Origin: Yuukianura sp. NJ FZ-2021 | Lineage: Eukaryota | Direction: 5' to 3' | Assembly: GCA_046563655.1 (NCBI GenBank) | Contig: CM102284.1 | Coordinates: 8,990,001 to 9,054,000 of the forward strand | Length of the DNA stretch: 64,000 nucleotides | Shown: positions 1 to 64,000 of the stretch, piece after piece | Layout of the letters: the number at the start of each line of letters is the position of its first letter | Numbering within the stretch: the stretch's first letter is position 1 | Notes under the pieces: model-generated | Told to the model about the DNA's origin: nothing | Seen by the model: the letters and a program-made list of their open reading frames with translations, nothing else | Database searches by the model: none | Made by a program: the position numbers and the translations under genes

Positions 1-462
1 TTCCAGCATCATTTAGCAACCATAATTGCGTCATTTTCACTCCCAAATCCACTTTCTGTGCCAACAGAAGACATTAGGATGACGACTTTCTCTCATCAAA
101 ATTTCCATAAAATTTTGGCAAAAGCTTCACCATCACCCTCTTTGGTTTTTGTAATCAGGAATTAATGGTCCAACGTCCTCAAATTTACATCGAATAAATT
201 AAGGTTACGACCACTTTACACTTTCCCTTAAACACAAAACCTATTTTTAGGCTAAGGAATTTTCCCCAACCTAATCTCAACCTAAAAATCAATTCCGCGA
301 AAGATTCAAAATTTCTTCAACTTTTCGGAAACTCCAAATTTTCTCAGTTTTCAAACTTTCTCTAATCCTTCAAACGGTAACTAAAACTTTTGTAGCGAAA
401 CTACGACAAAAGTGAACTTTTTTTTTTTGAAGTTGTAAATTTTCAAAAAACCTTTGTAATAA

Positions 463-655
463 TTTGTCTATTTTTAGAAGGCACTTTGTTTTTGTAGTTT
501 TTTCGCTACGCTTATAGAAATACTCAGTTTTTCAAAAATACTTTCTCAATTTAGTTTGTATACAAAATTTCACAAAATTGATCATTTCTCGGTTAACACA
601 ATAAAGAGACTGAAATTTTTTCAAATTTGAAAAGTGCCTTCTAAAAATAGACAAA
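463..655. repeat. Perfect 25-bp inverted repeat pair (possible MITE remnant/hairpin)
   Basis: TTTGTCTATTTTTAGAAGGCACTTT (463-487) is the exact reverse complement of AAAGTGCCTTCTAAAAATAGACAAA (631-655). Confidence 0.8.
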
Positions 656-3600
656 CTAGTTTGAAATTTTGAAATTTTGGGCATAAGTTGAGGCTAGGCT
701 GATGTTAAGTTTTAGAATAATTGAAATAAGTAGCAGTTGAGGTTGATTGTTGTTTTAATTGAAGTTTACTTTGAAGTGGGAACTTTAGGCTGCTTGATTC
801 TAGTGAGAGTGATTCTAATTAATTAATTAATTGTGTTTGGATTAAGACTGAGAGTGGGACAAAGGGAGAGGGACTTAAGGGAGTGCAGGAGAAAGTGGAG
901 CGGTGAAAGTGCTCGTGGTGCCTAATGATCCAGAACTTCTGGATTTCCTCTCGAAAAGACTCTATGAGTTCTCTTCTAATATTTGCTTTCTTCCCACAGC
1001 CTTTCCGGAAAAACCTTGTTTTCACTTTCACTTTTCCCTCTCTTTTCGTTTTTCAAAAAAAAGAGAGGGAAACACGGAAGACGAGAGAAAGGGTTGTTTA
1101 AAGATTTAACACGTTTCACAACACAAAATTTTCACCTGAACTCTATCCGTTCCGCTGCAGGCTTAACTTAAGATCAATACAATATCAAAAAAATTGGAAA
1201 AAATTTTTTTGTTGGAGAAAATTTTGTAGGAATTTTGAAAACCTAATCTCCTGTTCATAAGCTCCTGGCTTAAAACTTCGTTCAAACTCACATAAGAAGG
1301 TAAAATCATATTCAACTTTCACTTTTTCGAAAAAGGAGAAAAGTTAATTGAATTTTGAAAGTTGAGGAAAGGCTGGGAGGAAGACTGTAGTTTAGCATAG
1401 ACTAATTTCCTCCGCAACTGCACTGCACTTTTTTTTTAATTTTAGCCAAAAAAGTAAGAAGATGAAGAAAATTTGTTAAACTTTCTCTTTCTTATGGAAA
1501 TTTTGTTACTTCTTTCCTTTATCCCTCCACCAACTGACACTAACTTCCACTTCGCTCGAAGAAAGCTAAGCTCAAGAGAACTTCAACCACTGACGTCATT
1601 CTCCTAATCATTTTTCATTTCCTTTTTCAAAATTTCGAAATTTAAGTTTGTCCTAATTTTAAATTTAGCAGTTTCCCTAACTTCCTGTTTTTTGTCTCTT
1701 TTTTAAACCTACTAAAAAATTTCCTCTCTAAAAAAGTGAAAGTCTGCTACAAATAAGAGAAGCTTTTGTTTTCCTGAGTTTTATTAATTTCGAACAGAAC
1801 TTTTTCTGAAACTGACATTTTAATTGTTTTCGTTTTTTGAAAATTGAATTACTTCTTTTGTGTTTACTGAGCTGAAAATGAAATGAACAAAGAAGAATTC
1901 GCATTGTATCAAAATCGGACTGACGAAATCCGAATTCCTTTTGTAATCAACCAGCGATTTGTAAAAAAAATTTGGTTTTCAAAAAAAATTCTTTTGCTTT
2001 CTTCACAAAAGAAAGTGCAGAGTAAGATCATTCGTTGTCTAAAGCATCATTTGTCAAAATCTTTTCAAAAAATGTTTTCATAAAATCAAAAACCTTTCTC
2101 GAAATCTGAGTATTTTCTGCCAGATTCGTTTCCAGTTGAATTCAGAAAAGGAAGAAAGTTTCACATTTGCTGTCCATGTTTTCTCCTGTTTTCTTTGCAA
2201 CAAAGTTTTTCTCCCTCGTGGATTTCGGAGTTGATCTCTCCAAAGTTTTCTTTTCTTGTTTCTAAAGATGCAAGAGGTCAAAGGTCAAACCACAAAAGAG
2301 ATCATGTTACTTCACTAAGAATAGAAGTAAAGGTTGAGTGGCCAAGTCAAGACAAGAAAAGAATTGTGATGATTCGAGAACAAAAGCAGAGTAATATTTC
2401 TTCTTCCCAACTCTAATTCTTCTCTTGCTCGTAACATAACATAACCTGACTAACCTAACCTCATTCTTTCTCCTAATTCCTCTTACATCCAATCCAATTA
2501 GAGCAGAGTTCCTCTCGTTTTCTGTCAATAACAACACTAGAATGCCCCGTTGCAGAAAAAAGTTCGACAAAGTTTAGAGAAGCGGAGAAAGTTTTTAGAA
2601 TCCACAAAAATCCAATAATTGATCATCTTATCTACACAGCCAAAATTTCGAAAAAAAAAAAATGCCGAATTTTTTTTCCTTCTCATTCCATCAATCTTCC
2701 AATTCTCTGCTTTCACTTTTTCCATTTCAAACTTTCTCCATCTCTTTTTTTTTATAAGTGCAAAATCGGGAACAAAGTTTTTGGCCAGCGAGAGTGGAAT
2801 TCTTCCGCTCACTTTCATTTTTTTAGTCCAAAAATTTTCAGTTTCCTTTCTTCAAAAAGTGATTTTTTTTTGGAAAAGTGAAAAGTACGGAAGGAAGTGA
2901 CAATTGTGGAGATCTTTGTGTGACTAGTGAGACAAGATGACAGGTTGAGATGGGCAGAGCCCAGCATTTTTCAAGCGGCCATTTGACAGGCCGTGGTAAA
3001 AAGAGCAAATAGAAATGTCAGAATCCTCATGTCAAATGCGTCAAAGTCTTTTCGTACAGAAAATCAATCGGAAAAGGATGAAACATGGGTGGAGTAAGTA
3101 GAAGTTTCAATTTTGGTTAGAAAGAAAAATAACACAGGAGAAAAAACTTTCTCTCTTTTTCTTTCACTTCATTTTGGGAATGTCGTTTATCATTAATTTT
3201 GATGTTGTTTTTGCAACAGGGCGTTTCCCGCCGCCACCCAACCAGACATAAAGTGAACAAAAACTGAGTAAAAGTAAAAGTTGTTTAGGTAAAGTAAGAA
3301 AGTCGTTTTGGCGTCTGTGGAGATGTAGTGCGGATGAAGTGTTGTAAATTAATTTTATGCTTTCCCACCCCTCCTGTGGTGCCTTTCCTTGGAAATGGGC
3401 CAGAAAATCAAAGAAACCAGAAATCCATGACAAAATTTTCTCCGCTTTTCTGCTTCTTCTTTTGACAAAATGAGAAAATGTGGAACACGGGAAGAACTAA
3501 ATTCATCTGAAGAAAAAAACTTCACAAAAACCAGTAGAGGGTTACCCCAGAATTAGTAAATGAGTAAATTAAAAAGAGAAATACTATGTATAAGTTATAT

Positions 3601-3730
3601 TAAATAATTTATAATAATATAAATAAAATTTATTATATAATTATAATAATACGCCGTATAAAAATTAATTACTCTACAGGATGGAAGTTTTTTTCAAATT
3701 TTTTAAAGTTGAAAAGTTACATCCAACACC

Positions 3731-4055
3731 TCCCCTCTCAGCTCAGTTAGACAGCTGAGTGGAGTGAGTTACTAGCCGTTAGACAGGGGTTGTGGGTTCA
3801 AATCCCACCAGGCCTTGCAAAATGTTATAACGATATCCGGCGCCGGGTATGATCTACGTGTTATTTAATCAAGTTAAAACTAGTCCAGTCCTTCGACTAA
3901 CCTGTAACGTTCAGCCGCGCGGCTTGTTCACGTGAATCGTTTAATAAGTTTGTCTGCGCAGACAAAAGCACAATTTCAATACTCAACCGAGCTTTGGTTT
4001 GGTTGTACCTCTCTGCCTGTAGCTTAAGTAAAGCGCCTGTACGGTTAAAGAAAGT
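3731..4055 (+). mobile_element. tRNA-derived SINE-like element (or tRNA pseudogene with body)
   Basis: A-box-like TCAGCTCAGTTAG (3738-3750); perfect T-arm GTGGG-TTCAAAT-CCCAC containing the B box (3792-3808); no clean acceptor or anticodon stem; followed by a ~250-bp body richer in GC than the flanks. The 3' end is approximate. Confidence 0.65.
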
Positions 4056-6124
4056 AACTCCTTTTTTTGTTGATTCAGATTGTTTTTAAGTTTGAACGCT
4101 TTTCGTTGAGGTTTTACATGTTTCACTGCCTGGCTTTTTTAAATTGTCAAAATCGGGGTGAACGTTTCCCGTAGGTGTGAATTCCACTTTTCTCCTCTTT
4201 TTTTTTTGGAGATCCAAAGAATAGATCCCATAATCTCCTTGTTGGCTCAACACAAGAACTTTTCGAACAATCCAACCGAGTTTCACTTTTTTAAAAGTTT
4301 TTTTTCGTGTGCTGAAACTGTTAGGAAGTTAAGATCCGTGGGTGAACTACATAGGAAAGCCTTTCGGAAAAAAGCGAGGTGGAAAGAAAAATCCTTTGAC
4401 TTTCTCCAGTGAGTCGATGGACTCCCTTTCACATACTACTGCCAGCATATCCAGCACATCTCTTGAAGGATACTGGAGGAGTGGAATGCCGATTGAATCA
4501 GGAATTGGTTCGGGATGAGGCTTGACAGGAATTTGAATTAGGAAATCATTCAAAGGAACTGTCAAACTGACACTCTTCTTCCTTAACATCCCGCAACTGT
4601 CGCCCTAAACTCCACCACTTCCGTCATTCCAAGGCAAAATGAATAACAAAAGACCATCAATCCACTTTCAACTTCACTTCAAACGAATAAGGAAATTTAA
4701 AATTTCAAAATTTTGGCTAAATCCATTTTTTAGTCCTTTCTCCCACGTTCAGTCCATTTTTAAGCAAATGAAGTCAAAAACAATCGTTTTGAAGAAGAAT
4801 TTCGCAAAATACTCGAAAATAACCGAAATTTGAAATCGCAAATACAAAATGTATTGGAACATTTTTTTCGATTTTTTTTTTGAAAAAATGCTCTTTCATT
4901 GGCTTTAATCCTTAGTTTGACTTTCTCCAAGAGTGTTCTGGCGATTAGGCTAGCATGTGCTGGATTAGGTTAGGATTAGGATAGCGTGGTCTTGAGCACT
5001 GATGAGGCAGTTAGGTTTAGTAGGTTGGACGTGCAGTTTTGGACGTTAGGAATAAGTTCCGGATGTGCTAATTAATTAGGAAGGAGTTTCCTTGTCCAAT
5101 AAGCTTATCCTCGTCCAAGTCCAATTGACACAGTGGGAAGAGGCGACAGCGGAGCACAAACTTTTGTCATGCCAAATGACAATTAGGCTCAAGGACTATT
5201 AGAACTTTCCAACTCAACTTTCCCTTCACTTTTCCTCCGAGGCATGTCAGCAGCATGGAGAAAAGTATACTAAAAGCCTAGAATTTTGTAGAAGAAGCTA
5301 AAAACAGAATTCCAACGGTTGATTTCCACTGGGAATTTGTACAAAAGTAGCAAAGGCTCGGGGAAAACAAAGTTACAAAAGATTTCCTTAATTCCCTGCT
5401 CCTCTCAAAACAGAAGTGAAGCACCAGTTAGTCTAAATTCACACAAATGGAAAGTAAAACGACTTTCGCCAAAAACAAAAAGAGAAAGTTCCACTCTTAT
5501 TCAAATTTAAACAGGGTTCGAAAATTACGGTATTTTTGCCGAAAACTACGTAACTTACGTAATTATCGTAACTTACGTAATCTACGTAAGATTGTAATTT
5601 TCAAAACAAGCCGCCTGCACCCCACTCCCATCCCCAAACCATAAACTATTAATATCTACTATCTAATTGCGTTAAAAATCAAACCAAGGCCTGATAGAAA
5701 TATACTGCGGTAGACAATATTTACTACTATTTTATTTTTAAGACTAAACTAACACACTTAACGCAATTAACACAAATAGTTCGAGAAACATAACACTAAT
5801 TATTCCATTGCCATCACATCTAACTCTTCCTCAGGCTCGCTTATGATTACTCCAATCTCATCACCTCTCACCGTCTTTTTTTTGGTGTCGCATGTCGGCA
5901 TGTTCCACCTCCCACTCAAACTTTACCGATCAGTTTAAAAGAGTAAATATTTCTTAGTTAGTTTAAAGTAACTTATTGTTTCTGAAGTTATTATTCATGC
6001 AACACTAACTTAATTTTTTTTTTCGAAAATATGTTTGTTTCTGAATCTTAAAAAAATATTTAGAAGTAAAAATTTGTGGAATAACTTTACTATCGTGTAC
6101 TACCACCGATTTTTTTTCAAATTT

Positions 6125-6178
6125 CCTAACCTAACCTAACCTAACCTAACCAATCCTAACCTAACCTAACCTAACCTA
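6125..6178 (+). repeat. Interstitial (CCTAA)n = (TTAGG)n telomere-like tract
   Basis: About 10 CCTAA units with one interruption. Confidence 0.9.
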
Positions 6179-7080
6179 TTTCTCGAGCAGACTGCTCGAA
6201 GAATATCCTGGTATTTCTCGAGCAGACTGCTCGAAGAATATCCTGGTATTTCCCGAGCAGACTGCTCGAAGAATATCCTGGAATTTCTCGAGCAGACTGC
6301 TCGAGAATTATCCTGGTATTTCTCGAGCAGACTGCTCGAGAATTATCCTGGTATTTCTCGAGCAGACTGCTCGAAGAATATCCTGGTATTTCCCGAGCAG
6401 ACTGCTCGAAGAATATCCTGGTATTTCTCGAGCAGACTGCTCGAGAATTATCCTGGTATTTCTCGAGCAGACTGCTCGAAGAATATCCTGGTATTTCTCG
6501 AGCAGACTGCTCGAAGAATATCCTGGTATTTCCCGAGCAGACTGCTCGAAGAATATCCTGGTATTTCTCGAGCAGACTGCTCGAAGAATATCCTGGTATT
6601 TCTCGAGCAGACTGCTCGAAGAATATCCTGGTATTTCCCGAGCAGACTGCTCGAAGAATATCCTGGTATTTCTCGAGCAGACTGCTCGAGAATTATCCTG
6701 GTATTTCTCGAGCAGACTGCTCGAGAATTATCCTGGTATTTCTCGAGCAGACTGCTCGAAGAATATCCTGGTATTTCTCGAGCAGACTGCTCGAAGAATA
6801 TCCTGGTATTTCCCGAGCAGACTGCTCGAAGAATATCCTGGTATTTCTCGAGCAGACTGCTCGAGAATTATCCTGGTATTTCTCGAGCAGACTGCTCGAG
6901 AATTATCCTGGTATTTTTCGAGCAGACTGCTCGAGAATTATCCTGGTATTTTTCGAGCAGACTGCTCGAAAAATATCCTGGTATTTTTCGAGCAGACTGC
7001 TCGAGAATTATCCTGGTATTTCTCGAGCAGACTGCTCGAGAATTATCCTGGGATTTCTCGAGCAGTCTGCTCGAGAAAAA
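6179..7080. repeat. 35-bp tandem satellite, ~26 copies, with palindromic core
   Basis: Unit TTTCTCGAGCAGACTGCTCGAAGAATATCCTGGTA with variants GAGAATTA and TCCCGAG; exact 35-bp period (6181, 6216, 6251 ... 7056); core CTCGAGCAG-A-CTGCTCGA(G). Confidence 0.97.
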
Positions 7081-8861
7081 ACCGAAAAAATAATCATCTA
7101 AATCACTGCTCTTTTGTTATTTTGGCCTTCTCCCGCTCCCCTGACTCCTACGCTGTCTCCCTCCCGCGTAAAATTCAAAAGAATGAAAATTTCGAAAATT
7201 ACAACCCCTCTGAAAATTACGTAACTTACGTACGTAAGTTACGTATGTTACAGGACGTAAGTTACAGCCTTCGAACCCTGAATTTAAATAATGTTATACA
7301 AAAATTTAAAATTTGTGTTGAAAAACGAAATTCGGAGATTTTTGTTTCTGTTAGTACTTCGATCATGTTTTGAAAATTTCAAAATACCAGCAGATCGAAG
7401 TATTAATTAAATAAAAAGTTTTTTCTTTTCTCGGTTTTTTTTTTTGAAATTAATGAAGATGGTGAGACATGGATTGCATGGCATGCTCGGATTTGAGAAA
7501 AAGAAAAGTAAAAAGTTTATCAAAATTTAATTCTGGACTTCATTTCACGTCTTCCGCCTTTTCAACAAAAGTTTCTATTTTCGAAAACTTCACTTTTTTA
7601 CATTTCAACTTTCTTTATTAAATTACTATTCGAAGCGCGAGTTAAAAAGTCTTTCTTAGAGAAGATTTTGAAACTTTTTGTGAAAAATTGAAGCGTCGGA
7701 TCCACGCAAAGCAAATTAACACGTCCTTGCTAAAAAAAAAAGTGAAAGCTTGAGAAAAAAAAAGATTGAAGGCATTTTTTTTTCATTAGTGAGTTTGTGC
7801 TACGTTAATAATTTAATAGTACTTGAAATGAAATTGGTCGGAAGTGAATTTAGTACAGGACTAAGCATAAGATATGCTCTGTTTCTATCCGAATTTGGTG
7901 AAATTGAACACGACTAAAAGGCAAAATTGGAAACCGCCTTGACAGGTTTGGTTTGAGGTTTTTGGCATCAGTGGGCTTGGCTCACCTCCAGATTTCACAC
8001 TTAACAAGATCCAGGAGACAATCAAGTGTCCAAATCTGAAATCTCATAGCATTTTACTTGCACTTTTACAAAATCTACGACTAGGACATTATTACAGCCC
8101 TCAATTCAGCCAAAGTTCGACGTCAAAATGAACTGAATTGGTGAAAGTTGCAGTCTATGGTGCAACTTTCTTTAAATTATTAATGCAAAACATGTTTTAC
8201 GTCTCGTTACCATTGACTTAATGTAAATTCCTAGGTAATGTTAACGTAATTGCGTTAATGTTACTTTAATTAAGAATGCAGTTGATTAGTTTCGACGCCA
8301 CTTTAAGCTTTTCCGCACTAGAAAGGTGGCTGACTTAAGGCGGAGGCCGCTGCATGTACCTCTTTTGCTTTGTGAAAACAATTAGCAGAACTTTGCCGTA
8401 CTTCATCCATCAGCTGATCTTATTCATGAAAAGAGTAAACAAGAAAGCAAACAGTGTCAGGGGTTTCTTTTTTAATTAGTACCTAAGTTCTTGATTAATA
8501 GTCCTCACGATTAATTGTTAACGTTTGTTCCTCGTTAGCAGTAGCACGTCACCCGGCCTATAGCCAATCGCATCAACCAAGGTCAAGAGAGAAATACAAA
8601 ATGTGACCGTTGTATCTATCAGCTGTTTGAGGTCGGTGACAAGGCAAGGACAACTGACAGATCAAGGTCAAGTATCTTCGGCAGAAGGGAAGTCGAGGTC
8701 AGTTATGTAAGTAAGACTAAGATTAGTTAGACAATTAAGAAGGTCGTTCTGTAGTAATTCATCTACAGGGTTAGCTTTATAGCTGTCGTATCACTTTCAC
8801 TCTATCACTGGCTGTATCAGTCGCTCCCTGTCGTATTTGGTTGGACAGTTGTCAGGATTCC

Positions 8862-10995
8862 ATGGAGAAGATGAAGTCTCAGATCAATAATTACACAAAC
8901 TACGAGATAGTAAGGACGAACATGGTGTTATTGAGAGGCCACGTTATTTCTACAAGTACCGTAAGCAATTTGGAAGTTAAGATTGGCTCATCCGAAGTAG
9001 ATACTCGCAGTATTCCTACCGGAAGTATCAGTTGTGTCAATAATTCGTTTTCAATTCTCATTCGACTTTCTGTAGGTACGAATTACATTTCATTGTATGG
9101 AGGCGATGGAGGCCGAGGTCAACTCATTGAGGAAGTTTGTCTGCTACGTGAAGATTGTCATCGTAGCAGCGATTCTTATGTCGTCCAGCCTCTTATCGTA
9201 ATGTCAGATTGTAGTGAAATAGACAGGGGTCACGAGGAATCTCAATTTGACAAGATAGAAACAGGTCTGTCAGTAGTTCAGTGGTACTTTTCAGAAAAGT
9301 TATACGAGGCTGGATTTAATCGTTCTAGTTTTTCGCTTAGGAGAGCTAGGATTATGACAGTTTCACTTGCTCCAGAGAGCATTCATAACATGACCTCCAC
9401 TGAGGTATGGGAACAACTAGCTCAGAAAATTAGAGGTGATCGGACATTGTGGTCAGACAGGGTCAAGTATGTTGCATTCTTGGTTCATCCTTGGAAACGT
9501 GAAGTAGCATTGGACAGGTCAAGTGTTTTTGCTCTGGAACCGCGAAGTGCAGTTGCCGCTGGTGGTTTAGTGCTAGTAGACTTTAAGTTAATGTTAACTT
9601 GGCCAGTGACACTGGACAAAGTATTTGCAACACTCCAAAGTGACAGTAAAGTTCCCGAGGAGGCCAGCTTGACACCATTCCTGAGGTAAGGACACTTATA
9701 ACTTCCAATTTATGAAGAAATTGTTCTTGACCTTCGACCTTGTTTGTTATAATCGTTCTATTTTGACTTTTTAGTACCGTTGGCCGAGTGTTTGGTGCAT
9801 CTCTGGGAATAGTGGCTCATGAAATGGGGCATGTTTTTGACCTTGGACATGAAGATGGAGGTCTAATGGGAAAAGACTTTCATCGATTTGCCCTTACGCT
9901 CCGCCCCAAACTTAAGAGCACTCTAGGAGGTCAAACGAAACGGGTTTACTTGACCTCTGGAAAAATTTATGAGGATCCAGTACAACTCTCACAGGCTTTT
10001 CTAACTTTACTTAATTACAATAGGTAAAAAAACGTTGTTACTGTAAAACCGGTTTGATTAATGCACGGGCATTCACTTTTTACTGCTCGATTTGTGTGCT
10101 TTGTGTTGCATGAACTAGGCAACGACCTGCCCTTGCTTTGTAATTTGCCTTAACACTTACGTTGGTCTCTCTCTGGGTTACTCATGTACTGGATAATCAA
10201 CTTTTTGGTTAAATTCCATTAACCCTGTTTATGTATTTGGTTCCTTTTAACGCGTTGTGTGAATACTAATTGAATTTTAATGTTGGATGAATTTTCAGGT
10301 GGTTTCAGTCCAGTAACGACAAGGAGACAGGATCTACCCAGCGACTGGATTTGGGTTCGTCAGCAATTTGTTTGGAAAAGTAAGTTTGTGTAACGATCAG
10401 TGTTGTTGGATATACACTTCTAGCATTTCTAGACCAGAAACCGGAAACTGGATTTCATCCGGATTTATCCAGTGGACATGGGATTTCATCCGGTTTATCC
10501 AGTGGATTCCATGCGGATTTATCCAGCACTGGATAAATCCGGATGAAATCCAGTTTCTGATGGACGAAATTGAGTTTCGTCCGGAAGAAAGTACTGGATG
10601 TATCCACTACTTTTGAGGAGAGTGAAAGAAATATTATCCAACCACACTTGTTATGGTCTTCAGTTAACATTAACATCAGTTAGCATGACATATTAACTTA
10701 ACATGTCAGTCGGATAGTTGATGTCCATTTTGACCTTCGCAGGAACCTGATCAAGTCCGGAACGAGACTGAGTGTCATTCAGGTACGAGAACCGGTCACG
10801 GGAAAAGCAATTGCCTCTTGGATTGGAACCGAAACAGACTGTAGATCAACATTTGCTCTCTCAAAACGACTAATACCGCGAGACTGGACTGAAAAAACAC
10901 TGGAAGTCCTTGTTCAAAATTCGTCCGGGATGGTGTTAAAACAAAGTCTGGATTTTACCACTCTCCCGGAAGGTCCAACGCCCATCAAACGCTAA
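8862..10995 (+). CDS. Putative zinc metallopeptidase (HExxHxxxxxH; resembles YIL108W-like/Metallopep family), 4 coding exons
   Basis: Exons 8862-9685, 9775-10023, 10299-10379 and 10743-10995 join in frame through GT-AG introns; motif HEMGHVFDLGH followed by a GLM Met-turn; no evident signal peptide. Confidence 0.8.
10408..10606. mobile_element. MITE-like palindromic insertion in intron 3 of the peptidase gene
   Basis: Perfect 31-bp inverted repeat 10444-10474 / 10527-10557 with internal GGATTTATCCAG-type sub-repeats; degenerate outer inverted repeat (TGGATA...TATCCA). Confidence 0.65.
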
Positions 10996-11315
10996 AATTT
11001 TGGTAAGTAAACTCATTAGTCGCAGAGGTCATCTGAAGGTGACACACACAATGCAAAAAAGTTATCGAAATTTAAACCTTCTTGCGAAAAAAAGTGGGTG
11101 AAGATAAGATAAAAAGTTATTGACGAAATGGACGACTCATCATGTCCATATTGGCCAATTTTTAGTGTTCTTTTAGTCTCGTCGAAAACTATTGTGTCTG
11201 TGTGTGTGACATTTCGGAGGTGACCTTTTACTTTTTTTGAATTTTGATGACATTTTTAGAACTTTTTTCTTCTTTTTCTTTAGTTTCACAAAGCCTTCAA
11301 GACTCTGTCAGCACA

Positions 11316-12321
11316 ATGAGCAGTGTTTCTGGAAAAGTAGAATTTGAACGGCTCTGGCCAGTTCCAGCTGATGACAGTAAAATTCCGACTGCAGAGTTCC
11401 TAGATGCTTGCCAAGTTGTACTCCAAGTCTTAAGTAAATCGATTAATCAATTAAAGATTCCCAATGAATCAATCGATTCACAATTGCTAATTACAAAACT
11501 TGGTTATGTGTACAGGTAGTATGGGCTCTCTATTCCAACCGGTCAAAAAAGATGTCGAAGGAAATGTCAATGTAAGTTCCAATTTTTCGTGCTCATTTCG
11601 ATACAAAATTGTTGTTATTTTTCAATAATTGATTATAAGTTGCTGTTTTTGTAGAAATTAATGCTGAATTGCTGTTTTTGTAGAAATTAATGCTGAAATA
11701 CAATCACAACCGGCCGAAGTATGCTACGCTGCAAGCTCTCATTTTCCTGGATCCGGCTCCATCCAAACCATCGTCAACTGATTTACCATGCGCAGTAGAT
11801 TCGCTCAAATGGCTAAAACGGTAAGTCGAAACAAAAACAAAGTGCTGAAATTTTGAAAATGCACCGAATTTAGAAACTTTTTGAATCAGGGGCCTTCATT
11901 TTGTGTACCTTTTACTGGATAATGTCGTTGAGCATTACGACAAGCACGGTGAAGAGAACAGTCTGATGGAAGCTTGCCTACAAGCCTACGAAATCTCGCT
12001 CAAAAATTACCACAACTGGGTCGTTCAGAAGTTTGCGGTTACCTGTGTAAGCAAAAATTGCAATTTCTACTGAAGTTTTTAGAAATTTTTCATCGCGGTT
12101 TTCATATTTTTTAATGTGAATTTTCTAATTTTCAGATTCGTACAATTTGTCCCAATCGTCAAGACTTTTTAAAATCGCTTGGAAGTCAAGAGTACGTTGG
12201 ACGGAAGCAGGTTTTTGCTGCCAGCATGCAAAACTTTGTAGATGGCCTCAGAGTCAACTTGGAGATTATTTTCAAAGTGTACTTTGAGGCTGGTTACGAC
12301 ACAGTTGCTACGCTCAAATGA
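11316..12321 (+). CDS. GLTP: Glycolipid transfer protein family member
   Basis: Spliced translation gives KIPTAEFLDAC...FQPVKKDVEGNVNKL...SLKWLKRGLHF...AYEISLKNYHNWVVQK...CPNRQDFL, matching GLTP-fold signature motifs; 5 coding exons. Confidence 0.88.
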
Positions 12322-12555
12322 GTTACAACTGTGTTAACTGTGTTCTGAATCACAGTCTGTGATTGGACCAATTCTGGGGAATACTACTGTTACTGAGGGA
12401 GGTTCAAAATACTGTCGATCTCAATTTCTCTTGTAACAGCATTTAATTAACCCTGAATTGACCCTTACCAAAAACAAATCCGAAAGTATTCATAAAATGA
12501 CGTAAAACGTCCACTTTTGATTTTGAAACTCAGGATTTTCTAAATGTTTTTTCGT

Positions 12556-13294
12556 CTATTGTCTCTTTTCCTTTTGCTTGGGCTGAAACCGAATCGTTTC
12601 GAAGGCTGGAAGTGTAGAATCGGTTCGACTTCTGACGAAAGCTCTGAGAAAGCGATGGTGACAGACGACTGCCACGAATTCAGCGATTAGCAGCGTCATC
12701 TGGATGGAGCTGATGATGATATGGAAGTAACGTGGAGGAGCAGCGTAGGCGTCCGTCACCAAGAGAGATGTCAAGGCTCCGATGACCAAAACTGTCATGG
12801 TTTTCGTTCCAGTGAACAGATATGACTGGAAGTAAAAATAAAATGAAAATCAGCATCAACTTTAGAATTTTGAAACATGAAATTTCAAACTTTGAAACTT
12901 GCGTTTTGATTGGTTGTGGCATTCCGACAAATGTAGAATCGGAAAATGTTGATGCTTGTGAGTAGAACTAGAGAACACAAAGTCACGTACTTGTGCAAGT
13001 ATTTCATTTCCGGTAACTAAAATTCAAAAACAAAATGAAATTTTGCATTTATGAAACTATGATTGAATTCAAAATTTAAAAAAAAATGCTTTTCGAAAAA
13101 CGCACGATGACATGGAGAGTGGAACAGTACAGGAGGAACCAGAGGACGAAGAATGCAAAAGAAGCATTGGACAACATTGCCACGATCAGAGACGTTGTAG
13201 ATCCAATTGTAACTGGTAAAGAAAATACACAAAGGTCAAGGTCAAGCCGGGGTCACGTGAACCTTAATAACTAACCATTATTAGAATAGAACAT
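12556..13294 (-). CDS. 4-TM protein resembling TMEM17/TMEM216/TMEM80 family (ciliary transition zone)
   Basis: Exons ~13294-13276, ~13212-13106, 13016-12903 (GC donor) and ~12825-12556 splice in frame: MFYSNNVTIGSTTSLIVAMLSNASFAFFVLWF...SINIFRFYICRNA...LLIAEFVAV. Four hydrophobic helices; family assignment from remembered pattern only. Confidence 0.55.
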
Positions 13295-13309
13295 CTATAT
13301 AATTCTATA

Positions 13310-13378
13310 AGCTATAATAATAATAACAATAATAATTATAATAATAACAATAATAATTATAATAATAACTATAATAAC
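13310..13378. repeat. (AAT)n-rich microsatellite
   Basis: ATAATAATAACAATAATAATTAT-type repeats. Confidence 0.8.
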
Positions 13379-13425
13379 GTTTTATAGAATTATCGCAGAA
13401 ACAGTGAGTGTCGGTTGCACCGAAG

Positions 13426-14733
13426 TCACAGTGTGATCTGTGTTGATTTTGTACATGTCGTGCGGACTGCTATCCAAAAAGTGGACCCTCGATTTTGGCC
13501 GGATGCTATGCGGATATTATGCGGAACAAAAAGGTTCCTGCCTTTTTTCAACTTTTTTTGTGACGTCACTTGCTTCAACTTTGTGACGTCACTCATTCCG
13601 TTCCCTGGCATTCTTTTTTCAATGCAACGAGAAAATAAATTACTTTTCAGTTGACGTTCAACTGTTATAATGGAAATTTCAGTTTTCAAAATTTTGAATT
13701 TCTCAAATGTCTAAAACTTTTAACTGTATTAAATAATTTCTTCAGTATGAATAATAATTTACGCAATATGTCAAATATAATTAAATAAGATGGTTTTCTT
13801 ACAGTTGTTTTGTAGAATACTTTGATTTCCGGATGTGCTGAATGATTTGCGAGAATCTTCTTCTTGTTGCTCCTCTTTCCATTTCAGAACAGCATCTTCT
13901 TCTGTGTCCAAATCCTTCTCAAATGCTGGATTTTCATATTCCAAGGTCAAGTTCGACCTGGACGAAGAGGTCACAAGTCGTCCAGTGTCAGACATTTCTG
14001 GAACTTGCGATTGCGCAGAAGTGGGCTTGGTCTTGGGCCAAATCAAGGCTCTGGTCCGACGAAACGACACTTCCGATCGGAATCGCTGAAACCAATTTGT
14101 GATTGACCTTGATTTGCGGTATCGTCGAGGTCGGTTTGGAGCTTGGAAGCTGATCGCTTCTGGACTCAGCAGTTGACGCTGAACTTTTCCTAACTTGTGT
14201 CTTAGCACTTCTGATTTTTCTTGTCGAAAAGAGTAGAACGTGTCATTCAGGTCTAAAATTAGTTCAATTTTAAAGAATTTTTCAAAATTTGGGTTTCAAT
14301 TTCCAAAACAAAGGTTAAGCAAAGCTACTAAGCGTGTACCATGCCAAGCACTGCCTAAATTCGTGTAAGCAACGAAGCGCTCGAAGCGATTTCGTGTTTG
14401 CACAGGATTTTCAACTTCAATGACCTCTGCAGCGTCTGGTGTTTCAATTTGGTCCAAATTCAAAGGAATCCACTTTGATTGACCGATTTCTTGCCTCGCT
14501 TTGCGTTCAATGTCGGATCGTCCACAGCGACATGGTTTGTAGTACGCAGAGCCAGGCTCCTCCCCCAGCAGAAACTGACTATTGCAATCCTTACAGCGCT
14601 TCACACGAATCAGCGACTGCTGTTGACCTTTGACCTTGGCTTTTCCAGAAGCGGGATTCCGGAACTTCGCTGCTCCAGTCCGACTTTTTCGGTTCGGAAC
14701 ATCCGAACTTGTAGTTGTCGCCTCGTCAGCCAT
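13426..14733 (-). CDS. Uncharacterised hydrophilic/basic protein, 3 exons
   Basis: ORFs 14296-14748, 13771-14208 and 13426-13689 join through phase-1 GT-AG introns (CATG|GTACAC..TTAG|AC; AACT|GTAAG..ACAG|TT); CxxC...CxC near the N terminus; no family recognised. Confidence 0.6.
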
Positions 14734-15297
14734 ATTCCGAAGCGTCAAAAAAAGTTTAAGGTATAGCCGTGCAGTGCAGTGCTAAAATTCGGTTCAACAA
14801 AAAACCATCCAGCAAAAGCTTGTCTACATCGCAAAAAAAAATTATGAAAATAAAATTAACGTTAATAAATGCGACAATTACCTCAAGTTTTCCACTCTAC
14901 ACGGTGCCCCAAAATATTTTGATTTGAAATCCACGATTGATCGATTGATCATGGGAAAAGTGGTGATTCACAGTTTTCTTCTGCTACTTTTAACATGTTT
15001 TGCAATTTTTTGAAATGGTTGCCTTGACAACGCCGAGTTTCCAACTATTCCATGCAACTCTATTCATCTCTTCCCAAACGCGCATGGTTAGGTTAATATC
15101 CGAGTTTATTCCGTAGAAAAACTCCAATTGTACTAAAGAAATAAGGTGTGTCACGATCTTTAAATTTTTCAATTAGTCTGCACAATTCATAAGCAAATTT
15201 TCGAAATATCGGTTTGATCAAAAAGCTAAGAAAAATCTAAACTTCACCAATGAGAGAGTGAAATTTTTTAAAAAGAAACAGCGATTTAGTTAAATTT

Positions 15298-18200
15298 TCA
15301 TTTCAAAGTGACGGAATTTGATGCTTTAAGTTCAATATGATCCACAATCCCTTCACCCATAACTTGAATCTCCTCCAGAATTCCGTCAACGTCAATCACA
15401 AGACTCTTCCCATCTTTTCCAAGCTTCTTACCCCGAACTTGCGAAATCTAAAACAAAAACAAACATTAGGCTTTCAAAATTGAAAATTTCAAAGTTCGAA
15501 ATTTCAAAAAATAACTTTAGCTTTTCTAGTTACCTCAAAATTACGAGATTTCAGCGCCTCCGGCTTCCACGCAAACGCAATAAAGTTGCCACCACAGACA
15601 TCGTTCACAAAATTGCAAAGATGACCAAACGCTTCTCTCAGTTCTTGGAAATACATTTTAACCGGATCGAATCCCACCACCGGCATGACTTCATCTTCCG
15701 ACTTTTTGTACTCTGCAAATTTCAAACCCGTTCCAGCCCCAGCATCAGCGATTGAGCCACACTTCTTCACAATCATCCCTTTTTTGATCCAAATAATCAC
15801 ATCAAACACTTTGGTCGACGGTGTAAACAGTTTCCTCCATTTCAAATTTCCTTGATCGCTAGCACTGCTTGCGCTGAGCTCCATCAGAAGACAATCGCTT
15901 GCAAACTTCGCCAGTACTCCAGCTCTCAGCAGTATCGTTTGGGAAAGATGCTTGGTCCACACAGATCCATGTTTATCTTCTGGTGTTGAAATAAACAGCA
16001 ACGGAAGTGTTTCACGGCGCTTGACGAAATCGATTTCGATTTTTTCGATTTCAGCTTTGTTCAATTTCGAGTTAAAATTGAGTATGAAAGAAGTCGATTT
16101 CCAGTCAGTGTTTCCCAGTAGATTTAGAAATCGGAGAAAACCGAGTTGTGCTTCATTCGGTGGGTGTAAAAATGGAGCTGGTTGGAGAAAAAGTGAAGCG
16201 ACGAGAAGTTCAATTGATTCTTCAGTGAATCTGTGATCGTGATGTCTGTTGCTTGCAGAATGATCAAAGGAATTTGCCAGAAGAAGGTGGGATGCAATCC
16301 AGCGTTTGGCTAGGCGACAAGTCCGGCCAAAGGCTCCAAACTGACGATGAAGTGACAATAGAGTGCTTGAGAGTTGTGGCAAAATCAGCGATTCACGTTC
16401 GAGCACAAGCGATTCTGGGTTGTCACGTGACCGTAAAATTCCATCGTCTCCGCGTAACTGCTTCAACAGTATCAACTCCCGGAAGTACGTCAACCGAATT
16501 TGAAATATAAATCCATCCTGCAAAGTTCAACGTTCAAAATTTTCATTTTATCTAAAATTTTATAAAAAGTATCAAAATTTTGAAAATACCTTCAAAACCA
16601 GGAGATGTCTAGAGAAGAACTGAACCGTAAAACTGAATTGTTCTTGCAGTAATTGACCAATTCTGATTAAAAATGCACATTTGAGGCGCTCGATGGCTTG
16701 AATATCGTCTGGCCATTTTCCACTCGACTCCAGTTGTACGACGACTCCAATTGGTTCAACATGCTTCGGTATTTTTGAAAGTTTCTCCCCATCTTCCTCT
16801 GAATCTTTGATTTTCAAATAAGTTCCCATCGCTTCCGTAAGAAACTTGCTAGTTGGGAATCTTTGAGGTGGACTTGGAACGATATTTGAAAAGCGCAGTA
16901 CCGGCGACGTTCCTTGGACAGAAGTGATGTTCAGCGGCAGTCCTTCGAGCTGTCTCAAAGCTTTACTCAGGCTATCAAATGACTTTGAAGCCAAAGAAGT
17001 CACTTCGTCTATTCCAATTTTTTCCATTTCCGGTTTCTCTCTTTTCACTCTCGGTGAGTATTTCAGCTTCTTGCGCTTCTTGCCTTTCGATACTTGTGGA
17101 ACATGAACAGATTCAGAGAATTTGATCATAGTGAGCTCCGGTTCAAGAAGTCTATCGAGTTGTCCATCCAAGTAGTCCTCAGTGTCATCTTGAAGTGAAA
17201 TGCCGAGATGCTTGTCCAGTATGTACTTGACCATTTGAAAAGGAATTCGATCTTTGTTGTCTTGGTCTTCAAAGGTAACTGACTCCGTGAGAGTGCCATC
17301 CATGAATCGTCGCAGTAGAGATTTTTCACCCCAGAACTCCTTGAAGGCTTGACAAGCAGCACCGTCTTCCGACTCACATTTTTCGACCATTTTGAAAGCC
17401 AAGTCACGATTGATTATAATTCCGAACCGAACAACAAATGATTCCTGAACTGTTTCAGTGATGTCCCAAACGGGAACTTCTGGAAGTTGGAAGTCAATTG
17501 ACTTGGCTCTGTCGCCCAAGCATCGTTGGATCAGCGGCCCAACAGTTCTGGACACAAGGGGAACGTGGAATCCAGAAAAATTTAGATAATGGGAGTTCAA
17601 CTTTTCAGATGCTTTGATTCTCAACAGAAGATCTTCATCAACTTTCAATCTGAAACACAAAAAAGTAAAAAAAAAATGTTTCAATGTCAAAAATGGCTCG
17701 TAGAGTTCAAATTCTCAGACTTACTGCAAAATGTTGTCGAAGTTCAAGAAAAACGGAACTTTCGTGATGAACATCGACTGGAATCCCAAGGTCGTAGCAG
17801 AATTCAAGTGATCCAGAGCCAGTTTCGCCTCTTTTCGAACTCTGTTGAACGTAAAATGGGACATGTTTGTGGCATAGTTCAACTGACACGATGGATCCAA
17901 GAAGACAACTTCATGGGCAGCGTGCCATTCTTCTAGTGTCGATTTCTCAATCTCATCAAAAGTTAGTCCATTGTTGCACCAGTCAAGTTGGGACAAGTTG
18001 ACCAAAACGATTCTTATGATTTGGTAACTGCTCATGTTCATGTGAATTTTCTTGTTATGGGCCAAATATGCCACGAACATAGTCATGATGAAACCTGAGA
18101 AAGATCCAAATCCCTGGAATCACACAAAACAAACAAAAGTGGTCATCTATGCGTCAAAAGTGAATCTTTGAATTAACAAGGTCAATTTCAAGGTCAAAGG

Positions 18201-19613
18201 TCAATGCGAAAGGTAAATTTCAAAGTTAAAGGTCAATGTCAAAGGTCAATGTTTACCTGACTAAGGGAACGCTGTGCCAACCAAACTTTGAGTAACTTGA
18301 TAGCATCACAAACTGACTGAGATTTCGTGATTGATTCCAGTATTTCATGTGATGAGTGGAACAGCATGTCATGAAGTATGCTCTGATTGTAAGCAGGAGT
18401 TGGAGCACCTAAAAAGTAGAAAGTTTTTGAAAGTTTGATTTGGAAAATATTTTTTTAAAAAGATTATCCTGTACCTGTCTCTTCCCCTTCGAGTGTTGTC
18501 CCGAGAAAGTAGTCTGCTCTGACGTTGTTACGAGTTGGAGCTAAGCGATTAACTGGAAACTTGTCAAAAGACTGCGGTAGAATAAAGTGAATTCGAACAA
18601 ACAGCAGTTTCTTGAACTTGATGAAAACTGAAAGAATTGGTTTGAGTGGATCTCCGTTGAAGTAGGAAAACTTAACGTCGTCACCCAAATTTCTCAGTTT
18701 CTTGGCAACATATGCCACGTAGAGGGCTCTCTTGTAGTGATAAACGTGATTCAGTATGTCCGTCTTGTGGAAGAGACTCTGCAAACAGCCAATAAATCAT
18801 GAATCACTAATGGATTTTGTAGTTTTGAATATCGAAGATCTTACCGATGGCATTTCTACTGCAATGTCAAGGGCTGACAGCTTGCCCACGGCAGTATTTG
18901 TACACCAAGATCCAATTTCTTGAATTGACTCGGGCTTTGACCATTGGAAAGTGCTTTTATCCGCCCGTTTAGGATTGATGTCAGATGGAAACGGAAGTTT
19001 GATGTCGCCCAACAATTTCTTACAGGAGTTTAACTGGAAAGAATAACAAAAAAGTTAAAAAATTTGGTCCATGAGCGATTCTAATAACAAACAAGAAAAT
19101 TTGAAGAATTTGAAAATGCTTAAATCTCACAGGGTACGACTTCGATGGCTTTGAAGTGTCCAGTAGAGTCCTGAATCCGGTCAGCCATTCCTGGATTTTA
19201 ACTCGTACTTTTGATTTCACGAGGACTTCACTCAGTAACTCATCAATCTAGAACACAGAGATGAATGATTGAAAGTTAATTAACAACTGAATTCATGATT
19301 TATTGATTTATCGTACCTGAAAACGGTACAAGTTCGACTGGCCCAGAACTTCCGATTCTTGCAGCTCCTTGATCTGTCTCGACGACAATTTCGGATTTCC
19401 TTTAGCATCTAGCTCAACACCTTTTCGCTTCCGTTTCTTCTTCTTCGTTTTAGTAGCCGTACCGGCTGATGTCGCCGAAAACATATCCCCGTCGTCGTCT
19501 AATTCTGCTTCATCGTCCGACTCCGATCCACTGTCCATGTCATCCACTTCCATCCTTTCGTCTTCGTCATCCTCCACCGAACTTCCAACATCGTCATTTT
19601 CCCAATCCATCAT
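15298..19613 (-). CDS. NOL6: Nucleolar protein 6 (Nrap/Utp22)
   Basis: Acidic N terminus; YHYKRALY, APTPAYNQS, LLKVWLAQR, FWGEKSLLRRFMDGTLTESV, LESSGKWPDDIQAI, RLAKRWIASH and VGFDPV motifs; multi-exon. Confidence 0.93.
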
Positions 19614-20571
19614 ATGCAAAATTCAATCCTAAAAAAATCAAAAATACGTTCAGTTGAACCGTACATTTAAAATTTGGCATCTCATCCGACCATTCTTTAA
19701 ACTTCAAAACTCATGTCTTACCTTTCTTAATCTTCGCAGAGCAAATAGTTTTTGCTACACCAACTAAAGATGCAGCGGAAGCATACTAATTAACTAAACT
19801 AATTAACACAACTAATCAATCACCTTCACCTGAAAGAACTAACAACAGAAAGAGAAGAAACAAGGAGAACGTGCTTAGCTGAGCATCGAAGCTAAACCAA
19901 AAAACTTTTTTTGCGAAGTAGAGAAATTGAGAAAATAAAGCTTCGCGCCGGAAACTTGTTCATGAATTGTACTTTCAAAAAAGTCTTTTTTTGAAGAAAC
20001 TCAGCTTCTTAAAAAACGTTTTGAAAGCGACGGACAATAAGTTAATTGAGCAGTCTTTAATTTATTAATTAACGTACTCAACATGTATTTAAACTCTGAA
20101 TATTTAGACAAATAAACTCATACAAGAATGGGTAAGGCAAGGCACATGGAACAATTTAGGCCAAATGAAAACTGCGTTGTGCATTTTGTGGTTAGTTGGT
20201 TGGATTTTGATTACCAGTGGCTAACTAATTACCAAAATTTTATAACATAAACGTTTAGCGTACTACTGAAAAAACTAAGAACTAAGAAGGTATTTCCTAT
20301 TTTTGTGCCTTTTTGTTAACAAGTTTTAGAAAAAGATAAGAAAAACTATTTAGTTGTGCTGTAGAATACAAGAATAACTTTGAAAAATCTAAACATTCAA
20401 TCACATCATACACGGTTAATCATACTTCATCAGTAATTAACCAAATTAATTAACGAAAACTAGATATTTCGTTGAGTTGTCTGGAATTCCGTAAGGTTGG
20501 AGTGCAGTCAGTAACCATTTTGAGTTATTTCCAAGGAACTTTGAGCCCAGTCTGAACAATCACCAGCATTT

Positions 20572-21962
20572 TCAGAATCTCCCGCCATTTTTTGGCGGTT
20601 GAGTGCTCGGAGGCAGAGTGGAATAAGGTGGTGGAGGATCAGAATACATCGGTGGAGGTGCCGAAGGAGCGTAGGGCAGTTGCTGCTGGCCAAAATCCGG
20701 CTCAACCGGAAGTGGAGGCAGTGGACGGGCACTGGGTCCTTGGTTTTCGTAGCGCGGAGCTTGAGCAGTAGCAGTGGAACGCTGTGGACGGTTTGGAATG
20801 TTGGTTTGAGCAGACAGCAAAGGTTGAGTGACGCTTGTATTGTGGATGTTGACAATAGCAGTACCCCTGGGGTTGTTCGTAGTAATGACAGTAGTTCTAC
20901 TTGGTCGGACTCCAGAAGGTGCTGCTGGACGGGGTCCCTGGGAACCAATTCGGACATTGTTGACGATTCCATCGGGCGGAAGTAGGACAGTGGACGGTCC
21001 ATGGACATTCGGACGCGGCCGTTCCGGACTTGAACACAAGTAGATAATTCCATTGAGCACAAACAAAACCTGAAATGATAATCAACTAATTGATCTAAAG
21101 CTGATTAGTTTTTGAATAAGTGTTTTAACTATTCTTACCCCCAAAGCGATCTTGATTTCCAGAAACTGACATCCGCGTCGACGCAGGGCAGCCAGTCCAT
21201 CGTAAGCCAAGCATGACGGATACTTTTGTTCCCAAAACGTAAAAGCTTCCAGGAGCAAAGTAGTTCCGCTTACAGTCAATCCAAAACACCAGATGCACTT
21301 GTAGCACAAGTACTAAAATGAAATATTTCAACATGCAAAATTAAACATTTACGTTTTTTTAATGAAACGTTCTTACGCAACAACAATCCCCGATTTTAGT
21401 GCAGAAAAGAGCTGCCAGTATAGATTCCGCAACTACCAAGCATGTCATGACTATGGCAAAAGTGTCAGCTTCAGTAAACATCTCTGGAGGAGTGAACGTA
21501 TATGTGTACATTGTCAGTCCAACACATATGATTCCAACGAACTGAAAATCAAACAATTTTTAATTAGAATCAGCACATTTTTGTTATCACACGCTCTGAG
21601 AACTACTTTTCGTGTTCACTGACTTACCAAGTTGCAAACCTTGATCTTCCAGAAGGCTATTGCCATGTTGTATTGTTATTCTCGTGCAATTGAACTGAAA
21701 AACAATCAAATTCGTCACATGCATTAGATGCAACTGAACTGCAACTAAAATTATGAACACAATCCAAATCAAGGACGACCACGGAAGTATCAGAACTAGA
21801 ACACTTTATGAATTATACTGTGTATCGTCCATTATACATATACGCCCGTAGACTAATCTCAAACTCCCAGTTTTGTCAACACTTTTATACTGACTAGGAG
21901 ACTGACTCTTATACTCGCTACCGAATCTTGATTTCACATGTAAAAACCGTGGATATAAAAAA
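20572..21962 (-). CDS. Multi-pass (about 4 TM) membrane protein with Pro-rich PPxY tail; 5' end uncertain
   Basis: Hydrophobic exons at ~21630-21795, 21375-21542 and 21138-21310; last exon contains SAPPPMYSDPPPPY; start codon not resolved. Confidence 0.6.
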
Positions 21963-22795
21963 CTGGAAACGACGAATGAGTCACCAAGAAATCACAAGAA
22001 ACAAGCCGAGTCAGTCAAACTCCAGCTCAAAAGTATCATAAAAGTTATCTCTGTCCTCTTCGGCATCCCTAATCTCTACAATTACTAATTACTAACGACT
22101 TGTCCGGGACAAGTTGTTCCATCGTCATAACCAGAATCCTTAGCGTCTACAGATGACTGTAAATCTGAACGATTAATAAGAAAAATCAACACTTTTACTA
22201 GGAATTCCGAAGATCGAATGTGACAGGTCACGGTGAATTTGAGAAATGAAACGATGACCGCATGTTTATAATTTTCCTCTTACTAACTAGTTCCTCTAAA
22301 ATTATGACCTGTGACCTCGACCTCTGACCTTATCTTTTCGGGGTTTGTGCGTACTTTCTTCCTCGGTGTCCAGATTCCGCTACAAATCTATGAATAAAAC
22401 AAAACAAAGACAGAGGCACTGAAAAACGAAACTAAACAAACGAAAACAAACTGAACATTTGTTTCATTTTCAATTGAAAAAATAAAAATGATGAATCGAT
22501 GAATGGAAACGTCGAACTCAAATTCAAAAGATAAGAAACGGCGCGAATTTTTAAATTTGAAATTTTGGCGCCTTTCACTTAGCGTCCGTCGCGATCTTAT
22601 GAATATGGAATTCTCACATGAAAAACAGAATCCAAAATTATGTCACAGTTTTCCGTCATTTAGTTTTTTGTTGTGTTTTTAACACTCCAAGTAACCATTC
22701 AAAATCAATAGTTCCCTGTTGCGATTGGTTCCTATAAATGATTTCAGACAACTTTCACCAGTAGCTGTTTCAATTTAATCGATTAGTTTCTCAAA

Positions 22796-25638
22796 ATGAC
22801 TGAACTGATTAAAACGATTATTCAGGAACTGGCTAAAGAGCCCTTCAAAAAGAAATTTACAGTCATTTCATTCGATTCTCTCAAACCAGAAGTTCTCCTT
22901 CAGGTAAAGTCGCAGAACTTACAAAACTATCCATTTTTTTTTTCAGATTTAAACAATTTTGATTCAGTTTTTCTATTTTTCAGATTTTGAACGATGTTCT
23001 GGCTGAAATTGAGCCGTCAAACAAAATTGACATCCGAGAAGAGGCTGTGGAGGACACGGTCATCCGAATTCTAAACATGCTGCGTATTCTAAAATACAAA
23101 CCATCCGAAAATGATCCGTAAAACAGAAAATTCTAAAATCTGAAACTCTGAAATTTTGAATTTTCTAATTAGTTTTCATTTTTCGGATGTACTCCAGTTG
23201 CGGAATCTATTTTTATTGAGAACAAAATCCAAGCTTTCGGACAATTGCCTTTGTCCTTCTTCCACTAACCTAACCTAACCTAACCTAACCTAATTTTCTA
23301 AATTCTAAAATTCTGAATTCTGAAATGCAACTTGAAATTGTTAGGTCCATCCTGCGCTCGGGATTGGTCGATGGGAATCCCAACGTAATTCATCCAGTAC
23401 TTGGTTGGCTTTTGCCAAAAGTCAATGATCTCAAGACTCGGGCTTACTTGGCTCGCTTTTTAGTAAAAGTTGACGTTCCAGAAGACTTTCGAGCAGATTT
23501 GGACGTTGAAGAACTTTACCAACAGTATGAAGAACTCATTGAACAATTCAAAGTGACACACAAACAACTAGAAGCAATGAAAACCAAAGGATTCACGACA
23601 TCCGAAATACGAAAAGACATTCAAGCCATGGAAGCTGAACAGGAAAGTGTTCAGCGGAAAATTGAAAAACTTAAACAGAGGGTAAAATTCATCAAATTAG
23701 ATCCACCGCTTAACCTTTCGAAAGAATTTTCAAAATTTCCAAACCAAATTTCATGATTTTTTCAGACGGAAGGAACAGCCAACACCGAAGTGCTTCTGGA
23801 AGTTGTGCGAAACTATCGCAAGGAACGTGAAAATGCAAAAGAGCTAAGCGATCAGTGCGCTTCGCAGACACAGGGACTGGCAATGGCTGAGCAGCGAATT
23901 CAGCGATTTCAGCGTCAATTGAAAGAAATACGTCAAGCTGGAGTCAGCGCCACTCCAGAAGGAATTTTGCAGCGTCTGGAAGAAGATACAAACGTTACGC
24001 GATTTTTGGTTAACGAAAAATTACCGCGAGAAATCGTCGCTGAAACGAAAAAAGTGGAAATTTATGAAAAAATTTTACAAGAAGCAGTAGATGCCAATGA
24101 TTTGGAAGACAAAGAAGCAGAAGCAAGTCAAAAATTTTGAATTCTTAAAAAAATGTGTTCAAAATTTTGATTTTTTCAAAATTTTGATTTGTAGGTTGAA
24201 CTTTTGAAGAAAGAGGTGAATGAAATGGTGATGAAGAGGATGATGAAAACGGAAGACGACAAATTGGTGATGTTTCGACAGCAGACAGCGATTGTCGCCA
24301 ACAAAAAAAGTTCTCTTTTAGAGAAAATCCGTGAAGTGCGTGGTGACCTTGCGAAGGTCAAAGGTCAAGTTGGTGAAAAAAAGGAAGTTGCACAGCGATT
24401 TCGTGGTGATGTGAACATGAAAGAAGAAGATTTCAAAGATTATGTTAAAGCATTGCGTGTCAAGAGCACGAGATACAAACAGATGAAAGTTCATCTGAAT
24501 TACTTGAAAGAAGAAACGGGCGTTTTGTCCAAAACGCTTTACATTCTGGACCAAGATTTGAAATCAAGTGAACTGGATTTGGTACAAAAAAAAAGTTTGA
24601 ATTCGATTTTTTTTTGCAAAAATGAACTCGACTGCCATACAGCATGAAGAACGATAAGATCATCTGTAAATCTTGAATTCAGAATTATTTTTCGAAATTT
24701 TGAAATTTTTTTAGACAGCTACTGAAGCCCGACTAGGAATTCCAGGTTACTTGGACATGACGGACAATTTGGAAAAAGTTTCAAATCAAAAAACGAATTT
24801 GGATGAAACCAAATCCAAAAATTTGCAAGAAATGTCCCAAGCTGTACAAGATTTACATGACAAAATTGCTATCAAGAAAATAGACTTGGCTCCACTTGTC
24901 AAAAGTACGAAATCATGAAATTCCAAAAATTTTGAGTTTTTGAAAATTTTGAAAATTTGAATTTCAGGTTTGAACACCAAGCGTCAGTCATTCCAGATCA
25001 TCACGCATGAGTATGAAGGTCGCAAACGTACGTTTGATGGAATCGTTGCTTCAGTGGAAGCTGGACTCAATCGGGTTTTGAAAGTGAGTAAAACATTTTT
25101 TTTTTTGCTAAAAACCAAAATTTCAGCTTTTTGTTTCAAAATTTTAGGAAGTTGAAAATCAGCGAAAGAAGTATGAAGATGAGCAGTTGAAGTACTGCAC
25201 TTTGACGACGGAAATCAATCACAATAGGTTTGATTTGCAACGAATGGAAGAAGAGCTGAAAATGTACACACTTGCAAGGAAATCGGTTCCAATCGGTGCT
25301 GAAGAGAAGAAATCATTCAAGTATTTCAAAATTTCGAAACTTGAAAAAAAAATTATTTGAAACCTTTGTTTTTGAATTTCTATTTTAGGGAAAAACTGCT
25401 TGCGAAAATTAGCGAGCAAGAACGTCAGAGCAAGGCGATGAAAGACGAAGAAAAAGATTTGCAAGTCAAACAACAAGAACGACTGCATCAGGCACAACTC
25501 TGGAAGGACTTGGTCAAGTATGACCTTCGGCATTTCAAAATTTTGAGTTCAAATTTTTCAAAAATTTCTAATTTTTCAAAAATTTTCCCTAGACTTCTGG
25601 ACTGCAAGCATCAAGTGGCTAAAAACCAAAGTGGCTAA
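22796..25638 (+). CDS. IFT81: Intraflagellar transport protein 81
   Basis: [55 protein letters not shown], long coiled coils and C-terminal [13 protein letters not shown]; multi-exon. Confidence 0.93.
23265..23293 (+). repeat. Short (CCTAA)n tract in an IFT81 intron
   Basis: CTAACCTAACCTAACCTAACCTAACCTAA. Confidence 0.85.
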
Positions 25639-26278
25639 ACCCGTGCAACAAATCGGTGGAAATCATGCAGAAACTTGCAGAAGCAGAAAATTTCGCCAAT
25701 TCTTCAAAAATTACACAAAATTACGCGAAAAAATCGCAGAATTTACTAGAATCCGGAACTAAAAAACGAAAGTAGATGAATCACTGAATAAAAATAGTCG
25801 TTTCCTTGTGCAGCACACAAATTTCACTGTATAACGCGCACTGAAAGTGCGTATAATTTCGTTTTATGCCTGTGCGTGTAGTGTGGGTGTTATAAGGCGT
25901 TGGTTTTGCACTACGCCCATGACACGCTTCCCCACTTCCAAGTATTTGACATCATTTCAAAATTTCAAAAACCGAAAAAAAACTGAAAAAAGAGCTTACG
26001 TCTTGTCTAAACATTAAACTCCCAAGTATTTACTTTACCGCGTACCAGGGGCCATAAGGAGTGATGATGACACAAACCGTGTTGCTACCATTCAGCTCCA
26101 AATATGCCAAACTTTTGCCAAAAACTGTGCTAAAAATAGGAATTTCTGCACTAAAAAGTGAAAGTGTAGCTTTAAAGCAGATGTGAACTGTTCAAAAATC
26201 TTTAGTTTTTAGAACAAAGCTGAACAGAAAAGAGTCAGCTTTGTTCAAACAGGATTTTGAAAGTTCGAAAATTCAAAA

Positions 26279-26773
26279 ATGTCTTCCTACAAAACGGAGT
26301 ACACCACACGCAAAGTGCTGTCTGGGCGTCCCGGCCTTTCGACTTCCTATACGTACACAGTAAGACGATTTTGAAAATTCAAGATTCTTTAACATCCAAG
26401 AATTTTAAAAATTTCAAAATTTTGAAAATGTTGAAGGTCAACCTTGCCTAAAACGCTCAATTTTTTGGTGTAGGCTCCATCCCGACAGTACGTTGCCTTG
26501 GATCTGCCTGGACGATCGACTGACGAGAGTTCGTACAGTCGGAGTTACAGTTCAACTGTGAGCAGTAGTACTTCCAGTACTGGTGGAACTGGCCCAGGAA
26601 GTCACACCTATCGAACAGAAAGGACAACGCGAGATACTGGCAGTGGACCACGGTCGTATTCTTACACGACGGAGTCATCTCGAAGCAGCGACGGGCGACC
26701 AGGGTCATACTACTCGTCAGTTTCTTACAAATCTCCTTATGGAAACACTTACAGAAACTTTTCTTACAAGTAA
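26279..26773 (+). CDS. Small Ser/Thr/Tyr/Arg/Gly-rich low-complexity protein (~127 aa, 2 exons)
   Basis: AAAATG start; exon 1 MSSYKTEYTTRKVLSGRPGLSTSYTYT ends at GTAAG (26360); acceptor TAG at 26473 continues in frame into ORF 26498-26773; AATAAA at ~26863. Confidence 0.72.
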
Positions 26774-27057
26774 CAGCTGACAGACGATACTTACGATATC
26801 GATATCGATACCGACGATACATGCGCCCATGTCAAGTCCAACCTTGTAACCCTGTAAACACCAATAAATCAAGAATTCAATTGTTTAGGACATGAATTAA
26901 TGCTTGCAATATTATTTTTAATAATACGAATATTTTGGATTTCGGATACTGCTGAGCTTGGAGTCACGATTAGGTTCCAGTTTTATTTTTACTCCTCGTA
27001 AACTTTATAAACCAATGGAAAAAGAAAGAACTGCTGTCTTTTGTCCAAAAGTTGTGT

Positions 27058-28219
27058 TCATCGGAGGCTCATGCCCGGTGGAGCACCCACGTCACGGTCA
27101 CGACGAGAGTGTCCACTTCCACCATCCGCTGAACTGGGTGCTGCTGAACTGCGGTCCATGAGTGGTGGACTTCCAGATCTAAGTTTGTACCCTCCACCAT
27201 CCTTGGCATCCCGCCCACTCACCCAGTTCAGAACGTCTTTATGATTTCGATACTCCATTTGAACATGCGATGGCAGATTACAAACCTAATTCACACAAAC
27301 GACCAGTCATTGGAAACTCCACATGTCAAGACGTTTCTAAAACGTTAAAAAACGTTTGGTTTTTTAAAGTCTTGAAAAAACTGACCTTGCGCATTCCCTC
27401 CCGTAGTCTTTCAGCAGCTTCTTCATCGGATGACGTCTTGTGCCAAAGCGAGATGCAGTCCTTCTTAGCCCGTAACGACACGCCAGCGCCACAAATCTCG
27501 TCGCCAACGTTAAATTGTTCCCCCAAAACGGCTAAAATTAAGTTCTCCCAACACCTTGCCGCAAGTCCTTTGTTCAGTCGTACGACCCATTGTCCACCGT
27601 TACAGTTTCCCTATAAAAGAGACAAAAGTGCCAATTACTAATTGATGTTGGTTCTTGATTTAAGTAGGTCATCAATGTACAAAAGTTGGTTACTTACACT
27701 GTGTTCCCACATTGGCTTGATTCCATCCTTGAAGATGAAGAAGTCTGAGGGAGAGTGGAGGTCCGACGGACGAACCAAATGTGAGTAAAGTGACCAAAAC
27801 TGTTCCACGGAAGCGAAACGTCCAATTTTCTGGAGTGAGAAGTCGTAGTGCTGGTAATTCGTTTTACCAATGTGCCAGAGACCATAGGTATGCTGAAGTT
27901 TATGATCTGTCGGCGGTACTTCTAGAGGACTCTACACAGAAACAAATCAATTAACAATCTCCACAATCGACTAACTCAATTAACGATCATCTAAAACCCA
28001 CTTTCACTCACTTACCAAATCTTCAGCAGCATCACAATCTTCCTCTTTTATTGCTCCGTGACTCGGACCGGATTTTCTCAAACTGTTAATCAAGAAAAGT
28101 CGTCAACTAATTACTCTCGTCAGTATCGTGTCACATATGTTACGTTATCCATTAGTCCATGGTCCGACCATGGACCATATCAACAGTACCGTTGTAACTT
28201 ACTCATCAGCTACTGCCAT
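27058..28219 (-). CDS. EIF4E2: eIF4E type 2 (4EHP)
   Basis: Spliced translation HKLQHTYGLW...IGRFASVEQFWSLYSHLVRPSDL...FKDGIKPMWE...GGQWVVRLNKGLAARCWENLILAVLGEQFNVGDEICGA; Tyr at the class-II diagnostic positions; 5 coding exons. Confidence 0.93.
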
Positions 28220-29084
28220 TTTCTTCGTGATTGGTGTTGCGGTCGCCGTTTTGACTAACGTTTCGAGTTAATTAATATAATAAAAATATGTTTTCTCGAT
28301 TTATTGCTGGATTTCCGTAAATTATGAGCGAAGAGAGACCTTGCTTGACTTGACTTTTTAAAAAATCAGCTGTTTGGACTTCCTGGAGCAGATGCGGATA
28401 CCTTATGTGGCACAAGTTGTTATAACTTCTTCGATTAATATTCGATTCTCGATTAAGCGTTGAGATCACAATGTGTACAAGATTGAAGTTGACCTGATTT
28501 GACCCGAGCGACTGACGAATCGTTACTCCCAGTTAAAACTGTTGAACAGATGAAGTGTAAATGAAAATACCGTAATAAGTAAATCACTTTTTATAAAACG
28601 TGTTTCTTGTGTACAAAAACCGAGATAAAATTCTTCTGTGCTAAAAAGTTGCAACTTTTTCAAGCAACGCAGCCAACAAATGCAAAACTATACTTTTCAA
28701 TGAGCAATAAAAATTCAGGTTGCATTTCAGTGTGGCGGTTGAGTTAAACGCTTCTTCCACATGTGTATCCATTCTGTGCAGAAAATCTTTCCAAAATCTT
28801 GTAAAAATCGCGATTTTTTGTACCTAAAAAATCGCGATTTTGTAACCTTATCCAATCAATTTAGCCTTAGCTTTACTAATTACCAAAAAAAAGTCAAGAG
28901 CTTGAAATGCCTTTGTTTCAAAAAAGAGTTGCACAAGAATTCTTTGGTTTTCTTTTTCAAAATTAATGACGATAATATCAAAGTTAATGAAGATTTTACA
29001 AATTTTTAGGCTTTTAGATTGAATTAACTTGCAAATCAAGTAGCGACAGGATTAATTAGTGAACTATTAAGCATTCCAGTGAGG

Positions 29085-31827
29085 TTAGTTAGCGCCGGAG
29101 TCTTCTAAAGTGCTAATGGTTGAACTATTGGCATTGAGGAATTCAGTGTACTTCTTCTCCTGGGCCTTGTACAACTTCTCCAGTTTCTTGACCGATGACT
29201 TCGTCAGCACATTTCCAGCAGCATCATGTGTTGGGAACCCCTTCTCATCAAATGCACTGTACTTCTCTCCCTCTCCAGGAATCTTGAACATCTCCGATGG
29301 TGGAATTCGCTTCTGCGCCTCTCTCTCCATTTGGGCTTTGAGTAATTCCTGTTTCTTCTTTTCATTTTGAACACGCAGTTCCTCCTCCATCTTCTCTCGG
29401 AGTTCCCGCTCCTGGACCATCGCTTCTTTACCGACATACTTGACCACTGGAGGACAACCTGCAAGTCATTTCAAAGTATACGGAACAGTATCAATTAGTA
29501 ATTGCGGTGTCAATTAGTTAACGTCTAAAAAGTTAGTCTGACCTTCATGATCTTCCAACCGAACTCCAAGATCAGGCAACTTTTCATCCCGGAGTAAATC
29601 GCATTCCTTCAAAATTGAACTTTTCAGAGAGAGATTTTCAATTGAGCGAGCTGTTGTGCGAACTTTCTCACGAAAGTCAGACAAAACTTCGACGAAAGGC
29701 AAAACAATCTCTTCCGTGTCCACTCCAGCTCCAACTCCTTCTTCCTGTTTCCGAAAACCAAAGGAATCTTCCTCCTGGGAAGAAATTACACCAAAGATTC
29801 TCAGGATTTTCGTGATGAACCTAAAAAGTAATAAAAAAGGTGACATTTTAGCAAATGCTGACAAACTTAGCTTTGTAAATTTTAGCAAGACTTTGTTTTA
29901 TTAACTTACACTGCAGCACTTCTGAGTAAAGGTGCGTTGACTGGCTGTTTCCGACCTTTGTGTGTCTGGACATACACATTGGCTTCACCAATGAGATCCT
30001 TGAGAACAAACATGGCACTTTTCGTGTCAATGTTATCACAGAGAGCAAGATGAACTCCACGCTTGACCAGGGAAAGGCAATTGGAAAACTTGAGGTCATC
30101 TTCTGTCCATTTCGGAAACTTATTGCTTCCTCGCAACGCATCTTTGACATTCAGGAAGAATTCTTGAATTTGTTTCTCCAGTTGAATCGCTGTAAGCATT
30201 CCACTGGGACTGAAACAGAATACATTTCAAAATTCTAAATTTCAAAAATTCAAAAAATAATCTTGTTTTTGAAAATTTTCAGATTTTGTACCTGTAGTCA
30301 AGTGTGTCTTTCCAAGAGTGAAGCAGAAAAGTAAGACGAAGTTGAGTAGCAGTGTACTGCTGCAGAGCATCTTTGATAGTGATGAAATTTTTCAGTGATT
30401 TGGACATTTTGCATCCAGAAATCGTAAGATGTCCGGAATGCAGGAAATATCGAACCCAGGAATCTTTTTCAAAAAATGCTTCACTCTGAGCAATTTCGTT
30501 CTCGTGATGTGGAAACTTCAGGTCCACTCCACCTGAAAAACAATCAGTGATTTGAAACTTATCTGTTTTTAATTAGTTAATCGATTAATTGAGCAACTGA
30601 TGCTGACCAGTATGAATATCCAGGGTTTCTCCAACAATTGCACTTGCCATTGCAGAGCACTCGATGTGCCATCCAGGTCGACCTTTGCCCCAAGGGGAAT
30701 CCCATGACGGCTCTCCAACTTTTGATTTTTTCCATAAAGCAAAATCAGCAGATGATTTCTTCTCGTCTTGTTTGGAATTTGACAGTTCACCTTAAAAACC
30801 AATGAAAGTTAACGATTCTGTTTGGAAATTCAAAAATGAAGTTTCGAATTTCGAAACGTTTCAAAATCGTAAGGTATTTCACCTTCGCCTTCCTGAAGCG
30901 CTTGAACGTTTCCGATCGCTTCAGGAACTAGTTTCCCGTAAGTGTGAAATCCCGCAGCGGTGTATGCAGTAGTGTCAAAGTAGACGGACCCGTTAGAAGC
31001 ATAGGCATAGCCATTGTTGATAATTTGCGTGACAAAGGTCACAATCTCTGGAACATACTCAGTAACACGCGTGAGTACATCCGGAACTTGGATGTTGAGA
31101 GCCGCCATGTCACTAAAGTACTCATCTTCCCACTGCCTTGCGAACTTGACAAATATTTCATTGTCCAACGGTTGCCGCTTCTCGTTCTCTCCGTATTTCT
31201 TGTCCAGCCACTCCAACAGCACGTCTTTCGCCTCTGCAGCAATCTTGTGACGATGGGCAGCAGAATTGTCTGGATCAAGTTGAATTTCAGTTTCAAAGTC
31301 AGCAAGAAACGACTTCAGTCCACTGAGGATCTTCTCTCTCATGGTCTTCTTGTCTGGGTCGGTTGTCTTCAACGTTTCTTGGACGTACAAATCAATTGCT
31401 TCTGTCGTGTGACTGATGATGTTATGAAGGTCCGCATTTCGTTTCAAGTACTCTTCCAGCAAGTACTCCTGTCGACCTCTCTTGATAATTTTGTCGTCGA
31501 TGTCCGTCACATTCATAACGTAGAAAACGTCATAGCCAAAGTACTGGCTGAAGACTCGGCGCAAAATGTCGAATGAAATGTACGACCGAGCATGACCCAT
31601 ATGCGATGCATCGTAGACAGTTGGACCTAAAATGCAAAGAAACGTCTAAACATTTTTGCAACATTTGAGCTGTGTTAATTTAACACTGTTAAACGTTTGA
31701 ATTTTTTGGCCTTACCACAGCTGTACCATGTAACGCGCTGTCCATTTGGATCAAACGGGACAAATGGTTCCAGTTGTCGTGTCAAGCTGTTGTGTAGTCT
31801 CAAACCACGTTTTGGATTTCCAGCCAT
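29085..31827 (-). CDS. CARS1: Cysteine--tRNA ligase, cytoplasmic
   Basis: [27 protein letters not shown] (HIGH motif), [30 protein letters not shown]. Confidence 0.96.
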
Positions 31828-31829
31828 TT

Positions 31830-32929
31830 CGAACTTTTAGGATATTATGACGATGACAAAACGATTAATACTGGCGTTAATTTATTTCCTTGAGTTTCTT
31901 CCTTCTACCCGAATATCTGGAAGCAAAACAAAATATAAAATTCCACACAATCTCAAACTCACTTCACTCCACCAGACATTTAGCAATAAAAATTACTAAT
32001 ATAAGTCAACAGCTGTCGCTCAAAGCTACCTGTCCTGACCTGTCTTGTTCTTCCAGACTGATTACTGTCTACTGCTGACAATCGTCTCTTTTAAACTACT
32101 CTTAATCAGCGAAGCAAAGTGTAACTTACCAATTTAGTTGCAGCAGATTGTTGACCACTTCGTTCTGTTTACGTTTACTTTCACTGTTTCACTTTCAGTT
32201 TCAATTACTTTTACTGCCACTCTTCCAGGAATTTTAATGAAATGAATGACGAAAAGCGAAAGTGTGAATTTTTTACAGTTACAAACCGGAAGAATTCAAA
32301 GAATTTTAATTTAACAGGTGAGTAAGTCACGTGACATTTGCGCAGTGAATTTTAGGTTCGTTCACACTAGCGCCTCATACTAAATGTAGTTAACTTTTAG
32401 AAGGCCTCAGCAGCTTAGTTTATTAATAGTAATTAGTAAATTAATTACTAATTAGCAAAATTTAATTACTGTATTGTAGTTAGTGATAGCAGATTAACAA
32501 CTATTTCATAGCTCAAATCACAGTTAAATTCTTATTGTTTTTAAAAGTCTCAAAGCGGCCGGCCGGCCACGTACTTTAAGCGCGAAATTCAAATTCCATA
32601 TTGTCAACTAATCAAACTAGTAATTTGTTATTTTTTTCTTGAAAACTTCGAACTTGTGGAATTGCGAAAACAAAAACTGATCAGTTGTCAATTTTTTTTT
32701 TCAGTTTAAATTCTACACTAAAAGAAGTTGAAGTCAAAATTTTTTGTGTATTTGGGTCAGGTCAATCAAGGTCACGAGTTAGGATCTCCGTTCGGTGTCA
32801 AAAGAGACAGCTGGAAACTTACGTTTACGAAACCTCCATATTTTACTGTACCCATTGATTATCCTGGGCTGGAGAACTCAATTGGCTCAAATTGTGAAGA
32901 AATCCTGTGAAAACGAACAACAATCAACA
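31830..32929. promoter_or_regulatory. Divergent (head-to-head) promoter region between CARS1 and SCFD1/PPCS
   Basis: Start codons face away from each other ~1.1 kb apart; position-based inference only. Confidence 0.45.
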
Positions 32930-35900
32930 ATGTCGAATTTACGAGAGAAGCAAATTGGTAAATCAATTAGTAAAGTAAATTCTAAGATTAATTGAAGTAG
33001 CTAATAGTCTCGCGCTCTCTTTGGTCGTTTCGTCCGATACTCTCAGAATGTCATTTTAGATGTCTGTCATTGAAACCCCAACCGAAATTATGTTAAAATT
33101 GAACTACCAATTTATTGTTCAGTTAACGCCTTCGAATAATTTAGGTTCTTCAGCAGGCTCTCGTCATCAACTGTCCAGGAAATTGAGCGAAGTGGATCAA
33201 CGCTGGGAAAGTTTCTTCCAAGAAATTCAGGCACCGCAAAACTACGAAACCGACATCGCAAGGCTTCAGCAATTCATCAAATCACTTCCGGCTACAGCCA
33301 AGGTCGTTCTTGTCTCCAGCGGTGGAACGACAGTTCCACTGGAACAATTCACCGTTCGCTTCGTCGATAACTTCAGTTCTGGAACAAGAGGGGCCGCCTC
33401 AGCCGAAGTGTTTCTCGAAAAGGGCTATCATGTCATTTTCCTCTACCGTCACAAGAGCCTGCTTCCCTTCGGCCGCCATATTGGAAATCCTCTGGACATT
33501 CTGGAATTGCACTGCTCCAACTCCTCCGATACTTCCAGCATTCGTGTCAAAAGTTCAGAACTGGCCAATACCAAGCTGATGCTCCAGAAGTACGAGCAGT
33601 TCAAGCCATCATGTCTCCTCATTCCTTATGTCACCCTCGGCGACTACTTGTGGCTGCTCAGAGGAATCTCAGGGGAGTTGGGTCAACTTGGTCCAAGGGT
33701 CATGATGTACTTGGCTGCTGCTGTTTCAGACTTTTACGTTCCAAAGGCTTCTCTTCCGGAACACAAGATCCAGTCCACAGAAGAACCAAGTATCCACTTC
33801 TCTCTGGTTCCCAAGATGCTCAAACCATTGACACATGAGTGGGCTCCAATGGCTTTTATCGTCTCATTTAAACTAGAAACTGACGAGACTTTACTTCTAA
33901 GTAAGGCTACTGGAGCCCTCAAGAAGTACAATCACAACATTGTCATTGGAAATTTACTGACGACCAGGAAGAAGACAGTGACGATGGTGGAGAAAGATGG
34001 GACGGTGACGAAAATTGACAATCCAGATGAATCTCAGGATATAGAAATCCATATTGTACAGGAGCTGATCAAGAAACACGACGATTACATTGGACAAATC
34101 GGTGACAAGCCGACCACTTCCGACTGAAATTCGACATTCGACATCCACTTTCCGCAAAATTTGTCACAAATTTTGTTAGTTTTTAGCACCGCTTTCCCCA
34201 AATTTGTCACAAATTTTTGGCACTTTTGTTAGTTTTTAGCGCCACTTTCCGCAAAAGTCACAAATTTTGTTAGTTTTTAGCAATTAGTAATTGGAAAATA
34301 AATAAAATAAAAATGGTGCTGGGACTTTTTGATTTCTGAGTGGTCGGTCGTGTGTCACTGACACAAAATTGTAAAAGAGAGCGCGAGATTGGTAGGTTAG
34401 TGTTAACTCAATTAATCTAACTAAAAACTAATTAACTTTAATTAATTAATCTAATTAAAAACTAATTAACTTTTGTTTTTATGTTGCAGTTAGCGTCAAG
34501 CAAATGCTGAATCTGAATTCGACTAACCAGAAACACAGCGAGCCGGTTTGGAAAATTCTCGTTTTTGATCGGTTCGGACAAGATGTACTCACAGCCCTGC
34601 TTTCCGTGCATGAACTTAGGCAAACTGGTGTTACCCTGCATGTGTAAGTGTTAATTAACTTGATTAATTAGTTAATTAACTCAAATTAAAGTTAAATTTC
34701 GTTTTTGATGTATTTTCAGCCTCCTGCACTCCGAGAGAGAACATATCCCTGATGTTCCAGCAGTATATTTTTGCATTCCATCTGAAGACAATGTGGATAG
34801 AATTTGTCGTGATTTGCAATCCAGTTTGTACGATAATTACTTTCTCAATTTCATGACTCCTATTCCGAGGCAGCAAATTGAAGATTTAGCATCTGCAGCT
34901 TGGCAATCCAATTCCGGCAATTCTATTCAAAAAGTAAGAAAAAGAAATTTCACAAAATTTTAGAAAATTTTCAAGAATTCATCTTTGTATTCTGATTTTT
35001 GATTGATTCGTTTGTGTTCCTGTAGGTTTACGACCAATACCTCAATTTCATTTCGTTAGAATCCGATTTCTTTGTGCTACGAAATCAAGATGCTGACCAT
35101 ATTTCATTCTACTGTAAGTAAATTTTTGAATTTTGGAATAGAACAATTTACTTACTTTACTAACAAATACTAATCTGTGTTTGTTTCCAGCGCTGAATCG
35201 AGGTCAGGTCAAAGACACCGAGATGGATGCGATGCTGGACAACATAGTTGAAGGTCTATTTTCTGTTTTTGCAACTTTGGGTGTTATTCCGGTCATTCGA
35301 TCCCCAAGGGGGAATGCTGCTCAGCATGTTGCAGAGAAATTGGATAAAAAGATTAGAGACAACACGAGAGATCCCAGGAACTCACTTTTCTCTACAGATC
35401 CAATGGCATCCGGACAGTATACGTGAGAACCACTTTTCAAAATGAGCATGATTTTTAGAAAAATTGAATTTTTCAAGTTTGTTTGAACATTTAGAATTCA
35501 GCGGCCTCTTCTCATAATTTATGACCGTGGTATGGACCTGACCACTCCACTGCACCATACGTGGACATATCAAGCTCTGGCCCATGATGTCCTTGACCTC
35601 CACTTGAACCAAATCAAGTTCACTGACGAAGCTCCTGCGCAGTCAACCAGTCGACATGTCCCGAAGTCCCGAACGCATGACCTGGACGACCGCAAAGACT
35701 TTTTCTGGGCAATGCACCGCGGCAGTCCCTTTCCAACTACGGCGGAAGCGATTCAGGGAGAACTGGAAGAGTACAGGAAGTCAGAAGACGATGTTAAGCG
35801 CCTCAAAGCCACAATGGTAAGTAGTTCAACGTAATATGGTCAAAAACAAATTGGTCAAAAGGTAAGAAGATCAACCACAAGGAAACTTAGGCTAAACAAA

Positions 35901-37412
35901 CCCAACCTGTTAATTGTATTTGTTGACATTTTCACTTTTTGACCAAATTGTTTTGACCATTTCACATGCTACGGATAACCTGTTTATTTAATTAAATAAA
36001 GTTTGTGATTAAGTAATTAATTAATTAACTTTTTCCTGTGTTAGGGTCTGGATGGAAACGATATGCCAGCTGAAATTGGGTCGGACATACTGAACGACAA
36101 TACTGAGAAATTGACTTCAGCAATTACGAGTCTACCGCAACTGCTGGAGAGAAAGCGACTACTGGATGCTCATACGTCCATAGCCACCGGTAACAAAATT
36201 CTCATAGATTTTCATAAAAAAAATCTTAAATTATTCTTAGTTGACACAGTTTTTGGTTTGGATTTTTTTTAGCAATTTTGAAACAAATCAAAGATCGGAA
36301 GCTGGACACATTTTTTGAGCTGGAGACTAAGCTGATGAGTAGAGCAGCGCTGGAAAGAGGAGTGCTCGACGTTTTACTGGATCCTGACATGGGGCTGCCT
36401 GAAGACAAAATGAGATTCTTCCTAATTTATTACCTCATGGGCCAAGTCGAAATGTCAAAGGTCAGATTCTCTAAATTTTTGTATTTGTGCTTGTTTTTGT
36501 GTGATTTTGATCTTTGTTTTAAAATTTTGTGCAGAGTGAGCTGGAGCAATTTACTTCTGCGTTGGAGAGTGCTGGATGTGATTTAGGAGCTATCGCCTTT
36601 GTGAAGAAATGGATGTAAGAAGTATACTAGAATTTTGAATTTCTAATTTCTGGAAATTTCGAAATTTTTTGTGAAAATATGGAGTGAATTTTTGTTTTGT
36701 TCGGTTTTAGATCTTATAGCAAAATGGCGTCAGTCCAAACATCTCAGTCTACGTTTAGTACCTACAACAAATCCAGCATGTTTTCCAAACTGGTCACTGG
36801 CTCTTCGTTTTTGATGGAGGGCGTCAGAAATCTAGTTGTGAAGAGACAAGTAACTGAAAAGTGTTAATTAGATTAATTATTCTTGAAACTAATTAAACTT
36901 CTGTTGGATTTCCAGAACTTGCCAATTACTCGAATGACAGAGGAACTCATGGAGGGGAAAACGTCGCAAGAGACGGAGGATTTCAAGTACTACGATCCCA
37001 AAGTTCTGAAGCCCGGTGCTACTGCTCCACCCAAAGCCACTTACCAAGAAGCAATTGTCTTTGTAGTTGGTGGGGGAAACTACATGGAGTATCAGAATTT
37101 AGTGGATTCTTGCAAGGTAAACAATAAGAATGAATTAAAAAGTAAAGTAAGGTAAAAATAGTTTTAAAAAGCTATTCTAAGGAGTCAACTGTGAATTTGA
37201 TTTACGTGTGATAATTTTTCAGCCTAAAACTGGTGCTGGTGGTGGTCCTCCTAAGAAAATCACTTATGGATGCACAACGCTAATAAATGCTAAACAATTT
37301 CTTCAACAGGTAAGCCAATTCAGAAACTCTTAGCTAATTATTTGTGAATTGTAATAACTATTGACTTTTTTCATTCTAACAGTTATCATCACTTGGTCAA
37401 GAAATGAAATAA
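32930..37412 (+). CDS. SCFD1: Sec1 family domain-containing protein 1 (Sly1)
   Basis: Exon 1 MSNLREKQI (donor 32958) joins 34490 [10 protein letters not shown]...[15 protein letters not shown]...[50 protein letters not shown]; stop TAA 37410-37412. Confidence 0.95.
33060..34127 (+). CDS. PPCS: Phosphopantothenate--cysteine ligase, single exon nested in SCFD1 intron 1; may begin at acceptor 33145
   Basis: [68 protein letters not shown] cluster at 34297-34311. Confidence 0.95.
34144..34282 (+). repeat. Degenerate ~45-bp tandem repeat (x3) in the PPCS 3' UTR
   Basis: CCACTTTCCGCAAAA(TTT)GTCACAAATTTTGTTAGTTTTTAGC-like unit repeated three times. Confidence 0.75.
35836..35960. repeat. Intronic imperfect inverted repeat (MITE-like hairpin)
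   Basis: ATGGTCAAAAACAAATTGGTCAAAA ... TTTTGACCAAATTGTTTTGACCAT. Confidence 0.65.
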
Positions 37413-37762
37413 ATGGAATGCCAAATTCGTCTACGGAACGTGGTACACCGTGAAAGTTTTCCTTTCATGGTAATTCACTTTCGATTAATTTAATTGGTTG
37501 GAGAACGTTACTGTTGATGGAAGTTGGTGCGTGTAATGAGGCGAGCGTTGTGCAAGTGTTGCCACCTCATAATGGCAAAATTGTTTTTATAATAACCTTA
37601 TTTAATATTATGGTTAACTTATGCGGAATTCCTATAGGTTATGGCTCTAGATTTCTATTCTATTTTTCTGGAACTCCTTCAAATTAAAATCATGAAACCA
37701 CAAAACCTATAATTCTGCAAAAAGCTTCCGAAATCTTTGGAAACTTTCCCGGATATCGTTGT

Positions 37763-37850
37763 TGGAAATTTTGCTGGAAATCTTTGGGAATTTTGCTGGA
37801 AATCTTTGGAGATTTTGCTGGAAATCTGTGGAATTTTTGCAGGAATTCTG
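37763..37850 (+). repeat. 22-bp minisatellite, ~4 copies
   Basis: GGAAATTTTGCTGGAAATCTTT-like unit. Confidence 0.75.
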
Positions 37851-39525
37851 AAATTTTGACTATTAGCTTAGGTTATGGTTGTGTTTTGAGTACAAGAGGC
37901 TGGGGTAAGTGGGGTTGGCGAGTCATTTGGTGTAGGAAAGGAGTAGTGTTTGGGAGTGTATCGCAAGAGGAGTCGAAGAAGTGACTCTGATTAGCACTCT
38001 AGTACATGCAAGAGGAGATTAACACGAAAAGGAAAGGGAAGAACCATCATCCTCATATCTTTTCAGTCATCCTCCCGCATACTCTTCTTAAGTTATCCTC
38101 AATTAATACTAATTTAACAACATGAGAACACAGGGATCAGCAGTAGTCCAGAACAGTGTCCACTGACCACACGGACCAACCAACTTTAATTGGAAAAGCA
38201 GGCAAACGGAATACAACTAACAGAAACCACAAGGATTTGTCTTTGTTCTTTCAGTTTCCTTTTGTCCCCGGCCAATCACACGACGAAAGTGCGTAAGAAT
38301 AGGCGAGTAGATTTCTTTCGGAACGAGGTCAACGTCGGGGTCACCGTCAACTGAAGTGTCTTGTTACCCAGATTTACCCGGTAAGTGATCTTAAGCACCC
38401 TTAAGTGCCACATCTTACGAAACGAAATCAAAACGTTTCTGAGTTACAGCTGTGCTGGTGTATTGTTTTGATTGGTCGGTTACGAAACAAAACAAGTGAT
38501 TAATCATTAATCACAAGTAATCATTGTATCATTGTGTAACTGGTGTCAATTGATGACCCTTGAAATCATAATTTTATGAGGTCATTTATCACATAAGATG
38601 AGCATCAAGCAGTTACATTCGGGTGACAATTGACGATGACAAAGGAACAAAGACTCTTCTGCGGTTGATTCATCTTGGTTTTATTGATGACAATTATCAT
38701 TATGACGTTTCTTCGCCACACTTAAATGGATCTAATGTGCTACAGAATTCATTTGACACTTAGATTATCGACCTTGAACTTGCTAATAGCATCATAGTTT
38801 ATGACTAATTATTAATTGTGAAAGAAAAACGTAATGTTTTTGTTTATTTGACAGGAGCAGTACTACTGGAAGGAAGTGTTCGTAGAATCCAATTGCCTCT
38901 TAATCGGATGACGTATCAACTATCGGTGTTATTCATCCTCTTATGAATTTGAATGGGAAGTAATCACAGCTCGAGCTAAATCCACTTCAGAGCAATTCGC
39001 TGATACAAGCAAGGCTTCTGCCGTGACAATTTTTGGATTGACTGTCATGCGTCATCGGACTGCGGTGTTTTGTCAGCGATTGTGCATCGGAATTCCGTGA
39101 ATCCTTCCAGCCTTTTCATTTCGTCACTCATCATATAACACCTTGTCCAACTACTCGACCACCACAGATCATCACCAACTGAAGTTTGTCACTTCCTGTT
39201 TGCTGACCAATCACCAACTGACTATTGACACACAAGATTACTCCAGTTATCCAACTTTTACAGCACTTCCAGAACAACCGTAGTAGACACTTCTACCACT
39301 CCGGTTTATCTTATCTGTTTGTCTATTGGGTTATTGGACACGAAGTGGCAGTGACCAGCTCAGCCCTCCCGTCGACAACGTTTTTCCTCAGTTTTCAGTG
39401 TGAACAACCTCGCACATCGCTTTTTTCAACATTTAATCTACGCTAAACTTGCTCCAGTCTCTGGACTACTAAAAGTGACATCTTAAGTGTCCAGTGTCAA
39501 AAGTGATCATATCAATTAGTTCATC

Positions 39526-42500
39526 ATGCGTGAATTCAAGGTCGTCGTACTGGGCAGTGGCGGAGTAGGGAAAAGTGCTCTGACAGTACAATTCGTCTCA
39601 GGGTGCTTCATGGAAAAGTATGATCCAACTATTGAAGATTTCTATCGCAAGGAGATTGAGGTGGACGGGTCACCAAGTGTACTGGAAATACTGGATACTG
39701 CTGGAACAGAACAATTTGCCTCCATGAGAGACTTGTACATAAAGAATGGGCAGGGATTCCTCGTCGTGTACTCAATTACTAATCATCAGACGTTCCAAGA
39801 TATCAAAACAATGAAGGAACAAATCAGTCGGGTCAAGGGAGCAGACCGTGTGCCTTTACTACTAGTCGGAAACAAAGTAAGTAACAAAAACGTTTCTTTT
39901 TCGACAAAATTTTAGCCATTTTTGTTCCATTTTTAGCTCAAATCGATTCTTTTTTATGATTTAATCTCTCATAACGGATTTTTCTGCACGTTTTCTTTTT
40001 GTAAACACGCAAAGCGTCGTGCAACCGTTTAATCCAAAAGCAAAACGAAAAATCCTTGGTTCTAGACTCACATTTTTGGTAATAACTTTAAGGTTTAGGC
40101 AACAGTTGCAAAATTTTTGCGATGAGATGAGAATTTAACACTCTTAAGCATCAGATGATGAAATTGTAAGCACAAGGTCCTTGATGCTGCTTAATTGGGA
40201 GTGTAGGAATGTTGTTGTTATTGAACATAGCATTTTAGTCCAAATATTGTTCAGTTAGGCAAGTTGAAGGTGCAAAATGTAGAGAATGTGATGGACATCA
40301 TTGCAATTAAGGATTTTGACTATTTTATTTGACAGTGAATCACACATCTTCTCTCCTAAGAGGTGATTTAACTAAACCGGTTTTCGCACTAAATTGACCA
40401 AAGATTTTTAATTTGCAAGCTTTTTAACAATCATCATCTGCATTCTGCAACTAAACCGTTTTTTTTCGTTGCAAAATCGTTAATCATTTGGATTTAAATT
40501 TTAATAGACACCGACGCCATTTACATTTTTGACATTTTTTAACTCGGTGGATTTTAAATCGAAGTGCAGATTTAAAGAAGAAAAAATTCTAAACGGCAGT
40601 AAACAACGAAACACGAAAAATCTCTTTTTTTTTATATATATAAAAATAAAGTAAAGAATTTGTATTTGTATTTTTTGGTTAGAAACGCAAAAAAAATCTT
40701 CTTGCAAAAAATTGAGATGAATTTATAAAAGTTGGGTTGTTGGGATGTGGCGTGTTTTAGCCTATTTTGAATGCAATTTGGCGTTACAAGATTCATTGTC
40801 AATGGAAATTGGATATCTTCTCTATCCAAAGTCGTTTGTGCTTTTTGATTAGATTTTGTGAGTAAGAAGGAGAATCTGTTTGGATGTTGTAAGATCTTTT
40901 ACCGCTTGAGATGCAGAAAGTGTCAAAGTTAATTAAGAGCGTATCTTCTTTTTGCAAGGGGATGATGACGACGGAAGATGTTGTGTATCTGAGTTATCTG
41001 AGTAAAAGTGGGCCCACTAATCATGTCAACTAATCCTCCGAGGACCCCTATAGCTCATGTCCCACATCACATCCCCATTCAAACACAGATCATCACTTAA
41101 ATTCCACTAAAAACTTAACGGCACATTTATAATCTACGCTTTTTCTTGTGTTCTAAAACGGATCCGCAGAGGAGTAATCCTTTCAAGCCTGATTAATTGT
41201 AATTCCTCTGCCATGGGATTTGAACATGAACTGCTAAAAAATTTTAACTTGAAAAAAATTGACAAAAGAGGCATGTGCTCTTTACAGACTTTTATGAAGT
41301 CTTACATTGGAAGTTGGTTTGAGAAATTTCGATTTTCAAAACAAAATTTTGTGGTGCTTCTTACTTTTTTAATCAAACAGAAATCAATGCCGTCAAACTT
41401 TTCCGAAATGGAGTCCAAATTTTGCCGTTTTTGTGAAAATATTTAGTTTTTTGATGAAAGTGTACCATGATTGAATTTCCTGGATTTTGACTAAATTTTC
41501 GGGTAGAATCGCCTTCGACATTTGTTTTCCGGAAATTCTGTTTTTTGGAAAAGCTAAAAGTAAACGAGTTTGTTCGTTTTTCATGGAAATGTTGCAGAAA
41601 AGGGAGCGCCAATTGCTAGGAAATTCCTCTGTGTCATCTCCATTCATACTCCTCTTTTTTTCATTTGTGCTAAAAAGCACAAACAACAACAACCCACACA
41701 TAGACTGTGTTTTCGTTTAAAAAGTGGTTCAAATGTGGTCAAAATTCGTATAGTTATGGTGGTTTTTAGTGTTGCTGGAAGTGTAAAAGTACAAAGTTCT
41801 TGCTAACTTTGTAATTCTTGTTGTTATTTTAAGTTTTTAGAGTTGAACTGCTTGTTGAACACCACAAACGCTTCCGGTTGTTCTTTGATTAAAATTGTTC
41901 TTCTGCTGGTACTTAACACAAAGAGGAAGCTTTTAACTTTTTAGTTTTTATTGTTAACATATAAAAAAAAACACAAAGATAAATTTTGAGAGTTCATGCT
42001 TTTTTTTTTGTCAAAATTTTGATGGAGATGCTCTTTGTTTCTCTACAATTTCTTTTTGTGCGTGTTTCTTTTTAGTTTTGAACAAATTGCATAACATAAA
42101 AGTTGAATTTGAGTTGTTTTTAATAGGGCAATGGTTTTCTTGTTCATTGATGCACTTACATGGTTTGATTAACCATTTAACCACGATTATGAAAATATCG
42201 AAAGTTAGTGTTAAATTATAGTGCTAAATTGTAAAGATTTTGGAGGGAATGAGGAATGATGGCCTTCATTTTGTGGTTGTTTTGTGAAACAAGAGTTGTA
42301 GTGCTAAAAAGTAGAAAGGAATACACGGTTGGTGGTTTTTGGTTTGTGAATCGATAATAAGGTGATTCAGACTGCTCTTGGGAAGATTCAGTTTTTGGCA
42401 AGAGGTGTTGGGTAGGAGGGGCACAGCTAGGCAAAAAATATACATTGCATATATAAAAAAGTGTATATTATATATTTTGGATGTTGAAATTTCCACTAAA

Positions 42501-45500
42501 CGGAGATGGAACAAAGAGGGAGATGATTTCGTGATGAAGATGATGAGTTTGTGGAGAGGACTTAATCACGAACACGATCAGATGTAGGTTGCCTCGAACT
42601 GTGTTATTTTTGTAAAAGTCTGAGTGTTGTAAGCGCTGAGTCCAAAGTTTAGTTTTACTTGTAAGTTTTAGTTTTGTGGGGATTGGATTCTTGTTCGACT
42701 GCCTACAGATGCTTGAGATGCTTTTGAAAAGAGATGAAGGTTGGGGGATGAAGAGATTGGTTGCTTTGAGATGCGTTGAGTTTTTGTCGTGAGATGTCTG
42801 AAATGTGATATTTTGTGTGTTATTAATTTTGGGATGATATAAATCATGCGATTTCGTCATTCCGTGCAGGAAACTGTGCAGGATCAATGATGGAGATGCC
42901 GGAAACGGCCTGGAGACGGGGGAGAAATTGTCCAGGAGATTTTTGGTGACTGGATAGCATGCTGATGACGAAAGTTTGTGTTTTAGTGAGTAGTGAGCCT
43001 GTAATTGTGGGTTATGTGTCACGGGGACTTTAGATTTTAGTTGGTTCAGAACACGGAAGGCATGGACATGCATGGTCCAGGAAGTTATGTAACTTTGAAG
43101 TATATCCAGTTGTAAATTGTTGGACAGTTTTTAATTAAAGTGAACATAAATCTTTAGTTAACTGCTAGGAGGAGGGCGGTGAGTCAGAACTCAATTGACT
43201 CTGACTGTGATCTTGACATGAGCATCTTGACACACATTCCAGAGACATGAGGTTGCAAAGTTGCGCAAATTTTTAGCAACTCGGACAAAATTTGGCAAAT
43301 TGTTGGGTTGTGGAGTCTGGAAGTTATTTAGCGAAGTGGCGAAGATTTTTATGTGGTCGTTTTTGGAATTTGCAATTCTGAATGCTTGCAATTTTTTTTT
43401 TTTTTTGGTTAGAGTGCAATGTAGCATGGAGATGGAGATTAGGCTCGGAGGAGGGAAAATTTACAAATTGCAGAAAAATTTGCAACACTCAACACTCTCG
43501 AGACGCACTTACGAGTGCTTTGTGTTTCCGAGAAATGAGTTTTGGTCTGTGCATTCATGGGGTTTCGGTTTGAGTTGATGAGTAATAGACTTGCAATTTT
43601 TGCAACTGTTTTGTTGGACTTTGGAGCAAAGTGGAGATGTGAGGAAGGCATGAACTGATGGTTTTTAACATGGAGTTTTGCTTTTGGCTATTTTTAACAA
43701 CAAATTAAATGGCAGAGACTTTGAGCACAAATTCTGATGGATTATGGAACTTTTGAAAAATTGTGATTTCGAAAGTAACTTTGAAATTCAAGATTTTGTA
43801 ATTTTGAAAATTGAAAATTTTGTAATTTGTCTATGATTTTGTAATTTTCGAAATTACGGATTTTGAAGATACTTGTACAAATTGTAGGTTTTGGAGGATT
43901 TTGAACACACTACTGAAAACTGCATGTTGGAAAAATTTAGAAATAGTTTTTGGAAATGCTATATTTTATAAATTGGAAATTGATAGAGCTTGTGATTTGT
44001 TTCAAAAGTTGAGGAGACTGTGGGATTATGTCTAATTATTTCCAGTTTGCTCTTGGATTTGAAGAGATGTGAGATGATCCTGTGATCTTTTGTGATCTGT
44101 GTCTGTGTGTGTGATGTTGGCCTTGTGTCTGTTTGTCTTTTAAGTTGGGATGACGCATAGAGTGGGACGAATGGATCTTGTTCTCTCTCTTCTGGATTGA
44201 TTTAAGGCTTTTCTTCTTAGGCCAAAACGTGACAAGTTGGTATTTCCCTCTGTCGCTCCTGTTCCTTCAGAATAACAAAATTTAAAAGTGAAACTAGACA
44301 CTAAATAGAGAGAAACGGAGAGCCAGAACAGAGAGTTTCATTATTCTCTGAATCTTCTAACCTTTTTAAACTAAACAAATGAATCATTAATTTCAACTTT
44401 TTTTTGAGTTGTTATTCTATTCAAGTGTAGAAGTACAAGGCTAGGCTCTGCTTGGTTTCAAAAACTAAAAAAGTTGGAGATTATGTTGAAAGGTTTCTGG
44501 TTTTAGTGCGTCCAAGGACACGGACTTGGACATGACAAGTTAAGGGACTGATGATGGGCTGACTTAAGCAATGTAAATTCAGCAAAAGGAGATCTCAAAT
44601 GTCAACATTTTTTCAAAAGGCTCTCGACTACGTTTTTTTTTCAGCTTTTCGAACTTTATTTTCGGTTTTTTGTTCTTCTGTTTTTTTTTAGCTTGATGCG
44701 CGAGGAAGTTTAGATAGAATTTTAGCATTAAAAGTCGATTAGAGAGAAACCTGGGAAGGTGGGTTAAGTTTTTGTGGAAATGGGTAGCACTGTTACTGCT
44801 GCTACTACTGTCTGTTCTGTGCTTTGACATACTAGTAGGCAGTAGTTTCCGTTTTTTGGTAAGAGTTGGGATTGAAGTTAATCGATTACTGGATTACTCA
44901 GTGAAGGGGAAGTGGAAAATGAGACAGTAACACAGGCTGGAAGTGGATAGACAGGAGAAAGCGAGACAGGAACAGGAAAATGCTGAGGTGGAAGTGGATA
45001 AAAGTTCATTTTTCGGCTTGTCCTATAAAATATTTAATAAACTTGTAGCTTTTTAAGGGCTTTTAGAGTTACGCAAAAGAGGCTTTTGGCGGGAAAACGG
45101 AGCTTTTTTTTAAGGCAGAAAAATAGGTTTTTGGCGGAGAAAGTTTCTTTTTTTTTTAGGAAGAAAAGGCGTTTTTTGAAAGATTCGGGGAGCTTAAGCT
45201 GCGTTTAAGGACGATTAAGGATCATCTTTCTTTGTCACTTTGGATAAACTAAGTCTACTTTGCAAGATGAGCTTTTTAGTAATGGAGAAAAGTCTCTTTT
45301 TTGGCTTTTCGGAGAAAGAGAAAGTAATCAGGGAGAGAATAAATAAATAATTTCAAAAATCGATTTTTAGTTTAAGAGAAAGGAGAGAAAGTATGGATTT
45401 TGGTTTTTGGGAAAAAGGTTTTAGGTATTGAGTTTTTTGTTGTGCTTTTTTGAAGTGATGGAAAGTGAAAGTGGAAATGGGATTGGGATTGAGGTGAAAG

Positions 45501-48264
45501 TGGGAACCACTGGATGCTGGAGGATTTAATGCTGTTGGATGCTGGATGGTGCTGGAGGGAGGGATATTTTGAAAGTATTAGAGAGGAGTTTCGTGTGTTG
45601 GAGGTTTGAATTTGAGTGAGTCTCCTGTCAAAGGTCTAATTTCATTATTCTCATATTTCCTCCTAACTTTCTCTTCTCCTGGAAACATATTTTTCAACTT
45701 TCGGCTCAATTACTTTCTCCTGTCCTCCAGCAACCTTTATTTCTCCTCTAATGCTGGATACTTGATGCTGGATATACTGGATATGCTGGATACTTGATGC
45801 TGGGTATACTGGAAATGGCAAAGTGCTGATAGAGCAGGAATAGAGAGGGTTATGTCCGCTTCTCAGTATAATTCAATTTGGAAACCAATTTTACTCAAAC
45901 TGATTTCCGTTTTGTGGAACATTTTGTAAGAAATTTAGAAAAAGCTGGGCAAAGGTTTTGTAATTTGGTTCGATTGGAAATTTGAAATTTTTCGGAAAAG
46001 CGGTTTACAAAAAAAGGCAAAGTAGAAATTAGGTTGATTTTGGATTGTAGAATTTTCTGTGTAGGTAAAATTGAATTTAGAAAGAAAAGAAATTTTTGGT
46101 ACAAGGGATGTAATGAACTCGAAACTGGAAGTCATCAAATGAAGTTGTAGAAAGAATGTTAATTTTTTGCTAGCTTGTTTTCTACTGAATTTTTTCTTTG
46201 AAATTTTGAATCTGAACAAAATCGTGCTGAAGTTGGTTGTCTTCAGCTCAGAGGTCTCAGTTCTCATTTTAGTAGAACATGCGTAATTTTTGTTCTCTTG
46301 GTCGAAAAATTCATCCACTCGTGCTTTGGCTCTTGTCATTTTGAACTTTTTCAAAATGTTAAAAACATTTTGACTAAAAAGTGAAAATGTACTGATTAAT
46401 GAGAATAAGTGAATTGAATGGGGCAAAAACTAAGCAGATGAGCAGGATGAGGGAATCTTTTGGTTTATCTTTGTCGATGTCTCGCCTTGTCCTTTGAATT
46501 TTGACGCTTCTGCTTCTTTTGCTTTTAGTTTTGTCTTTTTTTTTTTGTGTTGAATTGGATGTAAAAGCCTATTACCATTTTATATAAATGTTCTTCAGCC
46601 TTCACTTTCTCAGGGTTGGCTATGTTCAAAATACAAAAAATTGGGGAGATGAGCTGCTCGTAACATTGTTATTCCGTCTGCTCTTTTTTCTTGTTCATCT
46701 GGTAGACGTTTCGTCTATAAGATTTGGATGTTGCATAATTCCAAAGCGGCTTTTGTATTCGAGTGAACGCCTTCTTCATCTTAAGTTTTCCATTTGGATG
46801 TTCATGTTTTTTATATTCTCTTAAGTTGGGCAGATGAATTGTGAAAATGAGTTCAAATTTTCTGGTACTAAGCTTCAATTGAAGGAGGGAACGGCCGAAC
46901 AATGGACTTTCGTAATTCTCGACCAATTGATTTTGGGAAGTGCAGAAGAAAAGGCTTAGTAAACTGCAAATTTTGTTAAACTAATTTGTTTTGTGTTGGA
47001 AATTGGGAAGGATGTGGAAAACGGGACATGTCGGAAGATGCTAGTTTTTAAATTGAAAAAGAACAATCCGTTTTTTAGGAATTAAAAAATGCCGTATGGT
47101 TTTAACTAACTTGTAATTTAAAAGTCATTAAGAATCTTCGTTCTTCGTGAGTCTTCTGCTAGTGGAAATGGCAACACATCTTAATCTTTTCCACATGAGT
47201 TGAACTTTTTTGCAAGGTGGATGTGGAAGTTGCGAATTCATGGTTTTGGCCATAGGCTAAATTCCCAATTTGCAAATAATGATGTGTTGTTGTTGTCTGT
47301 TGTTGGACATGCACTTCAATTGGTTTCGGTTGGTTGCGACAAAAGTTTAGTCCGCTAAAAGCTTGAGGGCAGCATTGCCAAGAGGCTGTTTAAACTTAAA
47401 ATGTCCGCTGCGATACTATTCTGCGTTTGCGTGAGAAGAATTTGAAATTTTGATTTTAAATTGCAGCTATTATTGGGTTTTATAAAGTTTTGGATGATGG
47501 GGAGTTTTATATTTTGAAAAGTGGGGCATGGGTGATGAAAATTTTTGGTGTGAATTAGTTTTAAAGAAAGACCACAACATTTCTTGAGAGGTTTGTTAAC
47601 GAGCGGCATTTTGAGATTCGTTTTTGGAAGAAATTTTTTGCGTAATAGTTAAATGGTTATGTATAATAAATAATTAGCAAAGTTAATCGAGGAAGGAGTG
47701 CCTGAAATGGTGTGATTTGTATCGTATTTGCATCTTGTTTACTTTTCCCTTTTATGGAAGTTTCTTTTTTATTACAAACTGTGTGAGGTCACAACCGTTT
47801 GAATTTTTTTGGGTTGTCCGCGGGGCACTTAATGGCGAAATTTGTTAGATTCGTGATGGGTAAACACATTTTTACTTGCACAAGATTTAGAAATTGAGAA
47901 GTTTTTAGAAAAGTTTCCAAGAGATTTGACTGATTTGAGTTTTTTTTTTTTTTGAAGTCGGAGTTGGGTTTTGAAAAAAAAATGAGTTAATTTTTTGTTA
48001 AATTTTTTTTTTATGATTTGAATTGGTAATTGATTAATTTGTTTGTTTTTGCAGGTAGATCTGGAGCATCAACGTGAAGTGTCCAAGAATGAGGGGATGA
48101 CATTAGCTCAACTGTGGGGTTGTTCCTTTATAGAAACTTCTGCTAAGAACAGAACTAACGTCAATGACGTCTTTGCCGAAGTTGTGAGAGAAATGAATTG
48201 TCGACCTACGAAAAGCAAGCAGTCGTACTGTTGTAATTGTTCCTCATCTTGTAGCATCCTCTAA
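39526..48264 (+). CDS. RAP2: Ras-related protein Rap-2 (2 coding exons, 8.2-kb intron)
   Basis: [35 protein letters not shown] (Phe typical of Rap2), [15 protein letters not shown]; exon 1 39526-39876, exon 2 48055-48264; C-terminal CCNC...CSIL CaaX. Confidence 0.95.
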
Positions 48265-50881
48265 CATAGATCCCAACTTTACTTTGTTTTCTACTCAAGA
48301 AAATGAAGACAAAGTTATTACGGCCCACAAGTTAACTTAAGTTGAGAATTAGAGCATAAGAGCACGACATTTTCATGTAAAAAGACCTTGGGAAACTGAC
48401 AAATACGGTGGTAGGGGTACAGAAATGTAAGTTAGGCTGGATTAGGCTGGGTTGCATAACCTAATCGATTAAAATCTTACACGACTCACTTGGACATAAG
48501 CAAAAATGCTCATTTAAAATACGACCTTAACGCTAAACCTAATTTAACTGCGAAACTGGATTACTAAACTCGAGGGACGTCAAATTATTATTCAGGAGCT
48601 GAACGTAAAAAATCAGAGCTATGAACTTAAAAAATTTGACCTTTTGTACTCATAGCCAAAAAAAGTTACACTAATTGATTTCTGCACAGGAAATCAATAC
48701 TTTAACTTCTGCGTAATTTTTATGCCTTTTTTACCTAGGTTTTTGTGTCGAGAAAATTTGGGGCAAAAAATTTTAATGTCAAATTTCCCAATTTTACTGG
48801 AACAAGGAGAAACATTTGCCTCAAAAGTTTTAAAAATTGTCGAAACTAATTTTTTAGAAACAAAGAAATGCATTTCGTAGCGAAACTTTCGTTACAATTT
48901 TTGTAACAATTTGAAGAGTGTGAAATTGGAATCATCAAAGTCGCCTTTGACTTTTTCTCATTTTAGTAAGGCAAAGTGCCTAAAATTTCAAAATTTGAAC
49001 AATTTGCGTATTTACATACTTTGATGAAGACGTAACTTTTTAGCGATGTTTTTTTACAGAATAGAAAAAGAGAAAACTTTTAAAAGGCTTTGAAAAAAAA
49101 CTTTCACCATTCACGGGAAAAGTTTAGAAATCAACAAATTACGTAGAGATAATAACTGATTGTTCAAAATTGTGATTATGCACTGGGCTTAAAAAACTTT
49201 TTTAAAAAAGAGGCTCGTTTCGTTACGGATTTTTTGTTTGAAATTGACAATTCACTAAGGCACAAAAGTTTTTCAAAATTTTCTGATGAGGAGCTCCGGG
49301 GGGTGATTTGGTTTTCCATTTAATTTTAAACTTTCTAATTGTGGATTTTAGTGCACAAAGCCTTGTCACAGTTAAAAGTGTAAATTTAGTCCAAATTTAG
49401 ACTGACAATAATTGTTATACGTCGCATTTCTTTTCTTTTCTACTCAAACTAACAAACTGACCACTGAACTGACGTTTTTGACAAGTTTAAGAACTCTAGA
49501 CGCCTACTTCCCACTTTTTTGCCATAACTTTCCCTTGTTCTTTTCTTGTTATGTTATTATTATGAATTATAATTGTAAGTTAGTAATTAAGAAAAAATTG
49601 CCAATTAGTTAAGGTTAGTAAGCAATAAGTACGGTACTACTTTACTATTATGTGTAGGGTAAGACGGAAAACGTAAAATTTATGATTTTTTTGTTAAAAG
49701 GAAGAAATTTTTTAATTAAGTTGAAAACATAAGTTAATTGAATTTAGTTATTAAAATTCTAGGTTGTCATTTCCCCTCTTCCTCCCTAGGCCAGTGCTTT
49801 CGACGAGAACTAAAACAAATTAATTCTCGCCAAATTAGTGAGAATCGAGAGCACATTGATATAAATTGTGTTTTTTTAAGACAAAAATTTAGCATGTTAA
49901 GGTTAAAGTGTATAGCGACGAACGACTTAATTTTTGAAAGTCGAATTTTTCTAAAACTGGACAAAAAATGTATGTTTGGATATAAAGACAAACTAACTTT
50001 GTAAAGTGGATAAAACAAGAAAAAACCCATTTTTGTACCAGAGGATTTTACTGTCAATTTTCTCATAAAACTTGTAACAAAAAGAACTTCAATTTTCTTG
50101 GAAGAAAGGAGAGAGAGAGATTTGCGATGGATTTACACAACACGCTCCATGTATTTTTGATCCGAATTCCAAGAAAAGTAGAAAACGACGAAGGATTTTC
50201 TCGTTTTTTATGAAAATTCCTTTCTGGTTTTGTCAATCTCCTGTTTTCTCTACTTTCTTCAGGAAAATCCAAAGTTCTGGAGGTTTTTGGCCTGGAAAAA
50301 GTCAAAAAAATTAATGCATATTTCATATTTGTGAATGAAAAACACTTTGATCAGACTGACTGGGTTTTCTTCTAAAAATTAGAGAGCGTGTTATCCAATT
50401 AGTAATTGATTGTGTAATACTGCCTCGACTCGTTGTGTCTAAAAAGTAGACTAAAAGTACCTCCTGTTTAAATCATTAACTTATCTACTTACCTTTATTC
50501 CCACAAACAATTATTTATACAAGACAGATTCTTAATAATAAACAGGATTAAATTGTTTTATTGTCTGGAAAGAGTTGTCCAAAAAACTAAACTGAAAGTG
50601 GGGAAAAAGAGAAAGTTTTTGCTCCGTTTGTAGTAAAAAGTAAAGAGGCTTTGAATTTCACTGGACAACTACTACTAAATAAATTACTTAAAAAACTACA
50701 GTAGTGAGTCTAAAAAGTGCTGGGGCTTGTGCTTCGGACGTTTTAATGAAAGCGATGTCCGGATTTCTGCAAAACAAGAAATTAATGTTAAATTTTCAAT
50801 TTTTTGAGCAGGTTTCTTAAACAGTGAAGGTTGAGCATTACGAATTGGGATTGGACGCTGAATTTTTGGTGTGAGACAGCA

Positions 50882-52648
50882 CTATGGACCGGTACTGGAA
50901 TTGGAAACGCTTGACGCTGATGCTGACGATTTGATTGCAACTGTTCCAGCCTGTTTGTGATCCTGTGCCCTCTGTTGTGTGACCATTGCATTCAAGTATT
51001 GCCCCATGTAACCGAATTCGGTTTTGTATTCCTCTGGACTGTCGGGATACTTTTGAGTTTTTAGAATCGGAGCTACGAGTTTCTATTTAGAAAAAAAAAT
51101 AGATTTGAAATTTTGAAAATAGTTGAGTTTTTACAGCGATCAGCTTACGCCAAGTAATTGCTTGATCTTTTGAGCAGCAATTTTATCTGCCTGAGTATGA
51201 CCAACTCCTTCCAGACAAAATTCAATCCTCGTTCCGATATCGCTGATTCTGGGGATGACGAAGACTTTGGTCGGTTCTGTTCCTAGCTCACCAAACCCTG
51301 AGATCGCACCGTAGACAGAAGCTAACGGAGTCTTCTCATTGGTCAATGCTGAACTGAAGACTTGAGTTATCCTTGTCTGAATGTTGTTTGTGGTGGTGGT
51401 GTAGTTTTTGCAAATGATGGCTAACAGTTTCGCAGCGAAATCACGGAGGGCCCAGTGATTGTCAGCTTCAGGTCGAGTGCAGAGCTGTTTACTGACAACG
51501 CAAGTTGTTACACTGGGAATGAGCTCATGGAGCTGAAAAATTAAGCAGTATTGAATGAAGTTGACATTACGAGTGAGATGAATCAACGTTTGGCTTACAT
51601 ATTTCTCCAGGTAGAGCGATGGATTATCCAAGAGAGCCTTGACCATCCTCATCAGGTAAATTAATAGCGCTAACATGTATTGGACGACGTTTACTCGGAC
51701 TCCTTCGGCTATGAATGTGCACAGACGCGGCAGGAGTTCGTAAAGGCCGGGGTCGTTTGTCAAACTTTGCAGTGCTTCCTGTTAGAAATTAAAAGATTTG
51801 TAAAATTCAAATCAATTCACCCTTTTGTTTTGTCGTTTTAGGCTTACCGAGCGACGTGTCTCATCCGAACCGACACATGCCTCTGTGATCTCCTTGTAGT
51901 ACAATTGCTGTTCCACAGAAAGCTCGTGTGTGGCCAGTTGCTTGATGAACACTTGCTCTGAAGTCTTGAACTTGATTGGTTTGCCTACCACTGGAGTGAA
52001 TGGTCCAGCACGCTTGTTTTTGAGACTTCCTTTATGTTTTCCAGCAGGATCAACACTGTCCAGGCGTTGGTTATCCCTTGAAAGCAAAGGCGGATTCTCT
52101 GGAATTGATGGTTGGACTCCTTCTATTGCTAGCCAGTGGGTTCGTATAGAAACGTCCAGCGGCACTTTTGGAAGTGGAGTGTTTAGGAAATCAGCCAGAT
52201 CAATTTCCTTTTCTTCAATGAAATGCAGTTCTCTGCCACCACCGGACACATAACGGAAGGGGACTAGTTCTTCATTATGAACTCCGTATATCGGCTATGG
52301 AAAATCAAAGGAAACATTTAGATTCACTTCATTACTTTTGTTTTTCGAGAAAAAACATGATTAGATGCTGACCTCCATGTTTTTTACTTTCAGGGCATCG
52401 TCAAAGTCGTCCGTTGACAATTTGACTCGTTTCCCTTTCTCCATGAACTTGACGGCATCTTGTAGGATGTGTCTAAGTCGGTAAGTTACGTCTTCAGCCA
52501 ATTCCTTCGCTGCATCATCAGTGATGTGGGAGATACCGATTGATTCCACCATTGCCTTGACTGTTTCTACATAAATCGATGCTCCTACTCCTGTCGATAC
52601 TGTTGCACTTGCACTTGCAGTTCCGTGAGATCTGGGCTTTTCTGCCAT
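50882..52648 (-). CDS. TAF6: TFIID subunit 6
   Basis: Histone fold [12 protein letters not shown]...[61 protein letters not shown]; stop TAG at 50884-50882. Confidence 0.95.
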
Positions 52649-53386
52649 TGCTGATTCAAGAGGATGAGGCAATTCGGAGTCTTCTGTCCCAGTTCCAATC
52701 GATATCGTATGTCCACAACCAACCAATGTCACATCCAATTGTAGAGAATGAAGTAAATACACTGCAAAACAATAAACACCAAAGCTTGTACGTAAATTTC
52801 TACTTTTTTAATATATTGAATTAGTTACATCATGTAACTAACAAGTAGGTTGAAGAATCGTTAGGTTTGCAGTTTACCTTGCCTTCTTCGCCTCCTACTG
52901 CTTGTGCTGGCAGTTGCAGATGTCAATTAATTGATTAATTACTTTACAGAATCACACAATTTAATTTTATTTAGTTTTAGAAAAAATAAAAAACGAGAAA
53001 ATGAAAAACCTCCTTTTTCACTGCTTTTGAAAACCGGCACCAAAAGAATTTTGGAGGGTCGTTCAACATAGGCGCCGCAAAACTTGAAAATTTTCGCATT
53101 TGCAAAAATGTGAGTTAAGTAATTAAGCTATTCTCAAGATCATCCAAACTTCGGTTTTATGGAATTAAAAAATTACCTTGATTATTCTGAACTCACTTGC
53201 GAAAAAATCACGAATTTATTTCATTCCGTTCCTGAGATATGAATTTCCAAAGTTTTTGAAATTTTGGAAAGAGATTTTCCATTGTGGAGTTGAGCCTCTG
53301 CTTTGAAAGTGTCCGGAGCTATGCGGAGATTAGGCGACTCAAAAAGGCTCCTCTCCTTCCTCAATTTTTTTTCCGCTGGCGGCCTT

Positions 53387-54400
53387 CCCATACAAAAATC
53401 GAAAAGGCGGAGAGGGGCTACCTGCCTCTTTGGGCCGTACGATCCCCTGTCTACTTTTGTCCCCTCACAAAGGCCTCCCATGCAAAAGACTGTTTCGAAA
53501 ACGTCCAAAACAACACAAGCAATATTCCGAATTTAGAAAATTCTAAAAATTTCAAACTTGCAGCGATTTATGTGACTCCATCGCTCGACTCAAGTTGTAA
53601 AACACCTTTTCCGATAATTTAGTGCAAAATTTTTGCAAAAAAAACTTATAACCAGAATGTTGCGCATTTTAAAAAATTCAGCAGCTATGTGCAAAGTTGT
53701 AAGTTAAATTAGTACTTGGCAAAGTTGTGACCCCATTAGCATGAAATTCTTCTAGTTAATAAAATTATTAATTATTAATTAGCGTAGATAATATAATTAA
53801 TTAATCAATACTTTATCAATAAAAAAAAGAAGTTGGCTTATTGTCTTATAGGGTATACATGACTAAATTCCGCGTGAGACGGTTCTCTTCCAGCAGCGCG
53901 GGAGAATGGGTGAAATTAGTGTTTGAATAATTTATGTGGTTGGTGTAGCATCTACTCGCACAATTCTTGTCACCCTCTGAATTTGTGTGGTTGGAGTAGG
54001 AGTTACTGCACACCACCCTTGTCACCCACTCTGATTTTGAACTGAAGTTTAACATTGGGGGATAGGCAGAAGGACGGAAAAGTTGACAGGAGATTATGCG
54101 AAGCAAGAAGGCTACACTCCCTTCCCTATCCTTCTCCCGGCACATGCATTCCCATACAAAAAGCAAAGGAGAGCAAAAGATCTATGTCGCCTCTTCGCCT
54201 CGTATAATCTCCGATCTACTTTTCTGCTCTCCCGACCATCTTCAATGTAAAAAGACTCTTCAAAAACTTTCAAAAATACAAGCGCTATTCCGCATTTAGA
54301 AAATTCTAAAAAATTCAAACTTGCAGCGATTTTTGTGACTCCACCGACCTGCTCCAATTGCTTAACAATATTTCGCTTCATGTGGTGCAAAAATTATTAT
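53387..54400. repeat. Two diverged direct copies (~250 bp) of an interspersed repeat
   Basis: TTCCG.ATTTAGAAAATTCTAAAAA.TTCAAACTTGCAGCGATTT.TGTGACTCCA at ~53525 and ~54288, each preceded by CCCATACAAAAA...TCTACTTTT...AAAAGACT (53387, 54151). Confidence 0.75.
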
Positions 54401-54813
54401 CCAATAATCATTCAAAATTTGGTCAAATTTTTTAAAAAACATCCGTTTTTCGAAAAAGTTCTCCTACTTCAGTTTTTCGTTGCGAATTTGATTTATTTTG
54501 CTAATGCTGCAGCAGGAAGTCCACTTTAAATCTTCCACTGCACTACACTGCAGCTTCCATTTTAGGCTAACTAAAAAATTAATTAATTAATTAGCACAAA
54601 CACCTCTGGATTATCAATAAATTGGAACTTTAATGTAAGTTACGGTTATGACATTTTAATTTGTTGACAACCCTTAAAAATGTTTCATTCGTTTGGAAAG
54701 ACATTTCGTTAAAATTTGGTCCGTTTTTTGGCAGTGACGCTTGAGTAATGTAAATGGCAATGAAAGTTATTAAGTTAATACGGTGTCAAGTGTTTTAAAA
54801 CTTGGATATTAAT

Positions 54814-57800
54814 TCAATTGGTTACAATTAGTCTAATTCGTAACGTAAATGGATCTTTTCTGCTCTTTTCGTAGTAAGTTGGATCTGAACTGTAACCAAA
54901 CAGTTCAAGGTCGTAAGTCCGCGGTGTCCTTGTTTTTCGCTTAAAATGAAGGACAGACGGTAGTTCACCGGAGACTTCAAACAGCCCAGATTCATTTCCA
55001 CGTACGATGGAATATCGAATATGATTCTGAAAAAACAACAATTTCAGAAAACTAAAATATACGGCAAATTCAACTGAACTTTTCAAACTTTTCTGGTTTA
55101 GGTTAGGAGAATTTCACCATTTGTTTAACGGCAGGTTGGAGCTGCAGTATTCTGTAGCGAGGACGTGTTTGGTGCATCGGAACTACCAAAATGATTTGAT
55201 CATCCACATCCAAGTGGTGTTTCGATATGACTTCATTTTGTGACCTGTCAAAGGTCACGTTGTTATTCAGAGTTATGGATCTCCTGCTTCGACGACTTGC
55301 CTGTCCTACCTAAAAATTTAACATTCATTTTAGCCTTATTCGTTTAAATTTTGTGTTAAATCTTAACGCCGGTGTTTAACTTACTTTACAAGAAAAGCAG
55401 CCTTCTGTAGCAATGTATTTGTCAGATTTGTCTGCTTCGAACGACAAATCATCTCCGATGTAGGCAGAATATGCTGGTGGGGTAATTGTTGAAAGACAAT
55501 GACCCTAGAAGTTATATTCAGTTGAGATATTTTCAAAAAATGATTTTCGTTCAAACTAACCTGTCCAATGTGACGATACCCGGGTGGACATCCACAAGAA
55601 AATTCAGTCCCATGCGACGAACACCCAAAGGCACACGGAGTTCCAATGCAGCTTCCAGTTAGCTACAACAAAAGATACAAGTCAACTTTTCAACCATTAG
55701 CAGCAGAATTCCAAATTTCAAAACGCTAGAAATTTAGGTGGAAATCTAGAGTATAATACAAGCCAAATTCCATAAAAGTTTTCAAATTTTCAAAAATTCG
55801 TCGATTTTAAGCTCACCAGTTCACATCGGAGAAGGACGGGGTCAAACTGCTGTCCATTTGGACACTGACATTGATAGCTTCCAACTGTATTGCGACATTG
55901 AGCAGTTCCACAAATGTCACCCATGAGACATTCGTCTTCGTCCATGCACTGGTTGTAGTAGTAGTGCTGACTGTAGCCTTCAGGACACTCTGAAAAAATT
56001 AATTTGAGCATTAATTTAATTGCATTTAATTTCTCCTGACATTTCTTTATACTTACGACATCTATAACCTCCAACTGCATTTTGACATCCATGTTGACAA
56101 CGACTGTCTTCCGTACACTCGTCAGAGTCTACGCATCTTGTTCCGGTCGAGTCCGTCGTAAATCCACGAGGACAAATACACCTTTGAAATTAAAATTTTA
56201 CTGTTTTTTGAAAGTCAAAATTTCGAAAATTTCAAAAAATCTTACTTATAACTTCCTAAAGTGTTGATGCACGTTCCAGGGGGACCACAAATTCCAGAAC
56301 CATCTGTGCACTCGTTGATATCTAGAATTTCCAATTTCAAAGCAATTGTATCTCAACCAATTTTGAAAACAGAAAATTGCTCAAAAATTACCTAAGCATT
56401 GATCGCCATTTTGACTAAACCCAGCAGCACAAACACATTTGTAAGAACCTTGAGTATTGACACATTCGTATGGACACGGACGTCCTATTGCACATTCATC
56501 GATATCGCGACAGGTCACTCCATCACTTGCAAGGGCATATCCAGCAGGACACTGTCAAATTCACAAAAATTGACAAAATGCAAACAAATTAATCCAGTAC
56601 GCTGCCTAAAATCTGTCGATTGTCTCTTTACCGTGCACACGAAGGATCCTTCCGTATTCTGACAAATATGTGAACACAATTGCTGATTTTGCTCACATTC
56701 GTTCAAATCTAAAGTACAAAGGTCAAAGGTTACCTTTAGCAGAAAAAATTAAAACTCCAACTTATACGTCAAACATTAAAAAAGTATATTTAAATACCGA
56801 TGCAGCGGGTTCCTGTGCTATCTGGTTTGTAGCCTATAACCATTAGCCAAAAAAATATAATATTATTTTTCAAAATTTCGAATTTATATAATTGTTAGAT
56901 ACATTTCCAGCAACTTGTTTTACCTTTTAGACAAGAACACCGATATGAACCGAGTGTGTTGATGCAGGTTCCATGTTTACACAAATCAGGCAAAACAGAG
57001 CATTCGTCAATATCTGAGAAGCAAAACGAAACTTGAATTTTCATCTTTTTAAGAAATTTTGCTTGACATTAGGTGAAAACCTTGTCCTGCAGCCAAGTAT
57101 CCTTCTTCCATACAAAGTTGGTTATAAATTGGCGAGTCCGCCTTGGGGCAAGGTTCACAAATGGCACGAGCAGACGCTTGCCATGCAGTTCCCATTGTAC
57201 AGCAACACTCACTCTTTGTCGTTTTCGCCACGGCTGTCAAGTTCCTCGCTGAACAGACGCCGTGGATCATGTTGCGAAAACAGAAGCCTTGGCGTTTGTC
57301 TACGAAAAAGTAAATCTGAACTAAAAAATTATATATTTCTGACGCTGTTGCTTGGATTGTTGCACTGACTGGCTGATTACCTATGCATTCTTTGAAATCA
57401 GTAGACGGTTCAAATCCTTCAAAACATCTGAAAGTTTCAAAAAAAAAAGTTTTAAAATTTCAATTTTAAAGTATTTGCGAATTTACAACGAAATTCTCAT
57501 ACGAGCAACGAAATGTTCCTTGAAGATTGATGCATCTTCCATTTTGGCACAAATTGGGATCTGACTGACACTCGTTAATATCTCGACAATCGTCTCCTGA
57601 TCCTACCTTTAAGAAAAACCGTAAAAAGGAAAAATTTCTGCATTATAAACGGTATAAATTTGAAAATTTTGGCTTTTCGAAATTTCAATTTTCATATTTT
57701 TAAGAAAGCAACAGAAACGAATAAGAGTTAGCCTTGTTCATTACCTGCTGAAATCCATCAGGACAAACTGAAAAAGAACACAAAATATTTTTTTGAAGAC

Positions 57801-60800
57801 TCCCGTGTCCAGTTTTTCAAAATTTTGAAATTACGAAAGAACTTACCACACATGAACGATCCGATCAAATTCTTACACAAGAATTTACAGTTATTTGCTC
57901 CAGCACATTCGTCCAAGTCATTACAATGCTTCCCGTCTGGAGCCAGGGCGTAGCCAAAGGGGCATCCTGTATTTTGTCGAAAAACCACTTTAACTTTTAA
58001 GATTCACGGCAATTTTACATATTTCACAACGTCACAACTTGAACTTACCGCATTTGTATGAGCCAACAGTATTGTGACATCTGAAAGCGCATTGGTGACG
58101 ACCTTCTCGGCACTCATTGATATCTTCACAAGCTTGCATCGCACCAGGAGCAAAGCCATCAGCACAGGCTGAAATTTCCAAAAATTCAAACATAAGATTC
58201 AAAAAATCTTGTTTTAGACTGAAAATACAAACAAAACTTGGAAAGCTTTTCAAAAACGAACGCGCGAAACCGATCTTACAACATTCAAATCCTCCTTCGG
58301 TGTTGAAGCACGTTCCATTCCCACAAACTCCGCCATTTTGACATTCATCTTCATCTGTAACCAACAAAATAAATTATAAAACAAAAAACTTTAAATTGTA
58401 ATAAAACTTTATAGCATCTTTTAAAATTAGTTTTGTTACCAATGCATTTTCTCCCGGAATAATCCAGTTTATATCCCGGTGGACATTCACACCGATACGA
58501 GCCGTCAGTGTTAATACACTCTCCACCTTCACAAATGTCAGGCAGAAGACTACATTCGTCCAAGTCTTGACCTGCTGCGTCCCGTCCTTCTCCCTCTGGA
58601 CACAGGTCATCAAACTCCTCTGCCAAAAAGTCCCACAATTTCAGTATTTTTCGAAAATCCAAGTTGTTGATTGACATTGAGGTCAAAGGTCAAGTGTCAT
58701 ACCTGTTCCTATCCTTGGACACTCTTCGCAAGAACTAGAGTAAGCTTTTCCTCCCGTACAACAACAAGATGTTTTGCTTAAGTAGCCCCGTCTTGGACTT
58801 TTGCAAATTGGCCGTCCAAATTGTCCTGCTACAAAGTTCAAAGTTTAATCGAAATTGCACAAGACGGCGAATGCTCCCAGGAACTAAAAATAGCGTTACT
58901 TACAAGACTCTACTTCGTCGTAACAAAATCCTTGACGCGTGTCAGTACATCTTTTACCATCAGGACTCAGCATAAAGTTCGGTGGACATTCACACCGAAA
59001 TCCGCCGTCGGTGTTGACACAAGCTCCGCCAAGACAAAGTTTAGGATTGGCTGCACATTCATTCACGTCTGCAAAATTGGGAAACAAATTCTGCGAATCA
59101 AAATCACCGTTTCAACAAATTGCTGAAAAAGTGCTTTCAAATTCAAAAATTTTCATACCAATGCAAGTATTTCCATCAGGCAAAAGTTCGTAGCCGTTCG
59201 GGCATGAGCACAAGTAGGATCCCATTACATTTTGACAACTTCCTGGAGAGGGGCAAGTATTCGGTACCTTAAAATTTTAAAAACCAAAGGTAAACTTTCA
59301 AAATTCAAAATATTGAAAATAGGAAAACTCACCTCATCGCATTCATTGACATCTCTACAATTTTGGCCATCAGGAGTCAGGATGTATCCATCAGCACATT
59401 GACAAGTGAATGATCCCTCCAAGTTCCTACATCGTCCATTTCGACACTTTCCATTTCCAAACATCATTTGACACTCGTCCTGGAAAAAATTTTGAAACGG
59501 AGCTTTTTTAAGGTCAAGTAAATTCATGATGATTTCAAGTGACCTTACAATGTCTTCACAGTCATTGTTCGGGCTCAACCGAAATCCAGCATGGCAGTTA
59601 CACTTGTACGTACCAAGCATGTTGACACAGGTTCCGTTTCTACATATTCCCTAAAATTTATATAACATATTAGTAAATTGACACTAAAAGTTGAAATGTA
59701 TTCACATACAGGATTCTTTTGGCACTCGTCTAAATCCACACATGAGTCTCTAGTTGTTGTCAATGTAAATCCATTTCTGCAGATACACTGGAAATGTCCA
59801 AGTCAAATTGAAATCTTTATCTCAAAATCGAAAATCGAATTTTTGAAGTTCTACCTGAAAGCTTCCTTGATAATTGTTGCAACTTCCGTAGCTACAAACG
59901 CCTTGCCGCTCTGTACATTCATTGATATCTAACACAAAACAAGAAAAATAACATTTATAGTACATTTATTTATTTATATTTACATTAATTTTTTTTTTTT
60001 TGAAAAACCTTACCCACGCATCTTCTCATGCTGTTGTCCAATCGATACCCTGAAACAATTAGACTTCGAGTTCATCAGTTATAAGAAAAAATGTAACTGA
60101 ACAATACCTTCTGGACATCGACATTCGAAGCTTCCAGGAATATTGATACACTGAGCATTTCCTACACACGGACTTGGACTTTTGCTACACTCGTTTTCAT
60201 CAACACAAGTATGGAGAGCATCGTCATAGTAGAACCCACGGTAGCACTCACATCGAAAGCTTGAAGGAGTGTTGATGCAAATCCCGTTTCGACAAAGTCC
60301 GGGCATCAGAGCACATTCGTCAATTTCTTCTGGTAGCCCTGTCATTGGATTCGTAATTTGACCCGGCTTGAGGCCACACAACAAAGAATACTCCGCTGTT
60401 CAGAACAAAAGGTATGAAAATGCGAACAGTTCCGAAGACCATGTTCCTGAACTTAAAAGGAATTTAAAGTCTACTTACGAGTTCCAGTTTTAGGACAAGG
60501 AAGACAAGCATCACCCCAGGCGGCACCTAACACTCAAAGCATACGTTTGAAATTTGCAAAATTTGAAACTCCACATAAATTCGAAAAAGTACCCATCGAA
60601 CAACAGCACAACATTCTCGTTTGTCGAGTTCCCATTGGCTGAGCACAGAGCAACGTAGTAATGTTGAAGTCCATGAAACACGGTTCTTTCCTCATATCCA
60701 CACATTCTCCTGAAAAAATGGAACTCGTTTTTTCAAGAATTTCGAAAAGCTTCTATTTGGATTTTTCGAAATTTCAAAAAATCAGTGTCTTACTTCCATT

Positions 60801-63800
60801 TGGAAGGAGCATGTACCCCGGACCGCATAGACAATGATATCCACCTTCGTCGTTTACGCATTGCCCAACGCCACAAACTCCAGGATCTTCTATACATTCG
60901 TTGACGTCTAAATGAACAGGTCAATTAGTTAATCAATTTTATAAACTAAAAATTAAAGTTACGTTAATTTTTTAGAAGTATTACCAATGCACATTACTTT
61001 GGTAAAGTCCAAGCGATAGCCAGGGTCACAACCTGAAAGAAATGGAAGACCACGGAACTTCATTAATCTCAAAATTTTGGAGATAAAATTATTAATATTT
61101 TTTTGAAACAACTTTTTCTTACTGCACATGAAACTGCCGAAAGTGTTTGTACATTTGCCATGAGCGCAGACGTGACTCATCTCCTGACATTCGTCAATGT
61201 CCTCGAGTACTACCTAGGCGAGAGTAGGATCGTCATGAATCATGAACATAACAACAGAATAACCTTGATGACCCCGTGGGGGGGCTTACCGTGTTTCCAT
61301 TTGGGCGAAATCCAGAACCTCCAGCACATAAAAAATTGTGGTCATCTGATCCAACTGCTGGACAAGGTTCACAATGTGGTCCCCAACTGACTCCAACGGA
61401 ACAACAGCAACTGGCTCGTGTCATGAGGTCACCTACTGGTCTTGTACACTGATTTCGTCCATATCGCCCTCCGGAATCCAAATAGCACTGACTCTGACGT
61501 CTATCTGTGAAGCAGCGGAGTGTCATTTCAATTTCAGTTTTCAAAATTTTTGAAATTTTAAAAAAAAATCTCACCAACACAAGCGTTTCCGCTTTCTACA
61601 AGGTCATACTCCGGTGGGCATTCGCAGATATAACTCCCTTGCTTATTGATACACGTCCCATAAAGGCCTGCACAAAAACCAACGTCAAAGGTCACTCCCA
61701 GCTACGAAAAATGTAAAAAAAAATCAACTTACACGCATGTGGGCTCTCACATTCGTTTATGTCTGTACAATTGCCTAAAATATTTTCAGAAGTTTTTGAA
61801 ATTTTGAAATATTTTGAAAATAAATTACAAAAAATAAAATTCTGATAGTACCACCACCAGCATCCAGGCGGTATCCAGCATTGCAGGAACAACGAAACGC
61901 TCCCAAGATGTTTTCACAGCGTCCTACAAATTGAACCAAAGCAGATATTTGTTTTTCTAAAATTGGTCAAACTGAAAATTAAAAAAGTTTTCATATTTAC
62001 CTTGAAAACAAATCTCTGGAAAAATGGAACATTCGTCAATGTCAACACAAGAACGTTTCTGTGAATCTTGATTCATGAAACCATGGTCACACTCGCAGAT
62101 GAAAGAACCAGCTTGATTGAGACACTGCCCATGTTCACACAAATTGGGATTGTTGGAACACTCATCAACGTCTTGGCAGTTGTAACCGTCGCCCTCATAC
62201 CCAACGTCACAAGCTGAAAATTTCAAATACCTTGCAATTTCATTTAAAAAGATTCAAAATTTCAAAATTTGAACTTACCACAACGGAATGAACCATCGCT
62301 GTTGATACACTGAGCATCAGGGTGGCAACCGCCATTGTTCACTTGACATTCGTTGATGTCACGGCACGTGACTCCATCTCCAGTAAATCCATCTCCGCAG
62401 TGACATTCGTAGGATCCTTCAGTGTTGACGCAGTCCGCATTATTTGCACAATTGAAATTCCCCATCACGCATTCATCCATATCTGAATCAAAATAAAATT
62501 TCGAAAGTCAATTAAACTGAAGTACGAAACTAAACTAATTTTTAACTTCGAAAAATCTTCTGGACGAACCCAGACATGTTGATCCATCCTGCGACGGTAT
62601 GAGGCCTTTACTGCATTCACATTGGTAACTTCCAAGAACATTTTCACAGCGTCCACCTTCTCCACAAATTAGAGGATCCGCCCGACATTCATCCACATCT
62701 AAATTTAATTAAACCGAATACCCAAATCATTTGATTAACAAACTAACAAGAAACGTTAATTTTAACAAAATTAAATGAAACTCACCTAGGCAAGTGGATC
62801 CATCCGGCGAAGGTAAAAGGCCTTTACCACACTCACTGCCAAAAAAAAAATTAAACAAACTGGTCATCCAGGTCAACAATGGAAAACTTTCGAGAGTTAT
62901 ACATAAACTACATCGGTTTCTGAAGTTTATATTCTAAGTGGCGTCTAGCTTTACCATTGGTAACTACCCGGGACGTTACTGCATTTCCCACCGTTACAAA
63001 CTCTGGAGTTGTCCCGACACTCGTCCACGTCCGTACAAGTTTTACCGTCCAACAGAAGCATGTAACCAGGAGTACACTGGAAAAATCCAACAACACAAAC
63101 TCAAGATTCAAAATTTTCAAGCTTTTGGAAATTTTGAAAAATTAGTCAGTCATCATCTTACAGCACAGACATACGATCCGGGGGTATTGAGACACGCCGA
63201 CTGACAGCCACCGTTATCAATTTCGCATTCGTCAATGTCTTCGCAATGCGCGTGATTACTTCCAGGTTCGTATCCATCAAAACAATCTAAACTCAAAATT
63301 AAAATCAACGTAAGAAAAACCCCGCAAAAAACGTTTTTCGAAATAATTCGCCCAAAAAAATTTTGAACTTGTCCCATTTTAGCTGGACTAACCACATTGA
63401 AAGGACCCCATGATATTTTCACATATTCCGTTGGAACAAATTCCACTTGACCTCGAGCATTCGTCGATGTCTTTACACTCTTGCTGGTTCGGAGCGAGTT
63501 CAAGTCCTGGAGGGCAGTCTGAAATTTACGAATTTACGCATTGAAGAATAGGTCAAAGGTCATGTCGAAACGAGTTTTTTATAGCTTACCGCAGCGAAAA
63601 CTACCAATCGTATTTACGCAACGACCACCACGACACAAGCCCTACGAAAGAGTCCTTGAGTAGATTCCGCGCATCTTAACTTAAGAAGTATGGATCAGAA
63701 TCAAACATGAAAAAAACTTACTGGCGTTCTAATGCACTCGTCGATATCTGAAAAGTAAAACCGCAATTTTATTTTCCATTTTTCATCATTTTAAAATGAA

Positions 63801-64000
63801 TTTTTGAAATTATGTAAAAGCGTACCCATGCAAACTTGCATAGCCATGGTGGACTCAAATCCTTGTTCACAGTCACAAGCGAAACTTCCAGGGACGTTAC
63901 GACAAGTTCCGTTTCCACAAACACCACCCATGATGGAACACTCATTGATGTCTGAACTCAAAGGTCAAAGGTCATCAACATTGACATTTAATTTACCTCA
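54814..64000 (-). CDS. FBN: Fibrillin (3' portion; gene continues beyond the window)
   Basis: Many cbEGF (D-I/V-D/N-EC) exons, four TB (8-Cys) domains, C-terminal GQGHCL...CFSCK and RRSRR furin site, asprosin-like tail ending in TGA at 54814. Confidence 0.95.

Follow-up and report, generated by a model that had tools for sequence, protein, structure and literature searches.

In the cholinergic gene locus, the first intron of ChAT harbors VAChT, and the two genes have a 5′ exon in common; this exon is non-coding, and both proteins serve a single pathway. We know of no description of an RNA stem bracketing the nested gene at that locus. Base pairing around an internal terminal exon has been characterized in Drosophila, where complementary boxes in intron 4 of Nmnat form a stem that is required for use of the distal acceptor, as compensatory mutants proved (Raker et al. 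2009, PMC2724269). That study also reports nearly 100% conservation of the Nmnat boxes over 12 species, and that introns with an internal acceptor and poly(A) signals are the class most enriched for conserved boxes. The Nmnat case bears out the statement, made in the original prediction for the present locus, that intronic pairing controlling terminal-exon choice is known in insects. The MIMOSAS paper (PMC13092977) extends the box class and places most functional Drosophila box pairs below -15 kcal/mol. Long-range pairs of conserved complementary regions are also described as looping out exons in human genes, including an alternative 3′-end exon of FGFR1OP2; that work (Kalmykova et al. 2021, PMC8052449) associates looping out with lower inclusion and suggests that intronic polyadenylation may be suppressed by structure.

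The locus described here lies in a 64-kb stretch of DNA from a springtail-like arthropod that was analyzed as a whole (the window). It places an intronless gene for phosphopantothenate-cysteine ligase (PPCS) inside the first intron of SCFD1 (Sly1), on the same strand as its host. Its coding elements and processing signals are as follows.

32930 to 32957, plus strand: coding part of SCFD1 (Sly1) exon 1, MSNLREKQI plus one base (phase 1)
33143 to 33156, plus strand: candidate PPCS acceptor cluster of three AG dinucleotides, ending at 33144, 33153 and 33156, from sequence reading
33154 to 34127, plus strand: coding part of PPCS, a putative nested intronless terminal exon, as an open reading frame (ORF) with its TGA stop at 34125-34127
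34297 to 34311, plus strand: PPCS poly(A) signals, three overlapping AATAAA motifs, 24 nt before the 3′ arm of helix 2
34490 to 34643, plus strand: SCFD1 exon 2, acceptor ttgcag/TT, donor GTAAGT from 34644

The PPCS ORF matches Pfam PF04127 (E 2.3e-17) and is 56-57% identical to springtail PPCS and 72% identical to PPCS at a related metagenome locus, L001. SCFD1 exon 2 is 84% identical to positions 1202-1354 of L001 by tblastn, and an exon further downstream matches the Sec1 family PF00995 (E 2.1e-20). The donor GT of exon 1 reads at 32958-32959 and the AG of the SCFD1 acceptor ends at 34489, giving an intron of 1532 nt (32958-34489); when exon 1 is joined to exon 2, translation yields a continuous reading frame.

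We infer that SCFD1 exon 1 is common to the PPCS and SCFD1 mRNAs. The original prediction had likewise modeled PPCS as an alternative terminal exon off SCFD1 exon 1, and the evidence that now favors this model is indirect, consisting of stop codons in one haplotype, the pattern of synonymous change and matching phases. All three AGs of the acceptor cluster keep the frame set by exon 1, which ends in phase 1, and ttcttcag/CAG is the best-looking acceptor among them. A haplotype from run X4 carries TAA stops at 33096 and 33108, within the apparent N-terminal extension of the PPCS ORF, and these leave PPCS with no usable internal ATG in that haplotype; further downstream in PPCS, 16 of its 21 differences are synonymous. 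The PPCS ORF is under purifying selection. Since the stops fall upstream of the acceptors while the downstream differences are mostly synonymous, PPCS would have to take its start from an exon further upstream, for which SCFD1 exon 1 appears to be a fitting, in-phase candidate. The acceptor is bounded on one side by the stop at 33108 and on the other by codon 37 (33168), where amino-acid conservation with L001 begins. With the spliced start, a conserved Trp would be located ~30 residues into the protein, and it lies 13-26 residues in for five springtail-like homologues (P0001-P0005). A Sly1 N-terminus was found at the start of none of the eight PPCS homologues that were read (five springtail-like, one a truncated fragment), and in a search of annotated genomes for fused PPCS-Sec1 proteins PF00995 was present in none of the 45 longer proteins with E ≤ 1e-20. 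Literature searches, judged by titles and the beginnings of abstracts, returned nothing on a locus common to PPCS and SCFD1, and those on Collembola, nested genes and alternative polyadenylation returned nothing relevant. We know of no functional link between PPCS, which acts in CoA synthesis, and SCFD1, an SM protein of ER-Golgi trafficking.

Complementary segments close to the two splice sites of the SCFD1 intron form a stable helix that is unique in the window. A second, imperfect helix and a local hairpin accompany it.

33001 to 33022, plus strand: 5′ arm of helix 1, with an exact 15-nt core at 33008-33022 (repeat search, fold)
33031 to 33047, plus strand: 5′ arm of helix 2, imperfect (fold, duplex energy)
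34335 to 34350, plus strand: 3′ arm of helix 2, in a GU-rich stretch directly 3′ of the expected PPCS cleavage site
34351 to 34365, plus strand: local hairpin TGTGTC-ACT-GACACA, separating the 3′ arms of helices 1 and 2 (fold)
34374 to 34395, plus strand: 3′ arm of helix 1, with its core at 34374-34388 (repeat search, fold)

The 15-nt segments TCTCGCGCTCTCTTT (33008-33022) and AAAGAGAGCGCGAGA (34374-34388) had been identified as exact reverse complements 50 nt past the donor and about 100 nt before the acceptor. This is correct on all counts: the core lies 50 nt 3′ of the exon 1 donor and 101 nt 5′ of the SCFD1 acceptor, and the inverted repeat extends to 22 nt (33001-33022 with 34374-34395, 86% Watson-Crick, two of the three remaining positions being G-U pairs), which places the 22-bp helix 43-50 nt past the donor and 95-101 nt short of the acceptor. 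The predicted imperfect pairing of 33031-33048 with 34334-34350 and the hairpin at 34351-34365 are also found, both in the sequence and in the minimum free energy (MFE) fold of 32958-34489 (-412.7 kcal/mol), which pairs precisely the arms of helices 1 and 2. The duplex energy of helix 1 is -31.3 kcal/mol for the reference sequence and -35.5 with the commoner allele 34392T; that of helix 2 is -17.8 for the reference and -15.3 with 33042T. In the ensemble computed for the full 1532-nt intron, the core of helix 1 pairs with a probability of 0.81-1.00, helix 2 with 0.43 (reference) or 0.01 (X4 haplotype), and the hairpin with 0.47-0.59 or 0.01, respectively. As modeled, helix 2 is fragile, and with these values the three-way junction proposed to mask the poly(A) downstream element is a weak part of the scheme. 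Nor would the PPCS acceptor be hidden, as had been suggested; it sits in the loop, and would be looped out rather than held in a stem.

Without the 3′ arm the 5′ core is loosely paired, with a total probability of 0.18-0.87 spread over weak partners. Complementarity including helix 2 extends colinearly over arms of 47 nt and 61 nt. The non-Watson-Crick positions of the helices comprise three G.U pairs in helices 1 and 2, one more in a 4-bp mini-helix, two U.U and one A.G, with no A.C; taken as a bias of 3-5 G.U to 0 A.C, this reaches at best a p of about 0.03-0.12. The arms cofold at -58.5 kcal/mol on the plus strand and at -47.0 on the minus strand. Positions 32500-35000, searched on both strands, gave no Rfam match with E ≤ 1.

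Natural variation in the arms was drawn from contigs of four runs, and the arm variants are those among the substitutions and indels listed. At 33042, in the 5′ arm of helix 2, C>T converts C-G pairing to U-G, and at 34392, in the 3′ arm of helix 1, G>T replaces an A.G mismatch by an A-U pair and creates 22 continuous pairs. Both variants thus keep or improve pairing, and 34392T is the commoner allele in all four runs. One haplotype over 34064-34551, which spans the 3′ arm, is very divergent, with 42 substitutions and 51 gap letters, and may carry further changes in that arm. Run X5, labeled a second organism, leaves 32970-33117 uncovered, a stretch that includes the 5′ arm.

We consider it probable, though with confidence that is only middling, that the arms constitute a loop-out stem of the Nmnat type which aids the choice between PPCS and SCFD1. 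In this model, one transcription unit would give rise to two unrelated proteins: exon 1, carrying the ATG and nine codons, would be spliced either to the PPCS terminal exon, ending at its own AATAAA cluster, or to SCFD1 exon 2, 1.5 kb further on. Once the 3′ arm has been transcribed, the 22-bp helix could form in vivo, looping out the entire PPCS exon, acceptor and poly(A) signals included, and cutting the effective intron between exons 1 and 2 to about 150 nt. SCFD1 splicing would then be favored over definition of the PPCS terminal exon and cleavage, so that the ratio of the two mRNAs may be shifted by the helix and set by whichever comes first, use of the PPCS acceptor with cleavage, or helix formation with distal splicing. 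Historically, PPCS may have been inserted into the intron as a retrocopy, as its intronless structure at this locus suggests when PPCS of other arthropods contains introns, and have captured the first exon of its host; the stem would have evolved later, shielding expression of the host gene from the inserted poly(A) site. A bolder version, which we put forward only tentatively, holds that the retrocopied PPCS depends on the promoter, start codon and nine codons of SCFD1/Sly1, and that a co-evolving stem acts as a binary gate that splits every round of transcription between the two proteins, its arms covarying across a springtail-like hexapod clade. If so, the ratio of CoA synthesis to ER-Golgi trafficking would be set by the kinetics of RNA folding and could be tuned by elongation rate, temperature or arm-binding factors.

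A metagenome search for orthologous introns returned 46 loci, of which L001 alone has PPCS nested in SCFD1; there SCFD1 exons 2 onward begin ~230 nt past the PPCS exon and run in the same direction. At the level of sequence, this comparison shows the nesting to be old. The L001 contig begins 3′ of the acceptor, and the 5′ arm lies outside it. At its best-matching site in L001 the 15-nt 3′ core agrees at 9 of 15 positions (AAAGAG, then a diverged stretch); the 3′ core is therefore not conserved in sequence, and the stem would be either lineage-specific or covaried. A block at the poly(A) signals, AATAAAATAAAA-TGGT..TGGGA, is the sole non-coding stretch that aligns well between the window and L001, and the other non-coding sequence is unalignable. 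L001 also has a GC-richer island at 1096-1148, 50-100 nt before its exon 2 acceptor; if the stem exists there, its 5′ arm would be complementary to AAAGAGGGACAGACCG or to adjacent sequence.

Among the alternatives, the one that survives best, although we regard it as unlikely, is that the arms are a functionless inverted repeat at the DNA level, left by a fairly recent inverted micro-duplication or by the ends of a mobile element. Exact inverted repeats of at least 15 nt are not rare in the window, where 19 with partners no more than 6 kb apart occur outside a satellite; GC content is at most 0.33 in 15 of these, and the arm pair has the highest, 0.53. When duplex energies were scanned in 69-nt windows (a seeded scan that left out a 35-nt palindromic satellite at 6177-7074), the arm pair ranked second of 2363 long-range pairs, at -52.3 kcal/mol, close to the other eight or so at the top, which run from -53.2 to -48 (about nine pairs at -48 or lower). 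The divergence of the core in L001, the sole relative with the same nesting, also counts in its favor, and an intronless PPCS resembles an inserted copy: PPCS matches at three other loci (L026, L030 and L033) are broken into 3-5 blocks, and introns are visible in L044 and L045. PPCS in L026, L044 and L045 has its own ATG. Against this, the 15-mer at up to two mismatches occurs in the window only as the two arms themselves, and no further arm copy is present in the window or in the 46 metagenome loci. Contigs from the k-mer graph traverse both arms unbroken, both listed polymorphisms preserve pairing, and the mismatches are of the G.U rather than the A.C type. The core is perfect in spite of an old nesting; since non-coding sequence is otherwise unalignable with L001, it is unlikely that a perfect 15-mer pair has simply survived undecayed from the insertion.

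We also considered a DNA transposon with terminal inverted repeats (TIRs), which the locus resembles in having an imperfect inverted repeat of ~50-60 nt around a 1.3-kb gene-carrying insert, and rejected it. Unlike such elements, it lacks further copies in the window and the 46 loci, its interior is the PPCS ORF with no transposase, and its mismatches are wobble-compatible on the transcribed strand. A target-site duplication is not visible beside either possible end, as direct repeats were found neither at the ends of the core (GCTAATAG and TTGGTAGG) nor at those of the 22-bp repeat (TGAAGTAG and GTTAGTGT). That the arms might be the ends of a multicopy transposon had been raised at the outset as a potential objection, and within the 64-kb window and the assembly graph they are not.

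A second alternative, which we find decidedly doubtful, accepts a functional helix and assigns it another target: it could mask a donor-like sequence, ATTG/GTAGGT (34388-34397), or compete with alternative pairings, and so tune donor availability or U1 binding close to the poly(A) site. Helix 1 does cover the donor-like site with its outer 7 bp, that site has ATTGGTA in common with the true donor, and L001 has GTAAAA ~35 nt before its exon 2 acceptor. The alternative pairings, 32952-32968 with 33097-33113 (over the exon 1 donor) and 33086-33111 with 34388-34413, were both detected in the repeat search. They are AT-rich and weak, however, at 77-88% complementarity, and they lose in the equilibrium ensemble, in which pairing of the helix 1 core is near 1.0. 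Repeats that promote back-splicing into a circular RNA were a separate candidate and were rejected, as the only donor-like site (34391) lies in the stem rather than the loop and the exon ends in poly(A) signals.

It is improbable that the 15-mers serve as protein-binding motifs in DNA or RNA, either GAGAG-type factor sites placed in opposite orientation around the nested exon and acting on chromatin or transcription, or CU-rich and GA-rich sites for splicing regulators. The core (GAGAGCGCGAGA and TCTCGCGCTCTC) is GA/CT-rich and presumably resembles GAGA-type motifs, and a purine-rich AAAGAGGGACAGA is kept in L001 at the corresponding place. Such sites would leave unexplained both the colinear complementarity over 47 and 61 nt, helix 2 included, and the wobble-type mismatches, and no other match with up to two mismatches occurs at the other genes of the window. 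Chance is an extremely remote explanation: although the intronic sequence, rich in AT and in repeats, offers many short stretches of complementarity, exact inverted repeats in 1000 dinucleotide shuffles of the intron never attained 15 nt (nine shuffles came to 14 nt, the maximum), none of 500 shuffles reached the -75.2 kcal/mol duplex energy of the two intron ends (shuffled mean -41.5, sd 5.1, minimum -68.4), and helix 1 is accompanied by a second, colinear helix.

Should the stem function in this way, the locus would be a very clean natural case in which an RNA structure decides which of two unrelated, essential proteins a single promoter yields, and not merely which isoform. A gene copy that lands in an intron brings a premature poly(A) site with it, a difficulty common to nested genes, and the locus would illustrate how the host gene can neutralize such a site. 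Being short, strong and single-copy in the window, the stem is easily mutated, and the read-out is the ratio of two mRNAs. Even if the stem is functionless, the locus would still be a conserved nested gene that has no start codon of its own and borrows the first exon of its host.

The stem mechanism itself is already known from flies, and the present locus would add a further case. As in Nmnat, the predicted fold joins stable complementary segments near the donor and the acceptor of the same pre-mRNA in a hexapod, forming a long-range, intron-intron stem close to the splice sites, and the arms enclose the candidate proximal acceptor of a putative internal terminal exon that has its own predicted poly(A) site. 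The locus differs from Nmnat in several respects: the 3′ arm covers the presumed downstream element, past the poly(A) signals; the products would be two unrelated proteins with nine codons in common rather than isoforms of one protein; and the 3′ core differs in L001, whereas the Nmnat boxes are near-invariant over 12 species. With the human loop-outs the locus has in common predicted base pairing around a putative alternative terminal exon; those cases are statistical or knock-down associations, often with a site for an RNA-binding protein in one arm, and we know of no such site here. The arrangement of the genes resembles the cholinergic locus, in that an intronless gene lies on the same strand in the first intron of its host and would be expressed from the upstream exon or exons of that host, two proteins from one unit, with a nesting that is conserved in L001. 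It departs from the cholinergic locus in the nature of the putative common exon, which here carries a start codon and nine codons.

The two genes are organized around SCFD1 (Sly1) intron 1 (32958-34489, + strand), in which PPCS is nested as a putative terminal exon, with the following coding features.

32930 (ATG) to 32957: SCFD1 exon 1, with one extra base; exon 2 starts at 34490
33060-34127: PPCS (phosphopantothenate-cysteine ligase) open reading frame (Pfam PF04127, E 2.3e-17)
Downstream of PPCS, + strand: Sec1-family open reading frames (PF00995, E 2.1e-20)

The best named relatives of this PPCS are from the springtails Orchesella cincta and Allacma fusca (56% identity), with insects near 50%, and the joined translation of exons 1 and 2 fits the conserved Sly1/SCFD1 N-terminus. 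These affinities place the DNA in an arthropod, most probably a springtail or a near relative. Contigs from four DNA runs were aligned to the region for variants. The haplotype of run X4 (record 20, 32895-34093) carries 25 differences, among them two substitutions, A>T (33096) and C>T (33108), that each place a TAA stop in the frame of the apparent ATG at 33060; the 21 differences beyond codon 30 comprise 16 synonymous changes and 5 conservative replacements. The stops, together with the mostly synonymous changes downstream, indicate that the body of PPCS is under purifying selection and that its apparent N-terminal extension is non-coding. Since the next in-frame methionine after codon 11 is residue 174, the PPCS start codon should come from an upstream exon. 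SCFD1 exon 1 sits 200 nt upstream of PPCS and ends in phase 1; the limits for the PPCS acceptor are 33108 and 33168, and each of the three AG dinucleotides ending at 33144, 33153 and 33156 restores the PPCS frame. Amino-acid conservation with the metagenome locus L001 starts at 33168, with QLSRKLS identical, and the spliced start would place a conserved Trp ~30 residues in, compared with 13-26 residues among five springtail-like homologues (P0001-P0005). The indirect case from sequence that PPCS borrows SCFD1 exon 1 is fairly strong. None of eight PPCS homologues read has a Sly1-like beginning and none of 45 longer PPCS-containing proteins has a Sec1 domain, so the shared arrangement is not visible in annotated genomes. 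Several cnidarian proteins of ~690-850 aa combine POU (PF00157), homeobox (PF00046) and PPCS (PF04127) domains (P0121-P0126, P0147 and P0149; for example, 'POU class 6 [Eleutheria dichotoma]'), another tie of PPCS to an unrelated gene that may represent either a true fusion or a shared transcription unit.

A metagenome scan with the PPCS alignment returned 46 loci. L001 (72% PPCS identity) begins at codon 37, 3′ of the position of the 5′ arm described below, and contains an intronless PPCS exon, a stop, a AATAATAAAA signal, SCFD1 exon 2 (84%) ~230 nt past the stop, and further SCFD1 exons (75% and 95%), with every element in the same orientation. Its non-coding DNA cannot be aligned with that of the window except at the poly(A)-signal block; the same nesting amid such diverged DNA indicates that the arrangement predates the split of both lineages. 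The PPCS match is intronless in the window and in L001 (1-970), whereas in five other arthropod-like loci it is interrupted, with 3-5 separate blocks for L026, L030 and L033 and visible introns for L044 and L045; a PPCS ATG of its own is present at each of L026, L044 and L045. This difference suggests that nested PPCS began as a retrocopy, which may then have captured the first exon of its host.

The original prediction held that complementary arms bracket the PPCS exon, and its sequence anatomy is present as described: TCTCGCGCTCTCTTT (33008-33022) is the exact reverse complement of AAAGAGAGCGCGAGA (34374-34388), and this 15-nt core belongs to a larger structure.

33001-33022 with 34374-34395: helix 1 after extension, 22 nt, 86% Watson-Crick (pair I3 of the repeat search)
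33031-33047 with 34335-34350: helix 2, imperfect pairing inside helix 1
34351-34365: local hairpin TGTGTC-ACT-GACACA, between both 3′ strands

Three positions in helix 1 are not Watson-Crick, two G-U wobbles and a polymorphic 33004 A opposite 34392 G. Folding of the intron (1532 nt) gave a minimum free energy of -412.7 kcal/mol with exactly these helices formed. In the equilibrium ensemble the core pairs with a probability of 0.81-1.00, helix 2 with ~0.43 and the hairpin with 0.47-0.59, and isolated duplex energies are -31.3 kcal/mol for helix 1, -26.3 for the core alone and -17.8 for helix 2. The folding energy of the arms is -58.5 kcal/mol for the + strand versus -47.0 for the - strand, and non-canonical positions in the stem are G.U, not A.C. 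Located 43-50 nt past the donor and 95-101 nt ahead of the distal acceptor, the arms enclose the proximal acceptor and poly(A) signals, and predicted accessibility leaves the 5′ core only loosely engaged before the 3′ arm exists.

At the position of the 3′ core, L001 reads AAAGAGGGACAGACC, identical at 9 of 15 positions, so either the stem belongs to one lineage or its arms have covaried. The arms contain two of the variants listed. At 33042, C>T converts a C-G pair to U-G; at 34392, G>T, the commoner allele (4/4 runs), replaces the single mismatch in helix 1 with an A-U pair, so that all 22 positions pair without interruption (-35.5 kcal/mol). One haplotype across 34064-34551 is highly divergent, and changes in the 3′ arm beyond the listed variants are therefore possible. 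In the PPCS 3′ UTR (34143-34285), three diverged direct repeats of ~41-53 nt can be seen by eye (...CTTTCCGCAAAA(TTT)GTCACAAATTTTGTTAGTTTTTAGC...), which TRF at default settings did not report; 7-nt deletions distinguish the haplotypes there, and additional sequence is present in run X5.

It is conceivable, if unlikely, that the arms are a neutral inverted duplication or the remnant of a mobile element. Against this, they are single-copy in the window, unbroken contigs cross them, their mismatches are of the wobble type, no target-site duplication was seen at the arms, and there is no transposase. No further copy of the 15-mer with up to 2 mismatches exists in the 64 kb (the three next matches differ at 3 positions each), and blastn with the extended arms found, beyond chance words, nothing else in the window or the 46 loci, which within that scope speaks against ends of a multicopy transposon. 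Nor would an old insertion readily leave behind a perfect 15-mer pair amid intron sequence that otherwise cannot be aligned.

Rather less probable is that the helix does function but acts on something else, either a sequence within the 3′ arm that resembles a 5′ splice site or the inverted-repeat pairings I1 and I11, which compete with it. The former, ATTG|GTAGGT (34388-34397, outer 3′ arm), has ATTGGTA in common with the true exon 1 donor (32954-32963) and could serve U1 binding close to the poly(A) site or, used as a cryptic donor, turn PPCS into an internal exon; L001 also has ATG|GTAAAA (~1160-1170) ~35 nt ahead of its exon 2 acceptor. Both inverted-repeat pairs are AT-rich and involve the segment upstream of the PPCS acceptor, which in I11 (32952-32968 / 33097-33113, 17 nt, 88%) pairs across the exon 1 donor and in I1 (33086-33111 / 34388-34413, 26 nt, 77%) with the donor-like region; I1 and outer helix 1 are mutually exclusive. 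We consider it slightly more doubtful still that the arms are paired GA/CT-rich protein-binding motifs, which would leave the colinear second helix unexplained.

Chance complementarity is very improbable, as arm pairing exceeds chance: an exact 15-nt inverted repeat occurred in 0 of 1000 dinucleotide-preserving intron shuffles (maximum 14 nt, in 9 shuffles), and the duplex energy between the first 153 and last 190 nt of the intron, -75.2 kcal/mol, was matched in 0 of 500 (mean -41.5, sd 5.1, minimum -68.4). The window contains 19 exact inverted repeats of at least 15 nt within 6 kb, palindromic satellite excluded; GC is at most 0.33 in 15 of them and highest, at 0.53, in the stem core pair. 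A seeded scan ranked the stem second of 2363 long-range duplexes with a close tail, in which several GC-rich exon pairs reach -48 to -52 kcal/mol. Given this tail and the 19 repeats, the stem stands out by where it lies, by its unique sequence and by a long, unbroken helix, not by energy alone.

The strongest seeded duplex in the window, at -53.2 kcal/mol on the + strand versus -34.0 on the - strand, joins low-complexity purine-rich (GGGAGAGGGA...) and pyrimidine-rich tracts 1.3 kb apart (886 / 2180), and the longest exact inverted repeat, satellite excluded, is a perfect 31-nt pair with a 52-nt loop (10444-10474 / 10527-10557). A (CCTAA)n tract (6125-6178, 10.8 copies), the complement of the arthropod telomere unit TTAGG, directly adjoins a 35-nt satellite (array to 7074; 25.7 copies, 95% match) whose unit contains the palindrome TCTCGAGCAGACTGCTCGAGA; the array at 6125-7074 may be interstitial or subtelomeric.

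We propose, as a mechanism with an even chance of being correct, that helix 1 is a loop-out stem that steers the outcome between PPCS and SCFD1. Speaking for a function are the position and strength of the stem, its strand bias, the arm variants that keep or improve pairing, the loosely engaged 5′ core and the argument from age; the diverged 3′ core of L001 and the weakness of helix 2 and the hairpin in the X4 haplotype speak against it. Transcripts from the SCFD1 promoter would carry exon 1, the 5′ arm, the PPCS acceptor, the open reading frame and poly(A) signals in that order. If definition, splicing and cleavage of the PPCS terminal exon preceded the emergence of the 3′ arm or followed closely on it, PPCS mRNA would result; if helix 1 formed first, the PPCS exon would become a 1.35-kb loop, placing the exon 1 donor and exon 2 acceptor within ~150 nt and yielding SCFD1 mRNA. 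Helix 2 may in addition mask the downstream element in part. Two features of the original prediction, the hiding of that element and a three-way junction, hold up less well: helix 2 and the hairpin, which would cover the GU-rich element past the cleavage site, are predicted in the reference, but their pairing probability of 0.01 in the X4 haplotype makes these parts fragile.

The PPCS/SCFD1 locus resembles the cholinergic locus in gene architecture. A literature search pairing PPCS with SCFD1 turned up no paper describing a locus of this kind, and what seems to be new is the gene pair, the start codon on the shared exon, and a stem downstream of the poly(A) signals. The class of mechanism is already known. 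According to Raker et al. (PMC2724269), introns enclosing a proximal acceptor and poly(A) signals are the class most enriched for conserved boxes, and disruptive and compensatory mutants of Drosophila Nmnat demonstrate that its stem is required for distal acceptor use; the arms described here likewise bracket a proximal acceptor and poly(A) signals, and would apply Nmnat logic to two unrelated proteins instead. Other Drosophila box pairs mostly lie below -15 kcal/mol (PMC13092977), compared with -31 to -35 kcal/mol for this stem, and human exon loop-outs (PMC8052449) include a looped-out alternative terminal exon. Set beside these systems, the locus is a tidy, testable candidate rather than a new principle.

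Follow-up and report, generated by a model that had tools for sequence, protein, structure and literature searches.

A PPCS gene nested in the first coding intron of SCFD1, bracketed by a predicted RNA stem, and its possible use as an alternative terminal exon of the host

The window, by which we mean the whole 64,000-nt stretch of DNA analysed, carries on its + strand a multi-exon SCFD1/Sly1 gene and, wholly inside intron 1 of that gene and on the same strand, a complete PPCS reading frame. The features of the two genes are as follows.

32930..32957, +: first coding exon of SCFD1/Sly1, from ATG 32930, encoding MSNLREKQI plus one G and ending in phase 1
32958..34489, +: SCFD1 intron 1, 1532 nt, with its donor GT at 32958
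34490..37333, +: SCFD1 exons 2 to last (multi-exon), up to the stop codon
33048..33059, +: mini-ORF ATG TCA TTT TAG, abutting ATG 33060; its TTTTAG is also acceptor-like
33060..34127, +: stop-to-stop PPCS ORF including the stop codon, intronless; 355 aa from ATG 33060
34150..34296, +: PPCS 3' UTR with three direct repeats of about 43-51 nt (families D1, D3, D4, I4)
34297..34311, +: three overlapping AATAAA poly(A) signals, at 34297, 34301 and 34306

The host gene is collinear by tblastn with residues 1-628 of 634 of Rhodnius Slh (P0122) across 12 exons, and the peptide encoded by exons 1 and 2 matches the N-terminus of that protein (MATLREKQIGALKQMLNLN). The SCFD1 N-terminus, including its LREKQI motif, fits Sly1, the pattern [LIM]R[ED].Q being present in 25 of 120 Sly1 relatives. 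The relatives belong to the Sec1 family according to precomputed PF00995 matches. The phase-1 end of exon 1 after MSNLREKQI and one G, as originally predicted, was reproduced at 32957, and the donor there scores 6.1 (96.8th percentile with the donor matrix). Intron 1 stands apart in length: the other resolved SCFD1 introns measure 66-106 nt, against 1532 nt.

The nested ORF encodes phosphopantothenate-cysteine ligase (PPCS). Its product matches the Pfam DFP family (PF04127) at 63.8 bits (E 2.3e-17, cut-off 22), and a protein search returned 5056 relatives at E<=0.001, the best at E 5e-107. The closest named relatives are springtail PPCS proteins at 56% identity, and none above 57% was present in the protein collection searched. 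In an alignment of 10 sequences (A1) the window protein keeps all 86 invariant columns. An intronless, same-strand PPCS gene within SCFD1 intron 1, with its own AATAAA cluster, is what had been described from the letters of the DNA, and every coordinate given for it was correct.

The original prediction had further argued that about 100 bp between the SCFD1 donor and the PPCS ORF leave little room for a separate promoter. The distance from donor to ATG 33060 is indeed 102 nt; the argument is weak, since the SCFD1 start probably lies more than 600 nt upstream and an internal start is possible. The upstream region contains one further donor-like feature.

32318..32329, +: strong donor-like site CAG/GTGAGTAAG, where a non-coding leader exon of SCFD1 (exon 0) may end

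This donor scores 7.2 (98.3rd percentile among 3590 GTs), and the acceptors at 32400, 32704 and 32760 are strong, with scores of 6.2-9.8. On the 3' side of donor 32318 the + strand is free of ATG for 546 nt (32384-32930); within 32385-33059 the only + strand ATGs are the one at 32930 and that of the 3-codon mini-ORF at 33048. This layout suggests that SCFD1 probably has one or more introns in its 5' UTR and that its transcription begins over 600 nt upstream. TCTCGCG was rejected as a general promoter motif: the window has 5 matches where 2.7 are expected, and other gene starts have 0.

The synteny check in relatives recovered the same PPCS-in-SCFD1 nesting in a metagenome relative (L001), whose PPCS is 72% identical to that of the window; it is the one locus of the 80 from the metagenome scan in which SCFD1 adjoins PPCS. 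Four-fold sites match between the two at only 20-38%, which amounts to saturation, and because the nesting is shared in spite of this it must be old. The peptide QLSRKLS is likewise common to both despite 4 synonymous changes. The AATAAA signal together with TGGTnnTGGGA forms the only block conserved with L001 in that part of the intron; the L001 contig begins 12 nt 3' of the counterpart of acceptor 33156, so that comparisons with it cover the sequence downstream of this acceptor and of the 5' arm of the stem described below. The nesting is thus real, conserved and old, and our literature search found no description of PPCS nested in SCFD1.

Several properties of the sequence bear on where PPCS coding begins. 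The codon-usage score of 33060-33143 is -5.31, a value as low in just 1 of 302 coding windows, whereas 76% of open non-coding windows (n=794) score at or above it. The cumulative codon-usage minimum falls at 33150-33152, and the first 11 codons from ATG 33060 have a mildly positive score (+2.95). TTA codons number 3 in 32 upstream of 33156 versus 2 in 323 downstream (p=0.006), and GC3 is 0.34 upstream versus 0.54 downstream. The tail before a conserved W would be 48 aa from ATG 33060, 38 aa from ATG 33090 and 25 aa if read from 33157; the longest among 88 relatives is 26 aa. By a rough estimate, about 1 in 5 non-coding windows of 28 codons are open by chance. Codon usage, TTA count and tail length, together with a branch-point motif, point to a start of constrained coding at 33153-33157, where the following features lie.

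33123..33127, +: TTAAC branch-point-like motif, 30 nt 5' of acceptor 33156
33151..33156, +: CAGCAG, two acceptors in tandem (33153 and 33156) that each match the phase of exon 1; of the candidates, 33156 scores highest
33157..34127, +: proposed coding part of a PPCS terminal exon, giving a 332-aa product

Acceptors were scored with a matrix built from 17 true acceptors, each of which scores 2.8-15 when left out in turn. Acceptor 33156/33157 scores 7.1 with the full matrix and 6.9 with a larger one, at the 97.6th percentile of 3641 AGs, figures to be read knowing that the matrices rest on just 10-21 sites. It is in phase with exon 1 and lies within the range of true acceptors, which establishes its presence as a candidate. 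With a matrix trained without the SCFD1 sites of the window it ranks 11th of 267 AGs; among the top 16 of these, 11 are SCFD1 acceptors (9 resolved by homology and 2 inferred, at 36044 and 36710). Two clear decoys, AGs within coding exons at 34763 and 33319, score above it. An in-phase AG is in itself unremarkable, as 4 of the 7 between 33122 and 33192 are in phase. YTRAY motifs precede 14 of 21 true acceptors, against a background of 44%.

The boundary originally proposed, 33144/33145, lies 12 nt 5' of this acceptor. The exon edge is thus close to where it had been placed, and that acceptor is in frame with exon 1, giving 336 aa; however, at -2.1 it scores under all 17 true acceptors, and the best acceptor is 33156/33157. 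Use of acceptor 33122 leads to a stop after 14 codons, as had been foreseen, and acceptor 33059 joined to exon 1 leads to one after 13 codons. Two designs with a small intron in a PPCS-specific 5' exon were rejected: one with donor 33092, which is phase 2, scores -0.5 and is incompatible with the phase-1 acceptors, and one pairing donor 33066 with acceptor 33122, which is in frame but retains the least coding-like codons.

The PPCS unit is also flanked by a long-range inverted repeat, a predicted new element beside the nesting.

32985..33047, +: left arm of the long-range inverted repeat (predicted RNA stem)
34335..34418, +: right arm of the predicted stem, its 5' part overlapping the GU-rich stretch 3' of the poly(A) signals

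The predicted duplex energy is -69.3 kcal/mol, and equally low values were found for 0 of 697 pairs in one set of controls and 1 of 594 in another. When 1591 nt were folded, 53 long-range stem pairs were kept, with pair probabilities of 0.81-1.0 in the core. In this model the stem should leave PPCS in a loop and bring the effective length of the SCFD1 intron down to about 100 nt. Because the nesting predates synonymous saturation, a neutral inverted repeat should have decayed; a recent origin of the repeat is also possible. With respect to transposon ends, the core has just 2 copies in the window.

These features suggest, as one quite possible reading that we hold tentatively, that the SCFD1 transcription unit includes PPCS as an alternative 3'-terminal exon, spliced to the same first coding exon. 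All transcripts would start at the SCFD1 promoter, and the phase-1 donor of exon 1 (32957/32958) would have two partners. Joined to the proximal in-phase acceptor 33156/33157, with cleavage after the AATAAA cluster, it would yield a PPCS mRNA encoding 332 aa; joined to the distal acceptor 34489/34490, it would yield SCFD1. The stem 32985-33047/34335-34418 could form only after transcription has proceeded beyond the PPCS poly(A) signals. Once formed, it would loop out the entire PPCS unit, overlap the GU-rich element 3' of those signals and shorten the distance from donor to acceptor, 1532 nt in the sequence, to the ~100 nt typical of introns here, thereby favouring read-through and SCFD1 splicing. 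Were the 199-nt proximal intron removed first, the left arm would be gone and the poly(A) site free. We infer the use of acceptor 33156, the common promoter and the role of the stem.

Rather unlikely in our estimation is the fuller scheme in which one promoter and a first exon of 9 codons supply both of two essential, unrelated proteins, the ~60-bp stem acts as a co-transcriptional timer and the arrangement predates synonymous saturation relative to L001. Proximal splicing completed before the polymerase reaches 34335 would remove the left arm, leading to poly(A) site use and PPCS; otherwise the stem would form, hide the downstream poly(A) element and restore the ~100-nt intron, leading to SCFD1. 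Nothing in the sequence supports the suggestion that CoA synthesis and ER-Golgi trafficking are linked by regulation.

The closest precedent is the Su(var)3-9/eIF2gamma fusion of winged insects and silverfish, in which a common promoter and 3' alternative splicing give two unrelated proteins with a shared N-terminus (PMC1435931). Its suggested origin is retroposition plus activation of a cryptic acceptor, and springtail Su(var)3-9 was found unfused (PMC1435931). Both loci have a large intronless exon of an unrelated gene, on the same strand, in a phase-1 intron of a housekeeping host, and the inserted exon opens with an acceptor that is in frame with the host exon (33156/33157, a candidate here). 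PPCS is such a single large exon in an SCFD1 intron, on the same strand and with its own poly(A) signals. In contrast to the about 80 shared codons of Su(var)3-9/eIF2gamma, PPCS and SCFD1 would share 9; the lineage here is probably a springtail relative, and a bracketing RNA stem is predicted for our locus that the cited passages do not describe for Su(var)3-9/eIF2gamma.

For the stem itself the parallel is intron 4 of Drosophila Nmnat, where complementary boxes surround the proximal acceptor of an internal terminal exon that carries a poly(A) site (PMC2724269). That stem brings the distal acceptor nearer and makes the proximal one less competitive, as proven by disruptive and compensatory mutants (PMC2724269). 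In the predicted fold, complementary boxes similarly flank the PPCS terminal exon. Unlike Nmnat, described in the cited passages as giving isoforms of one protein, the outputs here are unrelated, and the stem is predicted, spans a foreign gene and encloses a loop of about 1290 nt.

A serious rival, if a somewhat less likely one, is that PPCS forms a conventional nested gene, transcribed independently of its host from a start site in 32958-33059 or just after. Its protein would begin at ATG 33060, whose context is poor with T at -3, or at ATG 33090, which has A at -3. In that case the stem would serve the host only, masking the nested poly(A) site in SCFD1 pre-mRNA and looping PPCS out. Same-strand nested genes of arthropods are mostly driven by promoters of their own, and TCATTT at 33051-33056 is Inr-like. 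As a separate start needs, the frame is open from ATG 33060 to 33156, and this ATG directly follows an upstream in-frame stop; this counts against a shared exon, as does TTTTAG/ATG, which resembles an acceptor placed exactly at the start codon. A more distant relative at 57% PPCS identity (L002) has PPCS with its own ATG, and a Sly1-like N-terminus was found on 0 of 120 PPCS relatives, so that a shared exon would be lineage-specific. However, in codon usage, TTA count and GC3 the stretch 33060-33152 resembles non-coding DNA, and a tail of 38-48 aa exceeds the maximum seen in relatives. The strong in-phase acceptor 33156 would have to be a coincidence, at about 3-4% as estimated from the decoy rate, and with transcription starting at 33053 the leader ahead of ATG 33060 would be 7 nt long.

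We consider improbable a unit with a shared non-coding leader (ending, for example, at 32317) spliced either to the SCFD1 ATG exon or to 33059/33060, with ATG 33060 as the first AUG of the PPCS mRNA. The strong donor at 32318, the strong acceptors downstream of it and the ATG-free stretch, which suits 5' UTR exons and introns, all favour it, as do the juxtaposed TTTTAG/ATG and the precedent of the cholinergic locus, where VAChT lies inside the first intron of ChAT and multiple promoters and alternative splicing give both mRNAs (PMC3053374). PPCS likewise lies within the first coding intron of SCFD1, and is unrelated to it, unlike VAChT and ChAT, which act in one pathway. Acceptor 33059, however, scores 0.9-1.8, under all 17-21 true acceptors, and has no YTRAY upstream, and the objections to ATG 33060 from composition and tail length hold here too. 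The shared exon of the cholinergic locus is non-coding, whereas SCFD1 exon 1 carries the host ATG; therefore only an in-frame junction or exon skipping would give productive PPCS mRNA.

Intron retention with intronic polyadenylation, in which an unspliced SCFD1 5' end would be cleaved at the PPCS poly(A) site and PPCS translated by re-initiation, is very improbable: the unspliced exon-1 frame does stop at 32993-32995 (a 21-codon ORF) and the mini-ORF ending in TAG 33057-33059 does abut ATG 33060, yet two upstream ORFs and the strong SCFD1 start context would make this route inefficient for an enzyme that is essential, composition and tail length again speak against it, and the stem would oppose the poly(A) site on exactly those transcripts. 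Spliced-leader trans-splicing, which is not known in hexapods, would supply no AUG to the exon beginning at 33157.

If transcripts confirm the shared first exon, PPCS/SCFD1 would be a second, independent natural case, after Su(var)3-9/eIF2gamma and from another hexapod lineage, of two unrelated housekeeping genes being fused so that alternative splicing of one unit yields proteins with the same N-terminus. The stem suggests how a compact genome that splices by short-intron recognition may tolerate a poly(A)-bearing gene in an intron; should PPCS prove to have a separate start site, the stem would still offer a testable answer to how a host reads through a same-strand nested poly(A) site. As a minor observation, exon 0 read from ATG 32242 is in phase 1 at donor 32318 and, joined to 33157, would also be in frame, a match at the level of coincidence.

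SCFD1, the host gene, lies on the forward strand of a eukaryotic window of ~38% G+C in which introns are short. Joining exon 1 to exon 2 gives a product that matches the N-terminus of Rhodnius Slh, the Sly1 homologue (P0122, MATLREKQIGALKQMLNLN), and the remaining gene is collinear with residues 1-628 of the 634 in that protein, with its end near 37333. Intron 1 is 1532 nt long, compared with 66-106 nt for the other resolved SCFD1 introns. As originally predicted, it contains the whole of an intronless PPCS open reading frame on the same strand (within 32958-34489), together with a poly(A) signal cluster of its own.

Features of the SCFD1-PPCS locus (window coordinates; acceptors are named by the last intron base)
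30282-31828, minus strand: cysteinyl-tRNA synthetase, ATG near 31828, upstream neighbour head to head with SCFD1
32930-32957, plus strand: SCFD1/Sly1 exon 1 from its ATG, MSNLREKQI plus one base of the codon that follows
32958, plus strand: SCFD1 exon-1 donor GT, matrix score 6.1, 96.8th percentile
33060-34127, plus strand: uninterrupted PPCS ORF of 355 aa
33156, plus strand: acceptor TTCTTCAGCAG/GC, 12 nt downstream of 33144, score 6.9-7.1
34297, 34301 and 34306, plus strand: three overlapping AATAAA signals 3' of PPCS
34490, plus strand: start of SCFD1 exon 2, by homology to P0122

The ORF product matches the Pfam DFP domain (PF04127) at 63.8 bits (cut-off 22) and has 5056 relatives at E<=0.001. 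The best named ones, at 56% identity, are from Orchesella cincta and Allacma fusca, both springtails, so the window probably comes from a springtail or a near relative, although the searched collection contains no close one. The PPCS 3' UTR carries three direct repeats of ~43-51 nt (34150-34296), each with the palindrome AAATTTGTCACAAATTT; that of L001, a metagenome relative, is much shorter and lacks them.

The original prediction had exon 1 spliced to an acceptor at 33144. Its reading frames are correct: joined there, exon 1 continues in frame into PPCS (336 aa), while joining at 33122 runs into a stop after 14 codons; at 33059 the stop comes after 13. Of the seven AGs from 33122 to 33192, four share the phase of exon 1, so an in-phase AG means little by itself, and splice matrices were therefore built from small samples of 17-21 acceptors and 15-16 donors (SCFD1, Nrap and TAF6 of the window; SCFD1 of L001). 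True acceptors, each left out in turn, scored 2.8-15. The 33144 site falls below this range at -2.1; 33059 (TTTTAG/ATG) scored 0.9-1.8 and 33122 0.7-1.7. Acceptor 33156 is in phase with exon 1, gives a product of 332 aa and stands at the 97.6th percentile of 3641 AGs. With a matrix excluding the window's SCFD1 sites (n=10), it ranked 11th of 267 AGs in 32960-37330, the top 16 including 11 SCFD1 acceptors (nine resolved by homology and two inferred, 36044 and 36710). Two decoys within coding exons, 34763 and 33319, outscored it, which implies a decoy rate of ~1%. A branch-like TTAAC is present 30 nt before 33156. YTRAY precedes 14 of 21 true acceptors, against a background of 44%, and precedes neither 33059 nor 33122. 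Through a local 17-nt inverted repeat of 88% complementarity, the region of the exon-1 donor (32952-32968) can pair with 33097-33113, ~45 nt upstream of 33156; this repeat is absent from the global minimum-energy fold.

Several independent lines place the start of PPCS coding in the region of this acceptor. With codon log-odds estimated from 2598 supported codons, and non-coding trinucleotides as the background, 33060-33143 scores -5.31. Only one of 302 coding windows falls this low, and 76% of the 794 non-coding windows that are open equal or exceed it; the running sum is lowest at 33150-33152 and climbs from 33153. TTA codons make up 3 of 32 before 33156 and 2 of 323 after it (p=0.006), and GC3 changes from 0.34 to 0.54. 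Across 88 PPCS relatives, the residues ahead of the conserved W..F[FY] number 4 at the median and 26 at most; in the window's protein there would be 48 with a start at ATG 33060, 38 with ATG 33090 and 25 via exon 1 and 33157. Just downstream of 33157, QLSRKLS is the same in L001 across four synonymous differences, which is, on this pairwise comparison, constraint at the protein level. If coding starts at about 33157, the AUG must come from an upstream exon, and the only plus-strand ATGs between 32385 and 33059 are that of SCFD1 and a three-codon mini-ORF at 33048. Our preferred reading, held tentatively, is that the SCFD1 unit would use PPCS as an alternative terminal exon, with exon 1 spliced to 33157.

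A serious though less probable rival has PPCS transcribed from a start site of its own within the intron, with coding from ATG 33060 or 33090. Against a shared exon, the frame is open from 33060 (by a rough estimate, chance alone leaves about one in five non-coding windows of 28 codons open) and the first 11 codons have a mildly positive codon score. The argument that little room is left for a separate promoter is weaker than it looks, given that SCFD1 probably has one or more 5' UTR introns: a strong donor (32318) and strong acceptors (32400, 32704 and 32760) lie upstream of its ATG, which is immediately preceded by a 546-nt ATG-free stretch (32384-32930). A similar stretch of 479 nt (39047-39526) immediately precedes the start codon of the downstream neighbour, a Rap-like GTPase; both rank in the top six by length out of 918 such gaps in the window, a possible sign of 5' UTRs that are long or contain introns. 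Such introns allow a further rival of the cholinergic-locus type (VAChT/ChAT; PMC3053374), in which both genes would share a non-coding leader and 33060 would be joined to it; TTTTAG/ATG looks like an acceptor set at the start codon, yet we consider this improbable. Intron retention with re-initiation is very improbable. At 32754-32768, GGGTCAG/GTCAATCAA scores 9.8 as acceptor and 8.4 as donor at one position, and looks like a site of recursive splicing within the presumed SCFD1 5' UTR. The cysteinyl-tRNA synthetase ATG lies roughly 400-500 nt from the putative SCFD1 leader exon, a head-to-head spacing that suggests a bidirectional promoter.

One feature that the original prediction did not include is an inverted repeat flanking the PPCS unit on either side. 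Its core is a perfect 15-mer (33008-33022 and 34374-34388); two matches to it occurred in only 1 of 100 shuffles. The arms extend beyond this core, and pairing 32964-33059 with 34318-34448 gives a predicted duplex energy of -69.3 kcal/mol. None of 697 other windows paired as strongly with the left arm (mean -32.8, sd 6.6, minimum -52.9), and one of 594 random pairs at equal spacing was as low (mean -36.0, sd 8.8). That pair, 19498-19599 with 20852-21029 (-69.5 kcal/mol), may be another long-range inverted repeat. Folding 32930-34520 (1591 nt) kept 53 long-range pairs between 32985-33047 and 34335-34418, with core pair probabilities of 0.81-1.0. The predicted loop runs from ATG 33060 to just beyond the AATAAA cluster, the right arm starting within the GU-rich stretch immediately 3' of these signals. 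With the donor 27 nt and the exon-2 acceptor 71 nt away, a formed stem would shorten the effective intron to ~100 nt, an ordinary length for introns here.

On the contig L001 (3542 nt), the PPCS gene has a product with 72% identity to the window's, and SCFD1 exon 2 (SVKQMLNLN) comes ~230 nt after it, with seven more SCFD1 exons behind; no other of the 80 fetched metagenome loci is arranged this way. Four-fold degenerate sites are only 20-38% identical, that is, saturated, so the nesting predates a deep split. The introns are unalignable except for the poly(A) block AATAAA...TGGTnnTGGGA, so the intronic poly(A) site is constrained. With synonymous sites saturated since the split from L001, a neutral repeat dating back to the nesting would be expected to have decayed, and the predicted stem is thus either selected or recent; the L001 contig lacks the region of its 5' arm. 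A more distant relative, L002 (1-2096; 57% identity), has its own PPCS ATG in good context (caaaATGg), with no upstream ATG in the preceding 103 nt and no SCFD1 within ~1 kb downstream, and by this layout is an independent gene or mRNA. As a Sly1-like N-terminus was also found in none of 120 PPCS relatives, the nested arrangement is specific to the window's lineage.

Under the alternative-terminal-exon reading, splicing of exon 1 to 33157 would yield PPCS mRNA; where the proximal 199-nt intron was still unremoved, the stem would tip the choice towards read-through and SCFD1 splicing. The proposal works like the Su(var)3-9/eIF2gamma fusion, for which excerpts of PMC1435931 describe a single Su(var)3-9 exon within a phase-1 eIF2gamma intron, a common promoter and N-terminus, and a suggested origin by retroposition and a cryptic acceptor. 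The stem, as proposed, acts like that of Nmnat, which in excerpts of PMC2724269 surrounds a proximal terminal exon and draws the distal acceptor nearer. It makes sense under every rival too, letting host transcripts past a same-strand poly(A) site, and the locus is both conserved and mechanistically suggestive. Our literature search, covering papers outside their supplements, found none on PPCS nested in SCFD1; the type of arrangement is already known, and the predicted stem would be the twist peculiar to this locus.

Elsewhere in the window, a long ORF (6165-7370) with only sub-threshold or spurious Pfam matches spans a tandem array (6179-7089) of ~35-nt units on the palindrome TTTCTCGAGCAGACTGCTCGAGAA.
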